Origin: Candidatus Zixiibacteriota bacterium
GTDB lineage: Bacteria > Zixibacteria > MSB-5A5 > GN15 > FEB-12
Length of the DNA: 64,000 nucleotides
Direction of reading: 5' to 3'
Assembly (NCBI GenBank): GCA_040752815.1
Contig: JBFMGC010000002.1
Span: 35,490-99,489 of the forward strand
The notes below the pieces were generated by a model, which was not told the DNA's origin, searched no databases, and saw nothing but the letters and a program-made list of their open reading frames with translations. The translations under genes were made by a program, and so were the position numbers. This document shows, one piece after another, positions 1 to 64,000 of this stretch (within the stretch, counting starts at the first letter, position 1; each line of letters opens with the position of its first letter).

Positions 1-755
1 TAACTGGGATCATCCACACCGGTCACACGAAGGCCGGATTCCTGCGGCACGCGCACGCGCAGCTTGGAATCGTCGCCCGAGACCTTAACTCTCACCTCCG
101 GCTGCAGATCGCCGAGCTTGATATAGATGTCAGCATCGTCTGCCCTGAGATCCAACTCCTTTAGAGGGGTGGTAGCGAGGTTCAGATGAAGTTCGCTGTC
201 CTCGCCGCTGACGCTAAGCTTGAGCGGCACCGAGCGCGAAAACGACACGCGCCAGTCCTCGGACTGATCGGTGTCGATCTGAACCGCCCCGCCCCAGTAG
301 CGGCGCGAGCCGGTCCGGTTATTCAAGTCGATCACCGCGCGGCGATCCAGAACCTCCATCGAGGACATCGGTTTGCGGCTCCACTCGCCGAACCGGGCCG
401 TCATTAGCTCGTCGCCGGCATCACGGATAGTGAGCGACGTGGCCCCCAGTTCCAGATCAGCATCAATCAGATCAACCAATTCCTCGTCTTCGTCATAAGT
501 AAGGGTCATTGATTCAAAAAAGCTGCCCCCTTCGCGGACCGCGGAGCCTTCGAACGCCACCCATAGGGCTCCGACAACCAGCGCTACTGTTGTCAGATAG
601 GAGATGGCGCGTAACCTGGTGGGAGCGAAAATCTTCTCGAGGCCGATGGCGATAAGAAGGAACGGCAACAGATAGACAAAATCGATCCAGAAGTTACAAT
701 TGAGCACGTCGGCGTTAACAAGAAGCAGTAGCGTCCCCACCAGGATAAACAACAT
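1..755 (-). CDS. LiaF/DUF2154-like membrane protein (3 TM + toastrack-type C-terminal region), 3' end runs off window
   Basis: Absent from the ORF track because there is no stop in the window. My reverse-strand translation from ATG 755..753 gives MLFILVGTLLLLVNADVLNCNFWIDFVYLLPFLLIAIGLEKIF..., then an open frame to position 1 with strand-like acidic segments (DADLELGATSLTIRD; ELHLNLATTPLKELDLRADDADIYIKLGD). It lies 23 nt downstream of a PspC gene, the usual partner. Confidence 0.5.
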   Translation of the reverse strand, partial: MLFILVGTLLLLVNADVLNCNFWIDFVYLLPFLLIAIGLEKIFAPTRLRAISYLTTVALVVGALWVAFEGSAVREGGSFFESMTLTYDEDEELVDLIDADLELGATSLTIRDAGDELMTARFGEWSRKPMSSMEVLDRRAVIDLNNRTGSRRYWGGAVQIDTDQSEDWRVSFSRSVPLKLSVSGEDSELHLNLATTPLKELDLRADDADIYIKLGDLQPEVRVKVSGDDSKLRVRVPQESGLRVTGVDDPS

Positions 756-778
756 GCCCCATCGAAACCGAGCCGGTG

Positions 779-1261
779 TCATGGGCGGATGCCTCCGTCG
801 CCGCCAGGCATTCCCGCTCCACCCGCCGGTGGGATGTGGGAATCGGATCGAGCGCGAGAACGGGCACTGTTGCGGAGAATCAGCATCAGTCCGAGCACGA
901 CAAGCAGAATCGGCCAGATATCATGCCACTGGAACCACCAGACATACTCGCGAAGCAGCAGCATCAGTCCAACCCCGACCAGGATCAAACCGGGCAGATA
1001 GATCCGCCAGCCGCCGCGCGACGAGGCCGCGGTCGACTCACCCACCGGCTCCGGGTCATACCCGGGCTGCCCGGGTGGCGGTTGCGGTATTATTATCCAG
1101 GCGAGCAGATAGAAAATCAGCACCACGCCAAAGCTGGCAAGGGCCGCTATCACCGCGACAAGCCGGACCAGGGTCGGGTCGATATCGAGATGTTCGCCCA
1201 GCCCGCCGCAGATACCGGCGATCACTTTGTTGGTGCTGGAGCGATACAGTCGTCTGCTCAT
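779..1261 (-). CDS. PspC domain-containing membrane protein
   Basis: N-terminus RLYRSSTNKVIAGICGGLGEHLDIDPTLVRLVAVI matches the PspC-domain signature. Several hydrophobic helices follow. Confidence 0.85.
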   Translation of the reverse strand: MSRRLYRSSTNKVIAGICGGLGEHLDIDPTLVRLVAVIAALASFGVVLIFYLLAWIIIPQPPPGQPGYDPEPVGESTAASSRGGWRIYLPGLILVGVGLMLLLREYVWWFQWHDIWPILLVVLGLMLILRNSARSRARSDSHIPPAGGAGMPGGDGGIRP

Positions 1262-1330
1262 GGTCTTAGTCCCAAACGGAACTCACTCCTACTACCCCAT
1301 CTGACAGCATCAGCCCGCTCAAGGTTGCAC

Positions 1331-2593
1331 CTATTCAGTCCGCCCAACACCTTGTTTTTCAAGCTCTTCCAGGTAAACCTGGGCCCTTGATCGGTTGCCT
1401 GATTTAGTGTCAGTTGCCACCGATTTGAAGTAGTCCATTCCCCGGTTCACCTCGGTCGAGTCAGGCGAGTAGCGGCAGATCGCGTACCAGACTTCCATCA
1501 GGGACTTCTCAGCAAGTTCGCGCTGAGCTTTGGTGTCGGACTGACGGCCCGCCAAAGACAGCGGCCCGGCTTTTTCGCCTGATGTTGGCGGAACCGCCGA
1601 GAACTTGAGCGCGTCGCTAAGAGGCTTCGAACTGGTGTCACTCAGTTTGGAGATCGCCGCAATAAGGGAATCGCGCTTTTGCCGCCAGAGCGCCAGATCT
1701 TCGGTCGGAACATCGGCCTCTTTGGAAAGACTGGTAGACATCCCCTGTGCGGCCCTTTGCTCCTCATGGGAGACTGTCTCGCCCTGCGAGGCTGGCGCCC
1801 GCTCGCGGGAGCGCTCGACATAATTGCTTTCCGCGATGTCTTTCGCTTCTGTCTCTGCCTGAAGAGAGACCGGCTCAGGTGGCATCGCCGATGGTTGCGG
1901 TGTGGTTTCGGGTTTGGCTGTCTCCGGGGTGTCGCCTTTTGGAGCAGCCGCTTTTTGCTGGAGTGCGGTCTTGCTTTCGACTTTGACTGGAACTTGTCCC
2001 CTGTCCGCCGTGCTTTCGGCGACATCCTCCCTAAGAACACGGCTGCCTGCGACATCGTCTCCGGGGCGGCCCGTGTCCGGTGCAGTCGGTGACGTGTCTG
2101 CGGACGGGGTGGACAACCGCACCGGCTGCTCAGGCGCGGACCTGGGCGGGACGAGCATTTCATCCTTGAGAATGTCGCTCTCGTGCAGGCCGATGTAGCC
2201 AATGATCAGTACCGATGCCGCAATCGCCGGGACTTTCCACCAAAGCGTTGAGCGGCGGGCGCGCTCGCGACTGAGATCGATCAGCCGTCCTTTATCAGGC
2301 AGTGCGTTCTCGATTCGCGCGGCGGCAGACTCCCAATACTCAGATTCTCCAAGGGGGCTGTGCTTTTCAACCAGTTCGCTCAGGCGGTTCAATTCAGAGA
2401 GGCGCGCGCGGCATTCGGCACACTCCACCATGTGGGTGTCCAAGAGAGCGCGCTCCGCCTCGGGCAGTTCATGATCGGCGTAAGCTGACAGTCTATCCTG
2501 ATAATACTGGTGGTCCACCGCCGTCACCCGCTCACAAGAGATCCTTAAGAGCTTCCACAAGTAGTTGACGCGCCCGATACAGTCGCGAATCAA
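1331..2593 (-). CDS. anti-sigma factor (zf-HC2 type) with single TM and long low-complexity ectodomain
   Basis: HELPEAERALLDTHMVECAECRARL is the H-x3-C-x2-C anti-sigma zinc-finger motif. TM helix WWKVPAIAASVLIIGYIGL, then about 200 aa rich in P/E/A/T. Directly downstream of an ECF sigma gene. The in-frame GTG at 2527, 4 nt after the sigma stop, is a more likely start than 2593. Confidence 0.75.
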   Translation of the reverse strand: MIRDCIGRVNYLWKLLRISCERVTAVDHQYYQDRLSAYADHELPEAERALLDTHMVECAECRARLSELNRLSELVEKHSPLGESEYWESAAARIENALPDKGRLIDLSRERARRSTLWWKVPAIAASVLIIGYIGLHESDILKDEMLVPPRSAPEQPVRLSTPSADTSPTAPDTGRPGDDVAGSRVLREDVAESTADRGQVPVKVESKTALQQKAAAPKGDTPETAKPETTPQPSAMPPEPVSLQAETEAKDIAESNYVERSRERAPASQGETVSHEEQRAAQGMSTSLSKEADVPTEDLALWRQKRDSLIAAISKLSDTSSKPLSDALKFSAVPPTSGEKAGPLSLAGRQSDTKAQRELAEKSLMEVWYAICRYSPDSTEVNRGMDYFKSVATDTKSGNRSRAQVYLEELEKQGVGRTE

Positions 2594-3137
2594 CCGTTCC
2601 CGGTGGAATCTTCAACTGCTCAGATATCTGGTCGTAACTCATTTCCTCAAAGTGCCTCATCACGAACACTATTCGATACGTCTCCGGCAGCCCCTTTAGC
2701 GCCGCGTAGAACCGGCGCTGGTTCTCATCGGCGAGGAGCTGATCCAGCGGGTCAGCCTGGCCGGTGGGTGTATCGAAGCCCTGTTCCTGAATCTTATCCA
2801 GCGACTCTTTGCGCTCCTCGCGGGCGATCATATTGAGCGCCTTGTTGCGGGCGATTGTCGCCAGCCAGGGGTAAAAATCCCTTCCCGTTTCAAACTTATC
2901 GAGAGCCTCGTACGCCTTCACAAAAGCTTCCTGAACTATATCTTCCGCCTGATCGAACGAGCCCACCAGCCCGTAGACAAAGCGAAAGAGACGTTTCTGG
3001 TGGCCACGAATCAGTTGTCCGAAAGCCCCCTTGTCGCCGCCCCGGGCGGCCCGAATTAGCTCCTGCTCGGCCGGCCCGGTCTCCGATCCCTCTACCTTTG
3101 TGCACGCCTTTTCTTCCCGGATTTTTTTCACCGGCAA
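2532..3137 (-). CDS. ECF-type RNA polymerase sigma factor (sigma-70 family)
   Basis: Region 2 (RLFRFVYGLVGSFDQAEDIVQEAFVKAY, DFYPWLATIARNKALN) and region 4 (SYDQISEQLKIPPGTVDSRLYRARQLL) motifs are present. Confidence 0.9.
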   Translation of the reverse strand: MPVKKIREEKACTKVEGSETGPAEQELIRAARGGDKGAFGQLIRGHQKRLFRFVYGLVGSFDQAEDIVQEAFVKAYEALDKFETGRDFYPWLATIARNKALNMIAREERKESLDKIQEQGFDTPTGQADPLDQLLADENQRRFYAALKGLPETYRIVFVMRHFEEMSYDQISEQLKIPPGTVDSRLYRARQLLVEALKDLL

Positions 3138-3141
3138 ACTC

Positions 3142-4122
3142 TCAACGGGCCATCAGTTTGAGAACGAGCTGGTCTAGCGCCAGTTCGGGAAGGGTTCGTT
3201 TCCACCGCAGTTCGGCATCGACATGGGCAATCAATTGAATTGCCTCGCCAAGCTGTCCCTCGGTGAACTGCGCGGCCTGGGTGCGAAGGCCGGACTCGAG
3301 CCAGCGGCGCCAGGCCTCCAGCGAGTGCCCGGTTTTCACCAGATACAAATCGACAAAATGCTGCCCTACGAAGTACAAGAGCGACGTCGGCGTGGAGCCT
3401 TCGGCCAGCAGACGCTTGATCAGAGCCAGCGCCTTCAACGTCTCACCTTTAGCTATCAGTTCGGCCAACTGATACACGGTCAGCGCCTCGTAACCAGACA
3501 CCACGGTTTGAATATCGATCGGCGTGATCGTCTCCCCCGGCTTTTTATAGTTGGCCAGCTTGTCGATCTCGTTTTCAAGCGCGCCACGGTTGCCCGCCAG
3601 AAGCCCGACCAGCAACTCCGCAGCCCCTGGATCCATCTCCAGGCCGACTTTGGCCAACTTGAGAGCAATTTGTCTTTGGGTCTCCTCCGACGTTAGACGT
3701 CGGAATTCCACTGTCTCCGCAGCGGCGCTGACGCGCTTGAAGAAAGCCTTGCGCTTGTCGGGGGCACGTTCCGCCGGTGTCGTGAAGATAACGATCCGAT
3801 TCGAGTCAGGCGGATCGATCAATTTTAGAACGCGGTCGATCTCGGTCGGTTTGTAGCTCTGGAAATCCGCGACCGCGAACACCTGGCGCTCACCCAGCAT
3901 GGGAAATACCGACAGCTCAGCCATCAGGTCCGCACATTTGGTTCGGCGTGCGTCGAGGCGACGAAAGTTGGTGGTCAGTTGCTTATCGGGTAGGAACTGT
4001 TGGGCGACATACTTTACCGCCTCGGAAATGCGGTAGTCATCGACACCAAAGAAGTAGTAGAGGCTCTTAAACTTCCCTTTGGTGATATCAGTTCTCAGTG
4101 TCTGGGTGGACGAGAGACCCAT
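3142..4122 (-). CDS. holA: DNA polymerase III subunit delta
   Basis: 326 aa. The N-terminus (YYFFGVDDYRISEAV) and overall helical C-terminal architecture are typical of HolA. The assignment is by resemblance only. Confidence 0.75.
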   Translation of the reverse strand: MGLSSTQTLRTDITKGKFKSLYYFFGVDDYRISEAVKYVAQQFLPDKQLTTNFRRLDARRTKCADLMAELSVFPMLGERQVFAVADFQSYKPTEIDRVLKLIDPPDSNRIVIFTTPAERAPDKRKAFFKRVSAAAETVEFRRLTSEETQRQIALKLAKVGLEMDPGAAELLVGLLAGNRGALENEIDKLANYKKPGETITPIDIQTVVSGYEALTVYQLAELIAKGETLKALALIKRLLAEGSTPTSLLYFVGQHFVDLYLVKTGHSLEAWRRWLESGLRTQAAQFTEGQLGEAIQLIAHVDAELRWKRTLPELALDQLVLKLMAR

Positions 4123-4153
4123 GCCGACAAGAAAGCCGGCGTCGCCGCATGGG

Positions 4154-4651
4154 TCAATCTAAAAGGTCGTCGACAGCGTGGTTCTCCGAGGGTGGCACCC
4201 ATTCGAGCGAGAAGCGGTATTTGTCGCGATACTGGGCGGCCTTGGACATAAGCGGTCCGAACTCCTCGCGTATCGCGCAGCGGCCGTTGAGTTGATTGAT
4301 CACCGCCAGGTTGTCCCCGTAGATCTGGTAAGTCTGCTTGGCCAGGTATTTTTGATTGGAGTCGATGAACTCGAGCAGCGCCAGCATCGATGCAAGATCG
4401 CTGTGATCCTGATCGACACCGGCAAACGGCGCCTTGAAGCGGATGCCGACATCCGGGATGTAGAACATCACTATAGATGATTTCCCATCCGGGTTGGAAT
4501 TAGGCAGGGGGCGGGCTCCAAAGTAGCATTCCATATCGACCCGCAGGGCAAGTGCCGTGCCCCTGACCCGATAGGGAGTGAAAAGGTTTAAGCGATTGTA
4601 TCTCAGAAGCTTGGGGCAACAGCACAGTAGTTCGATTCCAGCGTTGTGCAA
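4154..4651 (-). CDS. RNase H-like (RVT_3-type) domain protein, possibly catalytically degenerate
   Basis: GDNLAVINQLNG and WVPPSENHAVDDL resemble the GDSxLVxxQxxG and hVPRxxNxxAD blocks of type-1 RNase H. The upstream Glu-bearing helix appears altered. The true start may be an internal Met (MECYFG). Confidence 0.5.
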   Translation of the reverse strand: MHNAGIELLCCCPKLLRYNRLNLFTPYRVRGTALALRVDMECYFGARPLPNSNPDGKSSIVMFYIPDVGIRFKAPFAGVDQDHSDLASMLALLEFIDSNQKYLAKQTYQIYGDNLAVINQLNGRCAIREEFGPLMSKAAQYRDKYRFSLEWVPPSENHAVDDLLD

Positions 4652-4674
4652 CTGGATTCATAAACCGGCGAGCG

Positions 4675-5574
4675 CTAGCGTACCTCCGGACGCCGACGCC
4701 GGTAAATTCGGTGCAGCGCCAATACCGCCAGAGAGAGCACCATAGTGGTCACTAATGAGGCCTCAAACCCGAATGTCCCGCCGGTGAGTAGATCGCTTCC
4801 CACGATCTCAGTTTGGATGATACTGGGCGTATTGACACCGCTGATCGCCGAGCCGTAAATGGAACCCTGAAAGAGGTTCCAGGCGAAGTGCAGGCCGATC
4901 GGAAACCAGAGGTTTTGTCGGTGGATGTAGTAGATACCCAATACCAGTCCCGCCAATATGATGTTTACGAGGCCCGCTATAGTGGCGTTCGGATTTAGAA
5001 GATGACCAAGCGCGAACACCAGACTGGTCAAAAACAGGGCGACAAACTTATTGACCGAGGCCATTACGTTGTTTAGCAGATATCCACGCACAAGAACTTC
5101 TTCGTTAAATGCAACCGCGATCATCATTAGGGTCATGTTCGCAAGCGCCGATAACGGATGACTCAGATCGGTAATACGAACTCCATCTGCCAACAACACG
5201 ACGATAAAGACGGCTGAGATCAGGGCTATCCCCCAGATAATGCCCGCAGCCAGGTCCCTGAGGTGTTTCTTATCGAGTGCAAATCCAAGAGACACGAAAG
5301 ACCGCCGGTCAATCAGCTTCCGAAACAGAACTACGACCGCCAGCGTCCCAATCAATTGCAAGAACTGAGTGACAATGCCGAGCGGGCGACCGACCGTATC
5401 TTCTGTAGCCGGATTGCCGTGCGCCAGAACAAACACTACAGTCGAGACCACCACCTGCGCCAGAATCCAGGCGGGCATGGCCAGAAGCGCCCGCAGCCAA
5501 CCGTACTTTATCAAAGGTCGGGGATAATCCTCCGGTCTGGGAGATTCTTGAGCGCGTAGCGGGGTTTCGTACAT
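4675..5574 (-). CDS. CPBP family intramembrane glutamic endopeptidase (CAAX protease/Abi family)
   Basis: Polytopic membrane protein carrying the three CPBP motifs: FNEEVLVRGYL (EExxxR), FALGHL (FxxxH) and HFAWN. Confidence 0.85.
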   Translation of the reverse strand: MYETPLRAQESPRPEDYPRPLIKYGWLRALLAMPAWILAQVVVSTVVFVLAHGNPATEDTVGRPLGIVTQFLQLIGTLAVVVLFRKLIDRRSFVSLGFALDKKHLRDLAAGIIWGIALISAVFIVVLLADGVRITDLSHPLSALANMTLMMIAVAFNEEVLVRGYLLNNVMASVNKFVALFLTSLVFALGHLLNPNATIAGLVNIILAGLVLGIYYIHRQNLWFPIGLHFAWNLFQGSIYGSAISGVNTPSIIQTEIVGSDLLTGGTFGFEASLVTTMVLSLAVLALHRIYRRRRPEVR

Positions 5575-5611
5575 GATGTCTTACCGCGAGGACTTGGAAT
5601 TCGAACAGAAA

Positions 5612-6763
5612 CTAATCAGGGTGTTGTGCCAGTTTCTCCGCGAACCGGTCGGTCATGCCTGCGAGATAATCCGCCGCAACGATTTCAAGCGGGTGATCGC
5701 CTATCATGACCTGATACCGAGGCGGCATCAGGCGCGGGTTCTTTGTCAGAAGCCGAAACAGCTTCCTGATAGTACGTTGGGCCTGGTCGGCCATGGCCAC
5801 CAGGCGCGGGTGGCGATAGAGGCGGGTGTTGAGCAGTTGCTTTAGTTCAGCCGCCATGGGCGCTATGGAATCGGAGTAGACACACATCGGCCCGGGAGCA
5901 AGGCGCAGCGAACGATGGTCGGCAATTCCCATATGCGACAGACGGCCGGAGGTGGTATCCAGAAGATCGGTAGCCAGCGTGTTAATCAGGTAGCGCACGA
6001 GCTCGTAGCGCAGACGATCGTTTTCCGCGGCAGCGTTGAACTCAGGGGCTCTCTTCAGCGGGCTGCCGGGCGTATCCCAAATCGCCAGAGGACGGATGTC
6101 CTCAAGAGTAATCAAACCGGAATTGAGGCCGTCGTCGATATCGTGAGCCATATAAGCCAGCTCATCGGCTTTGTCTACCAACGCTGCCTCGAGCGTGGGC
6201 CGTTCCTCCGGATGAAACTCCGGGCCGACCCTGCCGCCACGGGTCTCATGCTTGACAATCCCTTCGCGCACCTCGTAGGTGAGGTTCAGACCGGGATGAT
6301 CGGGATATCGTTCCTCAAGAAGATCAACCACCCGAAGCGTCTGCCGGTTGTGGTTGAAGCCGCCGAAATCAGCGAGAAGCTCGTTGAGAACATCCTCGCC
6401 GGAATGCCCGAACGGCGTATGGCCGAGATCATGCACCAGAGCTATCGCTTCGGTCAGATCCTCATTGAGACGGAGATTGCGGGCGAGTGTGCGACTGATC
6501 TGCGCCACCTCGATAGTGTGGGTCAGGCGCGTGCGAAAGTGATCGGCCAGATGCGGGATGAACACCTGGGTTTTGTACTCCATCCGGCGGAACGCGGCCG
6601 AGTGCACGATCCGATCACGATCGCGCTGATAGGCGGTGCGCAGTGGATGCTCCGGCTGAGGAAACACTCGGCCCCGCGAGTTCGCTGCCAGCGCAGCGTA
6701 ACAGGCGAGCGTGAGCCTCTCCCGCGCTTCGATATCCTCGCGCCTAATCAAAGTCATCCTCAC
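5612..6763 (-). CDS. dgt: dGTPase-like deoxyguanosinetriphosphate triphosphohydrolase (HD domain)
   Basis: RDRDRIVHSAAFRRMEYKTQVF, TRLTHTIEVAQISR and VHDLGHTPFGHSGE are the HD-domain dGTPase signatures. Confidence 0.9.
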   Translation of the reverse strand: MRMTLIRREDIEARERLTLACYAALAANSRGRVFPQPEHPLRTAYQRDRDRIVHSAAFRRMEYKTQVFIPHLADHFRTRLTHTIEVAQISRTLARNLRLNEDLTEAIALVHDLGHTPFGHSGEDVLNELLADFGGFNHNRQTLRVVDLLEERYPDHPGLNLTYEVREGIVKHETRGGRVGPEFHPEERPTLEAALVDKADELAYMAHDIDDGLNSGLITLEDIRPLAIWDTPGSPLKRAPEFNAAAENDRLRYELVRYLINTLATDLLDTTSGRLSHMGIADHRSLRLAPGPMCVYSDSIAPMAAELKQLLNTRLYRHPRLVAMADQAQRTIRKLFRLLTKNPRLMPPRYQVMIGDHPLEIVAADYLAGMTDRFAEKLAQHPD

Positions 6764-7574
6764 CGGATCTCCGTGCCGGACGATACGTCAGGGACACCGT
6801 GTGCGACAGGCCCAGCACCGGATGAACCGATGCCGCATAGGTGATCGCACCGAAGGGGATTTCGATCTCCAGTCCGCCGCCGTACTCGGTCGGTTCACCC
6901 GCCACACCCCAGAAGAAGGCGCTGCGGCCGGAGAGCCTGATCCACTGCCCCAGTCCGAATTGAGGCTTCTGGGTCGGTTCGGCCTGAAGACGTCCCAGCA
7001 GCGAAAATGCCCGATGACCATGGTATTCGGTCAGAAGTGTGAATGTCATGCCGGTTCGATCACCGTTGTCGACAAATCTCGGCCGCGTGAGGTTATCGGA
7101 CACCATGCTTACCTTGAAATCGTATCCGCTGTAGCCTGCGCCTAATCCAAACGTAGCTGCCCGAAGGCTGCCGTAGCCGTTGCCGAATTGAATCTGCATC
7201 GCCGACGGCATCAGGCCAAGCGCAAATTCGCGGTAGTGGAGCACGACCGATCCCTTGATTAGTTGCTCCGCGTATAAATCGGTCCTGCCGAACTGGGAAA
7301 GACCGAGCGCGACGGTCCACCGGCGGTACTGCCAGCCGCCCGCGATAAACAGGTTATCCAGGTCAGCCAGTTCAAAGCGGCGATCGTAACCCATGTCAAA
7401 GAGCGCGGCGTTGTGAACAAGCGCATCGGTGGGTGAATTAACGAGATCCGTTGCCGATGGATGAGAGAGGAGCACCGATCGTCCCAGGCCGCCGGAGCGC
7501 GAGTTGATCAAATCATACGCGGACGCACTCGACATCAAGATAAGCAGCAGCGTGTATACCGGCCAGGGCTTCAT
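6744..7574 (-). CDS. PorV/PorQ-like (UPF0164) outer-membrane beta-barrel protein
   Basis: Signal peptide MKPWPVYTLLLILMSSASA. The N-terminal SRSGGLGRSVLLSHPSATDLVNSP parallels the G-x-G-M-G-x-A...NPA motif of PorV-like barrels. The remainder shows an alternating beta-strand pattern. Confidence 0.5.
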   Translation of the reverse strand: MKPWPVYTLLLILMSSASAYDLINSRSGGLGRSVLLSHPSATDLVNSPTDALVHNAALFDMGYDRRFELADLDNLFIAGGWQYRRWTVALGLSQFGRTDLYAEQLIKGSVVLHYREFALGLMPSAMQIQFGNGYGSLRAATFGLGAGYSGYDFKVSMVSDNLTRPRFVDNGDRTGMTFTLLTEYHGHRAFSLLGRLQAEPTQKPQFGLGQWIRLSGRSAFFWGVAGEPTEYGGGLEIEIPFGAITYAASVHPVLGLSHTVSLTYRPARRSGEDDFD

Positions 7575-9206
7575 TTATCGCGCCACCACAACTGTCTTCT
7601 TGGCCGATTCGACCCCGGCCGCCTCGAAGTACAGGATGTAAATGCCGATCGGCAGCTTCTCGCCGCTGTCACTCTCACCGCACCAGACATACTGCTCTTT
7701 GAGATCAATGACCTTGTCTTCAAAAGTGCGCACCTTTCGGCCCTTGCTGTCGTAAAGCCTGAGCGAAAATGACTCGGCCGGAGAAGCTTCGAGCTTGATG
7801 ACCGTGGAATCATCACGGCCGTCTCCGTCGGGAGAGATAATGCGCGGCTCAATTGATATGCTGAGTGTGCGAGAGCCGTCAGGCGCGAACCGGACGCGGT
7901 TAGGCTCGCCCGGAGTGCCGCCGGCATCTTCGGATCTCCCCCAGCGCCCCAGGTTGTCCATTGACTCGCTCCGCGCCCAGGTGTGGTTGTTGTCATGGAC
8001 ATCGATATAGTAGAATCGATCAGCCTGTATGTTGAAAGCATCGACCAGGCGTACGCTGTCGGAGGAGTTGTTTAGCCCGCGCCAGGCGGCCGGTTGGTGC
8101 AGATCGCCGGAGAATAACGGGTACGCAGCTACAAATCCGACCGTGTCTTCCGCCAAGACGAGATACTGATAAGGGTCAATCGAAAGTTCTGCGACCGCGA
8201 TCTCAGCAAATCCGACGGAATCACCAAGAAACCAACCCGCCAGGTCAATTGTCATATCACTGACATTCTTGAGCTCGACCCACTCGCTGCCAAACGCCGG
8301 ATCCGGATTAGCCAGCAACTCTGACAGAATCACCGGCGGATAATCTTCGCCCGGAGCGACGAATATTCTGCGATTGTTATTGGGGCGGTCGTCGTTGAGT
8401 ACGAAAAGGTTTGCCACCAGCCTCTGATAATACCCACTGAGCGAATACTGCCCCACCAACAGTACCGTAAGCCCCGAATCCACCGGGCCTACCGATTCGC
8501 CGGTTATCAGCACGCCCTGGCTGTCCGGTTCGAGCGAATCGAACTCGTACAATTCGAGAACTGAGCTGTTGATTGATGTCAGGCCAATGTTGGTTATGCG
8601 GAAGACCAGCTCCGCGCCGTTTTCGACCGCACTGGCCGAAATACTTTCCAGCGCTAGGTCGATCGGCAGCGGCGTAACTGAGTTCATGCGCCCGGGGGTT
8701 GATCCAGATGGATCAATTGACGGCGCGCTGGAGTCGATCAGCGGATGAATCCGCTCCCAGGAGTAGCCATCGCTTCCGGATTGGGTCCAACGTAACTGTG
8801 ACACGGGGCCGACCGGATCGCTCAGAGTTACTCGACCGCTCGAATTGGACAGTTGGAACGACACTTTTCCAATCGAAAACGCCTGCTCAAACGGTACATC
8901 GCCCCAAACGCCGGAGCTATCACCCCAGTGTTGTTCGAAGCGAACGGTATCCCGACAGAGTATATGATATGCTTGCGGAGCAAGCATTCCCGACAGCAGG
9001 TGCGTTGACGAGTCAGTGGCCGAGTAAGCACGCAACTGGTAAAACGTCAGGTTCTTCGAATCGGGCGAATCGTTAAACAGTTCCACCCACTCCAACGATT
9101 GCGCCCCGCCCGGTTCATTGGACAGCACTTCGTTAATTACGACATCCGCTGTAGACGATGCCGCCAGAAGAGAAGTACATATGATGACAGTCGCGACGTG
9201 TCTCAT
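7575..9206 (-). CDS. secreted protein with two lamin-tail domains and an FlgD-Ig-like C-terminal domain
   Basis: Signal peptide. Two LTD signatures (VVINEVLSNEPGG..LEWVELFN; ILSELLANPDP..SEWVELKN). The C-terminus ISPDGDGRDDSTVIKLEA...LYDSKGRKVRTF...GIYILYFEA resembles FlgD-Ig/T9SS-type sorting domains. Confidence 0.7.
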   Translation of the reverse strand: MRHVATVIICTSLLAASSTADVVINEVLSNEPGGAQSLEWVELFNDSPDSKNLTFYQLRAYSATDSSTHLLSGMLAPQAYHILCRDTVRFEQHWGDSSGVWGDVPFEQAFSIGKVSFQLSNSSGRVTLSDPVGPVSQLRWTQSGSDGYSWERIHPLIDSSAPSIDPSGSTPGRMNSVTPLPIDLALESISASAVENGAELVFRITNIGLTSINSSVLELYEFDSLEPDSQGVLITGESVGPVDSGLTVLLVGQYSLSGYYQRLVANLFVLNDDRPNNNRRIFVAPGEDYPPVILSELLANPDPAFGSEWVELKNVSDMTIDLAGWFLGDSVGFAEIAVAELSIDPYQYLVLAEDTVGFVAAYPLFSGDLHQPAAWRGLNNSSDSVRLVDAFNIQADRFYYIDVHDNNHTWARSESMDNLGRWGRSEDAGGTPGEPNRVRFAPDGSRTLSISIEPRIISPDGDGRDDSTVIKLEASPAESFSLRLYDSKGRKVRTFEDKVIDLKEQYVWCGESDSGEKLPIGIYILYFEAAGVESAKKTVVVAR

Positions 9207-10843
9207 AGTGTTGCGTTCAGTTCTAAGGACATTTGGGTGGCGTTGCTGTCCGGCCCATCACGACGATACGAATTGCTAAGTTTGGCTGCGGCAGTCAGGT
9301 AACTCCCCAGAGGCCATGAGCCGCGCGCGAAGGCATACCAGTACTGGAGGCCGTCGGTATCGATCTCACCGAGGTTGGACCAGATTTCGTACGCGCTTCC
9401 GTCGGTCATCACATACCTGGCCGAAACGAAAAGGACGGCATGATCGCTGTCGCGGCCATCAACATCCACGCCAATATAACACTTCGCCCGGACACGCGCA
9501 GTTGTGTATCTCGTTTCGAGTCGGAGCTGATGATCAGACCGGTCGGCCGGTGCTGTGCCCGGGTCGTGCCGCCAATCTCCGAGATAGGCGAGGCGCCACT
9601 GCCAGTCAGGGGACAGATTGTAAGCCAGGCCGCTGAAGAATTGCTGACGGCTGGCATCGCGCGTATTCTCGGCCCGGAGCAGGGAGTTGGAAAACGCCAT
9701 CCGCCCGCTCGGTTCGATCGTGGTCTTGACCAAACCGCCCCTTTGTCCCACTCGTCGACTGCGATAACTGAACGCTACGGCCGCCAATGTGTCCGGTTCC
9801 GAAAGCACCGCCGACTTACTCCCGGCTGTGAGATCGACGAAATCATCATCGTACCGCCACGCCGCATAGCGCAATTCAGCAGTCTCGAATCGATGTCTGC
9901 CCTCTAAGACAACGCTGGTCGCTGAAGTCTCGGAGCCTTGATGACTTAGCTCGCCTGCGGCGTAGCCCGTCCTGTAATCATAGTACACGAGAGCTGATGC
10001 CATGGGTATCTCGACCGATACGCCGCTGCCTCGATTTACCAGGTTGACCTGCCCTACCACCAGGCCCGGCCGGATCTTCCCCACTGCTCGCTCGATCATT
10101 AGTCCAGCCGTGAACATACGGTGCGACGAATCACGCGTCAGCGAAGCGAGCGAACGAATCTCCCATCCTCCGCTTCGAAGTTCCGCCAGCAGGCCGTTGT
10201 ATCCGCCGTAACTGGGATAAGACCATGATTCTGCGTTGATATTCGACGAGGCATCCAGTATCTGCCCCCGGTGCCCAAACAGCGTACCGAGGCCGAATCT
10301 GGTCGTGAAACTGCCGACTTCGATTCGTCGAACCAACCCGGTTCGATTTCGGTAGCCAACCGACCGACTGACCACCCGCTCCGCCCCACCGCGCTCACGG
10401 ATTGCCTGCAACCGAAATCGCCAGCGGTTCTCGACAGATAGATCAGCGCGACTGCGGTACCATGTCCGCTGCTCATTGTCGAGAAACATGGTGTAGCGAT
10501 GGCCCACCTGCCCGCGTATTCGAGGAGACTGAGCCTTCTTGATTTCTACTGAGCGAAAACCGGAAACCTGTTCCTGCTCTATGGGATCGATGCGCATGGA
10601 ATCGGTTTTAAACAAGTAGAACAGATTCGGGATCTCGTCCAAAAGATGACGATTGGTCGAGTCGAGACCGTTCTCGATGATTTCACGAAGGACCAGGTAC
10701 TGGTCATATGTGATTACCCCCTCCTGCAGCGCCTCCCACAGTTCGTCGTCTGAAGTGAGCACCGACTCCGACAACTGCTGAGTGCGGGCGGAGGCGCACA
10801 TAAGCACCATGATGAGGCAGGCGGTCCCCCACGGAAGGCGCAT
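9203..10843 (-). CDS. putative outer-membrane beta-barrel protein, family unknown
   Basis: Signal peptide MRLPWGTACLIMVLMCASA. 546 aa rich in alternating aromatic/polar strands with a barrel-like C-terminal stretch. Overlaps the next gene by 4 nt. Confidence 0.4.
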   Translation of the reverse strand: MRLPWGTACLIMVLMCASARTQQLSESVLTSDDELWEALQEGVITYDQYLVLREIIENGLDSTNRHLLDEIPNLFYLFKTDSMRIDPIEQEQVSGFRSVEIKKAQSPRIRGQVGHRYTMFLDNEQRTWYRSRADLSVENRWRFRLQAIRERGGAERVVSRSVGYRNRTGLVRRIEVGSFTTRFGLGTLFGHRGQILDASSNINAESWSYPSYGGYNGLLAELRSGGWEIRSLASLTRDSSHRMFTAGLMIERAVGKIRPGLVVGQVNLVNRGSGVSVEIPMASALVYYDYRTGYAAGELSHQGSETSATSVVLEGRHRFETAELRYAAWRYDDDFVDLTAGSKSAVLSEPDTLAAVAFSYRSRRVGQRGGLVKTTIEPSGRMAFSNSLLRAENTRDASRQQFFSGLAYNLSPDWQWRLAYLGDWRHDPGTAPADRSDHQLRLETRYTTARVRAKCYIGVDVDGRDSDHAVLFVSARYVMTDGSAYEIWSNLGEIDTDGLQYWYAFARGSWPLGSYLTAAAKLSNSYRRDGPDSNATQMSLELNATL

Positions 10844-10846
10844 GCG

Positions 10847-12292
10847 CTACCTCAGGCCGAACTTGGCTAATTTGCGGTACAGAGTTCGTTCCCCAATTCC
10901 CAATCGCCGCGCCGTTTCTTTGCGGTTCCCGCCGGTTTGCTGCAACACTTGCTGAATCAAAGCCTCCTCCATCTCTTCCATCGTAGTGTTCGCGTCAAGT
11001 GAATCAGGCCCCATAGGCTCGGCGCTCCCGACCGGCTGCTCGCCCGGCAGATTGGCGGTGATCAAATTCCGAAGCAGCCTGATCTCATTGCCGAGTGACA
11101 GTATCGCCCTGTAAATCAGTTCCTGCCCGGCCTCCTCGGCAGTGCGGCCGGTGGATACAGGCAGGTGCTGCGCCGCAGCGTGCTGTTCTGCGAGAAACTT
11201 CTCGACATCGTCGGTCTCCACCAGACCGGCCGGCTTGAGTGCGGCCATGCGCGACGCAAAATTGCGCAACTGGCGCACGTTGCCGGGCCAATCGTACTTC
11301 ATGAGTCGTTCCAGCGCACCGCCCGAATAATCGAGCCCCTTCTGATCGCGCCAGAAGTGCTGCAGCAGCGGCTGGATATCGCCGCGTCGTTCTAGCAGCG
11401 GCGGCACCACCAGCTTAACCGCCGAAATCCGAAAATACAAATCCTCGCGGAAGCGGCGATCGGCGATGGCTTCAGTCAAATCACGATTCGTGGCCGCGAC
11501 CACCCGCACGTTGGCGCGCTCCGGCACCGACGAACCGACCGGGTAAAACGTGCCGTCTTCGAGCACGCGCAGCAGTTTCACCTGCATGTCCGGCTTGGTT
11601 TCGCCGATTTCGTCGAGGAAGATGGTCCCGCCTTCGGCTTTGCGGAAAAGTCCATCGCGCTTGCCGACCGAGCCGGTGAAAGCTCCCTTCTCGTGGCCAA
11701 ACAGCTCCGACTCGAGCAGCCCCTCGGAGATTGCGCCGCAGTTGATGGTCACAAACGGTCCTTTTGACCGTGACGATGATTGATGCACCGCCCTGGCGAC
11801 CAGTTCTTTTCCGGAACCGGACGGTCCGACAATCAGCACCGATACATCTGTCGGTGCAATCCTGTCGATCATCCCCGCCAGCGCCCTGAGCGCGCGCGAT
11901 CGGCCGATAATCCCGTACTTCTCCAGCAGTTTCTTGTCCGAGATGATCTGCGAGATGCGCTTGGCGATACCGTCAGTGCCAAGATCGGAGGGCATGGCGC
12001 CGTCGAAAAACGGCTCGACCTCGTGGGGCGACGTGTCGCTCTCGACCAGTTTCCATATATCAGTCAGACCGTTCGGGCGGCGGATCTTGATCGCCACCGC
12101 TTGGTTGACATCGTGACGATTCAGATCGACCAGCACCAGGCTGATTGTCCGCTCGCGCACGAGCTGGTAAACCTGCGCCATAGTCGTTACCGGCGTACCG
12201 ATAGACGCCCAACTGATCCCTGTCGCGGGGCGCTGTTTTTCATCGGTCAGGATAACAACATCTGAAATCATATCTCTGCGTTTGTCTCCCAA
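10847..12292 (-). CDS. sigma-54-dependent transcriptional activator (NtrC family) with receiver-like N-terminus
   Basis: AAA+ sigma-54 interaction domain (GPSGSGKELVARAVH, ESELFGHEKGAFTG, GTIFLDEIG) and a C-terminal Fis-type HTH (NRKETARRLGIGERTLYRKL). Confidence 0.9.
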   Translation of the reverse strand: MGDKRRDMISDVVILTDEKQRPATGISWASIGTPVTTMAQVYQLVRERTISLVLVDLNRHDVNQAVAIKIRRPNGLTDIWKLVESDTSPHEVEPFFDGAMPSDLGTDGIAKRISQIISDKKLLEKYGIIGRSRALRALAGMIDRIAPTDVSVLIVGPSGSGKELVARAVHQSSSRSKGPFVTINCGAISEGLLESELFGHEKGAFTGSVGKRDGLFRKAEGGTIFLDEIGETKPDMQVKLLRVLEDGTFYPVGSSVPERANVRVVAATNRDLTEAIADRRFREDLYFRISAVKLVVPPLLERRGDIQPLLQHFWRDQKGLDYSGGALERLMKYDWPGNVRQLRNFASRMAALKPAGLVETDDVEKFLAEQHAAAQHLPVSTGRTAEEAGQELIYRAILSLGNEIRLLRNLITANLPGEQPVGSAEPMGPDSLDANTTMEEMEEALIQQVLQQTGGNRKETARRLGIGERTLYRKLAKFGLR

Positions 12293-12309
12293 TCGCTATA
12301 CAGACCGAC

Positions 12310-14478
12310 TCAGCTTCGCTTGCGGCGGCGTTTTTTGCCAACGCCGTTTTTTTTCGCTTTTGCCTTCTCCGGCTTTGGACGGATCAAAAACAAGTCGATC
12401 TCATTGCGGGTCCGGTCGACTTTCATCACGCCGACTTTCACGGCATCGCCCAATCGATAGATTCTCTTCGTGCGCGTGCCCACTATCCGGAAGTTCTGTT
12501 CATCGTAGCGATAGAAGTCATCATCTATGGATGACACCCGTACCAGGCCTTCAACTCCCAGGCGATCCAGCCGCACGAAGAAACCGAAGGGCATCACGCC
12601 GCTGATCACTCCGGTGTACTCGTCGCCGAGATGCGCGGCCATGTACGCGACTTGTTTGACTCGGACCGCCTCGCGTTCGGCCGCCTCCGCCATGCGCTCG
12701 GTTTCGGAGCAGTGTTTGCCCACGTTGTCAATCACGCTTTCAACTCGCCGTGCAAACGCCACCGGGTAGCGTTTCCCCTTGAGCTTGCGAAGCAGCCGGT
12801 GCACGAGCAGGTCGGGGTAGCGGCGAATGGGCGATGTAAAGTGCGTGTAGTGCGAGAAGGCCAGACCGAAATGTCCGATATTCTCGCGCTGATAGACCGC
12901 CTTGGCCATCGAGCGCAGCAAGAGCTCGTTGATGAGATCAACTTCCGGCGCATCTTTCACGCTATCGAGAAAGCGCGAGAATTGTATGGGACGCATCGTT
13001 TTCGACACTGGAAACTTGTAACCGAGCCGCTCCATCATGTACGAGAACGCCTCCAGCTTCTCCAAATCGGGCTTGTCATGCACGCGATAGAGAAACGGCT
13101 GAGCCTTGCGAAAGACCTCAAGTGCGACCGCCTTGTTGGCCGCCAACATAAACTCCTCGACCAGGCGGTGCGATTCCAAGCGCACACGGCTGCCAAGCTC
13201 GATTACCTCGCCGTCCTTGCCGAGAATGATCTTCGCCTCGGGCAGATCGAAATCGAGCGAACCTTCCGCGAAACGCTGCTTGCTCAGCAGTTGTGCGAGC
13301 CGGCGCGCCAACAGAAGATTGTCGGCTACTGTTGCGACATGACTCGCCACCGGTTTGCCGTCGAACAGGTCCTGCACCTCCTCGTACGACAACTTGGCTT
13401 TGGAGTTGATAATCGTGTCGGCCAGTTGCCACTTGTGCATCCTGCCCTGGCGGTCAAAATCGATAAACACCGAATGGGCCAGCCGCTTGCGGTGCGGCTT
13501 GAGCGAGCAGATATCGTTCGACAACACTTCCGGCAGCATCGGGATGACCATCCCCGGCAGATACACCGAATTGCCGCGATTGAACGCCTCGACATCTAGC
13601 GCCGACCCGGCCTCCACGTAGTACGAGACATCGGCGATATGCACGCCGAGACGATACCCATACGCGGTTTCTTCGACACCGACTGCGTCATCATGATCTT
13701 TGGCGTCGAACGGGTCGATCGTATAGATACACTCGTGGCTGAGATCGAGACGGTGCGACTGTGAATCTTCTGCTAACTTTGCGGCGGCGCGCTCAGCTTC
13801 GTCCATGACCTCGGCTGGGAACGATTCGGGAAAGCCGTAACTCTTGACAATTGTCAGCATATCGACCCCAGGATCGTTGGGGAAGCCGATCCGCTCGACA
13901 ATCCGCCCTTCCGGATTGAGATGCGGATCGTCCCAGAGGGTCAACTTCGCCACGACCTTCTCACCGTTCTGTGCGCCGTCGGTAGCATCGATCGGGATAT
14001 AGATGTCACGATGAATGCGCGGATTGTCGGGAGTCACCCACGCGAATTTGCGCTCAGAGTGAAACACGCCGACAATGTTCCGGTCGGCCCGCTTGACAAT
14101 GCGGATGACCGAGCCGGCCTCGCGACCTTCGACTTTGCCCTTGAGCCGGACCATGGCCTGGTCGCCGTCGAGCGCGGTGTGAAGGTCCCACGACTGAATG
14201 AGGATGTCCGGCTCGACACCCTCGCGCATGAGAAAACCGATCCCTTTGCGGGTGATCGACATGGTGCCCACTATGACCCCCAACTGATCCGGCACACCCA
14301 CGCGACCGCGCTTGAGATTGATAAGCTCGCCGCTGTCGATGAGCTGTTTGACGCCGCGTCGCAGCGCCTGGTAATCCGTCTGCGGGACACGCATGGCGGT
14401 GGCGATTTCCTTGATTTTCATGGGGCGGTCGGCCTGAGCCCGGATGAAATCGAGGATAGTTTTCTTGTTCAGGGGCAT
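12310..14478 (-). CDS. rnr: ribonuclease R
   Basis: 722 aa with an RNB catalytic core (DPFDAKDHDDA, HFGLAFSHYTHFTSPIRRYPDLLVHR), a C-terminal S1 domain and a Lys/Arg-rich tail. Confidence 0.95.
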   Translation of the reverse strand: MPLNKKTILDFIRAQADRPMKIKEIATAMRVPQTDYQALRRGVKQLIDSGELINLKRGRVGVPDQLGVIVGTMSITRKGIGFLMREGVEPDILIQSWDLHTALDGDQAMVRLKGKVEGREAGSVIRIVKRADRNIVGVFHSERKFAWVTPDNPRIHRDIYIPIDATDGAQNGEKVVAKLTLWDDPHLNPEGRIVERIGFPNDPGVDMLTIVKSYGFPESFPAEVMDEAERAAAKLAEDSQSHRLDLSHECIYTIDPFDAKDHDDAVGVEETAYGYRLGVHIADVSYYVEAGSALDVEAFNRGNSVYLPGMVIPMLPEVLSNDICSLKPHRKRLAHSVFIDFDRQGRMHKWQLADTIINSKAKLSYEEVQDLFDGKPVASHVATVADNLLLARRLAQLLSKQRFAEGSLDFDLPEAKIILGKDGEVIELGSRVRLESHRLVEEFMLAANKAVALEVFRKAQPFLYRVHDKPDLEKLEAFSYMMERLGYKFPVSKTMRPIQFSRFLDSVKDAPEVDLINELLLRSMAKAVYQRENIGHFGLAFSHYTHFTSPIRRYPDLLVHRLLRKLKGKRYPVAFARRVESVIDNVGKHCSETERMAEAAEREAVRVKQVAYMAAHLGDEYTGVISGVMPFGFFVRLDRLGVEGLVRVSSIDDDFYRYDEQNFRIVGTRTKRIYRLGDAVKVGVMKVDRTRNEIDLFLIRPKPEKAKAKKNGVGKKRRRKRS

Positions 14479-14521
14479 GGGGTTAAGCTATAGCGGCGGC
14501 CCATGTCAGTCAAGCCCTAAT

Positions 14522-14570
14522 CTGCCATTTTGGCAGGGTGATAGAAACTGTCATTCCTGCGGAGGCAGGA
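14522..14570. repeat. two short GC hairpins (CTGCCA-ttt-TGGCAG; TCCTGC-ggag-GCAGGA) upstream of the low-GC orphan gene
   Basis: Read directly from the sequence. They share the GGCAG/CTGCC core with the hairpins at 16.1, 17.1 and 35.5 kb. Confidence 0.4.
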
Positions 14571-14714
14571 GTCCAGACAAGGTTGACTGGGTACGTCACC
14601 CATGTTGGTGACCTCGACAAGTCTTTTCAGACCCTACTTTTTCTGATTGCTGAAAGCAGACCGATGTTCCTACTTTCCCTCTTGTTGCTCTAGTATGGTA
14701 TTCAGGAGGACAGA

Positions 14715-16058
14715 ATGGTAAAAATCGACGAGATTTGGCCAATCCTCACAACGTTCAGTGAGGAGGCCATTGCTGCCGCGCTCGGAAAGTGTGAGGAACT
14801 GGGCTTTGACAAAACGCGCGGCGAAATTTCCCTTGAGGAATCCCTCATAAATCTAAAAAATATGAAAGCGCTTCTAGAGGATGCCATCCAGAGCAAGAAG
14901 CTAATACAAATACCTCTATCTATTCAAAATTCGATCCACGGTGAACTAACTGCGATCTCAAAAGCTCTGGTGTCCCTGGCTGGCGGCGTGGATGAGGTTG
15001 TGAATTTGAGCTCGTCTATTGAACGCTTGTTTACTCTCACTTGGCAAAGTCGCTTGCAAGACCTCTCCGGTCAAACCGCGGTATACAAAGATACAGAGAA
15101 CCGTCTCAAAAACCTCGAGATTCAAGCACAACGTGTCGTGAACGAACTGACACAAGCCCTCGATCTACGGGATAAACTCCAGAACTTGGTTACACAGCTG
15201 GAGGAAGCTCAGACCAACTTTGCTACCCAATATACCCTGATCAAGCAGAACGCGGATGAGTCAACCAAAGTGAAAACCGATATAGATACCCTTGGTGGTG
15301 CCGCTACTAATACTGTTACTCAGATAGAGACAGATAGGGACAAGGTATCCAAACTACTATCCTCGATTGAGGCCGTGAAAACACAGGTGGACCTCCGGGA
15401 CGGCGAGATCAAGGAATACAAAGACTCGGTTGCTGAGATCAACACCAAAGCTGACGACTTGGTTTCTAGGCTGAATAAGGAATTGAAAAATACCTTTGAG
15501 ACCAGAGATGATATGGTGGAAAAGCTCAATCAAGTGCACGATCGCGCAGAGAGTTTACTGCCCGGTACTACGAGCGCGGGATTGGCACATGCATTCCGTC
15601 AGCGGAAGGAGGACATAGCGAAAACGAAGAAATTATGGTTCATCTATTTCGCGGCGTCGATACTTAGTTTGGTTGGATTTGTTATCTTGATAGTTCTGGA
15701 GTATCCCTCAGGCACTGCCACGCAAACTAACGCCGACTGGTGGCAACACGTACTCCAGAGAACTCCGCTGACATTTCCGTTTATTTGGGCCGGTTGGTTT
15801 TTTGGCAGAAATTTCGGCCACATGATTCGCCTCGAAGAAGTCTATGCTTTTAAGGAAACGGTCTCTCGATCTTTCGAGGGTTATAAAACCCAGATGTCTG
15901 AGGTATCGGCTGATAAGGGGCTGCCGTATCTCTGCGAGGAAGCAATCAAAATTCTCTCTGCTTCACCTCTTTCAATTTTCGAAAGACAAACGTCCGATGA
16001 GACCCCGGTCAATTCATGGTGGGATAGGGTATTCAGTAGGAAGCCCCAGAAGGAGTAA
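14715..16058 (+). CDS. orphan coiled-coil protein with C-terminal two-TM domain (no family assigned)
   Basis: AGGAGG lies 5-6 nt before the ATG. About 300 aa of heptad-like helix, then two hydrophobic helices (LWFIYFAASILSLVGFVILIVL; LTFPFIWAGWFFGRNFGHMI). The gene is markedly more A/T-rich than its neighbours. Confidence 0.75.
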   Translation: MVKIDEIWPILTTFSEEAIAAALGKCEELGFDKTRGEISLEESLINLKNMKALLEDAIQSKKLIQIPLSIQNSIHGELTAISKALVSLAGGVDEVVNLSSSIERLFTLTWQSRLQDLSGQTAVYKDTENRLKNLEIQAQRVVNELTQALDLRDKLQNLVTQLEEAQTNFATQYTLIKQNADESTKVKTDIDTLGGAATNTVTQIETDRDKVSKLLSSIEAVKTQVDLRDGEIKEYKDSVAEINTKADDLVSRLNKELKNTFETRDDMVEKLNQVHDRAESLLPGTTSAGLAHAFRQRKEDIAKTKKLWFIYFAASILSLVGFVILIVLEYPSGTATQTNADWWQHVLQRTPLTFPFIWAGWFFGRNFGHMIRLEEVYAFKETVSRSFEGYKTQMSEVSADKGLPYLCEEAIKILSASPLSIFERQTSDETPVNSWWDRVFSRKPQKE

Positions 16059-16083
16059 TCATAGAGAATTGATCTCCAGGTTC

Positions 16084-16145
16084 GTAGGGCAGGGCCCCTT
16101 GGTGGTCCTGCCATCATTGGCAGGTTTGAAGCAGACCTGCCCTAC
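16084..16145. repeat. composite REP-like element: GTAGGGCAGG-N13-CCTGCC-N6-GGCAGG-N11-CCTGCCCTAC
   Basis: A perfect 10-nt outer inverted repeat encloses two internal hairpins. Related copies lie at 17071-17152 and 35442-35468. Confidence 0.6.
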
Positions 16146-16297
16146 AAGACTCTTCGTTCACGAGGCCCCAAAAGGAAGGCCTGCGGGTGCGGGCCTTGAC
16201 AATGGCTCACGTGACACATGAGCCGCAACGAGGAGGAAGGTTGCGATTCGCAATCCTGAGCCGTCGGGCAGGGTCGCCCGACGGCACGAAATCTCAA

Positions 16298-16316
16298 CCC
16301 ACCCCAAGGGGTGGGG
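16298..16316. repeat. hairpin family B: CCCACCCC-aa-GGGGTGGG
   Basis: The same motif, with similar flanks (aatc/catc ... gcacc), occurs at 17183-17200 and 35785-35803. Confidence 0.5.
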
Positions 16317-16332
16317 CACCCTAGCGTAAGTC

Positions 16333-16965
16333 TTACGAACGGCCGCCCATGCTGTGCTTGCCGCAACCGGGAGGGCACGCCTTCTGCCCCATGCCTTGTC
16401 CCTGGCACGGCCCCATGCCCTGGCCCATGCCGTGCCCCATGCCGTGGCCCCGGCGCTCTTCGCGGCGCTCCTCGCGCATCTTCTGCAGTTTCTCGAACTG
16501 CTCGTTAGTCAGCACGCCGCGCATCTGCTTGTGGTGGCCGTACTTCAGTTTCTGCACGTCGGCGCGAAGGCGCGCGACATCGTCGATCATCCGGCCAACC
16601 TCAGCCTCCGGCGCGTTCTTGTCCATCATCAGCGTGCGCAGACGAATTTCCGCCTTCTCGACCTCCGCCTCGCGGTCGATCATCTGCATCCGGAACTCGA
16701 CCTGCATCTTCTTGAGCTGATCGCGCTGCTGCTCACTGAGGCCGAGTTCGTCAGCGAGCCCGATCAGATGGCCGATACCGGGGTGATCGTCATCCCCCAT
16801 AGGGCCGCCGCGATGCATCCCGCCGCCCATGCAGCACTGACCGGGTCCCTGCCCCATCCCACGACCCTGCGGACAAAACGGACCGTCGCCGGATCCCGGT
16901 TGCGCGAATGCGGCCAGCGGCAGAAGAAGTGCGACCGCCGCGATTGCGAACAGTTGTTTTTTCAT
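16333..16965 (-). CDS. Spy/CpxP/ZraP-family periplasmic protein with Met/His/Gly/Cys-rich termini
   Basis: Signal peptide MKKQLFAIAAVALLLPLAAFA. LTxxQ-type motifs (LSEQQRDQL, LTNEQFEKL). The HGMGHGMGQGMGPCQGQGMG tail resembles ZraP metal-binding tails. Start is set at ATG 16965, which has GAAAGGAA upstream; the track ORF extends to 16989. Confidence 0.7.
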   Translation of the reverse strand: MKKQLFAIAAVALLLPLAAFAQPGSGDGPFCPQGRGMGQGPGQCCMGGGMHRGGPMGDDDHPGIGHLIGLADELGLSEQQRDQLKKMQVEFRMQMIDREAEVEKAEIRLRTLMMDKNAPEAEVGRMIDDVARLRADVQKLKYGHHKQMRGVLTNEQFEKLQKMREERREERRGHGMGHGMGQGMGPCQGQGMGQKACPPGCGKHSMGGRS

Positions 16966-17070
16966 AGTGTGGTTCCTTTCTACCGACATTCAGTTTCTTA
17001 TGTTAATGATTGCGTCATAGCCATATCCATCGACCCACAGCAGAGCTGTGGGCTACCGGTCTTATGATTC

Positions 17071-17152
17071 GTAGGGCAGGACCCCCGTGGTCCTGCCATT
17101 ATAATAGTCACCGCGATGCGTTGATGGCACGAGCGCAGGGCTCCTGCCCTAC
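17071..17152. repeat. composite REP-like element with 13-nt outer inverted repeat TTCGTAGGGCAGG / CCTGCCCTACGAA
   Basis: Contains the internal hairpins GGCAGGAC-ccccgt-GGTCCTGCC and GCAGG-gct-CCTGC. It lies between the two Spy-like cistrons. Confidence 0.6.
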
Positions 17153-17182
17153 GAAAACTACCGGGTTATTGCCGTTGCGAAT

Positions 17183-17200
17183 CCCACCCGTTGGGTGGGG
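17183..17200. repeat. hairpin family B copy: CCCACCC-gtt-GGGTGGGG
   Basis: Read directly from the sequence. Confidence 0.5.
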
Positions 17201-17221
17201 TACAGATGCCACAATCATAGT

Positions 17222-17842
17222 TCATCCCTCGCCTTCCGGTGATCCGGGCGCACCCATGCCGCGACGGAAGCGGCCCACCTGCTCCAGCAGCTCCGCCTCA
17301 AAACGCTTATGGAAGATGATGAACTTACCGGTCTGTTCCGGGGTCAGCATCCCGCGCATCCGATCGACAAACGCCATGATGTTGCCGTGCCGCTCGACCT
17401 CGAGCGCCTTCACCTGATCGATCAGAGCGTTGATCCGAGCGTCAGAGCCGGCACCGTCGTGTATCACCTGCGCGAGTGAATCCAGCGCCTGGTCGGTGCG
17501 GGTGTCGAGCTCGCGCTGACGCTCCCGCATTGCATTGAACGCGGTCAGGAACGGCACCTCCTGATCGGGTTTCAGATCGAGCAGCTCGAGCATTTTGAGG
17601 ATACGCAGCTGTTCGAGATGCTTCCGCTGCTGCATCATCTCGTGATGCATCCGGCGACGCTGCTCGCGCGGCATCATCATTCCCTCGTCTGGTGCCTGCG
17701 CCAGCATACACCCGGGCATCGGACGGCAATCGAAGTGGCCGGCCGGTTCCGCCGACGGAACAGTCAGGTCATCCGCAACCGTCACTGCGAATGTGAGGAC
17801 ACCGCTGATCAGCACAGCGCCAATTAGCTTCAGGCTCATCAT
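17222..17842 (-). CDS. Spy/CpxP-like periplasmic protein (second paralog)
   Basis: Signal peptide MMSLKLIGAVLISGVLTFAV. LTxxQ-like repeats (LKPDQEVPF, LTPEQTGKF). Helical and Met/His-rich (MMMPREQRRRMHHEMM). Confidence 0.5.
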   Translation of the reverse strand: MMSLKLIGAVLISGVLTFAVTVADDLTVPSAEPAGHFDCRPMPGCMLAQAPDEGMMMPREQRRRMHHEMMQQRKHLEQLRILKMLELLDLKPDQEVPFLTAFNAMRERQRELDTRTDQALDSLAQVIHDGAGSDARINALIDQVKALEVERHGNIMAFVDRMRGMLTPEQTGKFIIFHKRFEAELLEQVGRFRRGMGAPGSPEGEG

Positions 17843-18414
17843 AGCAAATCTCCAATCTCGAAATGTTCTTCGAGATATTTCATTTCTTCCTCGCTTATGT
17901 CGTCCAGTAAGCTCTCACTCGCGCCGAGGGGAGCGCTTGAGCTGAACTCATCTATCAGCACTCTGACCATGTCGTCATCAAGCTCAGTGCCAAGATCACC
18001 CGTGAGCAACAATGTCAGATTGTCAGTTGTAACACCTGTCGATGTTAACGACACGCCATCCTCGCTCATGCCCTGCATTTGACCAAGTTCGTAAGCGCCG
18101 TAGGCGAACAGGGCGATCGCCGCGGCCGCCGCGACGCGCACCAGTGGTTGAAGCCATCGGCGAAAAACCGGACGATATGACCGGCGAGGCGCAATCCGAC
18201 CCTCCACCATCCGAACGGCGTGCTCGATCTCAGCAAACGTCAGGGCGATATTGTCATCGTCACCCAGTCTCGGAGCGAGATTGATCAGCTCATCACGGTA
18301 AGCGCGACAAGATTCGCAAGTGCGAAGATGATCTGCAACCTCAGCCGAAGACTGATTGGTCCCGAAATCAAGCTCGAGCTCTTCGCGCACCTTATCGCAG
18401 TTCATACCTGCCAT
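17839..18414 (-). CDS. anti-sigma factor (zf-HC2 type)
   Basis: CDKVREELE...HLRTCESCRAYRDEL zinc-finger motif and a central TM helix (VAAAAAIALFAYGAY). Overlaps the preceding ECF sigma gene. Confidence 0.75.
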   Translation of the reverse strand: MAGMNCDKVREELELDFGTNQSSAEVADHLRTCESCRAYRDELINLAPRLGDDDNIALTFAEIEHAVRMVEGRIAPRRSYRPVFRRWLQPLVRVAAAAAIALFAYGAYELGQMQGMSEDGVSLTSTGVTTDNLTLLLTGDLGTELDDDMVRVLIDEFSSSAPLGASESLLDDISEEEMKYLEEHFEIGDLL

Positions 18415-18965
18415 CCTTTTTCGAGGGCGTGGGCGCGAAGCTTGATAACCGCCTCGCGGTAACCGGTTTTGACCGTCCCCACCGCCCGATCCAGCGCTTC
18501 GGCGATCTGCTCGAACGGCATCTGCTTGTAAAACCGAAGCTCGAAAATTGCCCGCTGTTGCGGCGGCAGGCCGGACATGAACTCCCGCACCCTGTCGGCC
18601 AGCTCGCGGCGATTTAACTGTCTTTCCGGATCGGGGGCGGATGATTCCAGATCGTCGAGAGTTGACCCGCTCTCAGTTCCGTGCCGGGCTGCACTTCGCA
18701 GATGGTTGAGCGACTTGTTGGTTGCGATTCGGAACACCCAATTGGCAAAGCCGGCGTCGCCCCTGTAGGTCCGCAGATTCTCCCAGGCCGAAACGAAAGT
18801 ATCCTGGGCCAGCTCTTTAGCGATTTCCATGTCGCCGGTCATTCTATATGTCAAGGCAGTTACGCGTGTCATCAGTTGCCTCACGATGACGGAGAAAGCC
18901 TGCCGATCACCGGCCAGCGCCTTTTCGACCAGACTTTCCATCGTCTCTGGGGCTGAATCCGTCAT
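18402..18965 (-). CDS. ECF-type RNA polymerase sigma factor
   Basis: Region 2 (AKELAQDTFVSAWENL, FANWVFRIATNKSLNHLR) and region 4 (PFEQIAEALDRAVGTVKTGYREAVIKLR) motifs are present. Confidence 0.9.
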   Translation of the reverse strand: MTDSAPETMESLVEKALAGDRQAFSVIVRQLMTRVTALTYRMTGDMEIAKELAQDTFVSAWENLRTYRGDAGFANWVFRIATNKSLNHLRSAARHGTESGSTLDDLESSAPDPERQLNRRELADRVREFMSGLPPQQRAIFELRFYKQMPFEQIAEALDRAVGTVKTGYREAVIKLRAHALEKGWQV

Positions 18966-19017
18966 ATCACCATTTCTACCTTGATGACAATTTACCGGGG
19001 CGAAAGATTAATGCCCA

Positions 19018-19049
19018 CAAAAGAAAACGGCCGGAACGAGTTCCGGCCG
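19018..19049 (-). terminator. Rho-independent terminator downstream of mreB
   Basis: The minus strand reads CGGCCGGAAC-TCG-TTCCGGCCG followed by TTTTCTTTTG, about 20 nt after the mreB stop. Confidence 0.6.
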
Positions 19050-19070
19050 AAAACTGGCAAGCGGCGCGGC

Positions 19071-20099
19071 TCAGTCGCGCCGACTTTTTTCCAGAACCTT
19101 GGTGTACTTAATGAAATCCTCCAGAACCTTGCCGGTCCCACGAACGACACAGGTGAGCGGGTCCTCGGCGATATTGACAGGCAGGTTGGTTTCCTGGCGA
19201 AGGCGTTTATCCAGCCCGCGGAGAAGCGCCCCGCCGCCGGTAAGCACAATCCCGCGCTGCAGAATGTCGGCGGCCAGCTCGGGAGGAGTTTGTTCGAGCG
19301 CCTGCCGGACCGCCTCGACTACAATATCCAGCGTTTCGGAGAGCGCCTCGCGAATCTGCACCGATGAAACAGTCAGGTTTTTCGGCACACCTGCCACCAG
19401 GTCGCGCCCCTTGACCTCCATCGAGAGTTCCTTGTCCAGCGCGTAAGCGGAACCGATTTTGATCTTGATATCCTCAGCGGTCAGCTCACCGATAAGCAGG
19501 TTGTAGTTCTTCTTCAGGTAATTGATGATTGCCTCGTTGAACTCATCGCCGGCGACACGAATCGACGTATCATTGACTATCCCGTTCAGGGCGATCACCG
19601 CGATCTCCGATGTCCCCCCGCCGACATCGATCACCATAATGCCGCTGGGCTGATCGACCGCCAGGCCGACCCCGATCGCCGCGGCCATCGGCTCCTGAAT
19701 CAGATACACCTCGCGGGCGCCCGCCCCCTCGGCGGAGTCCCTCACCGCTCGCTTTTCGACCTCGGTTATCCCTGACGGCACCGAAATCACCACGCGTGGC
19801 TTCATTATATATTTGCGCTTGACCACGCGGCGGATGAAGTCGGCAATCAGCCGCTCGGACATGTCGAAATCGGCAATCACGCCGTCTTTTAGCGGGCGAA
19901 TCGCCTCGATCCCGCCGGGCGTACGGCCAGTCATTTCTTTCGCGGCGGAGCCGATCGCCAGGATTTTGCCCGACGATTTTTCCACCGCCACCACCGATGG
20001 TTCGTTAAGTACGATCCCCTGATTGCGGACATACACCAGCGTGTTGGCCGTTCCGAGATCGATACCAATGTCGTTTGAGAGCAGATCGAAGAATCCCAA
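19071..20099 (-). CDS. mreB: rod shape-determining protein MreB
   Basis: [26 protein letters not shown] and [18 protein letters not shown] are actin-like MreB signatures. Confidence 0.95.
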
Positions 20100-20294
20100 G
20101 TTAAGTCCTTTTAGCCACGTTTGTAATCTATGGGCCGGTCCCGACGACCATAAAGTGCCTACAGCCTATATCGTGCGTTGTCGGCGGTAAGTTTACCGGT
20201 TTGAGCGATTTAGGGCAAGCTAAAAGGGTGGCGCTGTCTCCGGCGTCGCGCAAAGAGTCGCCGTAAACGGCAATCGCGGATGTACGTGCCAGTG

Positions 20295-20323
20295 TTGACG
20301 CAATCCAGCCGGCGGGATATCAT
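20295..20323 (+). promoter_or_regulatory. candidate sigma-70-type promoter giving a near-leaderless phzF-like transcript
   Basis: TTGACG (20295-20300), a 17-nt spacer, then TATCAT (20318-20323). The ATG at 20330 is only 6 nt downstream and has no SD. Confidence 0.3.
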
Positions 20324-20329
20324 CCCACT

Positions 20330-21178
20330 ATGCGATTCCAGATCTATGACGTCTCCGCACAGAGACCTTTCGAGGGCAACCCAACCGGTGTTGTCTATGC
20401 CGACCACTCCCTCGAGACTGACCTGATGCAGCGTCTGGCCAATGAGCTTTCCCTCCCCGACACTATCTTCCTCCTGCCCGGCAGCCGGCCGGACCTGCTT
20501 TTCACGTCGCGTACCTTCACACCCTACCAGGAACTCGAAATATGCGGACAAGGCCTGGTCGGGGCGGTGTACGCCCTGATGGAGGACCGGGACATTCTAT
20601 CTGGCCAGCACACCGTCGAAACCGCAATTGGCAACAGGGAAGTCGTGATCGAGCGGCACGACTCACTGTCAGTTTTTTGCTCCCTGGGAAGGCCGACGAT
20701 TACTGAACTCCCAAGTGACCAACGTCTGCAGATTGGTGAACTTCTTGGTCGGACTCGAATCAAACCGGATATGATGGCGTTTGTCGACCTGGGGCGAAAG
20801 CGCCTGATCTTGGACGTGCGGCATTCGGAACTGGAGCGTGTCGACCTCGCTCGTGCACAGGTAATAGCCATCTGCCGCACGCTCGGGATAACAGAAGTCG
20901 TGTTGTGCGCGTATGGAAATGACCAACCACCGTTGGTACGTTCGCACCACTTCACAACTTCGCTTCTGGGTGCGGAAGATGCCGTCACGGGAGGGGCGGC
21001 CGGTGCCATTCTGGCGTTCTACCGACACGCTGGAGAGAGCATCGATCAACTGCGCATCCACCAGGGTGATTTCGCAACTCGCGGCGGCCTGGTGATTGCC
21101 AGATTTAATCCGTCCGATAACGAGATCCAAATTGGCGGTGACGCGGTGAAAATCGCTGACGGTGGGCTCTGCGTTTGA
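20330..21178 (+). CDS. PhzF-family isomerase
   Basis: MRFQIYDVSAQRPFEGNPTGVV...LANELSLPDTIFLL matches the PhzF N-terminal pattern. The length, 282 aa, is typical. Confidence 0.85.
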   Translation: MRFQIYDVSAQRPFEGNPTGVVYADHSLETDLMQRLANELSLPDTIFLLPGSRPDLLFTSRTFTPYQELEICGQGLVGAVYALMEDRDILSGQHTVETAIGNREVVIERHDSLSVFCSLGRPTITELPSDQRLQIGELLGRTRIKPDMMAFVDLGRKRLILDVRHSELERVDLARAQVIAICRTLGITEVVLCAYGNDQPPLVRSHHFTTSLLGAEDAVTGGAAGAILAFYRHAGESIDQLRIHQGDFATRGGLVIARFNPSDNEIQIGGDAVKIADGGLCV

Positions 21179-21530
21179 GACGATCAGTGCAGCGGTGATT
21201 TCTACCAGCACCTCCGCGGGTTCAGGCGACAAGCAGATTGGGAGACGTTGACCAGCAGGGTTCCACCCCACGGGCGCTAGCTTAGCGTTCGAAGTCGTGC
21301 ATGGCGTACCTCCCGGTGCGCCAGGTCCCTGGGGCATACCGGTCGTTCTGCGACGCATGGGGCCGTGGTGGACAGGACGTTCACCACGCACAAATCTGTA
21401 GCTGGTAGTCAGGGAAAGACGAGGACCCCGGATCAAGTCCGGGGCAGGATCTGCCGCCCACCATTGATCCGGACTTCTGCCGCTCACGGAACTTTCGGCA
21501 GACACGGAGGGTTGCCGATCATAAGCAAGA

Positions 21531-22709
21531 TCAGTACTTCGCAAAGCCGCCGGGGAGCTCGGAGCCGCGGCGCGAAGGTGTGCGAGGCGCTGAATCCGCG
21601 GATTCGCTTGCGTTTTGCTCGTCCGCCCAGCGGTCGGCCGCGCCCACGATCCCCTTCAGGCGCAGATCGAGATCATCCGGGTTCGACGCGTTCGCCATCG
21701 CCTCTTCGAACGAGATCATCCCCTGCTTGTACAGCCGCATGATCGACTGATCAAACGTCTGCATGCCGTACTGTACGTTGCCGGCTTCCATCAGGTCCGG
21801 GATATCTACAGTCTTGTCGGGATCCATGATGCACTCTTTGATCGCACCATGATTGACCATGATCTCCAGCGCAGGCACGCGGCCGGGCATGTCGCAACGG
21901 GCCAACAGGCGCTGGCAGATGATAGCCTTGAGCGTGCCCGCCAGCAACAGACGAATTTGCTGATGCTGGTGAGGCGGGAAGAACGACACGATACGCGTGA
22001 TGGTCTCGACGACGTTCAACGTGTGCAGGGTGGTCAACACCAGATGGCCGGTATCCGCGGCGGTCAGCGCGATTGACATTGTCTCTAAATCGCGCACCTC
22101 GCCGATCATGATCACGTCCGGGTCCTGTCGGAAAGCATGGCGAAGTGACGTGGCGAATGACTCGGTATCCCCGCCGACTTCGCGCTGCGAGATGATCGCT
22201 TTCTTGTCGCGATAGATATACTCGATCGGGTCTTCGACGGTGAGGATATTCATGGCTGAATTCGCGTTGATTTCCTCTATGACCGCCGCCAGTGACGTCG
22301 ACTTTCCCGAACCCGTAGTGCCGGTGACAATAATAAGGCCGCGCCGCTCCCTGGCCAGGTCCTTGGCTATCTTGGGCAGGTTCAATTCCTCGAAACCGGG
22401 TACAACCGTGTTGACCGCACGAATGGCGATACCGGTGGTGCCGCGCTGACGAAACAGATTGATACGGAATCGACCCAGCTTGGCCACCGACAACGCCAGA
22501 TCCATCTCGTTCTTGCGCTGGAAGCGCTCGAATTGCTTTTCGTTGAGGATCTGGCCGACCACCTGTTCCATGGCCTCGATCGTGATCGGATCGGTGGCGA
22601 TATGCTGAAGGGAACCGTTGACCCGCAGGTGCGGCCGTACCCCGACCCGGATATGCAAATCCGAAGCCTTGCGGTTGAGCATCTCAACCAGCATCTGCTT
22701 GAGATTCAT
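21531..22709 (-). CDS. pilT: type IV pilus retraction ATPase PilT/PilU family
   Basis: ASDLHI, Walker A GTTGSGKSTSLAA, the Asp box and the GHLVLTTLHT His box. Confidence 0.9.
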   Translation of the reverse strand: MNLKQMLVEMLNRKASDLHIRVGVRPHLRVNGSLQHIATDPITIEAMEQVVGQILNEKQFERFQRKNEMDLALSVAKLGRFRINLFRQRGTTGIAIRAVNTVVPGFEELNLPKIAKDLARERRGLIIVTGTTGSGKSTSLAAVIEEINANSAMNILTVEDPIEYIYRDKKAIISQREVGGDTESFATSLRHAFRQDPDVIMIGEVRDLETMSIALTAADTGHLVLTTLHTLNVVETITRIVSFFPPHQHQQIRLLLAGTLKAIICQRLLARCDMPGRVPALEIMVNHGAIKECIMDPDKTVDIPDLMEAGNVQYGMQTFDQSIMRLYKQGMISFEEAMANASNPDDLDLRLKGIVGAADRWADEQNASESADSAPRTPSRRGSELPGGFAKY

Positions 22710-22737
22710 GGAAGCGCCTTTCCCGAGAACCGGGAGG

Positions 22738-23229
22738 TCAGCTCGTGGGATCGATCAGGAAGAGAACCTGGCCGAATTCGACCGGCTTGCCGTTTTCCAC
22801 CGTGATTTTGACCACCCGACCACTGACTTCCGATTCAATCTCGTTCATCAGTTTCATTGCCTCGACAATACACACTACCTGGCCCTCGGTAATTCGCTCA
22901 TTGAGGGACACGTACGGGTCGGCGTCGGGCGCCGGTGACCGATAAAACGTGCCTACCATGGGCGACTTGATCTCGACCAGGTTACTGGTATTGTCGGCAA
23001 CTGGTTGGGATGGTTCAGCCGGAACTTCCCGGGGCGGGGTCGACGCGGTGGCCTGGGGGGACCCCAGGGAGGGCATCGGAACGACGTTTCCGCCGTTGTT
23101 GTGGCCGTTGGGATGCGCGCCGAGACGCTGGGTGATGCGCACCTTGCGGCCCCAACTGGAAACTTCCAGCGATTCAATATCTGACTCTTCAACCAGGCGT
23201 ATCAGGCTTTTGATATATTTCTCTCTCAT
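22738..23229 (-). CDS. accB: acetyl-CoA carboxylase biotin carboxyl carrier protein
   Basis: C-terminal biotinyl domain [24 protein letters not shown] (the AMKM-type motif) and a Pro/Ala-rich linker. Start is set at ATG 23229, which has GGGAGGAG upstream. Confidence 0.9.
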
Positions 23230-23319
23230 TGGACTCCTCCCTGACGGCCGATAGCGGCGGCCGCGCAGGGCCTCCGACAGTGGCAAAACCCAAGCGATAG
23301 GGATAATACCGTTTTCGGG

Positions 23320-24402
23320 TTATAGCTCCAACAAGTTTTTTGGCGCCCGGTTCAGGACCCGACAGCCATTGCGGGTGACAAGTACATCGTCTTCGATCCT
23401 GACCCCGCCCCAGCCGCTGATATAAATGCCGGGCTCCACTGTTACTACGTTGCCCGCCTTGAGGTTATCGTCGGCCAGAGGCGAGAGCCGGGGACCGGAA
23501 TGGATTTCCATGCTGATCCCGTGGCCGGTCCCGTGGCCGAAGTTCTTGCCATAGCCGGCCCGTTTGATCAGGTCACGGGCGGTTTTATCGACCATTTTGC
23601 CGCTCGCCCCGGCCTTGATCCTGCGGATCGCAGCCAACTGAGCCTTCAGTACCGTATTATACACTTTCTTCTGACGGCTGGTGGCCCTGCCGACTACTAC
23701 GGTGCGGGTGATGTCAGAAAGGTACCCGCCAACAGTCGCTCCAAAGTCGAAGGTCACAAAGTCACCCTTCTGCACTTTCTTTGCGGATGCCAGCCCGTGG
23801 GGCATGGCTGCGCGGTACCCGGAGGCCACAATCGTCTCGAACGCCGGCTTCTCCGAACCAAGCATGGCCATCTGGTACTCGAGTTCCGCCGCCAGCTCCC
23901 GCTCCCGAATTCCGGGGATAACCAGGTTCAGAATGCGCTCGAACGCCCGGTCGGAGATGTCGACCGCTTCTTGTATGCTGGCCAATTCCGACCCATCCTT
24001 GACCCAGCCGAACTCGGCGAAGACCTTTTCGGCGGGCACCAGCAGGCAGCCGGGGAGGTGTTTGCGCACCTGTTCGGCGATCGCCATAGTCATCGTGGCG
24101 GCGTCGTACCCCAGGCGAAAGTTGGCCCCACCAAGTCCCGGGCACTCCTTGAGGGCAGCGATTTTGGAGCCTTTGACGATCTCGACCTTCGCGCCACGCA
24201 CCGACTTTCTGGCATCGTCGGTGTACCTGAAATCGGTGAACAGAAATGAACTTCGACCCGCCAGAACCAGCAGGCCATCGAGGTCATCGTGGCCGTAGAA
24301 ACCCGTGAGGTAACGAACCTGATTGCGGTTGACAACAATCAGCCCGTCGAGATTGCTTTCCTGAAGTTGGGCGCGAACAGCAGCAAGACGTTTTGCGGAC
24401 AT
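23320..24402 (-). CDS. M24-family Xaa-Pro aminopeptidase/dipeptidase
   Basis: Creatinase-like N-domain plus the pita-bread metal ligands (DFGATVGGYLSDITR, HGTGHGISMEIH, VTVEPGIY, RIEDDV). Confidence 0.9.
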   Translation of the reverse strand: MSAKRLAAVRAQLQESNLDGLIVVNRNQVRYLTGFYGHDDLDGLLVLAGRSSFLFTDFRYTDDARKSVRGAKVEIVKGSKIAALKECPGLGGANFRLGYDAATMTMAIAEQVRKHLPGCLLVPAEKVFAEFGWVKDGSELASIQEAVDISDRAFERILNLVIPGIRERELAAELEYQMAMLGSEKPAFETIVASGYRAAMPHGLASAKKVQKGDFVTFDFGATVGGYLSDITRTVVVGRATSRQKKVYNTVLKAQLAAIRRIKAGASGKMVDKTARDLIKRAGYGKNFGHGTGHGISMEIHSGPRLSPLADDNLKAGNVVTVEPGIYISGWGGVRIEDDVLVTRNGCRVLNRAPKNLLEL

Positions 24403-24404
24403 AG

Positions 24405-25061
24405 TCAGTCATCCTTATCTCTTTTTTTGCTCTCAGCGAGGCTAAGTTTTTCGGTGATGCGGGGTGAGTCACTCTCGAGGCTCAGCTTGCGAAACACTCG
24501 CGCCGCCAGTCGAGGATACCCCTGGGCGAGATAAAGGTCGCCGATCGTTTCGGTATAAAACGGTATTTCCCGCAGGTTTTCCGCCACCGAGTCGGCTTTT
24601 GCCTCGGCGCGGCGTGTCAGTGTGATGGTTCGAGTTGTTTCCGTACGATGGCGTACGATATCGGATCTTAACCCGCGGCAGAACGGGTCGATCTCGAGTA
24701 TGCGGCCGTAGTTGCTCATAGCCGAGACGACATCACCGGCCTCAAAGGCGATATCTCCCAGGTATTTGAGCGCGACAATGTTGACCGGATCCAGCGCCAG
24801 GACCCGCCGGAAATGTGCAGCCGCGCTCTCGGCCTGACCTGAGCGGAAGAGCGCTTGAGCGTACACCAGCCGCCCGGACACCAGATCGGGCCGGCTCTCG
24901 AGGTTTTCTCGGCAGAGCGCAATGGCATCGGCGTATTTCCCCTCGCTCAGGCGTTTGACGGCAATCGCGACCCAGTACCCGTCCGCCGCCAGACGGTCTA
25001 CAAGCGCGGATTCGGTCCGAGTTTCAACTTGAGACATACTTACGGCTCCGCTAGCGAACAC
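24405..25061 (-). CDS. TPR repeat protein
   Basis: Repeated 34-aa helical units (YAQALFRSGQAESAAAHFRRVLALDP; LKYLGDIAFEAGDVVSAMSNYGRILEIDP). Confidence 0.6.
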   Translation of the reverse strand: MFASGAVSMSQVETRTESALVDRLAADGYWVAIAVKRLSEGKYADAIALCRENLESRPDLVSGRLVYAQALFRSGQAESAAAHFRRVLALDPVNIVALKYLGDIAFEAGDVVSAMSNYGRILEIDPFCRGLRSDIVRHRTETTRTITLTRRAEAKADSVAENLREIPFYTETIGDLYLAQGYPRLAARVFRKLSLESDSPRITEKLSLAESKKRDKDD

Positions 25062-25072
25062 ACCACGCCGAC

Positions 25073-25549
25073 TCAGCCCAGCTTTTTCAGAAGGCGGCTG
25101 GTGGAGCGACCCGGCGTAAGCCCGATACGGCTAACCTTGCCGCCGTACGCTTTGACAAACGCGGCGCCGGCGATTTCGCTCAGTCTGTAGTCCGCCCCTT
25201 TCACGAGCACATCCGGGCGCACCTGCTCAATAAGCCGGTCCGGCCGGTCTTCATGGAAGACTACGACATAGTCCACCGATTTCAGCGCGAGCAATATCGC
25301 GGCGCGATCGCGTTGGCTCTGGACTGGGCGCGCAGATCCCTTGAGGCGGCGGACAGACGTATCGCTGTTGAGGCCCACTATCAGCACGTCGCCACACGAC
25401 TTCGCCTTGGCCAGATACTCGACATGGCCACGGTGAAGGATGTCGAACACACCGTTGGTGAACACCAGCTTCTTGCCCTTGCGCCGGAGACGGTCAGCCA
25501 GGGCGGCTATCTTGTTGCGAGGTACGAGCATGAACGGCCTGTCCAGCAA
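25073..25549 (-). CDS. hldC: D-glycero-beta-D-manno-heptose 1-phosphate adenylyltransferase (RfaE domain II)
   Basis: Cytidylyltransferase fold with FTNGVFDILHRGHVEYL (the HxGH motif). The 158-aa stand-alone form matches HldC. Confidence 0.9.
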   Translation of the reverse strand: MLDRPFMLVPRNKIAALADRLRRKGKKLVFTNGVFDILHRGHVEYLAKAKSCGDVLIVGLNSDTSVRRLKGSARPVQSQRDRAAILLALKSVDYVVVFHEDRPDRLIEQVRPDVLVKGADYRLSEIAGAAFVKAYGGKVSRIGLTPGRSTSRLLKKLG

Positions 25550-25553
25550 TAAA

Positions 25554-27458
25554 TCAGATCCTGGCGAGCTCGGCCTCCAGGCGATTTACGAGAGTGTCGA
25601 GTTGGTCGATGACCGCCTGAATGGCCTCGGGCGATGTCATATCGATACCGGCTGCTTTCAACTGCGCCATCGGGTAATTGTTGCCGCCCGCTTTCAGCAG
25701 GGCCAGGTATGCGTCCAGAGATTTGTCGCGGGTTTCAGGATCGCTGGACCGGATCCCCTGTACGATCTGCGCCGACGCCGCAAAGCTGGTGGCGTACTTG
25801 TAAACATAGTACGGGCTGGAGAAGAAGTGCCCGATTCGGGTCCAGTACGAGTAGTAAAGGCTGTCTACCTCAATCGCCTCTCCGTAGTAATCGCTCATGA
25901 GTTGCCCACAGATGCCGCGGAGCGATTCGGCGGTCACTGGTTCGCCTGTCTCCACGAGCTGGTGGGCCTGCCATTCAAAATCGGCGAACATGGTCTGCAG
26001 GTAGAATGTCCCCTCGATGTTCTCAATCGCGCGCTGGAGCATGGCCACGCGATCCTCCGGCGAATCGGTGCGCTGCATCATGTAATCTAGCAGCAGCGCT
26101 TCGTTGAGAGTCGACGGCACCTCGGCGACAAAAATAGTCGAGTATACGGTGGCGTAGGGCTGATTCTCGCCCGAGTAGTTCGCGTGAATGGCGTGTCCCG
26201 CCTCGTGCGCCAGGGTAAAGACCTCCTCCAGCGTGCCATTGAAGTTCATCAGGATGTACTGTGGGGTGCCGTAGGCGTCCGACTGAAACCCGCCGGTGTA
26301 CTTGTCCTCATTTTCGTAGACATCGATCCGCCGCCCGCCAAAAAGCTGCCCTAGCCGCCGGGCGTAATCGTCGCCTAGCGGAGCCATCGCCTCGTACATC
26401 CACGGCACGACCTGATCATACTCGTAGCTGTGGTCGGAGCTAATCAGCGACGCTTGGCGGTCAGACCAGTAGTAATGCTCCAGATCGAGCGCCTCCTTGC
26501 GCAGTTGATGGTATTTTTGGAGCGGTCCTGTGCCCTTTCGCACCGTGCTGATCAGATTGCGGTACACCTCGCCGGGGACATTATCGCCGTCAAGAGCCGC
26601 CTCCAGCGTCAGTTCGTAATTGCGCGCCCGAGCCAGCGCCCAGTCGCGCTGAAGAATACTGTTGTACATGGCGGCATAGGTGTTGATATAGCTGTCGTAA
26701 GCCTTGTAGAAAGTCTGAAATATCCGGCGGCGCTCCTCCTGGTCCCGGTTGGTGCGCATCTGGTACCAGACCTGGCCTTCGCTGAGCAGAAGCGTATCCC
26801 CACTCACGCTTATATACGTGGGATACTGGATGTCGGAGTAAACGAAACCAGAATAAACAGCGTCCACAGAGCTGTTGAAAGTTCCGAAATATGAAAGCAG
26901 CCGTTCCCCTTTTTCATCCAGATAGTGCGGCTTCATGCGAAACAGGTTGTCCAGCCAGTAGCGGTACGGAGTTAGAGCAGGCTCCCGGTCCAGCCATTTC
27001 CGAACCGTCTCCGAGGATAGCTGCAGCAATTCCGGCTCGAGCCAGGATGCGGCTTCGGCCAGGCGAGAACGCAGGTTCTCGGCCCGCTGATTGCGAGCGG
27101 TTAGCTCGTTGTCGCCTATCGCCGTGGCCAGATTCAGATCGGCAAAGAGCGAGACCCGGTCGACTTTCATCCCCACCTGATCCCGGAACTCGAGCACTGT
27201 CGCCAGATCCTTGGGGGTTTTCGAGGCCCGCCCTTTGAACGAACCGAAAGAGTCCATCATGCCGGAGGCCGAGTCGTACGCACGTTCCCAAGCCGCCCGG
27301 TTCGGATAGATATCGCTCAGGTCCCACCTGTACTGTTCCGGGATCGAATCGCGCACTCGAGTGGCGGGTGCGCTTAGCACAGAATGCGAAAGCAGCAGGA
27401 TTGCTGCGACCAACATAGTCAGTCGTGTTTGATTGAACCGTAATCCCAGGCTGTTCAT
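25554..27458 (-). CDS. M3B oligoendopeptidase F family, secreted
   Basis: HEAGHAIH zinc motif and M3B-like length. The signal peptide MNSLGLRFNQTRLTMLVAAILLLSHSVLSA supports a start at 27458. The track ORF begins at a GTG at 27548, overlapping the upstream stop. Confidence 0.85.
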   Translation of the reverse strand: MNSLGLRFNQTRLTMLVAAILLLSHSVLSAPATRVRDSIPEQYRWDLSDIYPNRAAWERAYDSASGMMDSFGSFKGRASKTPKDLATVLEFRDQVGMKVDRVSLFADLNLATAIGDNELTARNQRAENLRSRLAEAASWLEPELLQLSSETVRKWLDREPALTPYRYWLDNLFRMKPHYLDEKGERLLSYFGTFNSSVDAVYSGFVYSDIQYPTYISVSGDTLLLSEGQVWYQMRTNRDQEERRRIFQTFYKAYDSYINTYAAMYNSILQRDWALARARNYELTLEAALDGDNVPGEVYRNLISTVRKGTGPLQKYHQLRKEALDLEHYYWSDRQASLISSDHSYEYDQVVPWMYEAMAPLGDDYARRLGQLFGGRRIDVYENEDKYTGGFQSDAYGTPQYILMNFNGTLEEVFTLAHEAGHAIHANYSGENQPYATVYSTIFVAEVPSTLNEALLLDYMMQRTDSPEDRVAMLQRAIENIEGTFYLQTMFADFEWQAHQLVETGEPVTAESLRGICGQLMSDYYGEAIEVDSLYYSYWTRIGHFFSSPYYVYKYATSFAASAQIVQGIRSSDPETRDKSLDAYLALLKAGGNNYPMAQLKAAGIDMTSPEAIQAVIDQLDTLVNRLEAELARI

Positions 27459-27544
27459 ATGGTGCAAACCTCTGGTCGTGAGACAGTGATTTCCAATCGG
27501 CAATATCCGAGGCGTTACGCCGCGGTCCTTGCGTTTCCCGATAC

Positions 27545-28459
27545 TCACGGATACACGAACTTCTTGCTCTGTGACTCAGAAATAGTGTTTTTTACCGGCA
27601 TGCCGCTCGCGGTCAGCTCGTAATAAAAGGCCTCCTGACGCGACGATTCCGTGTGAGAAAGCATCGATTCGAACTCGACCAGCCACTCCCGCCGTGTCGA
27701 AAGCCCAGCCTGCCGCTGGGCGGCCTGTGACGCGGCGTCTCCTCCCAAACCGAAGAGCTTATTGACGTCATCGACTGTCCTATCGGACAGCCGGGCCAGT
27801 TCGGCCGGATTAGTGCTGGACGTGATCAGCAGCTTGCCGCACAGTTTTGATCCGATTCTGACAGTATCCACCAGTTCGCTGATACCGTACGATGTCAGCC
27901 TCCCTTCGACCGGTAGGGTGGGATAGGTGGTATCGCAGTAAGCCTGGCCCAGGCGCATTTCGCGCTCCACAAACGGGGAGAACTTGGCATTCCAGGTTTC
28001 GATTTCCTGCTGCTCAAGGACCTGGGCCGTGACGGCTTGTCGCACCGCCGCGGCTGTATCCGCTCCGACCAACTGGTCGAGTTTGTCAAGCAGCTCCTGG
28101 AAACCGGACACCCGCGTTATCCGGCCGGATGCATCTATCTGGAACACGATATGGCCCTGGGAAAAAAGTCCCACCAGCGGATTAATCACCGGTTGCCCGT
28201 CGCGGAAAACGATCACCGTATCGGTCAATCCGGACAGTTGGTACCCGCCGGGGACTGCCACCTGGGAGTGACGGGTTCTGGTCCAGGTGCTGTCGACCAT
28301 CTGCTGCTGGTCCTGAGCCGACACCTGGGTCATCGCCAACTCGACCACAAAAGAGACTGAATCGGGCGGGTGGTAAGTGAATCTCAAGGGTTGTGGTGGT
28401 TCCTGGTTGGCAGAACAAGCCGCCAGAGCGAGCAGGGCGATACAGATGAGTTGTCTCAC
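27545..28459 (-). CDS. lipoprotein of unknown function
   Basis: Lipobox MRQLICIALLALAAC-SAN. I recognise no family. Overlaps both neighbours by 4 nt. Confidence 0.5.
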   Translation of the reverse strand: MRQLICIALLALAACSANQEPPQPLRFTYHPPDSVSFVVELAMTQVSAQDQQQMVDSTWTRTRHSQVAVPGGYQLSGLTDTVIVFRDGQPVINPLVGLFSQGHIVFQIDASGRITRVSGFQELLDKLDQLVGADTAAAVRQAVTAQVLEQQEIETWNAKFSPFVEREMRLGQAYCDTTYPTLPVEGRLTSYGISELVDTVRIGSKLCGKLLITSSTNPAELARLSDRTVDDVNKLFGLGGDAASQAAQRQAGLSTRREWLVEFESMLSHTESSRQEAFYYELTASGMPVKNTISESQSKKFVYP

Positions 28460-29502
28460 GATTTACGTCCTTTGGATTTGAGGGTCGGCTTCGCCTCGGC
28501 GAGACGCCCGCTGTTTAGATGGTGCTCCAGCTCTTCGCGGAGCTGTGCAACCGTAACCGAGGCCGTGCCGACCTCGGCGACTGTCACCCCGGCGCCGGCA
28601 TTGGATACGATCGCCGCCTCGACCGGATCGGCCCCAGCCGCCACCGCCGAAACGTACACCGCGATAACCGTGTCCCCCGCGCCGGTGACGTCGTACACGT
28701 GGCGCGCAAAGGTCGGAATATGGGTAGGCGGGTGACCCCGCCGAAACAGGGACATCCCCTGCGGGCCGCGGGTGATCAGGATAGCTTCTGCTTCGAGCTT
28801 GTCGAGCAGCCCCTGACCGACCGCCAGGAGGTCATCCATGTTGAGAATCCGCCGCCCGAACGCAAAACCGGCCTCGTGGTGGTTCGGCGTTATGAGTGAT
28901 ACTCGGCGATAATGGTGGAAGCGGTTTTCCTTCGGATCGACCGCCACGAAGATCTTCTTCTTGAGACAGTATTCGACCACACTCTGGAGCAGCGACAGGG
29001 TGATCATCCCCTTGCCGTAGTCGGAGATTATCACCGCCGAAACGGTTCGGGCCGCCTTTTCAAAGCGCGCCATTATTTCGCGCTCGGCCGACGGATCCAG
29101 ATCGTGGCGAGTCTCGCGATCCGCACGCACCACCTGCTGGCTGTGGGCCATGATTCGGGTTTTGATGGTCGTTTGACGGGAACGGTCCTCAACCAGGTAG
29201 TCGGTGGCCATCCCACGCTCCCGCATGAGAGAGCGCAGTTGGTCCGCTGCGCGATCGTGCCCCACCACACCGAGCAGAATCGGCTTGTCCCCCAGGGCCC
29301 GGATATTGGCCGCCACGTTGGCGGCGCCCCCCAGCAGTTGGCGCGTCGACTCGATATCCACCACTGGTACCGGAGCTTCGGGGGAAATCCGGGCCACCGA
29401 GCCAAAGAGGTACTCGTCCAGCATGATATCGCCCAGGATTAGCACCCGGGCGTGCCCGATAGCGGCGGTCAGTTGCTGGATGCGCTTTCGGCTTAAGGAC
29501 AT
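28456..29502 (-). CDS. hldA: D-glycero-beta-D-manno-heptose-7-phosphate kinase (RfaE domain I, PfkB family)
   Basis: VLILGDIMLDEY, GGAANVA and the C-terminal DVTGAGDTVIA PfkB motif. The 348-aa stand-alone kinase matches HldA. Confidence 0.85.
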   Translation of the reverse strand: MSLSRKRIQQLTAAIGHARVLILGDIMLDEYLFGSVARISPEAPVPVVDIESTRQLLGGAANVAANIRALGDKPILLGVVGHDRAADQLRSLMRERGMATDYLVEDRSRQTTIKTRIMAHSQQVVRADRETRHDLDPSAEREIMARFEKAARTVSAVIISDYGKGMITLSLLQSVVEYCLKKKIFVAVDPKENRFHHYRRVSLITPNHHEAGFAFGRRILNMDDLLAVGQGLLDKLEAEAILITRGPQGMSLFRRGHPPTHIPTFARHVYDVTGAGDTVIAVYVSAVAAGADPVEAAIVSNAGAGVTVAEVGTASVTVAQLREELEHHLNSGRLAEAKPTLKSKGRKS

Positions 29503-29645
29503 GTGGCTCCTGTTTGGAGTCGGCCCTCAGTCGACCTCGTACGATCTTATCGACAAAGAGGTTGACTCGGGGGCCGAATATATTACAATGGTGGTTCTGT
29601 TACAAGCGAAGAACCACAGACCGGTTTCCCGGAGGGAAAATACCG

Positions 29646-29969
29646 ATGACCACCCCACCCAGACAGCAGATCAATATCGAACTTGGCGAAAAAGAGGCCG
29701 AGGGAACTTATGCCAATTTGGCAATGATCCACAACTCGCCGACGGAAATGGTGCTCGATTTTGCGCGCGTAATGCCCGCCGCCCCCAAGGCTAAGGTGGT
29801 GGCGCGCATTATCATGACCCCCATGCACACCAAGCTGCTGCTCCAGACACTGGAACAAAACATCAAGAAACATGAGGAACAGTTCGGGGAGATCAAGATG
29901 CACGGCGGCCCGCAAACCGGCGCCAAGCCGATCGGGTTTGAAACCGGTTCCATGGGAGCGGCCAAGTGA
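29646..29969 (+). CDS. DUF3467 family protein
   Basis: INIELGEKEAEGTYANLAMIHNSPTEMVLDFARVMP matches my memory of the DUF3467 core. ATG 29646 is preceded by GGAGGGAAAA. The track ORF starts further upstream at 29514. Confidence 0.7.
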   Translation: MTTPPRQQINIELGEKEAEGTYANLAMIHNSPTEMVLDFARVMPAAPKAKVVARIIMTPMHTKLLLQTLEQNIKKHEEQFGEIKMHGGPQTGAKPIGFETGSMGAAK

Positions 29970-31702
29970 AAAAGGGATACTTCACTGTAGTCCTGCACTC
30001 ACACCTGCCGTATGTTCTTTCTCATGGCCGCTGGCCCCACGGGACGGACTGGCTGTGCGAGGCCGCTGCCGAGACCTATCAGCCGTTGATTCGCGCCCTC
30101 CACGAGCTGGTCGCCGAAGGGTACCGCCCAAAACTGACTATCGGGCTGTCACCGGTGCTGTGTGAACAGCTCTCCGACAGCGAATTCAAGGAAGAGTTTG
30201 TCGCTTATCTCAACCAGAAAATCCGCGCCGCTCGTCACGACAGCGAGGAGTTCTACAAGTACGGCCAGGAAAACCTGCTGGCCACATCGCACATGTGGGA
30301 GGCGTTTTACGAAAAGACGCTCGAGCAGTTCAATTACATAGGCCAGGACATCCTGTATGAGTTCCGCCGACTTCAAGACGACGGCTATCTGGAGATCATC
30401 ACCTGCGGGGCGACTCACGGATACTTCCCGCTGTTATCTCGCGATGAATCCTTGCAGGCACAGACCAAAGCGGCGGTCAAAAACTACGAGAAACACTTCG
30501 GCCGTAAACCGCGCGGCATTTGGCTTCCTGAATGTGCCTACCGGCCGCGCTATCAATGGACACCACCCGTGCCGATACACGGCAGCCGGAACGGATACCA
30601 CCGGAAAGGGGTCGAGGAGTTTCTTTCCGAAAACGGGCTCGACTTTTTCATCATTGACTCGGCCCTGCTCAAGGGCGGCAAATCGATAGGCGTGTATATC
30701 GATCGGTTCGACGCCCTCAAACTGCTCTGGGACCAGTTCGAGAAGTATTATCAACCGAGAGCCGAAGAGTTCGACAAGACTCCCCGCGAGGTCTACTTCG
30801 CCGCCTCCAACACCGAGGGCAAAGCGCCCACCGCGGTGTTCACCCGCGACCCCGAGACCGGCCTTCTGGTTTGGTCGGGTGAACATGGCTATCCCGGCGA
30901 CGGGCACTATCTTGACTTCCATAAGAAGCGGTTCCCCGGCGGCCTGCGCTACTGGGCGGTTACCTCGGCGAAATCCGACCTGGCCGACAAGGTCGAGTAC
31001 CACCGCCATTCTGCACTGGGACGACTGGAAGAAAACGCCGCCCATTTCGCCGGCAAGGCCGAAGAAATCCTCTGTGCCTACCACGACGAGAGCAAGCGTG
31101 CCGGCATTCTGGTGGCGCCGTACGACGCCGAACTGTTCGGCCACTGGTGGTTCGAGGGGCCGCTCTTTCTCAAACAGGTCCTCAGGAAGGCATGCGAGTC
31201 AAAGAATATCGACCTCTCTTTCCTGTCCGAAGATCTTGACCGCCGCAAACCGACCCAGGTTGTTTCAGTCCCCGAAGGAAGCTGGGGTCAGGGGAATCAC
31301 CATTACATATGGCTCAACCAGCACACGGAGTGGACCTGGGTGCACATTTACGAGGCCGAATCGCGGATGTGCAAGCTGGCCCGGATCTGGCTCGACGAAC
31401 CGGCGCGGCGGACCTCCGAACTGGAGCAGGTACTCAAGCAGGCGGCACGGGAGCTGATGCTGCTGTCGGCGTCAGACTGGCAGTTCCTGATTTCGACTTT
31501 TGCGGCTCGTGACTACGCTGAACTGAGGCTGACTGAACATTACGAAGATTTCAAGCGGCTGGCCACGCTGGCTGAAAAGCTGATTGCCGGGGACCCGGTC
31601 TCGGACGGCGAGTGGCAGTATTTCCGCGACTGCGCCAAACGTGACACGCTTTTCCCGGAAATCGAATTGGAGTGGTTCGCCAAAGTCGAGTTTCCCGCTT
31701 AA
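29966..31702 (+). CDS. GH57-family 1,4-alpha-glucan branching enzyme
   Basis: GYFTVVLHSHLPYV, WLPECAY and APYDAELFGHWWFEG are GH57/DUF1957 signatures. The GTG start overlaps the upstream stop (GTGA). Confidence 0.9.
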   Translation: MKKGYFTVVLHSHLPYVLSHGRWPHGTDWLCEAAAETYQPLIRALHELVAEGYRPKLTIGLSPVLCEQLSDSEFKEEFVAYLNQKIRAARHDSEEFYKYGQENLLATSHMWEAFYEKTLEQFNYIGQDILYEFRRLQDDGYLEIITCGATHGYFPLLSRDESLQAQTKAAVKNYEKHFGRKPRGIWLPECAYRPRYQWTPPVPIHGSRNGYHRKGVEEFLSENGLDFFIIDSALLKGGKSIGVYIDRFDALKLLWDQFEKYYQPRAEEFDKTPREVYFAASNTEGKAPTAVFTRDPETGLLVWSGEHGYPGDGHYLDFHKKRFPGGLRYWAVTSAKSDLADKVEYHRHSALGRLEENAAHFAGKAEEILCAYHDESKRAGILVAPYDAELFGHWWFEGPLFLKQVLRKACESKNIDLSFLSEDLDRRKPTQVVSVPEGSWGQGNHHYIWLNQHTEWTWVHIYEAESRMCKLARIWLDEPARRTSELEQVLKQAARELMLLSASDWQFLISTFAARDYAELRLTEHYEDFKRLATLAEKLIAGDPVSDGEWQYFRDCAKRDTLFPEIELEWFAKVEFPA

Positions 31703-31789
31703 TGGCCGGCCGCTATATGTGTTGCCTGCCGACCCCGACTGACGGCGGACGGCCCGGAGGTTGAATCGGCACCCCTCGCGACAGGAGAA

Positions 31790-32707
31790 GTGAGTTTGGT
31801 TGATCTGGTCATAGTAGGATCGGTCGCGCTCGACACGGTCCAGACGCCGCACGGCAAGGTCTCCCGCGCCCTGGGCGGCACCGCGACGTACGCGTCGGTG
31901 GCGGCGTCGTATTTCGCCAAAACCGGAATAGTCGGAGTAGTAGGCGGGGATTTCGAGCCGCGGCATTTCGATCTGTTAGAGCGACGGAAGATCGATCTCG
32001 AGGGGCTGCAGGTGGTCCCGCGGGGACGGACTTTTCACTGGTCGGGCTTCTACGAGGGCGACATGAACCACGCCTACACACGCGCCACTCGGTTGAATGT
32101 GTTCCAGGCGTTCACGCCGATTATACCGCTCGAATACCGTCGGGCGCCGTTTCTGTTTCTCGGCAACATCCAGCCCGACCTGCAGCTTCAGGTGCTTCGC
32201 CAGATGAAAAGGCCGCGCCTGGTGTTGTGCGACACGATGAACTACTGGATAAAGTCAGAGAGGTCACGACTTGAACGGATCTTCCGCCGCTCTCATGTGA
32301 TTTGTATCAATGACGCCGAGGCCCGCCAGTTCACCGGCTGCCATGCGCTTCCCAACGCGGCGCGGGCGCTTCTCAAGCTCGGCCCCAAACGTGTTATCGT
32401 CAAGCTAGGCGGCTACGGTGTTCAGATGTACGGCAAAAACTCGTTTTTCGCCTTGCCGGCGCTGCCTCTGATGAAAGTGAAAGACCCCACCGGCGCGGGC
32501 GACACCTTTGCCGGCGGGTTTATAGGCAGCCTTTGCGGGGCCGACCGCCTCGACGAACACGCTTTTCGCCGGGCAATGGCGACCGGGACCGTGATGGCGT
32601 CGTTCTGCGTTCAGGATTTCAGTTGCCGCGCGACCGCAAACCTGACTCGGTACGCGATCAGGCGGCGGATTGCGTCGCTTCGTGCGCTGACCTATTTTCG
32701 CGCATAG
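31790..32707 (+). CDS. PfkB-family carbohydrate kinase
   Basis: VGSVALDTV N-terminus and the C-terminal DPTGAGDTFAGGF anion-hole motif. Confidence 0.8.
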   Translation: MSLVDLVIVGSVALDTVQTPHGKVSRALGGTATYASVAASYFAKTGIVGVVGGDFEPRHFDLLERRKIDLEGLQVVPRGRTFHWSGFYEGDMNHAYTRATRLNVFQAFTPIIPLEYRRAPFLFLGNIQPDLQLQVLRQMKRPRLVLCDTMNYWIKSERSRLERIFRRSHVICINDAEARQFTGCHALPNAARALLKLGPKRVIVKLGGYGVQMYGKNSFFALPALPLMKVKDPTGAGDTFAGGFIGSLCGADRLDEHAFRRAMATGTVMASFCVQDFSCRATANLTRYAIRRRIASLRALTYFRA

Positions 32708-32756
32708 GGCCGGAAGCGCTGTCGGGACCACGAGGGTCCCGATCTACTCCTGGACT

Positions 32757-33188
32757 ATGAAAGTCGTGAAACCGTACGAATTCAAAGACCACACCGCCGA
32801 TATAATCGCCCGCGCCGAAGGCGCGACCTTAGCGGAGGCGTTTGCCAACGCCGCGAGAGCGATGTTCGACATCATCACCGGCGGAGCGGAGATTCGAGCG
32901 GTGGAGAAACATTACATTACAGTCGAGTCTATCGATGTCGAAGGGCTGCTGGTCACGTTCCTCTCAGAGCTGATAGTCATGCACGAGACCCGGAACATCG
33001 TGCTGAGTGAGTTTCGAGTTACGTTCGATAGTGATCGCCGCCTGTTAGCGGTCTGTTTCGGTGAGCCGTTTGACTCCAAACGGCACGGCGGCGGCATAGT
33101 GGTCAAGGGTGTTTCGTATCACCTGATGGAGATCAATGAGGGAATTGGCGACACCCCTTGCCATGTGCAGGTGCTGTTTGATATATAG
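32757..33188 (+). CDS. archease
   Basis: YEFKDHTADIIARAEGATLAEAFANAARAMFD and the C-terminal KGVSYHLMEI match the archease family. 143 aa. Confidence 0.9.
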   Translation: MKVVKPYEFKDHTADIIARAEGATLAEAFANAARAMFDIITGGAEIRAVEKHYITVESIDVEGLLVTFLSELIVMHETRNIVLSEFRVTFDSDRRLLAVCFGEPFDSKRHGGGIVVKGVSYHLMEINEGIGDTPCHVQVLFDI

Positions 33189-33251
33189 TGTCAGCATATC
33201 TGGCAGTTGGGCGACACTACGACGTAGAGCGCTCAGCCGAAAGGAGGATCT

Positions 33252-33785
33252 GTGACTGTACTTGCTTTGGTGATCGCCACTACTCTGACTGTCGTGTCCG
33301 TGCCTGATGGCGGTTGCGTACTTGTCAACGGGTTTCTGGGTGACGGAGAATGGGACAGCTCGGCCAGTGCGCGACTCGACGCAGACACCGAGATTCGAGT
33401 CCACAAAGACGGTAGTGGCCTGTTCCTGGCCATCGCCTTCCAGGGGCCTCGGCACACGGGTGTAGACCTGTATCTCCGATCGCATGAGCGGACGCGGATG
33501 TTGCACGTCTCTTCAGCACTTGGGGAGAAAGTGCTCGACGAGGGGCGCTGGGCGGAGATGTCGTGGGGTCGCAATTCTTGGTGGTCGGCGAATGTGGTCG
33601 GGACGATCGTGGAGGGGGATCGTCAACGGTTCCTTGAACCCGAGGCATTCGAGTTCCAGCTCGACCGTCGCGAGCTTGGTGCCGACGTGTACCTCTTCGT
33701 GCACCTTAAGCGGCCCGAGAAATCGCTCCCGTTAGGAGTATCGCAGGAGGCCCCCGAGAAGTGGATGCGGCTGAGGCTCGAGTAG
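33252..33785 (+). CDS. N-terminally anchored/secreted protein, CBM9/DOMON-like by weak resemblance
   Basis: AAGGAGGA lies 4 nt before the GTG. Hydrophobic N-terminus VTVLALVIATTLTVVSV. NGFLGDGEWDSSA...IRVHKDGSGLFLAIAF resembles the DG-x-LDE-x-W / LYvAf pattern of CBM9-like domains. Confidence 0.45.
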   Translation: MTVLALVIATTLTVVSVPDGGCVLVNGFLGDGEWDSSASARLDADTEIRVHKDGSGLFLAIAFQGPRHTGVDLYLRSHERTRMLHVSSALGEKVLDEGRWAEMSWGRNSWWSANVVGTIVEGDRQRFLEPEAFEFQLDRRELGADVYLFVHLKRPEKSLPLGVSQEAPEKWMRLRLE

Positions 33786-33957
33786 GCTTGGTGTCGCCCA
33801 ACCAGCCGCTGCAGCGGACGGAGCCGCGTGTCACGTCCGTTGCGGTCGCAACGGCCGCGCCACTCGTCCCCGCCGCTGAGCGGGACCGATGTGAGCATCT
33901 GCCAGGCACGGTTTACGATATGGCACGCTGGAATATCGTCGGCCAAAGGAGTCAGCC

Positions 33958-35436
33958 ATGGTGTGGCGCGGAGTAGCGACCAAAGTAGATGATTGCCGGT
34001 TTCGTATCGAGCCGACTTATCAGTCGGACGCCATGAAACGGGCCAATCTCCGTATGCGGGTGCCGGGGCTGATTTATGCCGATCAGCCGATGTTCAACCA
34101 GATCATCCAGGATGATTCCCCCGATCAGGTGGCCAATGTCGCCACGTTGCCAGGCATTGTCGGATCTTCGTTCGCCATGCCGGACATTCACCACGGCTAC
34201 GGCTTCGCGATCGGCGGAGTGGCGGCGTTCGACGCCGAAGAGGGGATCATCTCGCCGGGAGGAGTGGGCTATGATATCAACTGCGGGGTGCGGCTAATAC
34301 GATCATCGCTGCGTTTCGATGACGTCAAGGCGCACATCAAACCGCTGGTGGACGCGATGTTCAGCAATGTCCCATCCGGGGTCGGCGCCGGAGGTAAGCG
34401 CAAGCTGTCGCACACTGAGATCGACGAAGTCCTGGCGCGCGGTTCTGAATGGGCGGTTACCGAGGGGTACGGCTGGAAGGGCGATCTCGAGGCCACCGAG
34501 GAAAACGGATGCATTCGCGGGGCCGATCCTGAGGCGGTCTCGGAAAACGCCAAGAAACGGGGCGCGCCGCAACTGGGGTCGCTCGGGGCAGGCAACCACT
34601 TTCTCGAAATCCAAAAGGTGGATGAAATCTTCGACCGCGACGCCGCCAAGGCGTTCGGCATCACCGAACAAGGCCAGATCACGATCATGATCCACACCGG
34701 CTCGCGCGGCTGCGGCCATCAAATCTGCACCGACTATCTCGATACGATGCGCCGCGCCAATCAGAAATACAACATTCCGTTGGTTGACCGTGAGCTTTCC
34801 TGCGCCCCGGCATCGTCACCCGAGGCGCGGAGGTACTTTGCGGCCATGAAGTGCGGTGCCAATTACGCCTGGGCCAACCGCCAGATGATCACCCACTGGG
34901 TGCGCGAGTCTTTTGAACAGGTGCTGGGCGAGGATGCGCACCGTCTTGGGCTCGCCCTCATTTACGACATCGCTCATAACATGGCCAAATTCGAGGAGCA
35001 TGAATACGAAGGGCGACGGCGCAAACTGTATGTGCATCGCAAAGGCGCGACTCGGGCGTTCGGGCCGGGAAATTCAGCGGTGCCGATGGCTTATCGAAAT
35101 GTCGGCCAGCCGGTGTTGATTCCGGGCGACATGGGGTCCGCGTCGTATTTGCTTGTGGGAACGGACCAGGCGATGCGGGAGACGTTCGGCTCCACTTGTC
35201 ATGGAGCGGGACGCCGCATGTCGCGCACGGCCGCTACAAAGATGTTCCGGGCCGATCAGGTGCGGGCGAGACTGGAACAACAGGGTATCTACCTTCGCGC
35301 CGCCAGCAAGAGCGGTGTGGCCGAAGAAGCGCCAGGAGTTTACAAAGACGTTGACGAGGTCGTACAGATCGCACACAACGCCGGGATCGCGCGGAAAGTC
35401 GCCCGCCTGCGCCCGGTGGGGGTGATGAAGGGGTAG
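33958..35436 (+). CDS. rtcB: RNA 3'-phosphate ligase RtcB
   Basis: MPDIHHGYGFAIGGVAA, GGVGYDINCGVR, GAGNHFLE, HTGSRGCGHQ and HRKGAT are canonical RtcB motifs. Confidence 0.95.
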   Translation: MVWRGVATKVDDCRFRIEPTYQSDAMKRANLRMRVPGLIYADQPMFNQIIQDDSPDQVANVATLPGIVGSSFAMPDIHHGYGFAIGGVAAFDAEEGIISPGGVGYDINCGVRLIRSSLRFDDVKAHIKPLVDAMFSNVPSGVGAGGKRKLSHTEIDEVLARGSEWAVTEGYGWKGDLEATEENGCIRGADPEAVSENAKKRGAPQLGSLGAGNHFLEIQKVDEIFDRDAAKAFGITEQGQITIMIHTGSRGCGHQICTDYLDTMRRANQKYNIPLVDRELSCAPASSPEARRYFAAMKCGANYAWANRQMITHWVRESFEQVLGEDAHRLGLALIYDIAHNMAKFEEHEYEGRRRKLYVHRKGATRAFGPGNSAVPMAYRNVGQPVLIPGDMGSASYLLVGTDQAMRETFGSTCHGAGRRMSRTAATKMFRADQVRARLEQQGIYLRAASKSGVAEEAPGVYKDVDEVVQIAHNAGIARKVARLRPVGVMKG

Positions 35437-35441
35437 ATCCG

Positions 35442-35468
35442 GTAGGGCAGGTTCGCCTCGAACCTGCC
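35442..35468. repeat. family A half-element GTAGGGCAGG-ttcgcctcgaa-CCTGCC
   Basis: Begins 6 nt after the rtcB stop codon. Confidence 0.5.
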
Positions 35469-35601
35469 AATCTCAGGCTTGTAGGTCGGGTTCCGAGCAT
35501 TGACCATTTGAGCGAGAAACCCGACATCGCTCATTATAAATCCCACCTTAAAAGGTGAGCCTGCCGGATCTCCTTTTCGCGAGATGAATCTCTTTTTTTT
35601 T

Positions 35602-35663
35602 TGATCGGCAGGGTTCCATCCCTGCCGCGTCGACCTGCGGCAGGCGCGGAGGCCTGCCGATCA
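35602..35663. repeat. composite element TGATCGGCAGG ... CCTGCCGATCA enclosing two CGGCAGG-N6-8-CCTGCCG hairpins
   Basis: Same architecture as 16084-16145: an outer inverted repeat plus two inner hairpins. A T10 run immediately precedes it (35593-35602). Confidence 0.55.
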
Positions 35664-35725
35664 GTTACAAAGGCATTTCAATCCCACCAAGAGTGCTGGG
35701 CCACCGAGGGCTTCATAACCGTGCC

Positions 35726-35747
35726 CGGCAGATGCCCTCATCTGCCG
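35726..35747. repeat. hairpin CGGCAGATG-ccct-CATCTGCCG
   Basis: Read directly from the sequence. Confidence 0.45.
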
Positions 35748-35784
35748 ACGGAAGGGCAGTTCTTCACTCGAGAATTACTTCCAT

Positions 35785-35803
35785 CCCACCCAAAGGGGTG
35801 GGG
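35785..35803. repeat. hairpin family B copy: CCCACCC-aaa-GGGGTGGGG
   Basis: Read directly. Degenerate relatives lie at about 35541-35560, 35683-35705 and 35821-35850, all with ...ccaccgag... tails. Confidence 0.5.
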
Positions 35804-35872
35804 CACCGAGCACTTTCTCAATCCCATCGGAAATAGAGTGCCACCGAGAGGCGTCTCTACCTACAGGTTAAA

Positions 35873-36733
35873 TCATCTCACCGGCACCGAGAACACCACC
35901 CCTACCTCCGGAGCCCAATCGGTCGCTTTCGACGTTATCCCAATCCCGTTGTTAAACTTGAAGAACACCGACTTGGTAACGTGCCACTGCGCCTCGGCGA
36001 TAAGCCCAATTTCATCCTGCGCCCCTTCCGCCCCAAGATAGACACGCCAGGTCGGCGACAACCGCTTCAAGTATTCGAGCGCGAATTCCCCTAGTTCGAA
36101 CTTGTCCTCCTCCACCGAGTACTCCATGGCCAGCCGGCCAGCCATTGTACCCCACGAGAATCCCCTGACCGCTCCCGATCCCAGCTTCAACTCCCAATCG
36201 GGCGTCCCGATCAGCACTTTGTCCCTCTGATTCGGCGCGACCGCCTCGAAGTAAGTAAAAAACTCAGGGCTGCGTTCACTCTCGTGATTCCAGCGCAGGC
36301 GGAGTTGTCCCTCGACATCGCCCAGCCCCGATTCCTGTATTTTATCGGGAACGTCGGTAGTGTCGTCTTCCGCAGACTCCAGCGAGGCGTCGATTACGGC
36401 CGCTTCGAATTCGATAGCCAGCCGGTCGGAGATGCCGTAGCCCAGGAAGATCAGCCCTTCCGAGGCCCGGTACTTTCCGCGGTAGTCGATATCGGCACCG
36501 TACCCCAACTCGTCCGGCTTATACTCGAGATCATTGTCGAGGTAATACTCAAAGAACGGGTAGATGAGTAGTTCCCCTTCGCGAACGTAGGTGCCGAACA
36601 TCGAGGTCGGAATTCCCGTGCCGCGGTCTTTTAGGAACGCCGGCAACGTGTCGTCCTGGGCAGCCAGGGGATACGCCAGGGCGAACATCTGAAAACAGGA
36701 AGCAGCGAGCAACAATGACACAAAAGCGCGCAT
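35873..36733 (-). CDS. putative outer-membrane beta-barrel protein
   Basis: Start is set at ATG 36733, preceded by AAAGGAGAA. Signal peptide MRAFVSLLLAASCFQMFALAYPLAAQ. Strand-like repeats, with a C-terminal aromatic residue near the end. Confidence 0.5.
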   Translation of the reverse strand: MRAFVSLLLAASCFQMFALAYPLAAQDDTLPAFLKDRGTGIPTSMFGTYVREGELLIYPFFEYYLDNDLEYKPDELGYGADIDYRGKYRASEGLIFLGYGISDRLAIEFEAAVIDASLESAEDDTTDVPDKIQESGLGDVEGQLRLRWNHESERSPEFFTYFEAVAPNQRDKVLIGTPDWELKLGSGAVRGFSWGTMAGRLAMEYSVEEDKFELGEFALEYLKRLSPTWRVYLGAEGAQDEIGLIAEAQWHVTKSVFFKFNNGIGITSKATDWAPEVGVVFSVPVR

Positions 36734-36919
36734 AGCGGTTCTCCTTTGGGGGATCAGGCGCAAGTTTAAGGAATATGCGTCGGACATACCACTGCCCGAT
36801 TGGTTGTATAGTTGCCCTGTGTGGTCGCAAGTCACTGTGCCAATATAAAAAACTTGACTTATTGACACCACAATTTCATAATCCGGCCCGGTAAACGCTA
36901 AACAAGGAGGTAACCTTGT

Positions 36920-37330
36920 ATGGCGGCAATCTCAATGAACTGGTGGGCGGTGATAGTGGCGGCAATCGCCTATATGGCTCTCGGCGCGGTCTGGTATTCG
37001 CCACCGCTTTTCGCCGGCGCCTGGATGAACGGTATCGGCAAGACCAAAGAACAGATAGCCGCCGGCTTCTCTCCGGTGACCTATGTCTGGGCCCTGATAC
37101 TATCTTTCCTTGTCGCTTATGGAATCGCTCGGATTTATGTGTGGGCGAAACTTGCGACCGTGTGGGACGGAATCGTGCTGGGACTGCTTGCCGGGATCTG
37201 CTTCGTGCTGACGTCAATGGGTGTTAACGATCTCTTTGAGCAGCGACCTCGGCTATTGTCGGCCATCAATATCCTCTACCACCTGGTCGGTTTTATCTTG
37301 ATAGGCGTTATTATCGGCGCGTGGCACTGA
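36920..37330 (+). CDS. DUF1761 family membrane protein
   Basis: MNWWAVIVAAIAYMALGAVWYSPPLFAGAWM matches the DUF1761 N-terminal pattern. Four hydrophobic helices. Confidence 0.7.
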   Translation: MAAISMNWWAVIVAAIAYMALGAVWYSPPLFAGAWMNGIGKTKEQIAAGFSPVTYVWALILSFLVAYGIARIYVWAKLATVWDGIVLGLLAGICFVLTSMGVNDLFEQRPRLLSAINILYHLVGFILIGVIIGAWH

Positions 37331-37409
37331 GGCGCGGGGTCTGCTCAGGTGCGTGACGCGTTGCGTTGCGGCCCGACGCGCCCATGCCTCAGACGAGCGA
37401 TTGCTCGGT

Positions 37410-39068
37410 CTACGAGATTGTCTTGAATCGCGCCACCATCTCGCGCAGCGAGTCCGCCTGACGGTTGAGATCCTCCGCCGCTTCGGCCATCTCTCCGGCG
37501 CCCTTGGCGGTCTCCGAAGTTACCACGGAGATATCCTCGACACTGCGTGAGATTTCCGCGGCCGTAGCCGATTGCTCGAGCGCCCCCGAGGCGATCTGCT
37601 CGATCATGGCCATAACATTTTGAGACGTAGTGACAATCTCCTGAAGGGAACTGCCTGCTCGGTCGGCCAGTTCGCGACCTTTATCAACACTTCTGATTCC
37701 GGTCTCCATCGCCCCGACCGCATCGCCGGTCTTCTGTTGCACGGCAGAGATAACATCTTTGATTTCGCCGGTGGCGCGGCTGGTGCGTTCGGCCAGTTTG
37801 CGGACCTCGTCGGCCACGACCGCGAATCCCCGCCCCTGCTCGCCGGCGCGGGCGGCCTCGATAGCCGCGTTAAGCGCCAGCAGGTTGGTCTGGTCGGCAA
37901 TATCCTCGATCACGCTTACAATCTTGTCTATTTGCTCGGCCGATTCAGCCAGGCGTCCGATAGACTCCGACGATTCGCTGACCAGGTTGGCGATTTCGCC
38001 CATCCCCTTGATCGTCTGGCCGACTATCTGACCGCCCGAACCAGCGGTTTCGGATGCCTTGCGCGACGCCTCGGTGGCATCGGTGGCGTGGCGAGTGGCT
38101 TCGGTAATGGTGGCAGCCATTTCCTGCACTGCGGCTGTCACTTGGCGAACTTTGTCTGCCTGGCTCTGCGCGCCGGCTGACATTTGCTCGGCGGACGCGG
38201 CGATCTCGGTGGCGGCGCTCACAACCCGCGTGGTGAGCTCGCGCAGCTTGTTAACCATCGTCGATAGATTCGCCACCATGCTCGAGAACGACTGGCTCAG
38301 GATATCCTGGTCGGAACGCGGTTCAATAGCCACGGTCAGGTCATTGTCGGCAATCCGCCGGGCCGCACCGGAGAGAGTCTTCATATAGTCCCGAATGTCG
38401 ACTATTGCTCTGGCCAGCCGCCCGATTTCATCCTGCGAACCGTAAGCCACTTTCAGTTCCAGATCACCTACCGCCAGCCGGCTCGCCGCGCTCTGAAGCT
38501 CTTTGATCGGGCCGGAAATGACCCGCTGGAAAAGGGTCGCTATGACCAGCCCCACCAGGGAGATGACCACGCAGATCGCCAGACTGGTCCAGAGAAACCA
38601 AGCTGTCCGCTCTTCGGCGCGCTTCAAATCGGAACAGATCATCAAACTGCCGACAGTCTTGTTGCCGGCTCTGACTGAGCGACCCACCACGAAGTGGTCG
38701 TCATCGAACGTGTGCTGGCCATCGCCAAGCGACGGCGGAACGGCAGGCGCGGCGGAACCGGAGCGGGCATGGCTGGCAAATACACGGCCGTCGGGGAGCG
38801 CAACCAGCGCCCAGACCAAATGGCGGTCGTTCTCGATAGCCGCCAGTGCCTCCCTGGCCGATTCGGCATCATCGAACGCTACCGCGCTGGCGCAGTTACC
38901 GGCCAGGACCGCTGCAAGCAGCGAGCAGTTTTGGACGAGTTCGTTGCGATAGCTCTTACGGTCGTTTACGATGTAAGCTGCGGATGCAAGGAAGAGAGAC
39001 ACCATGGTTACGAGCAAAACCAAGAGAGTTAGTTTAGCTCTGATAGAGCGGTCGCGCAGACTAAGCAT
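37410..39068 (-). CDS. methyl-accepting chemotaxis protein (two TM, HAMP, MA signalling domain)
   Basis: Highly conserved signalling hairpin [41 protein letters not shown], with a HAMP domain after TM2. Confidence 0.9.
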
Positions 39069-39146
39069 GCAGGTCCTCCGGATCGCCAGGGTGAGACGGG
39101 CCGCTTTTTGGGGGCAGGCCGTCTGTCAGTTAACGGTTATTGCTTG

Positions 39147-39173
39147 AAATCGTCAGTGCCGCAGGTCTCTTTA
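39147..39173 (-). promoter_or_regulatory. candidate sigma-28 (FliA)-type promoter upstream of the MCP gene
   Basis: The minus strand reads TAAA-N15-GACGATTT, against the consensus TAAA-N15-GCCGATAA (6 of 8 matches in the -10 element). It lies about 75-105 nt upstream of ATG 39068. Confidence 0.3.
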
Positions 39174-39274
39174 GCCGCACGATCCGGGGAAAGACCAAAT
39201 ATCGACCTCTACCCCTCTCTCTGATCAGTTGTTGAACAACAGCAGCGGCAGAGTCAGGGGCAGGCGTGTCGAGC

Positions 39275-40531
39275 CTAGAACGCCGTCACGCAGGACGGCC
39301 GTTGAGAGTAAGCAAACAACCTGTCGATTCGGTCGATAAACCCCAGATCAGATATCCGGGCCAGGCTGTAGGTGTGCAGATTGCGGAATCCGACCGCCCC
39401 CATCAGCAGCGACGAAAACTCCGCCACATCGAGGCTGACTTTCACGTCGGCAGCCGAACGGTCAATCAGTTTACCCACTCCGTTCTCGAAACGCACCACC
39501 CGAGGACCATCGTTTTGGGGCAGGAAGGTATCGCTCAGGTCGATCTCTATGGTGATCTGATCGTCCGCAAATGACGGCTGCCTCAGCCCATCAAACAGCC
39601 GCTTGAGATCCATGACCCGGTACATGATACCGAGGCCGGCGACATGGCTCTCGTGATACGTTGGCGCCATTCTATCGCCGGAGGCAATTGTCGGATTCGA
39701 CATCAGGAAATAGAACTCGTCCTCGGACACTTCGAGCGTAATCAACGACACCTGATCCAATTGTGAACGGAGAAAAGCCAGGAGCTCAGATAGCGCCTTT
39801 GGGGTGTGGTAGATGAGTTCGTTGACGACAAGTTCGGCATCCATGAAGCTGACCGGATTGTCGGGGGTCTTGAAGGAGTAAATCAGATAACCTTCCAGTC
39901 TGCCGTCGATCTCGCAACCGACGCTGCGTAGTTTCTCCCAGAACTCGAACCGGTTGTGCCAGCGGCCCTCGTTGTGAAGAATCATCCCGGTCTGCTTTTC
40001 GACTATACGGTTGTAGCACTCGTTCAAAGCAGGAATGTCCGCTTCACCGAGAAATCTTACGTGCTCCTTGCCCCGCCCTTTGGGCAGGCTTTCGGGCCGC
40101 ACCCGGTATTGATATCGCCGCCCCCCGAGACCGAAACCCATCTTGTGGTAGAAGTCGATGCGAAACGGCCAGAGCGTGGTCATGGCATCGCCGCGTTCGT
40201 AATAATGCGCCAGAAATGTCTCGACAATCTCCCTGGCGACATGTTCCTTTTTGTGGGCGAGATGCACCGCCACCATGCCAAGCCCGCCGGCGGAGATGAG
40301 ATTGCCGCGTACGTTCAGTGTAAAATCAAAATTCCGCCAAACTCCGACCAGTTGGCCGCCGCGGAAAAGGCCGTATGGTGTCCAGGTCGGGTCGCGCCGA
40401 GAGGATCTGAACTTCTGTTCCCACTGCCGCTTGTCCTCCGGGGTGACCATACCCATAGAAGGGTAGGCCTCGGCGCAGATGCGGATCATTTCGGGAAATT
40501 CTTCGTCTTTGAGAACACGGACTTCTGACAC
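39275..40531 (-). CDS. GNAT-family N-acetyltransferase, Eis-like (GNAT + SCP2-like C-terminal domain)
   Basis: 418 aa. GGLGMVAVHLAHKKEHVAREI and LWPFRIDFYHKMGFG resemble the Eis-type acetyltransferase core, and the C-terminal third looks like a sterol-carrier-type domain. Assigned by resemblance. Confidence 0.6.
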   Translation of the reverse strand: MSEVRVLKDEEFPEMIRICAEAYPSMGMVTPEDKRQWEQKFRSSRRDPTWTPYGLFRGGQLVGVWRNFDFTLNVRGNLISAGGLGMVAVHLAHKKEHVAREIVETFLAHYYERGDAMTTLWPFRIDFYHKMGFGLGGRRYQYRVRPESLPKGRGKEHVRFLGEADIPALNECYNRIVEKQTGMILHNEGRWHNRFEFWEKLRSVGCEIDGRLEGYLIYSFKTPDNPVSFMDAELVVNELIYHTPKALSELLAFLRSQLDQVSLITLEVSEDEFYFLMSNPTIASGDRMAPTYHESHVAGLGIMYRVMDLKRLFDGLRQPSFADDQITIEIDLSDTFLPQNDGPRVVRFENGVGKLIDRSAADVKVSLDVAEFSSLLMGAVGFRNLHTYSLARISDLGFIDRIDRLFAYSQRPSCVTAF

Positions 40532-40597
40532 CTCACACCTCTTCCAATTCGAGCTCGATGCGAATTACACTTCCAGACGAATGCAACACCGAAAAGT

Positions 40598-41053
40598 TCA
40601 GTACTGCCCCAACAGCCTGCTGAAAAAGCGATGAACCCGATGAATGCCGGTCAACGGCCCGGCGTACATAAGGACGCAGCGTCGGCTGACAATCTCCATT
40701 CCGGCGTCTCTGGCCCGGGAGATGGCCTCGCTGAAATCCGCCCCCTGCTGGAACCAGACCTTGCGAATCCCCAGCGTAGCCGCCTGGTCCACTATATCGA
40801 CTGCCCCACCCGGTTTGAGCGTCACCAAGACCATGTCCGGCAACACGGGGAGATCGGCCAGCGAATGGAAACATCTGATGCCATCTGTCGAGTCGAGCGC
40901 TGGGTGCACGGGATAGACTTCATAGCCGCGCTTCGTCAGTTCTCGAAGTGCGACCGAGCCAAACTTGTTTTTTCGGCGCGAGACACCCGCCACGGCAATG
41001 GTGCGGATGTCATCGAACAGGTTCATTGGGGGTTTGTAGGCTGTGGCGGACAT
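40598..41053 (-). CDS. CoA-binding domain protein (YccU/YneT-like)
   Basis: IRTIAVAGVSRRKNKFGSVALRELTKRGYEVYPVHP...VWFQQG matches the CoA_binding_2 pattern. Start is set at ATG 41053. Confidence 0.8.
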   Translation of the reverse strand: MSATAYKPPMNLFDDIRTIAVAGVSRRKNKFGSVALRELTKRGYEVYPVHPALDSTDGIRCFHSLADLPVLPDMVLVTLKPGGAVDIVDQAATLGIRKVWFQQGADFSEAISRARDAGMEIVSRRCVLMYAGPLTGIHRVHRFFSRLLGQY

Positions 41054-41090
41054 TGTTCGACTATCCCAACTACCGGTTTTTTCAAAGTGA

Positions 41091-41783
41091 TTAGTACCCC
41101 TGCACACTCTCGCGGAACATCATCAGGCCCTTACCCTCGGAATCTACCCGACTCATCAGGAAGACAGCCGAGTCGGCCGGATGTGGCGATCCGGGGCGAG
41201 TGACATGAAGGACGGCACGCACGGCGGCGGTGGTCTCGCCCAGGACCGTTTCACCGAACTTGAGCGTCAGGAAGGTCTCCCGGCGGGGCGAGTAGTTTCT
41301 CCGGTCCGGCTGCAGCAACAACCGATGGAACGGCGGGCCGTCATCCAGAACGTGCATCTCCACTTCGTCAAGCCCCACGGAATCGTACTCGATTCGAGTC
41401 GATGGGATTTCATGCAGCACGAGAGAGTCGACTACGAAAACCGCCGTGACCCGATCGAGAAACCGGTCCGCGAGGCTGTCGATTACGGCTTGCCCCGACT
41501 GCCAGAGCTGGTCTTCCGGATTCGCAAGGGCGTCTTCGACACGCACGGTAACTGTAAATGTCCCCTTCACAGCTCGGGCAGAGCCTGCTTTTTCATCTTT
41601 GAAGGCAAAGATTCGTGGCGAGATGCGAAAACTATCCAACCGAACTTCCTCGTTGTCGACGCGCTGGAAATATCGGGAACGATACACTGAGCAGGCGGTG
41701 ATTGCCAGCACTACGCAAACACAGGCCGTGACAAGATCCGTATTACGCAAGACACCAAGCCGCATATCCACTAAACGGCTCAA
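41091..41783 (-). CDS. membrane-anchored/lipoprotein of unknown function
   Basis: N-terminal hydrophobic segment with a possible lipobox (VVLAITAC-S). No family recognised. Overlaps the lysS stop by 4 nt. Confidence 0.4.
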   Translation of the reverse strand: MSRLVDMRLGVLRNTDLVTACVCVVLAITACSVYRSRYFQRVDNEEVRLDSFRISPRIFAFKDEKAGSARAVKGTFTVTVRVEDALANPEDQLWQSGQAVIDSLADRFLDRVTAVFVVDSLVLHEIPSTRIEYDSVGLDEVEMHVLDDGPPFHRLLLQPDRRNYSPRRETFLTLKFGETVLGETTAAVRAVLHVTRPGSPHPADSAVFLMSRVDSEGKGLMMFRESVQGY

Positions 41784-43378
41784 TCAGACAGTTGTTCTTC
41801 TTCCAAAAGCTGCGCCAGGATGTGAGATACCAGCACCGAACCCTCGCGCAAATCCTTCATTTGGGGGAAGAAAATGACATCGCGAATCGAGTGCGCATCG
41901 GTCAGCAGCATGACCAGCCGATCAATTCCAAAACCGAGCCCGGCGGTCGGCGGCATGCCGTAGGCGAGGGCGGTGATGAAATCGTCGTCTAACGGCTGCG
42001 CCTCCTCGTCGCCCGCCGCCAGCGCCTTACCCTGCTGCAAAAAGCGCTGCATCTGGTCTATCGGATCGTTCAACTCGGAAAAGGCATTACCCATCTCCTG
42101 CGCCGCGACAAACAGCTCGAATCTTTCGGTGAGGCGGTCATCGGAGCGGTGCTTCTTGGCCAGGGGAGAGATCTCCACCGGGAAATCGGCCACGAATGTC
42201 GGTTGAATCAGGGTCGGCTCCACCTTCGCCTCGAAAACCGCCGCGATCACCTTCCCTCGGTTGATCAGTTCGTCGCCCTCGACACCGAGCTTCCTCGCCG
42301 CCGCCCTGGCCGCCGCGAAGTCGAGATCGGCAAAATCTACTCCGGTGCGGTCCTTGATCGCGCCAATCATCGTCACCCAACTAAACTCCGGCTCGAAATC
42401 GATTTCCCGGCCGCCGTAGGACAGCTTGTACGATCCGTTGATAGCCTTCACCGTGTGGCGCAGGAGCTTCTCGAACAACGCCGCCATGTCGCGATAGTCG
42501 GCGAACGCCCAGTACAGCTCGATCATCGAGAATTCCGGGTTGTGCAGCCTGTCCAGCCCCTCGTTGCGGAAGTCCTTGCAGAATTCCCATACTTTGTCAT
42601 ATCCGCCGACAATAAGACGCTTCAGATAAAGCTCATCGGCTATACGCAGGTACATTGGAATATCAAGCCGATAGTGATGGGTCTTGAACGGCCGGGCGCT
42701 GGCGCCCCCGTAAAGCGGCTGCAAGATCGGCGTCTCGACTTCGAGAAATCCCTCGCCGTTCAGAAAGTCGCGAATGACCTGGATGATGCGTGACCGTTTC
42801 CGAAAGTTCTCTCGCACCTCCGGATTGACTATCAGGTCGGCATAACGGCGGCGATACCGCGTCTCTTTGTCAGTCAGGCCGGAGTGCTTGTCGGGCAGCG
42901 GATGGAGCGCCTTGGTCAAGATTTCAACCGAGGCCACTCTCAGGGTGCGTTCACCGGTCTTGGTGACAAATAGTGTGCCTTCGCACCCGATGATATCGCC
43001 GAGATCGATCTGGTCAAACAACTTGAAAGCGTCCTCGCCGACATCATCGCGCCGGACATAAATCTGGAGCCGGTCGCTGCTGTCCTGCACGTGGGCGAAA
43101 AACACCTTACCCATTTTCCGGTTTAGCATGACTCGCCCGGCAATTCTGACAACGGCCGCCTCAGCCGTGAACTTCTCGAAATCGCGAAGAATATCGCTTA
43201 TGTAGCGTAGGTTGGCATAGCGGTACGGATACGGGTTAATGCCGGCGGCGATCAACTCGCGCGCTTTGGAGCGCCGAATCCGCACCAGGTCGGTCAGCGG
43301 AATTTGGATTTCCTCGACTGGTGGCGTTTCTTCTTTCTCTTCGCTCATGACAATCCAGCCTGGCGAGACCCGAGGCAT
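41780..43378 (-). CDS. lysS: lysine--tRNA ligase (class II)
   Basis: OB-fold N-domain and class II motifs (FLEVETPILQ, FRNEGLDRLHNPEFSMIELYWA, GLGFGIDRLVMLL). The alternative start ATG 43348 is also possible. Confidence 0.95.
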   Translation of the reverse strand: MPRVSPGWIVMSEEKEETPPVEEIQIPLTDLVRIRRSKARELIAAGINPYPYRYANLRYISDILRDFEKFTAEAAVVRIAGRVMLNRKMGKVFFAHVQDSSDRLQIYVRRDDVGEDAFKLFDQIDLGDIIGCEGTLFVTKTGERTLRVASVEILTKALHPLPDKHSGLTDKETRYRRRYADLIVNPEVRENFRKRSRIIQVIRDFLNGEGFLEVETPILQPLYGGASARPFKTHHYRLDIPMYLRIADELYLKRLIVGGYDKVWEFCKDFRNEGLDRLHNPEFSMIELYWAFADYRDMAALFEKLLRHTVKAINGSYKLSYGGREIDFEPEFSWVTMIGAIKDRTGVDFADLDFAAARAAARKLGVEGDELINRGKVIAAVFEAKVEPTLIQPTFVADFPVEISPLAKKHRSDDRLTERFELFVAAQEMGNAFSELNDPIDQMQRFLQQGKALAAGDEEAQPLDDDFITALAYGMPPTAGLGFGIDRLVMLLTDAHSIRDVIFFPQMKDLREGSVLVSHILAQLLEEEQLSD

Positions 43379-43403
43379 CTCGTCAGGCGCCTTTCCTCGT
43401 GCG

Positions 43404-43913
43404 CTACTTTCGGGGGAATTTCTTCAGCAGGGCCGCGGCCACCGGGTCCGGAACCAGGCCGCTGACATCACCGCGATTGGCGGCCACATCCTTGACAATC
43501 GATGATGACAGGTAGACCCATGACAGCGCGGGCATCAGGAAGACCGTCTCGGCCTCCCGGGCCAGCTTGCGATTCATCAGCGCCATTTGGAACTCGTACT
43601 CGAAATCGGACACCGCGCGCAGGCCGCGGATAATCGCGGTAGCTTTCTGCTCCCGCACAAAATCCGCCAAGAGGCCGTCGAATGACACGACACGGATCTG
43701 TGCTGCGCTCGGCATAGGCGACACCGACTGGCGCATCAGATCGAGTCTTTCCGGCAACGTGAACAGAGGCTCTTTACCCACATTTACCGCCAGCGCCACG
43801 ATTACCTCGTCGAATATGTGACAGGCCCGCTCGATAAGCGACAGATGGCCATTGGTAACCGGATCAAAGGTGCCGGGGTAAAGGCCGCGGCGGGCGTCTC
43901 TGTGGTCACTCAT
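43404..43913 (-). CDS. coaD: phosphopantetheine adenylyltransferase
   Basis: YPGTFDPVTNGHLSLIERA and IIRGLRAVSDFEYE are CoaD signatures. Confidence 0.95.
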   Translation of the reverse strand: MSDHRDARRGLYPGTFDPVTNGHLSLIERACHIFDEVIVALAVNVGKEPLFTLPERLDLMRQSVSPMPSAAQIRVVSFDGLLADFVREQKATAIIRGLRAVSDFEYEFQMALMNRKLAREAETVFLMPALSWVYLSSSIVKDVAANRGDVSGLVPDPVAAALLKKFPRK

Positions 43914-43988
43914 GGTTACACCTTGCTCCTGCGCGGCGACTCGGTCGCCGGGCCGGATAACATAGAGCCAAAACGCACCCCTCGCAAG

Positions 43989-44846
43989 CTAATTGACAGT
44001 CAGGCCTAGCGCTACCAGGTAGGCGGAAAGCACACTATGGTCAGCCTGTCCAAGTCCGGCAAAATACCCCTCGATCAACCGGGGGGCGGATACGTCAACC
44101 GCAAAGTGCGGCTGCAGAGTTTTTAAGACAGTCTCCTCAGACATCTCACCGGCGACGAATATCGCCGATGGTGGCACCGAGATACCGGCCTCGCGCAAAA
44201 GCGACTGCCGGTAATTCAGAATCGTCTTCAGATCCGCGCCGAATCGGGCGCGACCGGAATCGTCTGCCATGTTATAGTCCAACATCGGCAGTGATGTAAC
44301 ATCGGCGATTTGGCGGTCATAAAGGAGGCAGATCGAGGCTGCTTTTGCCGACACGTCCGCCAATACTACCAGGCCGCCGTCTTGGCACATGCAGAACGTC
44401 AGGTAACCTCGCCCTAAGGCAATCGCCCGCGACTGAACTGATACACCTTCACTCTCCAGGATCGGCGCCAGACCGACCTTGTGGGTCAGTTCCTTGACGT
44501 GTTCGCGACGGAAAATCATGCCGAGATGCCGGTCAGGCAGGACCGTCCCGATAGTATCCATGTGGAAAAGCGACTCGCTCTCAAGCACTGACTGCGCAAG
44601 CTCGAAACGGAGCCTGTCCGCGAGGGGGATCGATCCGCTCGGATCAATTCGCAAAGCCTTGACCATTGTCTGGGAATCGGGAACGGAGAGCGCGAAGCGG
44701 CCGCCGGTATCGCGCGCCCATTCCTCCGGAATTGGTGGCGCCAGTTGCTCCAGTTTTTCGACAACGGTCCTGCCGAATTCGCTGTGGGTGGTTGCAACAC
44801 GGACAAAATCCGCGTGAAAATCTACACCGATGCGTCGCCGGTTCAT
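43989..44846 (-). CDS. hypothetical protein, weakly PilM/actin-ATPase-like
   Basis: RRIGVDFHADFVRVA at the N-terminus and the overall length resemble PilM-type pilus assembly proteins. No nucleotide-binding motif is confidently seen. Overlaps comEA by 4 nt. Confidence 0.35.
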   Translation of the reverse strand: MNRRRIGVDFHADFVRVATTHSEFGRTVVEKLEQLAPPIPEEWARDTGGRFALSVPDSQTMVKALRIDPSGSIPLADRLRFELAQSVLESESLFHMDTIGTVLPDRHLGMIFRREHVKELTHKVGLAPILESEGVSVQSRAIALGRGYLTFCMCQDGGLVVLADVSAKAASICLLYDRQIADVTSLPMLDYNMADDSGRARFGADLKTILNYRQSLLREAGISVPPSAIFVAGEMSEETVLKTLQPHFAVDVSAPRLIEGYFAGLGQADHSVLSAYLVALGLTVN

Positions 44847-45274
44847 GGATTACTGATGCGAATATAAGGGCGCAGCTGTTCGAGAAGGCGTGGTCCGATG
44901 CCTTTGACTTCGGTAAGATCAACCGTACGCACGAAACGATGTTTCTGGCGATATTCGACAATGCGATCGGCCAACACCCTCCCGATTCCCGGCAGCAGTT
45001 CGAGAGAATCGACCGGCGCGGTGTTGGGATCGAGAACGAATACGCCGGTGTACTCGGTGTCCTCGTCGCCAAGAAATACGGGCATGGCCAGGGCCTCGGG
45101 TGTGGGGCTGGCGAGGCTTCGGATCAGCAGGTAGAGCGTCATCACCAGTGCGGTCGCGGACAGTACGATCAGAAAGCGCAATTGCGCGGTCGAGAATTGA
45201 AAGAAATCCGCCAGCCTGCCCATCGCGTCATCAACTCGGTTTTGCGGAAAATATGCTGAGGGGTTCGAGAACAC
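44843..45274 (-). CDS. comEA: ComEA-family helix-hairpin-helix DNA-binding protein
   Basis: N-terminal TM, then DPNTAPVDSLELLPGIGRVLADRIVEYR...LTEVKGIGPRLLEQLRPYI, a tandem HhH. Confidence 0.85.
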   Translation of the reverse strand: MFSNPSAYFPQNRVDDAMGRLADFFQFSTAQLRFLIVLSATALVMTLYLLIRSLASPTPEALAMPVFLGDEDTEYTGVFVLDPNTAPVDSLELLPGIGRVLADRIVEYRQKHRFVRTVDLTEVKGIGPRLLEQLRPYIRISNP

Positions 45275-45378
45275 AAGAGGCGGAGTATGGTCGCGCTACG
45301 GGCGATCGATCGGAAGTCCGGGGCATGGGGCCACCCATCCCACCCACATTGCCAGAGAAGTACAAGCCGTCCCGTCAG

Positions 45379-45738
45379 TTAGGCTGGCTGGGCAGCAGGT
45401 GGGGCGAGGGCGCGGCGATTAAGATCGGACTGGATAATTAGCCACACTGCCGGGCAGAAGAACACCCACAGAAACCAGACAATCCAGCGATTCATGTGGT
45501 CGCGGCTGACCGCTTCGTAGAGCTCGCCATACTTGTAATAGGAGTACAGCCCCGCAAACGGGATAAACAGCAGGAGCGTCCAGAGCCCCGGTTCCGCCCG
45601 ACGGTCGTCGGCCAGCCGAGCCAGTTCGACCGCGGTCTGGTAAAACCAGTAGACCGCATACAGGCCGAGAGTGATTATCATCAGCCCAACCTGCCCCCAC
45701 ATGTTGCGATACTTGATAAACGAATGTGCGTAATTCAT
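45379..45738 (-). CDS. DUF4234 family membrane protein
   Basis: LGLYAVYWFYQTAVEL...IPFAGLYSYYKYGE matches the DUF4234 pattern. Start is set at ATG 45738. Confidence 0.6.
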   Translation of the reverse strand: MNYAHSFIKYRNMWGQVGLMIITLGLYAVYWFYQTAVELARLADDRRAEPGLWTLLLFIPFAGLYSYYKYGELYEAVSRDHMNRWIVWFLWVFFCPAVWLIIQSDLNRRALAPPAAQPA

Positions 45739-45877
45739 AACCTGTCCTTGCCCGATACGCTTGCCATCCCATCCGCCGCACGCGGAGCGGGACATCGGAT
45801 ACGAAATCAAAACTTCTACTTCAATACGCGCAAAAAGGCCGACGTATTCACTCCCCAGCGTCAAATGTGTGCAGAAT

Positions 45878-46435
45878 TCACTGTCCGGTGGAGTCAGAAA
45901 CCTCGGTCACCGAGCCAGAAACCTGGCTTAGGATCTTGAGCCGCCCCAGATCAGGATCGGCCTCCATCCCCCAACCGGTCATGACATCGGAGCGACGAGT
46001 GAACTTGACAAAGGCGTCCGACTCGATCTTGTGCCTTTCGGGGTTCCAGCGCAGGAACTTGGTATCAAGGCGGGCTGAATCCTCGGTGATGACGACCACC
46101 TTCCCGAATACCTCCAGGCGGTCGTTCTTCTCACGAATGACCCCCGAATCGGCGATCAGATTGGATGTCTTGTGGCCGGCCGAATCGAAAAAGTCTATGT
46201 CCAGGACGTAGCCGACAGTCGAGTCGACCGCCTCGAACCGTCGCATCAGGTGGGACCGGATTTCCGCCGTCACCAGGTCGCGGTCGTACAGAAGGATCGT
46301 GGCCCCCGAGACTTCGGAGTCGGGGCGCAAGGTCGAATCGGCGGCGGTCTGGTCCACCTGCGAGACAGTTTTCCGTCCGCACCCCCACCAAAGTGAGGTT
46401 GCCAGAATGAGCGTAATGAGGTCGATTCTAACCAT
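45878..46435 (-). CDS. lptC: LptC-like LPS export protein (lipoprotein-anchored)
   Basis: The N-terminal anchor with Cys (SLWWGCG) and beta-jellyroll-like repeats (GYVLDIDFFDSAGHKTSNLIADSGVI...LEVFGKVVV...LRWNPERHKIESDAFVKF) resemble LptC/OstA-like folds. Confidence 0.6.
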   Translation of the reverse strand: MVRIDLITLILATSLWWGCGRKTVSQVDQTAADSTLRPDSEVSGATILLYDRDLVTAEIRSHLMRRFEAVDSTVGYVLDIDFFDSAGHKTSNLIADSGVIREKNDRLEVFGKVVVITEDSARLDTKFLRWNPERHKIESDAFVKFTRRSDVMTGWGMEADPDLGRLKILSQVSGSVTEVSDSTGQ

Positions 46436-46497
46436 AGTACTGCCTTGAGGCTATTATACGTATATCGACAAATAAGATCGCTCAAATCAGCGGCAAG

Positions 46498-47508
46498 TCA
46501 AGCGGCTGGAATCTTCCTGGTTCGCCAGCGGTTGTGCTGCCACGGCCACTGGTCTGGGTACGCCCGGATAAACTCTTCGAGCGCCTGCGTGCACTTCAAC
46601 GTCATGTTGTAAACATCGGCCTCGAAGTCACCGCTCGGTTTGATTTCAACCGGCGGTTGAATAATGAGCCGGTAACGATTATCGGGGGTCCTCACGCAGG
46701 CCATCGGTACGAACGCCGCCCCGGTTCGAAGCCCGAGCACACTCTGGCCCACCGGCGTGTACGACCACCGCCCGAACGCGGGGACAAACTGGCCGCGCAC
46801 CCGGTGAGAATCGGTGTCAATCAAAACACCCAGCGCTCTTCCCTGCCTGAGCCATCCGAGTATGATCTTGGGCGACTCGGTGGTGGCGATATTAACCAGT
46901 CCCACCGCCTCGCGATTGGCGCTCAAGAGGCGATCCAGCCGCGGATCGTACAGCTCGCGTCCTATGACCGCGACTTCGTAGCCGAGGCTCGCGATATAGG
47001 CTGCCAGCAGTTCAAAGTTGCCGATATGCCCGGTTACCCCGATCACACCCTTGCCGCGGCGATAGGCGATGTCGAAATACTCCAGCCCCTCGACCTGCAC
47101 CAAAGCTCTGAGCTCGGTCCCAAAGTGCCTCCTAAAACGGAGCACGTCGGCCATGTTCCTGCCGCTGTTGACAAAGAAATCCCTGCCGATCTGCAGCTTC
47201 TGCCGGTGTGTCAATTGTCCACCGTAGACCAGTGTGAGGTGTCGTACCGCCCGGTGTTGATCTCGCGGGGCCAGCCCCCACGCGGCCAGTCCAAGCCATC
47301 CGCCGAGGGTGATCGCGCTCCGTCTCGGCAGGCGATTCAACAGACGGGACAACAGCCTGACAAGAAAATAGACGGCCGTGCGTTTTGTGGACTTCAGGAC
47401 ATTCACTTCTGAAGATAGTGTAGGCAACTTGTTGGGGAGAGGCAAGCAGCCGGGCCTAAGCCGTTGGGGACCGTTGCCGCAACCGCAAGGGTCGCTGACT
47501 GCAGCCAC
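46498..47508 (-). CDS. lipid A biosynthesis (Kdo2-lipid IVA) acyltransferase family, LpxL/HtrB-like
   Basis: GKGVIGVTGHIGNFEL (the H-x4-D/E-type acyltransferase block), the N-terminal membrane segment and PDQWPWQHNRWR at the C-terminus are typical of the family. The true start is probably downstream of the track start. Confidence 0.8.
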   Translation of the reverse strand: MAAVSDPCGCGNGPQRLRPGCLPLPNKLPTLSSEVNVLKSTKRTAVYFLVRLLSRLLNRLPRRSAITLGGWLGLAAWGLAPRDQHRAVRHLTLVYGGQLTHRQKLQIGRDFFVNSGRNMADVLRFRRHFGTELRALVQVEGLEYFDIAYRRGKGVIGVTGHIGNFELLAAYIASLGYEVAVIGRELYDPRLDRLLSANREAVGLVNIATTESPKIILGWLRQGRALGVLIDTDSHRVRGQFVPAFGRWSYTPVGQSVLGLRTGAAFVPMACVRTPDNRYRLIIQPPVEIKPSGDFEADVYNMTLKCTQALEEFIRAYPDQWPWQHNRWRTRKIPAA

Positions 47509-47517
47509 AGCCGGAGA

Positions 47518-48738
47518 TCAGTGTCGCGGCGGCGGAACGGTCCGGCCGGTGTCGGGCGGGGTTGATTCGATAATCAAAGTGTCCTCGACGTTCTGAAACC
47601 GCCGATAAGCGTCCTCTTTGTCCGACGCAAACTTGCCGGGGCGGACAACCAAGGTTAGATCTACTTCGTTGCGCAGCAAAGACAACGTGGCACCTCCGCG
47701 GTCCAGTCCCACTAGCAGAAACTCGACCAACTGCCGATGATTCCGCGGCCGCTTGCCGTCGACCGCGCGGATAATGTCCCCCTCGCGTAATCCGCAGGCG
47801 TACCCCAGACGGGTGGTGTCGATTTTGTTCACCGTCAGCCGATTATTGTCACCGATACTTACGGCGAATCCAAGCTGCCCTTTGATCGGAATACCCTCGA
47901 CACTCCCCTGGCCGTCCCCCATCGATCCCTCGGCGGAGCTCGCAGGCGCCCGCGTGGCTTCGACCAGAGCTGAAAGCGGTGACTCGTCGAGCAGCCACTG
48001 AACCAGCGGATGGTCGAAGACCAGCACCCACTGCGTGAGCAGGTATTTCTCGAATATTTCGCGCCCGAGACTCTGACTCCTCCAGAACTCCGACTGGTAC
48101 GCTTCGAATGTGGAATCAAGCCCGATGATCGTCTGCGATGTCACCAGCGCGAGCAGCATGGCAAGGTTGTCGCGGCGGTATGGGCCCGGCTGCATGAGCG
48201 GATGGGCCGCCATCGAGCGATACAACGGGTCGTCCGCCTTCTCCGCCTGGGCGAGCATCCGGTGCGCCAGGTGGTATATAAGGTTGAACTCTTGAACAGC
48301 CCCCTGCGGTGCGGCAATTGCCATCTCACCGCGCCGCATCCCGCCGACCGGAATTACGAACGGCTCGGAGCCGCCGAACGACGGGTAATATCGCAGAACG
48401 TAAAGGTCGAAACGATCCTCCACCCAATCGAGTCCCGAGAACTGGGTCAGGAGCCACAGGATGCTGTCCCCCTTGACTTCCCAGAACCAGGCGAGCGCCG
48501 AATCGTTTTCCCGCACCCAACGAAGATCCTGCAAGACCGAGTGGGTCTTATAGAATTCGGGGTAGATTTCAGACTGAAACATGAACGACCGGTTGTTGAA
48601 CCGGACTTCCGGAACCGGCAGATCATATTGCACCTGACGCAGTCGCGCAGCGGCGGTATCTTTGGCCGCCTCTTGTGCGACTACCGACGACACGAGGGTC
48701 ATCACGAGGAGGATGGACACTCGGAAGACCATATCCAT
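47518..48738 (-). CDS. secreted PDZ-domain protein
   Basis: Signal peptide MDMVFRVSILLVMTLVSSVVAQ. C-terminal PDZ-like GLREGDIIRAVDGKRPRNHRQLVEFL. The N-terminal 300 aa are unassigned. Confidence 0.55.
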   Translation of the reverse strand: MDMVFRVSILLVMTLVSSVVAQEAAKDTAAARLRQVQYDLPVPEVRFNNRSFMFQSEIYPEFYKTHSVLQDLRWVRENDSALAWFWEVKGDSILWLLTQFSGLDWVEDRFDLYVLRYYPSFGGSEPFVIPVGGMRRGEMAIAAPQGAVQEFNLIYHLAHRMLAQAEKADDPLYRSMAAHPLMQPGPYRRDNLAMLLALVTSQTIIGLDSTFEAYQSEFWRSQSLGREIFEKYLLTQWVLVFDHPLVQWLLDESPLSALVEATRAPASSAEGSMGDGQGSVEGIPIKGQLGFAVSIGDNNRLTVNKIDTTRLGYACGLREGDIIRAVDGKRPRNHRQLVEFLLVGLDRGGATLSLLRNEVDLTLVVRPGKFASDKEDAYRRFQNVEDTLIIESTPPDTGRTVPPPRH

Positions 48739-48798
48739 TGTAATAAAGACGGCCCGGCGACCGATCGCAAGGATTTAGCGTGGGTGATTTGGCGGATG

Positions 48799-48914
48799 GC
48801 TGGTGGGCGAGGACATCCACCAGCCACGGCACGTGGGTATGATCTGTTGGGTCAGGTCTAGAGCACGACCCGGCCCGCGAAGCGGCCAGGGTCGGGCGGT
48901 GACCTGACGCCGTC
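48799..48914. repeat. direct-repeat copy 1 (family C) downstream of membrane-protein gene 49047-49952
   Basis: GCTGGTGGgcgaggacatCCACCAGC ... gagcacgacccggcccgcgaagcggccagggtcgggcggtgacctgacgccgtc. Roughly four-fifths identical by eye to 50033-50225. Confidence 0.55.
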
Positions 48915-48933
48915 AACTTCATAAGCATTGCGA

Positions 48934-48996
48934 GCGTCAGTTCACACCCCTTTTGCCTCGCTCAACGGTCAAGGCAAAAGGGGCAAGAACTGACGC
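48934..48996. repeat. 63-nt extended hairpin (10-bp outer + 12-bp inner stem)
   Basis: GCGTCAGTTC-aca-CCCCTTTTGCCT-(13-nt loop)-AGGCAAAAGGGG-caa-GAACTGACGC. Confidence 0.55.
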
Positions 48997-49046
48997 AACC
49001 CATTATGCTGGAGAGGCGGTTAAAAAGCGGATCCGCCCTTCTTGTG

Positions 49047-49952
49047 CTACGTATTCACAACTGACCCGGGCACCGCCGCCGCCTGCGGCGGCTCGACCAG
49101 TCGAAAATAAAACTGCACATACAGGGCGTTAAAGAACGCCCCAACATACCCGCCGATTACCAGCGCCACCGGCAGACCGATAAACAGCGCCAGAAACAAT
49201 ATCGCCACGAGATTCTCAGTCACCCCGAGCACGAGCAGGTTAATCGGTAGATAGAAGATCGCCGCCAGGATAACAACCACGATAGCAATGCCTATTCCCA
49301 GCCCGATCATGATCAGGCTCATGATAAAGCAGTTGGCCTTGTTCCGCATGAGCAGATTCCAGCCCTCGACAATGGCGTCGGCGATGGCGTTGTCGCGCGC
49401 CACCATCGCTACCTCCGCAAGGCTGAAAGTGTGGTATATACCGAAGAATACAACCAGACCGGCTGGAATAGTGAGCAGAAGACTGAACGGGGTCAGTACA
49501 ATCGCCAGGACTACGATCGCCGCGATCAGCGCGATAGCTGCGAAAAACTCCACCATGGTTATGCCGAAGAACCGCCAGAAGAAATCTGTGCCGCGTGAGA
49601 ACGACGTGCCAAAACTGTACTGTCCGCCCCGCGTGATCTTGTTGACCGCGTCGATAATAGCCGGCTGGGCGATCAAGTAGCAGATGAAAAATAGAAGCCC
49701 CAGCGCCACGACCCACAGGAGCAGCGCGCTGAGGACCGCGAATTCCGGCGGGACCAGGTCGGTGGGCAGGCCCATCTGGTCAAACCAGTCGTAGGCAAAA
49801 CTCATGTCAAGCTCGTCCGAGTCCACCTTCTCGGTCCAGTTGAAATTGAATGCATCGCCTCCGCCCGCAAACAGCCCGAAGATCCAAAGCGTCTTGAAGC
49901 GCCAGGCCATCTCAAATGACTTCTGTATGATTGCGCCGAAATCAATGCCCAT
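49047..49952 (-). CDS. polytopic membrane protein of unknown function
   Basis: At least six hydrophobic helices. The N-terminus IIQKSFEMAWRFKTLWIFGLF resembles DUF975-like or GP-PDE membrane-domain-like families, but only loosely. Confidence 0.5.
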   Translation of the reverse strand: MGIDFGAIIQKSFEMAWRFKTLWIFGLFAGGGDAFNFNWTEKVDSDELDMSFAYDWFDQMGLPTDLVPPEFAVLSALLLWVVALGLLFFICYLIAQPAIIDAVNKITRGGQYSFGTSFSRGTDFFWRFFGITMVEFFAAIALIAAIVVLAIVLTPFSLLLTIPAGLVVFFGIYHTFSLAEVAMVARDNAIADAIVEGWNLLMRNKANCFIMSLIMIGLGIGIAIVVVILAAIFYLPINLLVLGVTENLVAILFLALFIGLPVALVIGGYVGAFFNALYVQFYFRLVEPPQAAAVPGSVVNT

Positions 49953-50032
49953 ATCAGCCTCCAGGGTAGATTATGTCGGCCGAATATACGGAGTTGTTAA
50001 ATATGCTCGCAACGGCGATGTATGGCGTGCGA

Positions 50033-50225
50033 GCTGGTGGACGGGGATATCCACTAGCCAGGGATGGCAGAACCGCCGACCGCGTGCTGACGCGCGCGGT
50101 CCATGGGTTCTTCCCTACAAGAGTCGGTAGCTGCAAGAGTCCGTGGCTGTGAACTGTTGCGTCGGGTCCTGAGCACGACCTGGCTCGCGAACCGGTCGGG
50201 GGTCGGGCGATGACGTGACGCCGTC
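50033..50225. repeat. direct-repeat copy 2 (family C) upstream of membrane-protein gene, with ~80-nt insertion
   Basis: GCTGGTGGacggggatatCCACTAGC ... gagcacgacctggctcgcgaaccggtcgggggtcgggcgatgacgtgacgccgtc. The insertion (about 50071-50150) carries a ccctacaaga motif also seen at 16141. Confidence 0.55.
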
Positions 50226-50393
50226 TTGTGCTGTCGGGCGACCCGGCTCGACAGCTGTGGCCGGCGCGTCTCCCGGTGCGCCGGCTAGCCGTACACAGTT
50301 CATCCGTGACACGTTTTGAGCTTGCCTCCGGGACAGTATAACGTTACTCATTGCCGAAGTGTGACACTTACGGATGTTGTGAGAGCGCCGATC

Positions 50394-50780
50394 ATGCACT
50401 CGGTCAGTAGGTTGATTCCGGTCATTTCCATCCTGACTTTCCTCGCCATAATCACCGGCTGCGGCCGGGGTCAGCAGGCCGAGAATCGCCTGTCTGACAC
50501 CGCCGCTTCGGCCCAACCAGCGCCGCAGGACAGTCTCGTGATCGATCTGGTCGGTATCGACTCAACCACAGTACTTGACCTGCTTTTGGCAAAGCACCGG
50601 GTCGATTACCGTGTCACCGCCGGCGGGGCGTTCGTGGTGGCGATCGGCGACGCCAAAAACAGCGCCGAATACTTCTGGCTCTATTCGGTCAATGACACGA
50701 TGGCACGGGTTGCCTGCGACCAGTATCTCACGCGGACCAACGACCGCGTACGCTGGCATTACCGCAAGGTCGGGATATGA
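50394..50780 (+). CDS. DUF4430-like lipoprotein
   Basis: Lipobox MHSVSRLIPVISILTFLAIITGC-G. The C-terminus FVVAIGDAKNSAEYFWLYSVNDTMARVACDQY resembles the DUF4430 (transcobalamin-like) pattern. Confidence 0.55.
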   Translation: MHSVSRLIPVISILTFLAIITGCGRGQQAENRLSDTAASAQPAPQDSLVIDLVGIDSTTVLDLLLAKHRVDYRVTAGGAFVVAIGDAKNSAEYFWLYSVNDTMARVACDQYLTRTNDRVRWHYRKVGI

Positions 50781-50881
50781 TCCCGGCTGCGACCGGGTAT
50801 TATCTATATGTGAATTCACTTTAATGTTGCGCGTACAACGGAGTATCTCTTAATTCTGCCAGCACCTTAAAGGAGGTCATT

Positions 50882-50953
50882 ATGGCTAAGGGAAAAGACA
50901 AACCGAAAAAAGAGACTAAGAAGCCCAAGAAGAGCAAGAAGAAGGGCTGCTAG
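50882..50953 (+). CDS. 23-aa lysine-rich mini-protein MAKGKDKPKKETKKPKKSKKKGC
   Basis: Too short for the ORF track. AGGAGG (50871-50876) lies 5 nt before the ATG, an A/T-rich region sits upstream, and a stem-loop plus T-run follows 45 nt downstream. Confidence 0.45.
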   Translation: MAKGKDKPKKETKKPKKSKKKGC

Positions 50954-50997
50954 TCTTGCCGAAGACGTAAGCGGCGGCACTCCCTGTCGTCACTGAC

Positions 50998-51032
50998 ACG
51001 GCCCGGAAGCCGCAAGCCGCCGGGCCGTTTTC
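50998..51032 (+). terminator. Rho-independent terminator-like hairpin after the mini-ORF
   Basis: ACGGCCCGG-(13-nt loop)-CCGGGCCGT followed by TTTTC. Confidence 0.5.
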
Positions 51033-51085
51033 ATGTCTATTTCCGGCTGGCGTTTTGCCGGGGTCGGCATATATTTCCGACTACC

Positions 51086-51880
51086 ATGAATAACACACTC
51101 GAGCGTATTGAACGGGGCGAGTTTTTTCTGATCGCCGGCCCGTGCGCGATCGAATCGGAACAGCTCTGTCTTGATGTCGCCGCTCGTGTCAATGATCTCG
51201 CCCGCCGGCACGATCTGCCCTATATCTTCAAGTCATCGTACAAGAAAGCCAACCGGTCGGCGGCGGGAACCTACGCGGGTCCGGGACTCGAAGCCGGTCT
51301 GATCGTGCTGAAGAAAGTCAAGGCTGAACTCGGTATCCCGGTGCTGACCGACATCCACGAAACGCCGGAAATCGGTCCAGTTGCCGAAGTCGCCGACGTC
51401 CTCCAGATACCCGCGTTCCTATGCCGTCAGACCGATCTGGTCGTGCAGGCCGCCGCGACTGGGCGCTGGATCAACATCAAGAAGGGCCAGTTCCTCGCAC
51501 CCGATGACATGACCCGAATCGCCGCCAAGGCCGGCTCCGGGAAGATTATGCTTACCGAGCGCGGTTCAACATTCGGATACCACAATCTCGTGATCGATTT
51601 CCGCTCGCTTGTAATCATGAAGAAAACCGGCTGCCGGGTTGTTTTCGACGCCACCCACTCCTTGCAGTTGCCCGGCGGCGGCGACGGTGTCTCGCTGGGG
51701 CAGCCGGAGTTTGTCATTCCGATGGCCCGGGCCGCGATGGCGGTGGGAATCGACGGGCTCTTTGTCGAAACGCACCCCGAACCGGCTAAGGCCTTATGTG
51801 ACGCCGGTGTCATGCTTCCAATTGACCGGATGGAGCAGTTGCTCGATTCAGTACTGCGTATCAGGGACGCCCTCAAATAG
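51086..51880 (+). CDS. kdsA: 3-deoxy-8-phosphooctulonate synthase
   Basis: FLIAGPCAIES, YIFKSSYKKANRS, PVLTDIHE and FDATHSLQLPGG are KdsA signatures. Confidence 0.95.
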   Translation: MNNTLERIERGEFFLIAGPCAIESEQLCLDVAARVNDLARRHDLPYIFKSSYKKANRSAAGTYAGPGLEAGLIVLKKVKAELGIPVLTDIHETPEIGPVAEVADVLQIPAFLCRQTDLVVQAAATGRWINIKKGQFLAPDDMTRIAAKAGSGKIMLTERGSTFGYHNLVIDFRSLVIMKKTGCRVVFDATHSLQLPGGGDGVSLGQPEFVIPMARAAMAVGIDGLFVETHPEPAKALCDAGVMLPIDRMEQLLDSVLRIRDALK

Positions 51881-51887
51881 GCTGGTT

Positions 51888-52418
51888 ATGAATAAACTCA
51901 CGCGTACCGAATTCGTCGAGCGTCTGAAATTGATCAGGCTGCTGGCTATTGATGTCGACGGCGTGCTAACTGACGATTCGATCTACTTCGGCCCGGACGG
52001 ATTCGAGCTGAAGAGGTTTAACATCTCCGACGGCTTCTACATGGTGCTGGCCATGCGCCACGGTCTCGAACTAGCGATCGTTTCCGGCCGCCACTCAGCC
52101 GCAACCGATACCCGCATGAAAGATCTCGGCATAAAACATGTGCTGCAGGCCAGAAAAGATAAAGTCGAGATGATCGCCCCGCTCCTGGCTGGCCTGCGCA
52201 TCGGTTTTGAGCAGGTGGCATTCATGGGGAACGAGATTCTCGATATCAAACTCGCTCGCCGGGTGGCGCTGCCGATTGCTGTAGCTGACTCGGCCAAAGG
52301 CCTGCTCGACGAAGTAGCCTATGTCACCGAACGAAAGGGCGGGCACGGCGCGGTGCGCGAAGTATTGGAATGCTACTTTGAGGCTGTTGGAGTCAATCCG
52401 AAAGAGCTGGTGATCTGA
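51888..52418 (+). CDS. kdsC: 3-deoxy-D-manno-octulosonate 8-phosphate phosphatase (HAD family)
   Basis: IRLLAIDVDGVLTDD (the DxD HAD motif), VSGRHS and FMGNEILDI. Start is set at ATG 51888, because the track ORF's 5' extension overlaps kdsA out of frame. Confidence 0.9.
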   Translation: MNKLTRTEFVERLKLIRLLAIDVDGVLTDDSIYFGPDGFELKRFNISDGFYMVLAMRHGLELAIVSGRHSAATDTRMKDLGIKHVLQARKDKVEMIAPLLAGLRIGFEQVAFMGNEILDIKLARRVALPIAVADSAKGLLDEVAYVTERKGGHGAVREVLECYFEAVGVNPKELVI

Positions 52419-53386
52419 TGGACCTGATCAGGTATGCGCAGGAGGTGATCCGCAGCGAGGCGGGAGCGGTTGCGGCCATGGCAGATCGCCTGGGACCGAG
52501 CTTCCAGCAGGCGGTGGAGGCAATACTTGAGTGCAGGGGACGAGTCATTGTCGCCGGGCTGGGCAAATCGGGCCTGATCGGCCGCAAGATTGTCGCCACT
52601 TTCAACTCGACTGGTATCTCGTCGTTCTTTCTGCACCCGGCCGATGCCCTCCACGGCGACCTTGGCCTGATCCGCGCCGAGGATATCCTGATGATCATCT
52701 CCAAGTCAGGCCGTCAGGAGGAACTCGAGATGATAATCGCGGTGGCTCGGCGACTCGGTGTGACGATCATGGTGCTCGGCGGCAATACCGAATCGGATCT
52801 GTACCAGAAGGCCGACATCGCCCTGGACTGCTCGGTCGCCAGCGAGGCCTGTCCGAATAACCTGGTGCCGACGTCATCATCGACCGCCACACTGGTTATG
52901 GGCGACGCCCTTGCGCTCGCACTTCTCAAGGCCCGCCATTTCACCAAAGAGGATTTCGCCGAGCTGCACCCGGCCGGGTTTCTTGGGCGCAGGCTGCTTA
53001 AGCGAGTTTTGGAATATCATCACACGGGTGACTCGATCCCGCTCGTCCGCCCCGACGCCACATTTTCCGAGATGATGGTGATTATGAGCGAAAAGCGGCT
53101 GGGCTGTGTGGTCACGACGGATTCAGATCACAGGGTGACTGGGATTTTCTGTGACGGAGACCTGCGCCGCCTGCTGGAAAGGGTCGGCGACAAAGCCATA
53201 TTCGGTTTGAGAGCGTCGGATGTCATTGTGAAGAACCCCAAGACGATTCGTCAGGATGCCATTCTCGACGCCGCCCTTGCGCTCATGGAGCAGAAAGAGA
53301 TCACCCAGCTCCCGACAGTCGACGACCATGGCCGCTTGACGGGCGTGATACATTTGCATGACATCTTGAAATCGAAGCTGGTGTGA
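52418..53386 (+). CDS. kdsD: arabinose-5-phosphate isomerase (SIS + tandem CBS)
   Basis: GRVIVAGLGKSGLIGRKIVATFNSTG and SKSGRQEE form the SIS domain. Two C-terminal CBS domains follow. The start overlaps the kdsC stop (ATGA type). Confidence 0.95.
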   Translation: MDLIRYAQEVIRSEAGAVAAMADRLGPSFQQAVEAILECRGRVIVAGLGKSGLIGRKIVATFNSTGISSFFLHPADALHGDLGLIRAEDILMIISKSGRQEELEMIIAVARRLGVTIMVLGGNTESDLYQKADIALDCSVASEACPNNLVPTSSSTATLVMGDALALALLKARHFTKEDFAELHPAGFLGRRLLKRVLEYHHTGDSIPLVRPDATFSEMMVIMSEKRLGCVVTTDSDHRVTGIFCDGDLRRLLERVGDKAIFGLRASDVIVKNPKTIRQDAILDAALALMEQKEITQLPTVDDHGRLTGVIHLHDILKSKLV

Positions 53387-53449
53387 GTTCTGAGCTGATT
53401 GGCTGGATATCAGGTGGGGGAAACTACCCTGCCGTCACCAACGGTAACT

Positions 53450-54256
53450 ATGGATCACTTTGAACGCCTCCTTCGCATCCTCGGAACCGCTCCGAAATCT
53501 CCCAGTCTTCAAGCGTTAACCGAGCTGGTAGCGGCCCATCTGACACGCATTCCTTTCGAGAATATCTCAAAACTCCATTACCTGCAACACTATAACCTGC
53601 GTGCGCTACCCGGCCTGGAGCAATACCTCGACGGAATCGAGCATTGTCACTTTGGTGGTACTTGCTACTCCAACAACTACTACTTCCACCTCCTGCTCCG
53701 GAATCTTGGATATCAGGTGAAGCTCTGTGGGGCGGACATGAACTACTCGGACGTACACGTCGTCAACCTGGTCGTTGTAGAGGGTCGGGAGTATATTGTT
53801 GATGCCGGCTATGCCGCTCCGTTTCTGGAACCCCTGCCGCGCGACCTGTCCCAGGACTACGAAGTTTCGCTCGGCCGCGACAGGTACTTGCTGAAGCCAC
53901 AGGACGGCGATGGCCGATCAGTGATGCATCTTATTCGCGATGGTCAGTTGAAACACGGATACACAATCAAGCCTCAGCACCGGGCTATAGATTATTTCTC
54001 GGGTGTCATCGCTGATTCGTATCGCGACGAGGCCACTTTTATGAATGCGCTTCTGCTGGTGCGATTCTGGCCGGGCCGGTCGCTGGCGATTCACAATTTG
54101 ACCGTGCTCGAATCTGCCGGCTCCCGCTGGAGCACCCGGCAACTCCCCGACCGCAACACCCTTGTTAACGCAGTGGCTGAACACTTCGCTGTACCGCGTG
54201 AAATCACGGCAGCGGCCCTATCCCGAATAGGCGAATTCCGCAACGCCTGGAGTTAA
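53450..54256 (+). CDS. arylamine N-acetyltransferase family protein
   Basis: HLTRIPFENISK and FGGTCYSNNYYFHLLLRNLGY parallel the IPFENL and RGGYCFELN catalytic-Cys blocks of NAT enzymes. Start is set at ATG 53450. Confidence 0.8.
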   Translation: MDHFERLLRILGTAPKSPSLQALTELVAAHLTRIPFENISKLHYLQHYNLRALPGLEQYLDGIEHCHFGGTCYSNNYYFHLLLRNLGYQVKLCGADMNYSDVHVVNLVVVEGREYIVDAGYAAPFLEPLPRDLSQDYEVSLGRDRYLLKPQDGDGRSVMHLIRDGQLKHGYTIKPQHRAIDYFSGVIADSYRDEATFMNALLLVRFWPGRSLAIHNLTVLESAGSRWSTRQLPDRNTLVNAVAEHFAVPREITAAALSRIGEFRNAWS

Positions 54257-54366
54257 TCATCGAAACGAATAACCGGTAATTGCCGTTTGCGATCGAAGAC
54301 GGGGCGAGAATCCCCCATATCGTCGCTGACTCTCGCGACAGCCCGGCGAGATCTTCCGCTCACACT

Positions 54367-56739
54367 CTACTGGCCGTCGTCCGCGGCCACCAGCTCAGTG
54401 CGGCGGCGGTATAACGAGGTCAGCGACCCCAGCAATATCAGCGTGGTGCCCACCCACACCAGCGTGATCATCGGCTTCTTCGAGATATCGAGAATCAGCT
54501 TCTCCGGTGAAATCCCCGGCAATAAGCCGGGTATATCGAGCACCACCACTCCCTGGTCGGCTATGATCTGACGAATCGACGCCTGATACTTCCGGCCGTT
54601 GAGCGAAATCTCGGCCGGTTGGCTCTCCACGCCCGTATCGCCGCTGCCCTGAATCACCTTGGGAGCGATGGTCTGCGCACTGTCGCCATGCGCGACGATT
54701 ATCTTTGCGGCAACAGACATCCCGGCTGCGCCCATCTCGTCATGACCGCCGATTTCGAATTCCTCAAACGTAAAGGTGTAGTCGCCTTCCAGCTTGGTCT
54801 CACCCTTTCGCAACGCCAGCCCGCCGCCCGACTTGCCCTCCTCCACCTGCATCGGGGCGAGATACAGATCGTACGCCAGCGCGCGGTTGATGTACGGCTT
54901 GCGCATGATGCCGTCCATGCGCGCCGAGTAATACAGTTGCGGCCGCACCTCGCGCGGACCGGACCCATCATCGAGCGACAACAAAAGCTCGTTTTTGGGA
55001 TGATCAATAGCATCCCTCATCCCGTTGTAGCCCACAGAGACGCCGTAATGCTGTGAGGCCACTGTTTTCCCCTGCTCGACAACCAACCGCTCGTTGGAGT
55101 CAAATGCCGACGAGGCCATCACGCCGACCAGCATGACACCGAATCCAAAGTGCGTAAGCGGCGCTGCGGCGAAACGAATCCGGTCGGGAAGGTACCCGGC
55201 CAGATGAATCAAGTTTGACACCGCCGCCATCGCAGCCGCCGCGTAAAACAACAGCGTCATGTAGTCACGCACGCCCGCAATCAGCGAAATCACGACCGAG
55301 GCTATGAACAGTGCCAGGGCGGGTATGAGCGGCTTGCGAAACTCCGGATTGAACAAATACACGAGCATGCCGCCGACAACCAGACTGAACATGACCGCAA
55401 ACACCATCGTAGCGTCAAGAATCAGATAGAACAAGCCGAACCCGATCACCACACAGGACCCGACTACTACAAGGCTCTTTTGAAGCCCGTTTTCGAGACG
55501 GTATCCGGAGAATTTCACATGCGGCACAAGGGTGAGCAGAAACGCCATAACCACCGCCAGCGGCACGGCGAAGCTGTTGTAGGTCACGATTTCGGCGGCA
55601 CGGGGTTCATCCGAGAACCATCCGGACAGTATTGGCAGCGATGACCAGAACAGCACGATCAGGCCGAATACGAACAGCACGGCCACCGAGGCCACCAGCG
55701 AGAATTCTTTTCCGAAATAGTTGTAATTGATCGGAGCGGACTGAATGCTGCGCGCCCGCCAGAAGAAGACCGCCATCGAAGACACGGCAAAGAACGCCAT
55801 GAAACCGATCAGGTTGACATTGATCCCCAGGTCGGTAAAACTGTGAACCGAGAAATCGGCAAGCACCCCGCTGCGGGTCAAAAACGTACCGTAGATGACC
55901 AGCATGAACAGGAATATCGCCAGCAGCAGATTGCTCTTGCGCAAGGCGCCGGTCCGTTTTTCAACTATGAGTCCGTGAATCAGTGCTAATGAGATCATCC
56001 ACGGCACCATGGACGTATTCTCCACCGGATCCCACGCCCAGTATCCGCCCCAGCCGAGCGTCTTGTACGCCCAGTAGCCACCCATGACATTCCCCATGCC
56101 GAGAAACAGGGCAACCGTAGCGACCCACGGGAAGGCCCGCTTGGTCCAATCGGTGTAGTCGTTCCTGATCATGGCCGCCAGCGCCAGCGCAAACGGCACC
56201 GCGGTCGCCGCGAAACCGGTGAACATGATCGGCGGATGGATCACCATCCACGGATCCTGCAAAAGCGGATTGAGCCCCTGGCCGTCGGCCGGCACCCCAC
56301 CCGGAATGAGCGCAAAGGGAGACAGCTTTATCAGCAGGAACAGCAGGAATAAGTTGACTGTCGAGTAGACCGCCATGCCGTAGTTCGTGTAGCGGCCGCC
56401 CCGCCGCAGAATCAGCAGCCCCCAGAATCCGCAGAGGAGAAGCCAAAGCAGATACGTCCCCTCCTGTCCGCCCCAGAACGCGGAGAGAACGTAGAACGGT
56501 TGCTGCGCCCGCTCCGAGTAAGCCGCGACATACTTGAACGCATAGTTGTGAGTGAAAAAGGCGTAGTACAAACAGCCGACAGCCAGTACGGTGAAGCCCA
56601 GAAAGGCATAATACGCTCGTGTGGCGAGCGATCTAAGTTCTTCGCGGCCGCGGGCCACGAGGAAAAAGGCCGCGCCGCTGATAAGATTCATCAACAGCGC
56701 CAGCCATATAGCTAATTGACCGGGTACTTCGGGTCCCAA
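54367..56739 (-). CDS. ccmF: cytochrome c-type biogenesis heme lyase CcmF/NrfE family
   Basis: Polytopic, 790 aa. Carries the W-rich heme-handling motif WGGYWAWDPVENTS and CcmF-like N- and C-terminal regions. Confidence 0.85.
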   Translation of the reverse strand: MGPEVPGQLAIWLALLMNLISGAAFFLVARGREELRSLATRAYYAFLGFTVLAVGCLYYAFFTHNYAFKYVAAYSERAQQPFYVLSAFWGGQEGTYLLWLLLCGFWGLLILRRGGRYTNYGMAVYSTVNLFLLFLLIKLSPFALIPGGVPADGQGLNPLLQDPWMVIHPPIMFTGFAATAVPFALALAAMIRNDYTDWTKRAFPWVATVALFLGMGNVMGGYWAYKTLGWGGYWAWDPVENTSMVPWMISLALIHGLIVEKRTGALRKSNLLLAIFLFMLVIYGTFLTRSGVLADFSVHSFTDLGINVNLIGFMAFFAVSSMAVFFWRARSIQSAPINYNYFGKEFSLVASVAVLFVFGLIVLFWSSLPILSGWFSDEPRAAEIVTYNSFAVPLAVVMAFLLTLVPHVKFSGYRLENGLQKSLVVVGSCVVIGFGLFYLILDATMVFAVMFSLVVGGMLVYLFNPEFRKPLIPALALFIASVVISLIAGVRDYMTLLFYAAAAMAAVSNLIHLAGYLPDRIRFAAAPLTHFGFGVMLVGVMASSAFDSNERLVVEQGKTVASQHYGVSVGYNGMRDAIDHPKNELLLSLDDGSGPREVRPQLYYSARMDGIMRKPYINRALAYDLYLAPMQVEEGKSGGGLALRKGETKLEGDYTFTFEEFEIGGHDEMGAAGMSVAAKIIVAHGDSAQTIAPKVIQGSGDTGVESQPAEISLNGRKYQASIRQIIADQGVVVLDIPGLLPGISPEKLILDISKKPMITLVWVGTTLILLGSLTSLYRRRTELVAADDGQ

Positions 56740-56889
56740 ATCTATCTCCTAAAGTCGGTCGACTTGTCACAACAACGGTTTCAAACAAACTCAACTTAAA
56801 CGACCCATCATAGGTCTTTTGACGGTTATACGCAAACTGAAACGCTCGGACTAAGATGATGTTCCGGGGGTGGCGGTATAGTTAAGTCG

Positions 56890-57417
56890 CTAATCCATGA
56901 AGAGATAGCGGCGCCAGCGATGATCGTTGGCGCTAAGATGGCGCTGAATGAAGGTAATATGCGAGGGGCGCGTGGGTTTCTTGATCAATTGCAGCCCGGC
57001 TTGCTCAGGGGTGCGGTCGCCCTTGAGATTATTGCATTTGATGCAGGCGCACACCATGTTTTCCCAGGTATCGGTCCCGTGAAGCTTGCGCGGGATGACA
57101 TGATCTATAGTCATCGCCCCGCGTCCGGTGCCGCAATACTGGCAACGGTGGCCGTCGCGGACGATTATGTTTTTACGGGTGAGCATGATATAACGAAAGG
57201 GCACCCGGCGGTACTCGGCCAGCCTGACCACCGACGGCAGCGCGAAACTGCGCGAGACTGAGTGTACTTTGAGACCGTCGGCGGTTTCCACCATCTCAGC
57301 TTTTCCCTGGAATAGTAACACAATCGCCCGTCGCGCCGAACAGACCGTCAGCGGTTCATAGTTCTGATTGAGCATCAGAACATTGCGGTTTATTACCGAG
57401 CCGTTACTACCAGCCAT
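56890..57417 (-). CDS. HNH endonuclease family protein
   Basis: RDGHRCQYCG...TIDHVIPRKLHG..TWENMVCACIKCNNLKG is an HNH/zinc-ribbon motif. The N-terminus LNQNYEPLTV is typical of this stand-alone family. Start is set at ATG 57417. Confidence 0.85.
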   Translation of the reverse strand: MAGSNGSVINRNVLMLNQNYEPLTVCSARRAIVLLFQGKAEMVETADGLKVHSVSRSFALPSVVRLAEYRRVPFRYIMLTRKNIIVRDGHRCQYCGTGRGAMTIDHVIPRKLHGTDTWENMVCACIKCNNLKGDRTPEQAGLQLIKKPTRPSHITFIQRHLSANDHRWRRYLFMD

Positions 57418-57753
57418 CTTGCTACCCCTTAAACAGTTAACGGAAATGCCAGGTTGAGGAGATAGGTTCTGGCTGGGCCGGCCACCCGACATCGCCGTCA
57501 ACAGACAGGGGCCAAACACCTGTTATGGGGGTGAAAAGTAGCGCAAAACCGCCGGAAGTCAACAGGATTCTGGTGACGGGCGGCGCCCCCCGGTGGGAAG
57601 CTCGGCAAAGAAGTCCGCGAGGCTTCGCGTCAGTACGTTTCCCTCTTTACGCTCCCGAAGCGCATCGCAAGACGGTGCGATCCCTCTCGCATCGCGTAAT
57701 ACGAGTCGTCAACGATGGATGGAGCCCCGCTCCCGTCGGTTCACGGCGTCAGC

Positions 57754-58470
57754 CTACATGCAATACGGCAGAGGTCGCCCGGTCAGGAAGAGATAGTCTA
57801 TAAGGATGGTAATATCGCCGATCGAGATATCGCTGTCGGCGCCCTGCTGAGGATTGGAACCGCCCGACAGATTCATGTCGGCCTCGCCGGGACACCAGAG
57901 AGCTCTCCTGCTCACGAAGAGATGATCGATCAGCGTGGTCGCGTCGCCGATAGTCGGTTCGTCGCCGTCAAGGCCGTTTACATCGCCCACTCTTCCCGTG
58001 CAGCAGACCACGGACGTAGCCACAATCAACGGGGAGTTGGATAGTTGAGATTTGTTCCCGACCTCGTCACACGTGCGCAGTGCGAAATAGTAGCCGAGTC
58101 CCGGAGTAAGACCCAGGACCAGCACCGAGTCCTTCTGGCCTGCCGGGGAAGGGATAGGGACCGCAGCGATCATGGTAGCAGCCTGCCATTCGGCCTCGGT
58201 ATTCAGTGGGCCCAGGCTAAGCGGTTGAAAGCGAATATCGTAGCCAGTCGCCTTGCCGACATAGCCGTCGTCGCCCGGAGCCGTCCACTTGAGCTTGATC
58301 CCGCCGGTGGCGTCGGGACCGGCGACCGCCTGGTCCTCACTAAGTGCCAAGGTGGGCAGAAGCAGAATGGCCAGAATTGGGCGAAGCGTTTTCAGGAAAG
58401 CGAAAACGCGCGCTCGAACATGGTATAGCCTAACGCAATAACTCATTTCCACACAAAGCGCTTGGGCCAC
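57754..58470 (-). CDS. secreted FN3-like + dockerin/EF-hand-like repeat protein
   Basis: Signal-like LRPILAILLLPTLALS. FN3-like LKWTAPGDDGYVGKATGYDIRF...YYFALRTCDEVGN. The C-terminus CCTGRVGDVNGLDGDEPTIGDATTLIDHLF...DSDISIGDITILIDYLF contains two dockerin-like repeats. Confidence 0.55.
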   Translation of the reverse strand: MAQALCVEMSYCVRLYHVRARVFAFLKTLRPILAILLLPTLALSEDQAVAGPDATGGIKLKWTAPGDDGYVGKATGYDIRFQPLSLGPLNTEAEWQAATMIAAVPIPSPAGQKDSVLVLGLTPGLGYYFALRTCDEVGNKSQLSNSPLIVATSVVCCTGRVGDVNGLDGDEPTIGDATTLIDHLFVSRRALWCPGEADMNLSGGSNPQQGADSDISIGDITILIDYLFLTGRPLPYCM

Positions 58471-58699
58471 TCCAACGCGACAGAATGTTTGTTTGGGGCT
58501 GCCTGCCTGCAGATCAGTAGATCCTGATTAGCCGAGTCCTATCACCAGCCATGACCGGTCGGCAAAGGTAAGTACGATAATCGGCAAACCTTAAGCGAAA
58601 ACTATCGAACCCTTCTCGATCTGTCAAGCAAAGAACACAATAAAATGCCCCTTATACCTCTCGGGGATAATACCTACAAAGCGGGGAAATGGTTCCCAA

Positions 58700-60640
58700 T
58701 CAAACCACGTAGCCGCCGTCGAGCGGCCAGTGTGCGAAGTCGTTCTTGCCGATACGGGTAAGGTCGCGGGCAAGCAGTTGCGAGTCCCTAGTCACACGCT
58801 CGCGGGTCTTGCGCTCGTGAATGCGCTGAAGGTGGAAATCGCGTGTGGCCTCGTCGAACGGCATCCGCTGAGGATTGACAAACCTGACTGCACCGTCGCA
58901 ATCGCGTGCGGTGAGTAGTTGATTACGGTTGTAAGTGCTTGGCGAGAACGGAATATCGAGAAGGCCGGTTTGAAATGCGAGAATCGCCCCACGAGCCAAA
59001 GAACCGCGACCGAGCGATTCAATCTGCGCCATAACCGCATCCACCTGTTTACGGAGGCGGGTCATTTCGGCCTCGATCCGGGCCTGATCAACTTTGACAT
59101 GGGCCGCTTGCTGAACTCCCTTACGAGTCAACTGCAGGGCCTCGCCGTTGTCTTCCTTCGACGGAATCTTGTAGGCTTCGACCGGGGACTTGACCATAAA
59201 CCGCGAGGCTTTCGCCAGTGCTCCCGTGGTCGAGGAATTAACAATTACCTCGCGAGCCTTGGCCGGATCGGTAGGGAAGGCTGCCATATAGTGATGGTAG
59301 ACCGTCGAGACGGTACAGTGAGGGAAACCATACCTGCTCAAATACTGCTGTGTGGCGGTTTCGAGCACCCTGAGGCTGGCGATGTCCTGAATCCGGTTGC
59401 CCTGCTCGGCCAGACCGACACTAAGGCACTGGACGCCTGTTCGGGCGGAGAGCACTGACTGGACTATGTTCACACAGATTGGAATGGTCGGTTCGATAAG
59501 GCTGGTCGTCAGCGGTCCGAAAAACTCCCGGTTGATCACGATCCCGTACTGGCGGAAGTACAACCCGGTCAGCTTGTCGACGTACTTCCAGTACCTCAGG
59601 TTGTCGACCGGCGAGAGCTTCTTGTCGTAGGGGAACAGATAACAGATAAACCCGCCCTCGAGTGAGGTCGCCCCACCGGCCAGCGCAATCTCATAGACTA
59701 AGCGGTGATCAGGCGAGCCCGCGCGGATTTGAAACGGGGTTTCGATTGCTTGCACGATCTGCTCCACTCCCGGCACGCCGTGCACCGGCACCGGGTACCC
59801 GTTGAGAAACGACCGCTTCCCTTTTTCTGTTCGGCGGACTCCCTCCTCCGCCTGGGCGTACATATTCTTGCGGCTGGCGGCGTCGAGCTGAATCGACGAA
59901 ACATCGAGCCCGAACCCCCGCAGGTACCGGAGAAGGTCGATCTGGTCGCTGACATGGGCCACACCGGTGCGAGGCTGCAGTAGAGGACCGCCGTCGTTTT
60001 GCATTCGGTCTACGATCACGTTGTGCAGGTTTTTGGAAGGAACGGTGTGGTTCTTCCTGACATCGGTCGTCAGCACGGCGCTGCCGGTTTTCCATGACTC
60101 CAGCACTTCGGTACGGGTGGCAGCAAAGACCTCGTCGGACATCGGGTCATCGCTGACAGTTTCGAGATTGGCCAGTATGGGAAAGTCGTCCGCGACACGA
60201 TCCGCTACCGGCTGCTGCTTCATGCCCCGGCGATGAAGGTCGGCGGTTAGATTCTCCATGATGACTTCAAGCGTCACCGGCTTGGGAGCGACAAAATCGA
60301 AACCCATTTGGAGATACTTCTTTTTGGTGATCTCGGCATCGTCGCTTACGGACAAATTGCCGCCCAGATACCACAGCCGAGGTGTAGAGTCGGCCAGTTT
60401 GTACGCCGCGAGCTTGCGCGCGAAACCGTGGAGATAGAGATCAGCGTGGCCGTTGTTGCAGGAGATCATGATAATGTCGTATCCAGGCGCCTGATGAAAA
60501 AAGTCGTCGAGCTGATTCAAAATGCCGAGATTGCGGGCGACAAAACCGGCCTCGCGAAAAGCGAGAGTCAGGAGGGCCATGCCGACCGCGTGGATATCGT
60601 CGCCGACACTGCCAATGAGAACGCGATATGCTTCTTTCAT
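58700..60640 (-). CDS. fused cobalamin-binding (MutS/GlmS-like) + catalytic (MutE/GlmE-like) glutamate-mutase-type protein
   Basis: The N-terminus VLIGSVGDDIHAVGMALLTLAFREAGF carries the DxHxxG B12 ligand motif. The remaining ~480 aa share blocks with GlmE (QPRTGVA, LLRYL, SFLNGYPVPVHG, INREFFGPLT, LDIPFSPS). Start is set at ATG 60640; the track start 60718 would overlap the racemase gene. Confidence 0.85.
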   Translation of the reverse strand: MKEAYRVLIGSVGDDIHAVGMALLTLAFREAGFVARNLGILNQLDDFFHQAPGYDIIMISCNNGHADLYLHGFARKLAAYKLADSTPRLWYLGGNLSVSDDAEITKKKYLQMGFDFVAPKPVTLEVIMENLTADLHRRGMKQQPVADRVADDFPILANLETVSDDPMSDEVFAATRTEVLESWKTGSAVLTTDVRKNHTVPSKNLHNVIVDRMQNDGGPLLQPRTGVAHVSDQIDLLRYLRGFGLDVSSIQLDAASRKNMYAQAEEGVRRTEKGKRSFLNGYPVPVHGVPGVEQIVQAIETPFQIRAGSPDHRLVYEIALAGGATSLEGGFICYLFPYDKKLSPVDNLRYWKYVDKLTGLYFRQYGIVINREFFGPLTTSLIEPTIPICVNIVQSVLSARTGVQCLSVGLAEQGNRIQDIASLRVLETATQQYLSRYGFPHCTVSTVYHHYMAAFPTDPAKAREVIVNSSTTGALAKASRFMVKSPVEAYKIPSKEDNGEALQLTRKGVQQAAHVKVDQARIEAEMTRLRKQVDAVMAQIESLGRGSLARGAILAFQTGLLDIPFSPSTYNRNQLLTARDCDGAVRFVNPQRMPFDEATRDFHLQRIHERKTRERVTRDSQLLARDLTRIGKNDFAHWPLDGGYVV

Positions 60641-60672
60641 GATAGGTATGTCGTGTAATCGAGGAATCCGCT

Positions 60673-61416
60673 TTACCGGCCCGGGGTCAGACGGCTTGGC
60701 GCGTCGGGCTGGAGGCATTTCCGAATCGCGGTTTCAAGCAGGATGTCAATTGTATCCACCAGCGGTACCGGGAATTCTTCTGGCTTGAATACCAGAGGGA
60801 GTTCGGAGCACCCGGCAACAATCGCCTCGGCGCCGGACTCAATCAGAATCTGTGCGCCCTGGCGCAGCCGCTCTTTGGGCTGGCCGGTAACATTACCGGC
60901 TTTGATTCCCCAGGGGGCATAAATCGGTTCGGTGAAGTAGAATTCCTGGTCCTTATCGCGTAGCACCAGCGCCTCGATATCGCGCTGGAGAAGTTGCTTT
61001 TGAAACAGGCCGAGCTTGATTGCTCCTGTCGATGCGATCACGCCGACTCTTTTCAGACCCAGATCGCGGCAGCGCTCAGCGGTGTGGGCGATGCCGTCGA
61101 GAATAGTCGCTTGCGAGTGCTCCTGCAGTTGGGGAATGAAGTAGTGCGACGTCATGCAGGCCAGGACGATGTAGTCGGCGCCCATCCGGTTGAGGATTTC
61201 AACCGAACGCCGAAGCTCAGGCAGCGGGCTCGGCTGGCCGTAGAGAATGCCGGCGGTGCGGTCCGGGATTTGCGTGTTGTTGTGGACAAACGTCTCGACA
61301 TATTCCTGATCAGTCTTGGCCGGGGTCAGCTCGATCAGACGCTTGAAAAAGTAGGCCGCCGCCACTGAACCCATGCCGCCGATAATGCCCAGCCGGGGAC
61401 GATTTTGCTTGACCAA
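60673..61416 (-). CDS. aspartate/glutamate racemase family protein
   Basis: LGIIGGMGSVAAAYFF plus the two catalytic-Cys blocks YIVLACMTSHYF and AIVAGCSELPLV. Confidence 0.85.
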   Translation of the reverse strand: MVKQNRPRLGIIGGMGSVAAAYFFKRLIELTPAKTDQEYVETFVHNNTQIPDRTAGILYGQPSPLPELRRSVEILNRMGADYIVLACMTSHYFIPQLQEHSQATILDGIAHTAERCRDLGLKRVGVIASTGAIKLGLFQKQLLQRDIEALVLRDKDQEFYFTEPIYAPWGIKAGNVTGQPKERLRQGAQILIESGAEAIVAGCSELPLVFKPEEFPVPLVDTIDILLETAIRKCLQPDAPSRLTPGR

Positions 61417-61539
61417 GATGATACCCGCTCTAAGTAAATGTAAACCGGTTCTTGCTGTTTCTGAACTACTTATCGGTCAACCGTATCGACAGGTAAAAGG
61501 TTCACTCAAAAAACTGCCCGAGTTCCGGTAAAACCGGCG

Positions 61540-62313
61540 CTATTCATGGCGATCCCCGCTGTCGGCAGGCCGATGATTTGCGGTCCGGAAAGCCTCCAGA
61601 ACCGTCGCAGCAATCGCCCGGTAGCCGTCGGGGTTCAGGTCGACCTTGGTCCGGGCCAGGTCATGCCGAAGATACCCCGCCGTGTCGGCCACGGCCGAGC
61701 GCCAGTCAGCTACTGTGATTCGGTGCTTGTGGGCGTACTCGGCCAGCCATTGGCTGTACGTCGCGACCGTGTCCCGCACGATATAATCCTCGTGTTCGTC
61801 CACCTCGAAATCATCTCTGGGAGGGATACAGGTGGTCAGGACAGGCTCGATACCGTAACATCGCGCCATCTCGGCCAGTGAGATGACGTAGTCGAGAATC
61901 TCCCGGGGCCGGCTATTGGGGCGAAAGTTGTACGAGCTGACCTCGATTACCACATACTCCGGCCCAAGTTCGATAACATCGGGCCGGAACCGAAGCAGGA
62001 ACCCGGCCACGCGCTGTCCGGTTACACCCCGGTTGATGGCCTCAAAATCCGGGAAGTATTCCGCGAGCGGCCACTCGGCCATGACCTGGGATCCGAAGAA
62101 AACGATCCGGCCGGGAACGATGGTATCCGACTTCAGGGCCGCGTCGGCAGACTCGTAGGTACTCCGCCCGGAGAATTCGTCGACCACGTACAGGTATTTA
62201 TCCAACCAGTAGTTGATATTCGTACGGTACTGCCAGGCCTTGTAGCCGACATAGATTATCGTCAGGTTGCCGATCAGCGAAACCAGCAGCACCATTCGCC
62301 ATTTGCCTGTCAT
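61540..62313 (-). CDS. membrane-anchored SGNH/GDSL-like hydrolase
   Basis: N-terminal TM, then IVFFGSQVM (a block I-like Ser), GVTGQ (block II/III-like) and a late DxxH-like DLNPDGY region. The assignment is tentative. Confidence 0.45.
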   Translation of the reverse strand: MTGKWRMVLLVSLIGNLTIIYVGYKAWQYRTNINYWLDKYLYVVDEFSGRSTYESADAALKSDTIVPGRIVFFGSQVMAEWPLAEYFPDFEAINRGVTGQRVAGFLLRFRPDVIELGPEYVVIEVSSYNFRPNSRPREILDYVISLAEMARCYGIEPVLTTCIPPRDDFEVDEHEDYIVRDTVATYSQWLAEYAHKHRITVADWRSAVADTAGYLRHDLARTKVDLNPDGYRAIAATVLEAFRTANHRPADSGDRHE

Positions 62314-63362
62314 GAAGGTCTCTCCCCAGCGTTAGATTCCCGGCCACGAACCAGCTCCTGGAGAAAGCCGCAGCCAAGGCCGAGATGAATGGTTAGGAAT
62401 ATCGGCGGAGCCAGCACCAGGTGAACAATTCCGTGGCGCAGTGCAATCGCCATCGATGACACCAGTACCGCTGCGACATAAAGCCCGTACAGTACGGCGA
62501 ACACATACCAGAACGCTGACAACCACAGCGCCACCAACGGCAACACCACGAGGCCGAGGGCGAAAAGTGGCGGAATGAGCGTGCCGATTCCGAGAGTCGC
62601 CGGGTGTTTGCGCGCGAGGCGCATTCGCCCGGTGCCGTAGCGGGCCATCTGTCGAAACAGGCCGGCGATTGAGTTTCGGGGATAATAGTAGACTGCCAGC
62701 TTCAGCGAGGTAAACGCTTTGAATCCTGCCTGGGCCACTCGGTAATTGAACTCGTAATCCTCGCTGGCGTCGAAAGTCTCGTCGAAATAGCCGACTTTTT
62801 CGAACACCTCGCGCCGATACGATGCTCCCGCGCTGGCCGGATTTACGAACATGTCCTTGTCGGTGTAGATTGTCGAATCAAGCCCGTGGCCAAGAGGCGA
62901 CCGCCGCACCAGCGCCACCGCGGTTTGAAATGTCGCGTTCTCCGGGGTTTCGAGAAACTGCGGTCGGCTGAGCACGGCGACATTGTGCTCGGCCATCAAA
63001 CGCGCCGTACTCTTCAGGAGCTGATCGTTGTCGATATAGGTGTGGCCGTCGATGAAGGTGATTATGTCACCCGTCGCGGCGCGGGCGCCGAGGTTTCGCG
63101 CCGGCGACGACCACCGCTTCGGATTGTGCAGATACCTGACCCGTGAGTCGCTCATCGAAAGTCGCTGCACGATCTCTGCCGTGTCGTCTATCGAGTCACC
63201 GACTCCCACAATGATCTCCAGCTTGTCTCGCGGGTAGTCCTGGTCCAGAAGATACTGGATGGTTCGGGCGATATACTTCGCCTCGTTGCGGATAGGCAGA
63301 ACAACACTGATTTTGGGCCAGTTTTCCAAGATTAAGTCCTTATACATGATGGGTAAGGACAA
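62310..63362 (-). CDS. family 2 glycosyltransferase with C-terminal transmembrane helices
   Basis: ISVVLPIRNEAKYIARTIQYLLDQDYP..LEIIVGVGDSIDDT and FIDGHT (the DxD region) form a GT-A fold. Three or four C-terminal TM helices follow. Confidence 0.85.
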   Translation of the reverse strand: MSLPIMYKDLILENWPKISVVLPIRNEAKYIARTIQYLLDQDYPRDKLEIIVGVGDSIDDTAEIVQRLSMSDSRVRYLHNPKRWSSPARNLGARAATGDIITFIDGHTYIDNDQLLKSTARLMAEHNVAVLSRPQFLETPENATFQTAVALVRRSPLGHGLDSTIYTDKDMFVNPASAGASYRREVFEKVGYFDETFDASEDYEFNYRVAQAGFKAFTSLKLAVYYYPRNSIAGLFRQMARYGTGRMRLARKHPATLGIGTLIPPLFALGLVVLPLVALWLSAFWYVFAVLYGLYVAAVLVSSMAIALRHGIVHLVLAPPIFLTIHLGLGCGFLQELVRGRESNAGERPS

Positions 63363-63697
63363 TTCTCGGTGCGGTCAACCTCAAAGCGAATGGGTGTCGG
63401 ATCATTGGAATCGTAGGTCCAAGTCACTATCGTTCAGATGCTTGCCTACTCGGCAGAGGACCTTGGGTCGGCCACATGTATCGGCGCCCGGCCCCTGTTT
63501 ACAGTTTTGTGGCTCTGATTATAGTTGGAGATCGGATAGTTGTTAGTTACAATGGAAAAGACAATTACTGACCCCAACTGAAGAGAGCGACTCCGAACGC
63601 GATACATCCTTTGCCGCAATAAGACCTCCTGCCCCGGCAGTCCTGCTAACCTCCAAGTAACCAGAACTATCTGCTCGGATACTTCCCGCCGTGCCAT

Positions 63698-64000
63698 ATG
63701 CCTGGTGGAAAGAAGTGTCCGATCGTGCTATCCGCAAAACTGAGTCCGTTGGTCATTGGCAATAAGATCGCCCCGCTGCCGATAGTGCAGGGCGGAATGG
63801 GCGTGGGCATCTCATTATCCGGTCTGGCTTCGGCTGTGGCAAACATGGGCGGTGTAGGCGTGATCGCCGCGGCCGGTATCGGCATGTACGAGAGCGACTT
63901 TTATACCAACTATCTTCAGGCCAACACTCGCGCGCTGGCAAGTGAAATCCGCAAAGCCAAACTGCTGACCGGCGGCATTCTCGGACTGAACATCATGGTG
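63698..64000 (+). CDS. nitronate monooxygenase / enoyl-ACP reductase II (FabK-like) family, 3' end off window
   Basis: Absent from the track because there is no stop in the window. My translation from ATG 63698 gives MPGGKKCPIVLSAKLSPLVIGNKIAPLPIVQGGMGVGISLSGLASAVANMGGVGVIAAAG..., with the PIVQGGMG motif typical of the NPD/NMO family. Confidence 0.7.
   Translation, partial: MPGGKKCPIVLSAKLSPLVIGNKIAPLPIVQGGMGVGISLSGLASAVANMGGVGVIAAAGIGMYESDFYTNYLQANTRALASEIRKAKLLTGGILGLNIMV

Follow-up and report, generated by a model that had tools for sequence, protein, structure and literature searches.

Glutamate mutase, a textbook example of a B12 radical enzyme, has to our knowledge been studied almost only in its two-subunit fermentative form. 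Here we asked what function is served by a single-chain form of the enzyme that is encoded beside an amino-acid racemase in a Zixibacteria genome. The most likely answer is that the two proteins constitute a module that makes D-3-methylaspartate for use as a building block and takes no part in fermentation. The locus lies in a 64-kb stretch of this genome (the window), within which all positions are given, and comprises the following features.

57754..58470, minus strand: secreted fn3/dockerin-like protein (fn3 21.5 bits, below threshold), 229 nt downstream of the mutase
58700..60640, minus strand: fused S-E glutamate (methylaspartate) mutase, 646 aa (public record MEW5794949.1)
58742..60142, minus strand: GlmE/MutE catalytic TIM-barrel domain of the mutase, aa 167-633
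60143..60217, minus strand: inter-domain linker, aa 142-166, between the GlmS and GlmE matches (pLDDT blocks of 74-77)
60218..60628, minus strand: MutS/GlmS-like cobalamin-binding domain of the mutase, aa 5-141
60641..60672, minus strand: spacer of 32 nt between the racemase end and the mutase start
60673..61416, minus strand: Asp-type two-cysteine amino-acid racemase, 247 aa (identical to MEW5794950.1)
61540..62313, minus strand: GDSL/SGNH hydrolase or acyltransferase with an N-terminal membrane anchor (Pfam Lipase_GDSL_2, 47.5 bits; hydrophobic segment aa 5-23)
62310..63362, minus strand: membrane GT2 glycosyltransferase, first gene of the operon (Pfam Glycos_transf_2, 92.9 bits; C-terminal hydrophobic segments aa 254-331)
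63698..64000, plus strand: divergent NMO/FabK-like gene, identified from its translation, partial and running off the window, outside the module

The open frame of the mutase (58700..60718, minus strand) encodes 672 aa and, from the ATG at 60640, 646 aa. This start matches the length of more than 100 homologues and that of MEW5794949.1, which is annotated as 'methylaspartate mutase subunit E' in a Ca. Zixiibacteriota MAG. A preceding sequence-only reading had described the 646-aa fusion from the same ATG, and all peptides that it quoted are present in the translation. The 646-aa architecture recurs in more than 100 assemblies that are independent of one another, which rules out that it arose through a frameshift or an assembly error. 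The relatives of about 646 aa are spread over 79 species-level genomes, and S-E fusions account for 28 of the 52 sequence clusters carrying the full catalytic signature, about half of the surveyed sequence diversity that bears it, while three clusters with the full signature contain natural fusions in the reverse E-S order. Sequence databases contain many natural S-E fusions, which automatic annotation has already named; the fusion itself is no rarity.

Profile searches, PDB matches and an AF2 model agree with the earlier description of a cobalamin domain with a DxHxxG motif joined to a full GlmE/MutE-like domain. The E domain matches Pfam Met_asp_mut_E (PF06368) with 414 bits over aa 203-633 (cut-off 26.6) and passes the NCBIfam MutE equivalog TIGR01503 with 406.5 bits (cut-off 390.1). 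PDB sequence matches were obtained to GlmE for aa 167-633 (E=1e-102; alignment to 1cb7_B and 6h9e_B) and to GlmS for aa 5-135 (phmmer, E=5e-10), and the identities to the clostridial enzyme are 38% for the E domain versus GlmE and 31% for the S domain versus GlmS. The S domain scores 27.7 bits with Pfam B12-binding (PF02310) over aa 6-117, short of the gathering score of 32.1, and both MutS equivalogs remain below their cut-offs on aa 5-141 (NF002612, 85.9 versus 110; TIGR01501, 66.1 versus 135.8). Judged by these scores, it is a divergent S-like domain and no equivalog.

The DxHxxG motif of the S domain is formed by D15, H17 and G20 (nt 60581-60598), which are invariant across 29 homologues. 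In the E domain, alignment places GlmE residues R66, R100, N123, R149, E171, Y177, Y181, K326 and E330, which in the 1CCW and 1I9C structures we take to contact the substrate and the adenosyl group, at R224, R257, N280, R306, E328, Y334, Y338, K484 and E488, respectively. Thus, the comparison with C. cochlearium GlmE that had been suggested as a check finds nine of nine residues kept; they are also invariant in the 29-homologue alignment (A1), and all nine are conserved in 28 of 29 fused cluster representatives. The AF2 model of the fused mutase (pLDDT 90.2, pTM 0.91) was overlaid by Foldseek with GlmE (6h9e_B/1cb7_B) at a TMt of 0.92-0.93 and an rmsd of 2.1-2.3 Å and with GlmS (1i9c_A) at a TMt of 0.85 and an rmsd of 2.2 Å, while aminomutases and MCM gave TM values of at most 0.45. 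The MutE cut-off that is passed, the nine contacts that are kept and the best fold match to GlmE rule out that the E domain belongs to another mutase or aminomutase family.

The clostridial GlmS/GlmE enzyme (MutS/MutE; C. cochlearium, C. tetanomorphum; 1CCW, 1CB7, 1I9C, 6H9E) resembles the window protein in its two domains, its fold and its catalytic residues, among them the Arg claw R66/R100/R149 with E171, Y177, Y181, K326 and E330 in GlmE and the DxHxxG His-on motif in GlmS. However, it is an E2S2 heterotetramer, whereas here a single polypeptide has the order S-linker-E. In the canonical clostridial mut/glm operon, mutL separates the S gene from the E gene and methylaspartase is encoded nearby; here S and E are fused and neither partner is present in the scanned ORFs, and the context of the clostridial enzyme is fermentative whereas that of the window enzyme appears biosynthetic. 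An engineered fusion, GlmES, was reportedly made by Chen and Marsh in 1997 as a catalytically competent single-chain glutamate mutase; it is artificial and has the order E-linker-S, unlike the natural family described here.

The racemase passes Asp_Glu_race (PF01177; 109 bits, cut-off 31) and TIGR00035 (177.8, cut-off 93.1), so that among the profiles proposed in the sequence-only reading Met_asp_mut_E and Asp_Glu_race are passed and B12-binding falls short. The closest solved structure is the P. horikoshii Asp racemase (E=1e-48). The catalytic pair C87 and C203 aligns with C82 and C194 of 1JFL, and the P. horikoshii AspR residues R48 and K164 are matched by R53 and K172; both Cys residues and the R48 and K164 equivalents are present in all 43 mutase-linked racemases. 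The residue after the first Cys is M88 in place of the canonical Asn (Asn83), giving Cys-Met-Thr and not Cys-Asn-Thr, and it is M, V, I, L or F in 42 of the 43 mutase-linked racemases, a non-Asn signature found only in this subfamily. The comparison enzymes 1JFL, 3S7Z and 5B19 have Asn at this position and McyF has Cys. A tie between the replacement of Asn83 and the 3-methyl group of the substrate is hypothetical.

As the sequence-only reading had noted, the racemase with its two catalytic-Cys blocks lies 32 nt upstream of the mutase on the same strand, and the spacer contains no terminator-like site. In relatives, whose loci are given L numbers, the spacing is 9 nt in L002 and a 4-nt overlap in L088. 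A survey of co-occurrence, another of the earlier suggestions, found a same-strand racemase homologue in the flank of the mutase in 40 of the 79 species-level genomes with a fused mutase; it is directly upstream in 20 and directly downstream in 9. The identities of racemase and mutase to the window pair co-vary (r=0.97, n=37), which partly reflects organismal phylogeny.

One reading of these data is that the two genes, though adjacent, work independently, with the racemase giving D-Asp or another D-acidic amino acid to a polysaccharide and the mutase separately giving L-threo-3-methylaspartate. We consider this unlikely. It would accommodate the syntenic locus L089, which has NMO, GT2, GDSL, racemase (72% identical), dockerin, GDSL and Wzy genes and lacks the mutase, indicating that the racemase can be of use, on Asp for instance, where no mutase lies beside it; it would also accommodate the mutases of the window's clade (clade A) that are found in NRPS or ACP contexts with no racemase and the retention of the Asp-recognising R48 and K164 equivalents. 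Against it, racemase-mutase adjacency is seen in three deeply diverged clades and two different biosynthetic contexts, the gene spacing is very tight and the shared non-Asn signature is limited to this racemase subfamily.

We favor a joint pathway, to which we assign a probability of about 0.5, in which L-glutamate would be converted via (2S,3S)-3-methylaspartate to the D-erythro epimer and this would decorate an envelope polysaccharide. In the first step, for which sequence and fold give good support, the single-chain enzyme would bind adenosylcobalamin base-off/His-on via D15-x-H17-x-x-G20 and form (2S,3S)-3-methylaspartate by the GlmE radical mechanism. The adjacent racemase would then invert C2 to yield (2R,3S)-3-methylaspartate, i.e. 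D-erythro-beta-methylaspartate, and probably takes Asp too. Relatives suggest that the D-amino acid is joined to the repeat unit of an envelope polysaccharide or exopolysaccharide, where an adenylate-forming ligase of CapK/PaaK type, whose gene immediately precedes the pair, probably makes the link. In the window, which contains no such ligase, the pair would be co-transcribed with the membrane GT2 and the anchored SGNH protein. The equilibrium of glutamate mutase favors glutamate and in fermenters it is methylaspartase that does the pulling; ATP-dependent use of the product would likewise pull the equilibrium toward methylaspartate.

Friulimicin GlmA/GlmB, vicenistatin VinH/VinI (and SceL/SceM) and nikkomycin SanU/SanV supply 3-methylaspartate for secondary metabolites (PMC9113097; PMC5785472; bioRxiv 10.1101/2025.11.12.688011) and thus share its use as a building block, but these enzymes consist of separate subunits, have no dedicated racemase partner described and deliver to NRPS/PKS lines and not to a polysaccharide locus. 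In L004 a fused mutase with no racemase stands beside NRPS/PKS genes and a PanD-like decarboxylase, a context that matches known uses of 3-methylaspartate. McyF is the racemase of the microcystin cluster, the product of which contains D-MeAsp (PMC2885083). Like the window racemase, McyF/NdaG (microcystin, nodularin; PDB 5WXX) are stand-alone Asp-type two-Cys racemases of biosynthetic clusters, with D-erythro-beta-methylaspartate in the product, and in McyF, too, the first Cys is not followed by the canonical Asn; the similarity of McyF to the window racemase is weak (phmmer E=1.3e-17, 67 bits), the amino acid is delivered to an NRPS, unlike in the window, and cyanobacterial MeAsp has been proposed to arise via McyI and not glutamate mutase (PMC2885083). 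For the attachment step, the CapK/PaaK-like VpsH is genetically required for glycine on the uronic acid of the Vibrio cholerae VPS lipid-linked repeat unit (PMC13463779). VpsH, a phenylacetate-CoA-ligase-like homologue of adenylate-forming ligases, belongs to a Wzx/Wzy EPS locus. The CapK_C proteins whose genes immediately precede racemase and mutase in relatives may be comparable to it, but its amino acid is glycine versus the proposed (D-)methylaspartate and a CapK-like gene is absent from the window.

Consistent with the neighbors named in the sequence-only reading, Pfam matches and hydrophobic segments identify the SGNH-like hydrolase, the membrane GT2 and the secreted dockerin-like protein around the pair. 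The GDSL/SGNH gene start overlaps the GT2 stop by 4 nt, and the NMO/FabK-like gene, which also occupies the equivalent position in L089, is the upstream boundary of the operon. Orthologues of the GDSL/SGNH gene lie at the equivalent position in L001, L087 and L089, those of the GT2 (55-75% identical) in L002, L006, L087 and L089, and those of the fn3/dockerin-like gene downstream of the module in L001, L002, L006, L087 and L089, with Dockerin_1 annotated in L002.

In a census of 121 neighbors of relatives polysaccharide families dominate, and 12 of 14 clade-A racemase-mutase loci lie within polysaccharide gene sets. The recurring clade-A core comprises Wzx, a CapK-like ligase, racemase, mutase and an AsnB-like gene, accompanied by dTDP-rhamnose genes, GT2/GT4, Wzy, GDSL and exosortase EpsH/EpsI. 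Features of a Wzx/Wzy exosortase-type EPS locus surround the module in L002, L003, L006-L010, L084 and L087. In L087 (74% identical) EpsI/EpsH, Wzx, CapK and AsnB-like genes come straight after the exact five-gene block of the window. The window itself has only the GT2 and GDSL genes of this set, and tblastn over the whole 64 kb found no CapK, Wzx, Wzy or AsnB-like gene. Two loci (L005 and L088) carry the racemase-mutase pair without any polysaccharide context. The expectation of a role in envelope or secondary metabolism and not fermentation is borne out by this comparative context, because the pair lies in polysaccharide loci in the window's clade and in NRPS/ATP-grasp clusters elsewhere; the biochemical function is predicted.

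A catabolic or central-metabolic mutase, with the remaining pathway genes elsewhere in the genome, would explain why the full catalytic signature of the fermentative enzyme is retained, but it is improbable. As had been stated for the immediate surroundings, MutL and methylaspartase are absent: neither they nor cobalamin genes occur among 23 window ORFs scanned with Pfam between 23320 and 63362, a subset of the ORFs there, and both are missing from all 13 Pfam-annotated neighborhoods of relatives and from the families matched by at least 3 of the 121 census neighbors. Mesaconase is likewise absent from the scanned window ORFs and the annotated neighborhoods, an Rfam search of the window gave zero matches and thus no cobalamin riboswitch, and the fused subfamily overall resides in biosynthetic clusters.

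There is also little likelihood that the product goes into a small peptide-like or acylated metabolite, either secreted or lipid-linked, instead of a polysaccharide, with GT2 and GDSL as unrelated neighbors. Fused mutases outside the window's sub-clade are mostly found in NRPS, PKS or ATP-grasp clusters, the pair lies inside NRPS clusters in Bacteroidota and Acidobacteriota, and L085/L011 have HAD, carrier protein and acyl-CoA dehydrogenase genes. The window, however, has no NRPS, PKS, carrier protein or ATP-grasp gene (tblastn and Pfam-scanned ORFs), and GT2-GDSL-racemase-mutase-fn3 is kept as a unit in L001 and L087 and, without the mutase, in L089. Use of a non-glutamate substrate by the GlmE-like domain is, in our view, very improbable: next to the catalytic residues the window's clade deviates from GlmE and other fused clades (H150A, G174F, S176C, N178L) and many unfused GlmE-like clusters have altered active sites, but every substrate and adenosyl contact checked is kept and the equivalog cut-off is passed. 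A cysteate racemase (CuyB) unrelated to methylaspartate is least credible of all, since its model NF052483, although the best NCBIfam model for the window racemase, exceeds its cut-off of 190 by only 2 bits (192.3) and stays below it for mutase-adjacent orthologues (188.5, 157.8, 104.6), no sulfonate-metabolism genes lie nearby in the scanned window ORFs or the neighbor census, and the mutase linkage is consistent.

Extending the methylaspartate pathway to other lineages, we tentatively propose, at odds clearly short of even, that a B12 radical mutase is dedicated to the tailoring of cell-surface glycans. In Zixibacteria, Ignavibacteria and some Desulfobacterales, exosortase-associated EPS would carry D-erythro-3-methylaspartate, made by the single-chain mutase and a specialised racemase and amide-linked by a CapK/VpsH-like ligase. 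No report of 3-methylaspartate in a polysaccharide was found in the literature searched, and the residue would be the first branched acidic D-amino acid in such a polymer. Glutamate mutase would gain a new physiological role and EPS production would be cobalamin-dependent; if the polysaccharide link holds, the surface-polymer chemistry of these sediment and groundwater bacteria would need cobalamin. The natural single-chain enzyme without a MutL partner would offer a simpler catalyst for mechanistic work and could be used in engineered mesaconate or methylaspartate pathways, and the linked racemase subfamily (Asn to hydrophobic) may serve as a genome-mining marker for D-methylaspartate-containing products. 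NRPS clusters with the single-chain enzyme are found in cultured Chitinophaga and Streptomyces, and the polysaccharide loci in uncultured anaerobes.

The fused protein appears to belong to a widespread subfamily of single-chain glutamate mutases that has a dedicated racemase partner and is placed here in a probable envelope-polysaccharide operon. On the (-) strand, 58700..60718 is an open reading frame of 672 aa, and translation from the ATG at 60640, a start that agrees with homologues and with the public annotation, gives 646 aa. The 646-aa sequence is identical to MEW5794949.1, annotated as "methylaspartate mutase subunit E" (Candidatus Zixiibacteriota MAG, 132,621-bp contig). It matches Pfam Met_asp_mut_E with 414 bits (aa 203-633) and passes the NCBIfam MutE equivalog (406.5 bits vs a cut-off of 390.1); the match of aa 6-117 to Pfam B12-binding is sub-threshold and aa 5-141 score under the cut-offs of both MutS equivalogs. 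Among solved structures, C. cochlearium GlmE is matched by aa 167-633 (E=1e-102) and GlmS by aa 5-135 (E=5e-10). The open reading frame, the profile matches and the structure alignments thus confirm the sequence-only reading, which had described a MutS-MutE fusion with a racemase gene 32 nt upstream. The genes of the operon, in order, are:

62310-63362, GT2 with C-terminal membrane segments
61540-62313, GDSL/SGNH protein with an N-terminal anchor; 4-nt overlap with the GT2 gene
60673..61416, (-) strand, racemase of 247 aa (MEW5794950.1), ending 32 nt before the mutase start
58700-60640, (-) strand, fused mutase
57754-58470, (-) strand, secreted fn3/dockerin-like protein, 229 nt after the mutase

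An assembly or frameshift artefact as the source of the fusion is ruled out, since the same architecture recurs in over 100 proteins (642-653 aa, 50-78% identity) from independent assemblies. The motif D15-x-H17-x-x-G20 is invariant in an alignment of 29 homologues. Comparison of the substrate- and adenosyl-binding residues with those of C. cochlearium GlmE revealed that nine of nine are conserved (R66, R100, N123, R149, E171, Y177, Y181, K326 and E330, mapped to GlmE numbering); their roles we take to be those assigned from the 1999-2001 structures 1CCW and 1I9C. An AlphaFold2 model, for which a 29-homologue alignment was the input, has a pLDDT of 90.2 and a pTM of 0.91, values that point to confident docking of the two predicted domains, and the linker (aa 142-166) is its only weaker part. 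Foldseek comparison of the model gave TM scores of 0.92-0.93 to GlmE and 0.85 to GlmS vs just 0.33-0.48 to aminomutases and methylmalonyl-CoA mutases. Hence, by homologues, residues, model and fold matches, the E domain does not group with another mutase family and the fusion is no artefact, the two outcomes that the sequence-only reading had named as fatal to it. The fused protein looks like a competent single-chain AdoCbl glutamate mutase, as judged from its conserved residues and predicted fold.

In the window's clade, four substitutions, H150A, G174F, S176C and N178L (GlmE numbering), flank the catalytic E171/Y177 loop and correspond to A307, F331, C333 and L335 of the window protein (E domain, window 58700-60142). 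H150 and N178 are retained by GlmE and the other fused clades. The change is lineage-specific and is found in polysaccharide-linked and NRPS-linked members alike.

The fusion had been assumed to be unusual, and it proved less so. A genome survey, with one genome per species, revealed 79 loci with the S-E order, that is, cobalamin domain first. The hosts are Zixibacteria, Ignavibacteria, Desulfobacterales, Syntrophorhabdus, Acidobacteriota and Cloacimonetes, along with Chitinophaga, Chryseolinea, Streptomyces, Kitasatospora, Actinosynnema, Chondromyces and Dictyobacter, these last being in culture. The E domain by itself was also used as the query against 1.84 billion cluster representatives, and 675 clusters were returned. 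Of the 122 listed representatives in which the active site is covered, 28 S-E fusions carry the complete signature of nine residues, as do 21 unfused proteins and 3 E-S fusions; 64 unfused GlmE-like clusters are without it. A neighbour-joining tree places 28 of 29 S-E representatives in one clade. The S-E fusion itself is common and already annotated, the fused proteins carrying names from annotation pipelines; no paper on a natural S-E fusion was found in the literature searched, of which coverage was partial, making this weak evidence.

The 64 signature-less unfused clusters (among P0152-P0266, 25-34% identity), a large group, appear by sequence alignment to keep R100, N123, K326 and E330 and to vary at R66, R149, E171 and Y177, and may act on other substrates. 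In the reverse-order natural fusions P0157, P0180 and P0198, the E domain comes first with the full catalytic signature and is followed by ~120-150 extra C-terminal residues, putatively an S domain by their length only.

The mutase appears clearly to be co-transcribed with a two-thiol, Asp-type racemase. TIGR00035 (177.8 bits vs 93.1) assigns the window racemase to the Asp-racemase branch, and both catalytic cysteines are present. The NCBIfam model "cysteate racemase CuyB" scores 2 bits over its cut-off, with the orthologues under it, and this label was taken as a borderline, non-diagnostic profile effect. The nearest solved structure is the P. horikoshii aspartate racemase, PhAspR (E=1e-48). 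Residues C82, C194, R48 and K164 (PhAspR numbering) are kept in 43 of 43 non-redundant linked racemases, R48 and K164 being presumably the beta-carboxylate binders. In place of Asn83, which follows the first Cys, 42 of the 43 have M, V, I, L or F. The hydrophobic residue persists down to ~40% identity to the window racemase, and Asn is back only in more distant canonical racemases. Asn occupies this position in the PDB Asp racemases 1JFL, 3S7Z and 5B19, unlike in the window racemase, and Cys is found in McyF, from the cluster for microcystin, which contains D-erythro-beta-methylaspartate (PMC2885083). The pairing recurs in the survey: a same-strand racemase homologue lies within the flank at 40 of the 79 genome loci, directly upstream of the mutase in 20 and directly downstream in 9. 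Mutase and racemase identities to the window pair co-vary (r=0.97, n=37; organismal phylogeny contributes), which is consistent with their inheritance as a unit.

Gene context in relatives was drawn from precomputed Pfam tables of 13 loci and tblastn of Pfam-labelled seeds onto all loci, with the fused mutases divided into clade A (the window's clade, at least 55% identity), clade B (Bacteroidota, 42-48%) and clade C (35-41%). In clade A the racemase, where present, is always directly upstream of the mutase, and 12 of 14 loci with both are polysaccharide loci. Their recurrent core comprises Wzx, a CapK_C adenylate-forming ligase, racemase, mutase and, on the opposite strand, an AsnB-like amidotransferase; around it lie dTDP-rhamnose genes, GT2/GT4, Wzy, GDSL paralogues, PGA_cap, ATP-grasp and exosortase EpsH/EpsI. 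When the Pfam families of 121 neighbours were counted without bias, Asp_Glu_race came up 12 times, Wzx 9, GDSL 9, GATase_7 8, RmlD-type 6 and GT2 6. In locus L087 (mutase 74% identical), the window's five-gene block is directly followed by EpsI/EpsH, Wzx, CapK_C and AsnB-like genes. Racemase-less clade A loci contain NRPS/PKS, three B12-radical-SAM genes and a PanD-like decarboxylase (L004), lie beside NRPS (L012, L086), or contain HAD, carrier protein and acyl-CoA dehydrogenase genes (L011, L085). The clade B order is NRPS, TauD, AsnB, racemase, mutase, NRPS; in clade C it is NRPS, mutase, AsnB, racemase, NRPS in Acidobacteriota and MFS, ATP-grasp, PhyH, mutase, TauD, HMGL, ATP-grasp in Streptomyces and relatives. 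These contexts argue that the fused subfamily is a biosynthetic building-block supplier, and they bear out the earlier suggestion of a role in envelope or secondary metabolism, with polysaccharide loci in clade A and NRPS and ATP-grasp clusters elsewhere.

Upstream of the GT2 gene, a divergent NMO/FabK-like gene runs past the window end, and the region beyond it is known by analogy with locus L089 only. Downstream of the operon are genes for an HNH endonuclease, a CcmF-like protein and an arylamine N-acetyltransferase and, farther on, KpsF, KdsC, KdsA, an LpxL-like acyltransferase, an aminoacyl-tRNA synthetase and other housekeeping proteins. No MutL, methylaspartase or cobalamin genes occur among the Pfam-scanned window ORFs, an Rfam search of the window gave no cobalamin riboswitch or other element, and a promoter/terminator scan gave nothing over background.

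The fn3/dockerin-like protein (57754-58470) accompanies the GT2-GDSL-racemase(-mutase) block, with orthologues in L001, L002, L006, L087 and L089. The gene for the HNH endonuclease (56890-57519, (-) strand, 209 aa) separates the operon from the CcmF-like gene, and the HNH region of the protein matches IscB and Cas9 HNH models under cut-off (NF040563, 66 bits vs 175). The LPS core set at 46498-53386 (LpxL-like lipid A acyltransferase, KdsA (DAHP_synth_1), KdsC-like phosphatase, KpsF (SIS+CBS)) indicates a diderm envelope with Kdo.

In the pathway that we propose, the mutase would convert L-Glu to (2S,3S)-3-methylaspartate, epimerisation at C2 would give the (2R,3S), D-erythro isomer, and this product would then be joined to a polysaccharide repeat unit, its putative destination. 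The glutamate mutase equilibrium favours glutamate, and an ATP-driven downstream step would pull it. A precedent for the attachment step is the CapK/PaaK-like VpsH of V. cholerae, which is required for glycine addition to L-GulNAcA of lipid-linked VPS intermediates (PMC13463779). Against this proposed model we count the lack of CapK, Wzx, Wzy and AsnB-like genes in the 64-kb window by tblastn, loci L005 and L088, in which the racemase-mutase pair lies outside polysaccharide loci, and the finding of no report of methylaspartate in a polysaccharide or glycan in the literature searched. That literature also gave nothing relevant on a mutase paired with a racemase; given its partial coverage, both absences are weak evidence.

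Also counted against the model is L089 (8088-12698; ENA ERZ25039554 contig_19703, 1.63 Mb), which is the closest of the syntenic loci on long contigs and has the order NMO, GT2 (75%), GDSL (65%), racemase (72%), dockerin protein (65%), GDSL, Wzy. Between its racemase and dockerin genes the 1.9-kb mutase gene is cleanly missing, and tblastn found no remnant there. The racemase can therefore work without an adjacent mutase, in L089 perhaps on Asp. Microcystin variants carry D-Asp or D-MeAsp, a choice to which the L089 arrangement may be likened. Three features merit experimental work: the signature of the linked racemases, the wiring into biosynthesis and a possible B12-dependent decoration of glycans.

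Large NRPS clusters of Bacteroidota (Chitinophaga, Chryseolinea and others; L017, L019-L024, L027-L031, L040) and Acidobacteriota (L038-L047, L057, L078) contain a trio of true asparagine synthase (TIGR01536, 493 bits), racemase and fused mutase, often with TauD hydroxylases, which predicts undescribed peptides with D-methylaspartate or methylasparagine. Among the hosts, C. japonensis DSM 13484 and C. rupis DSM 21039 are type strains in culture. A conserved small cluster in Streptomyces, Kitasatospora and Trebonia (L045, L046, L049, L058, L059, L061), without NRPS or racemase, comprises MFS, ATP-grasp L-amino-acid ligase, PhyH, fused mutase, TauD, HMGL-like and ATP-grasp genes and looks like a ligase-made peptide pathway using methylaspartate. 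Finally, downstream of the fused mutase in L004:10001-19925 (Ca. Aminicenantes CP070627.1) come three B12-binding radical-SAM genes, a PanD-like aspartate decarboxylase, an NRPS C-A protein and a large PKS, a layout reminiscent of beta-amino-acid starter-unit pathways.
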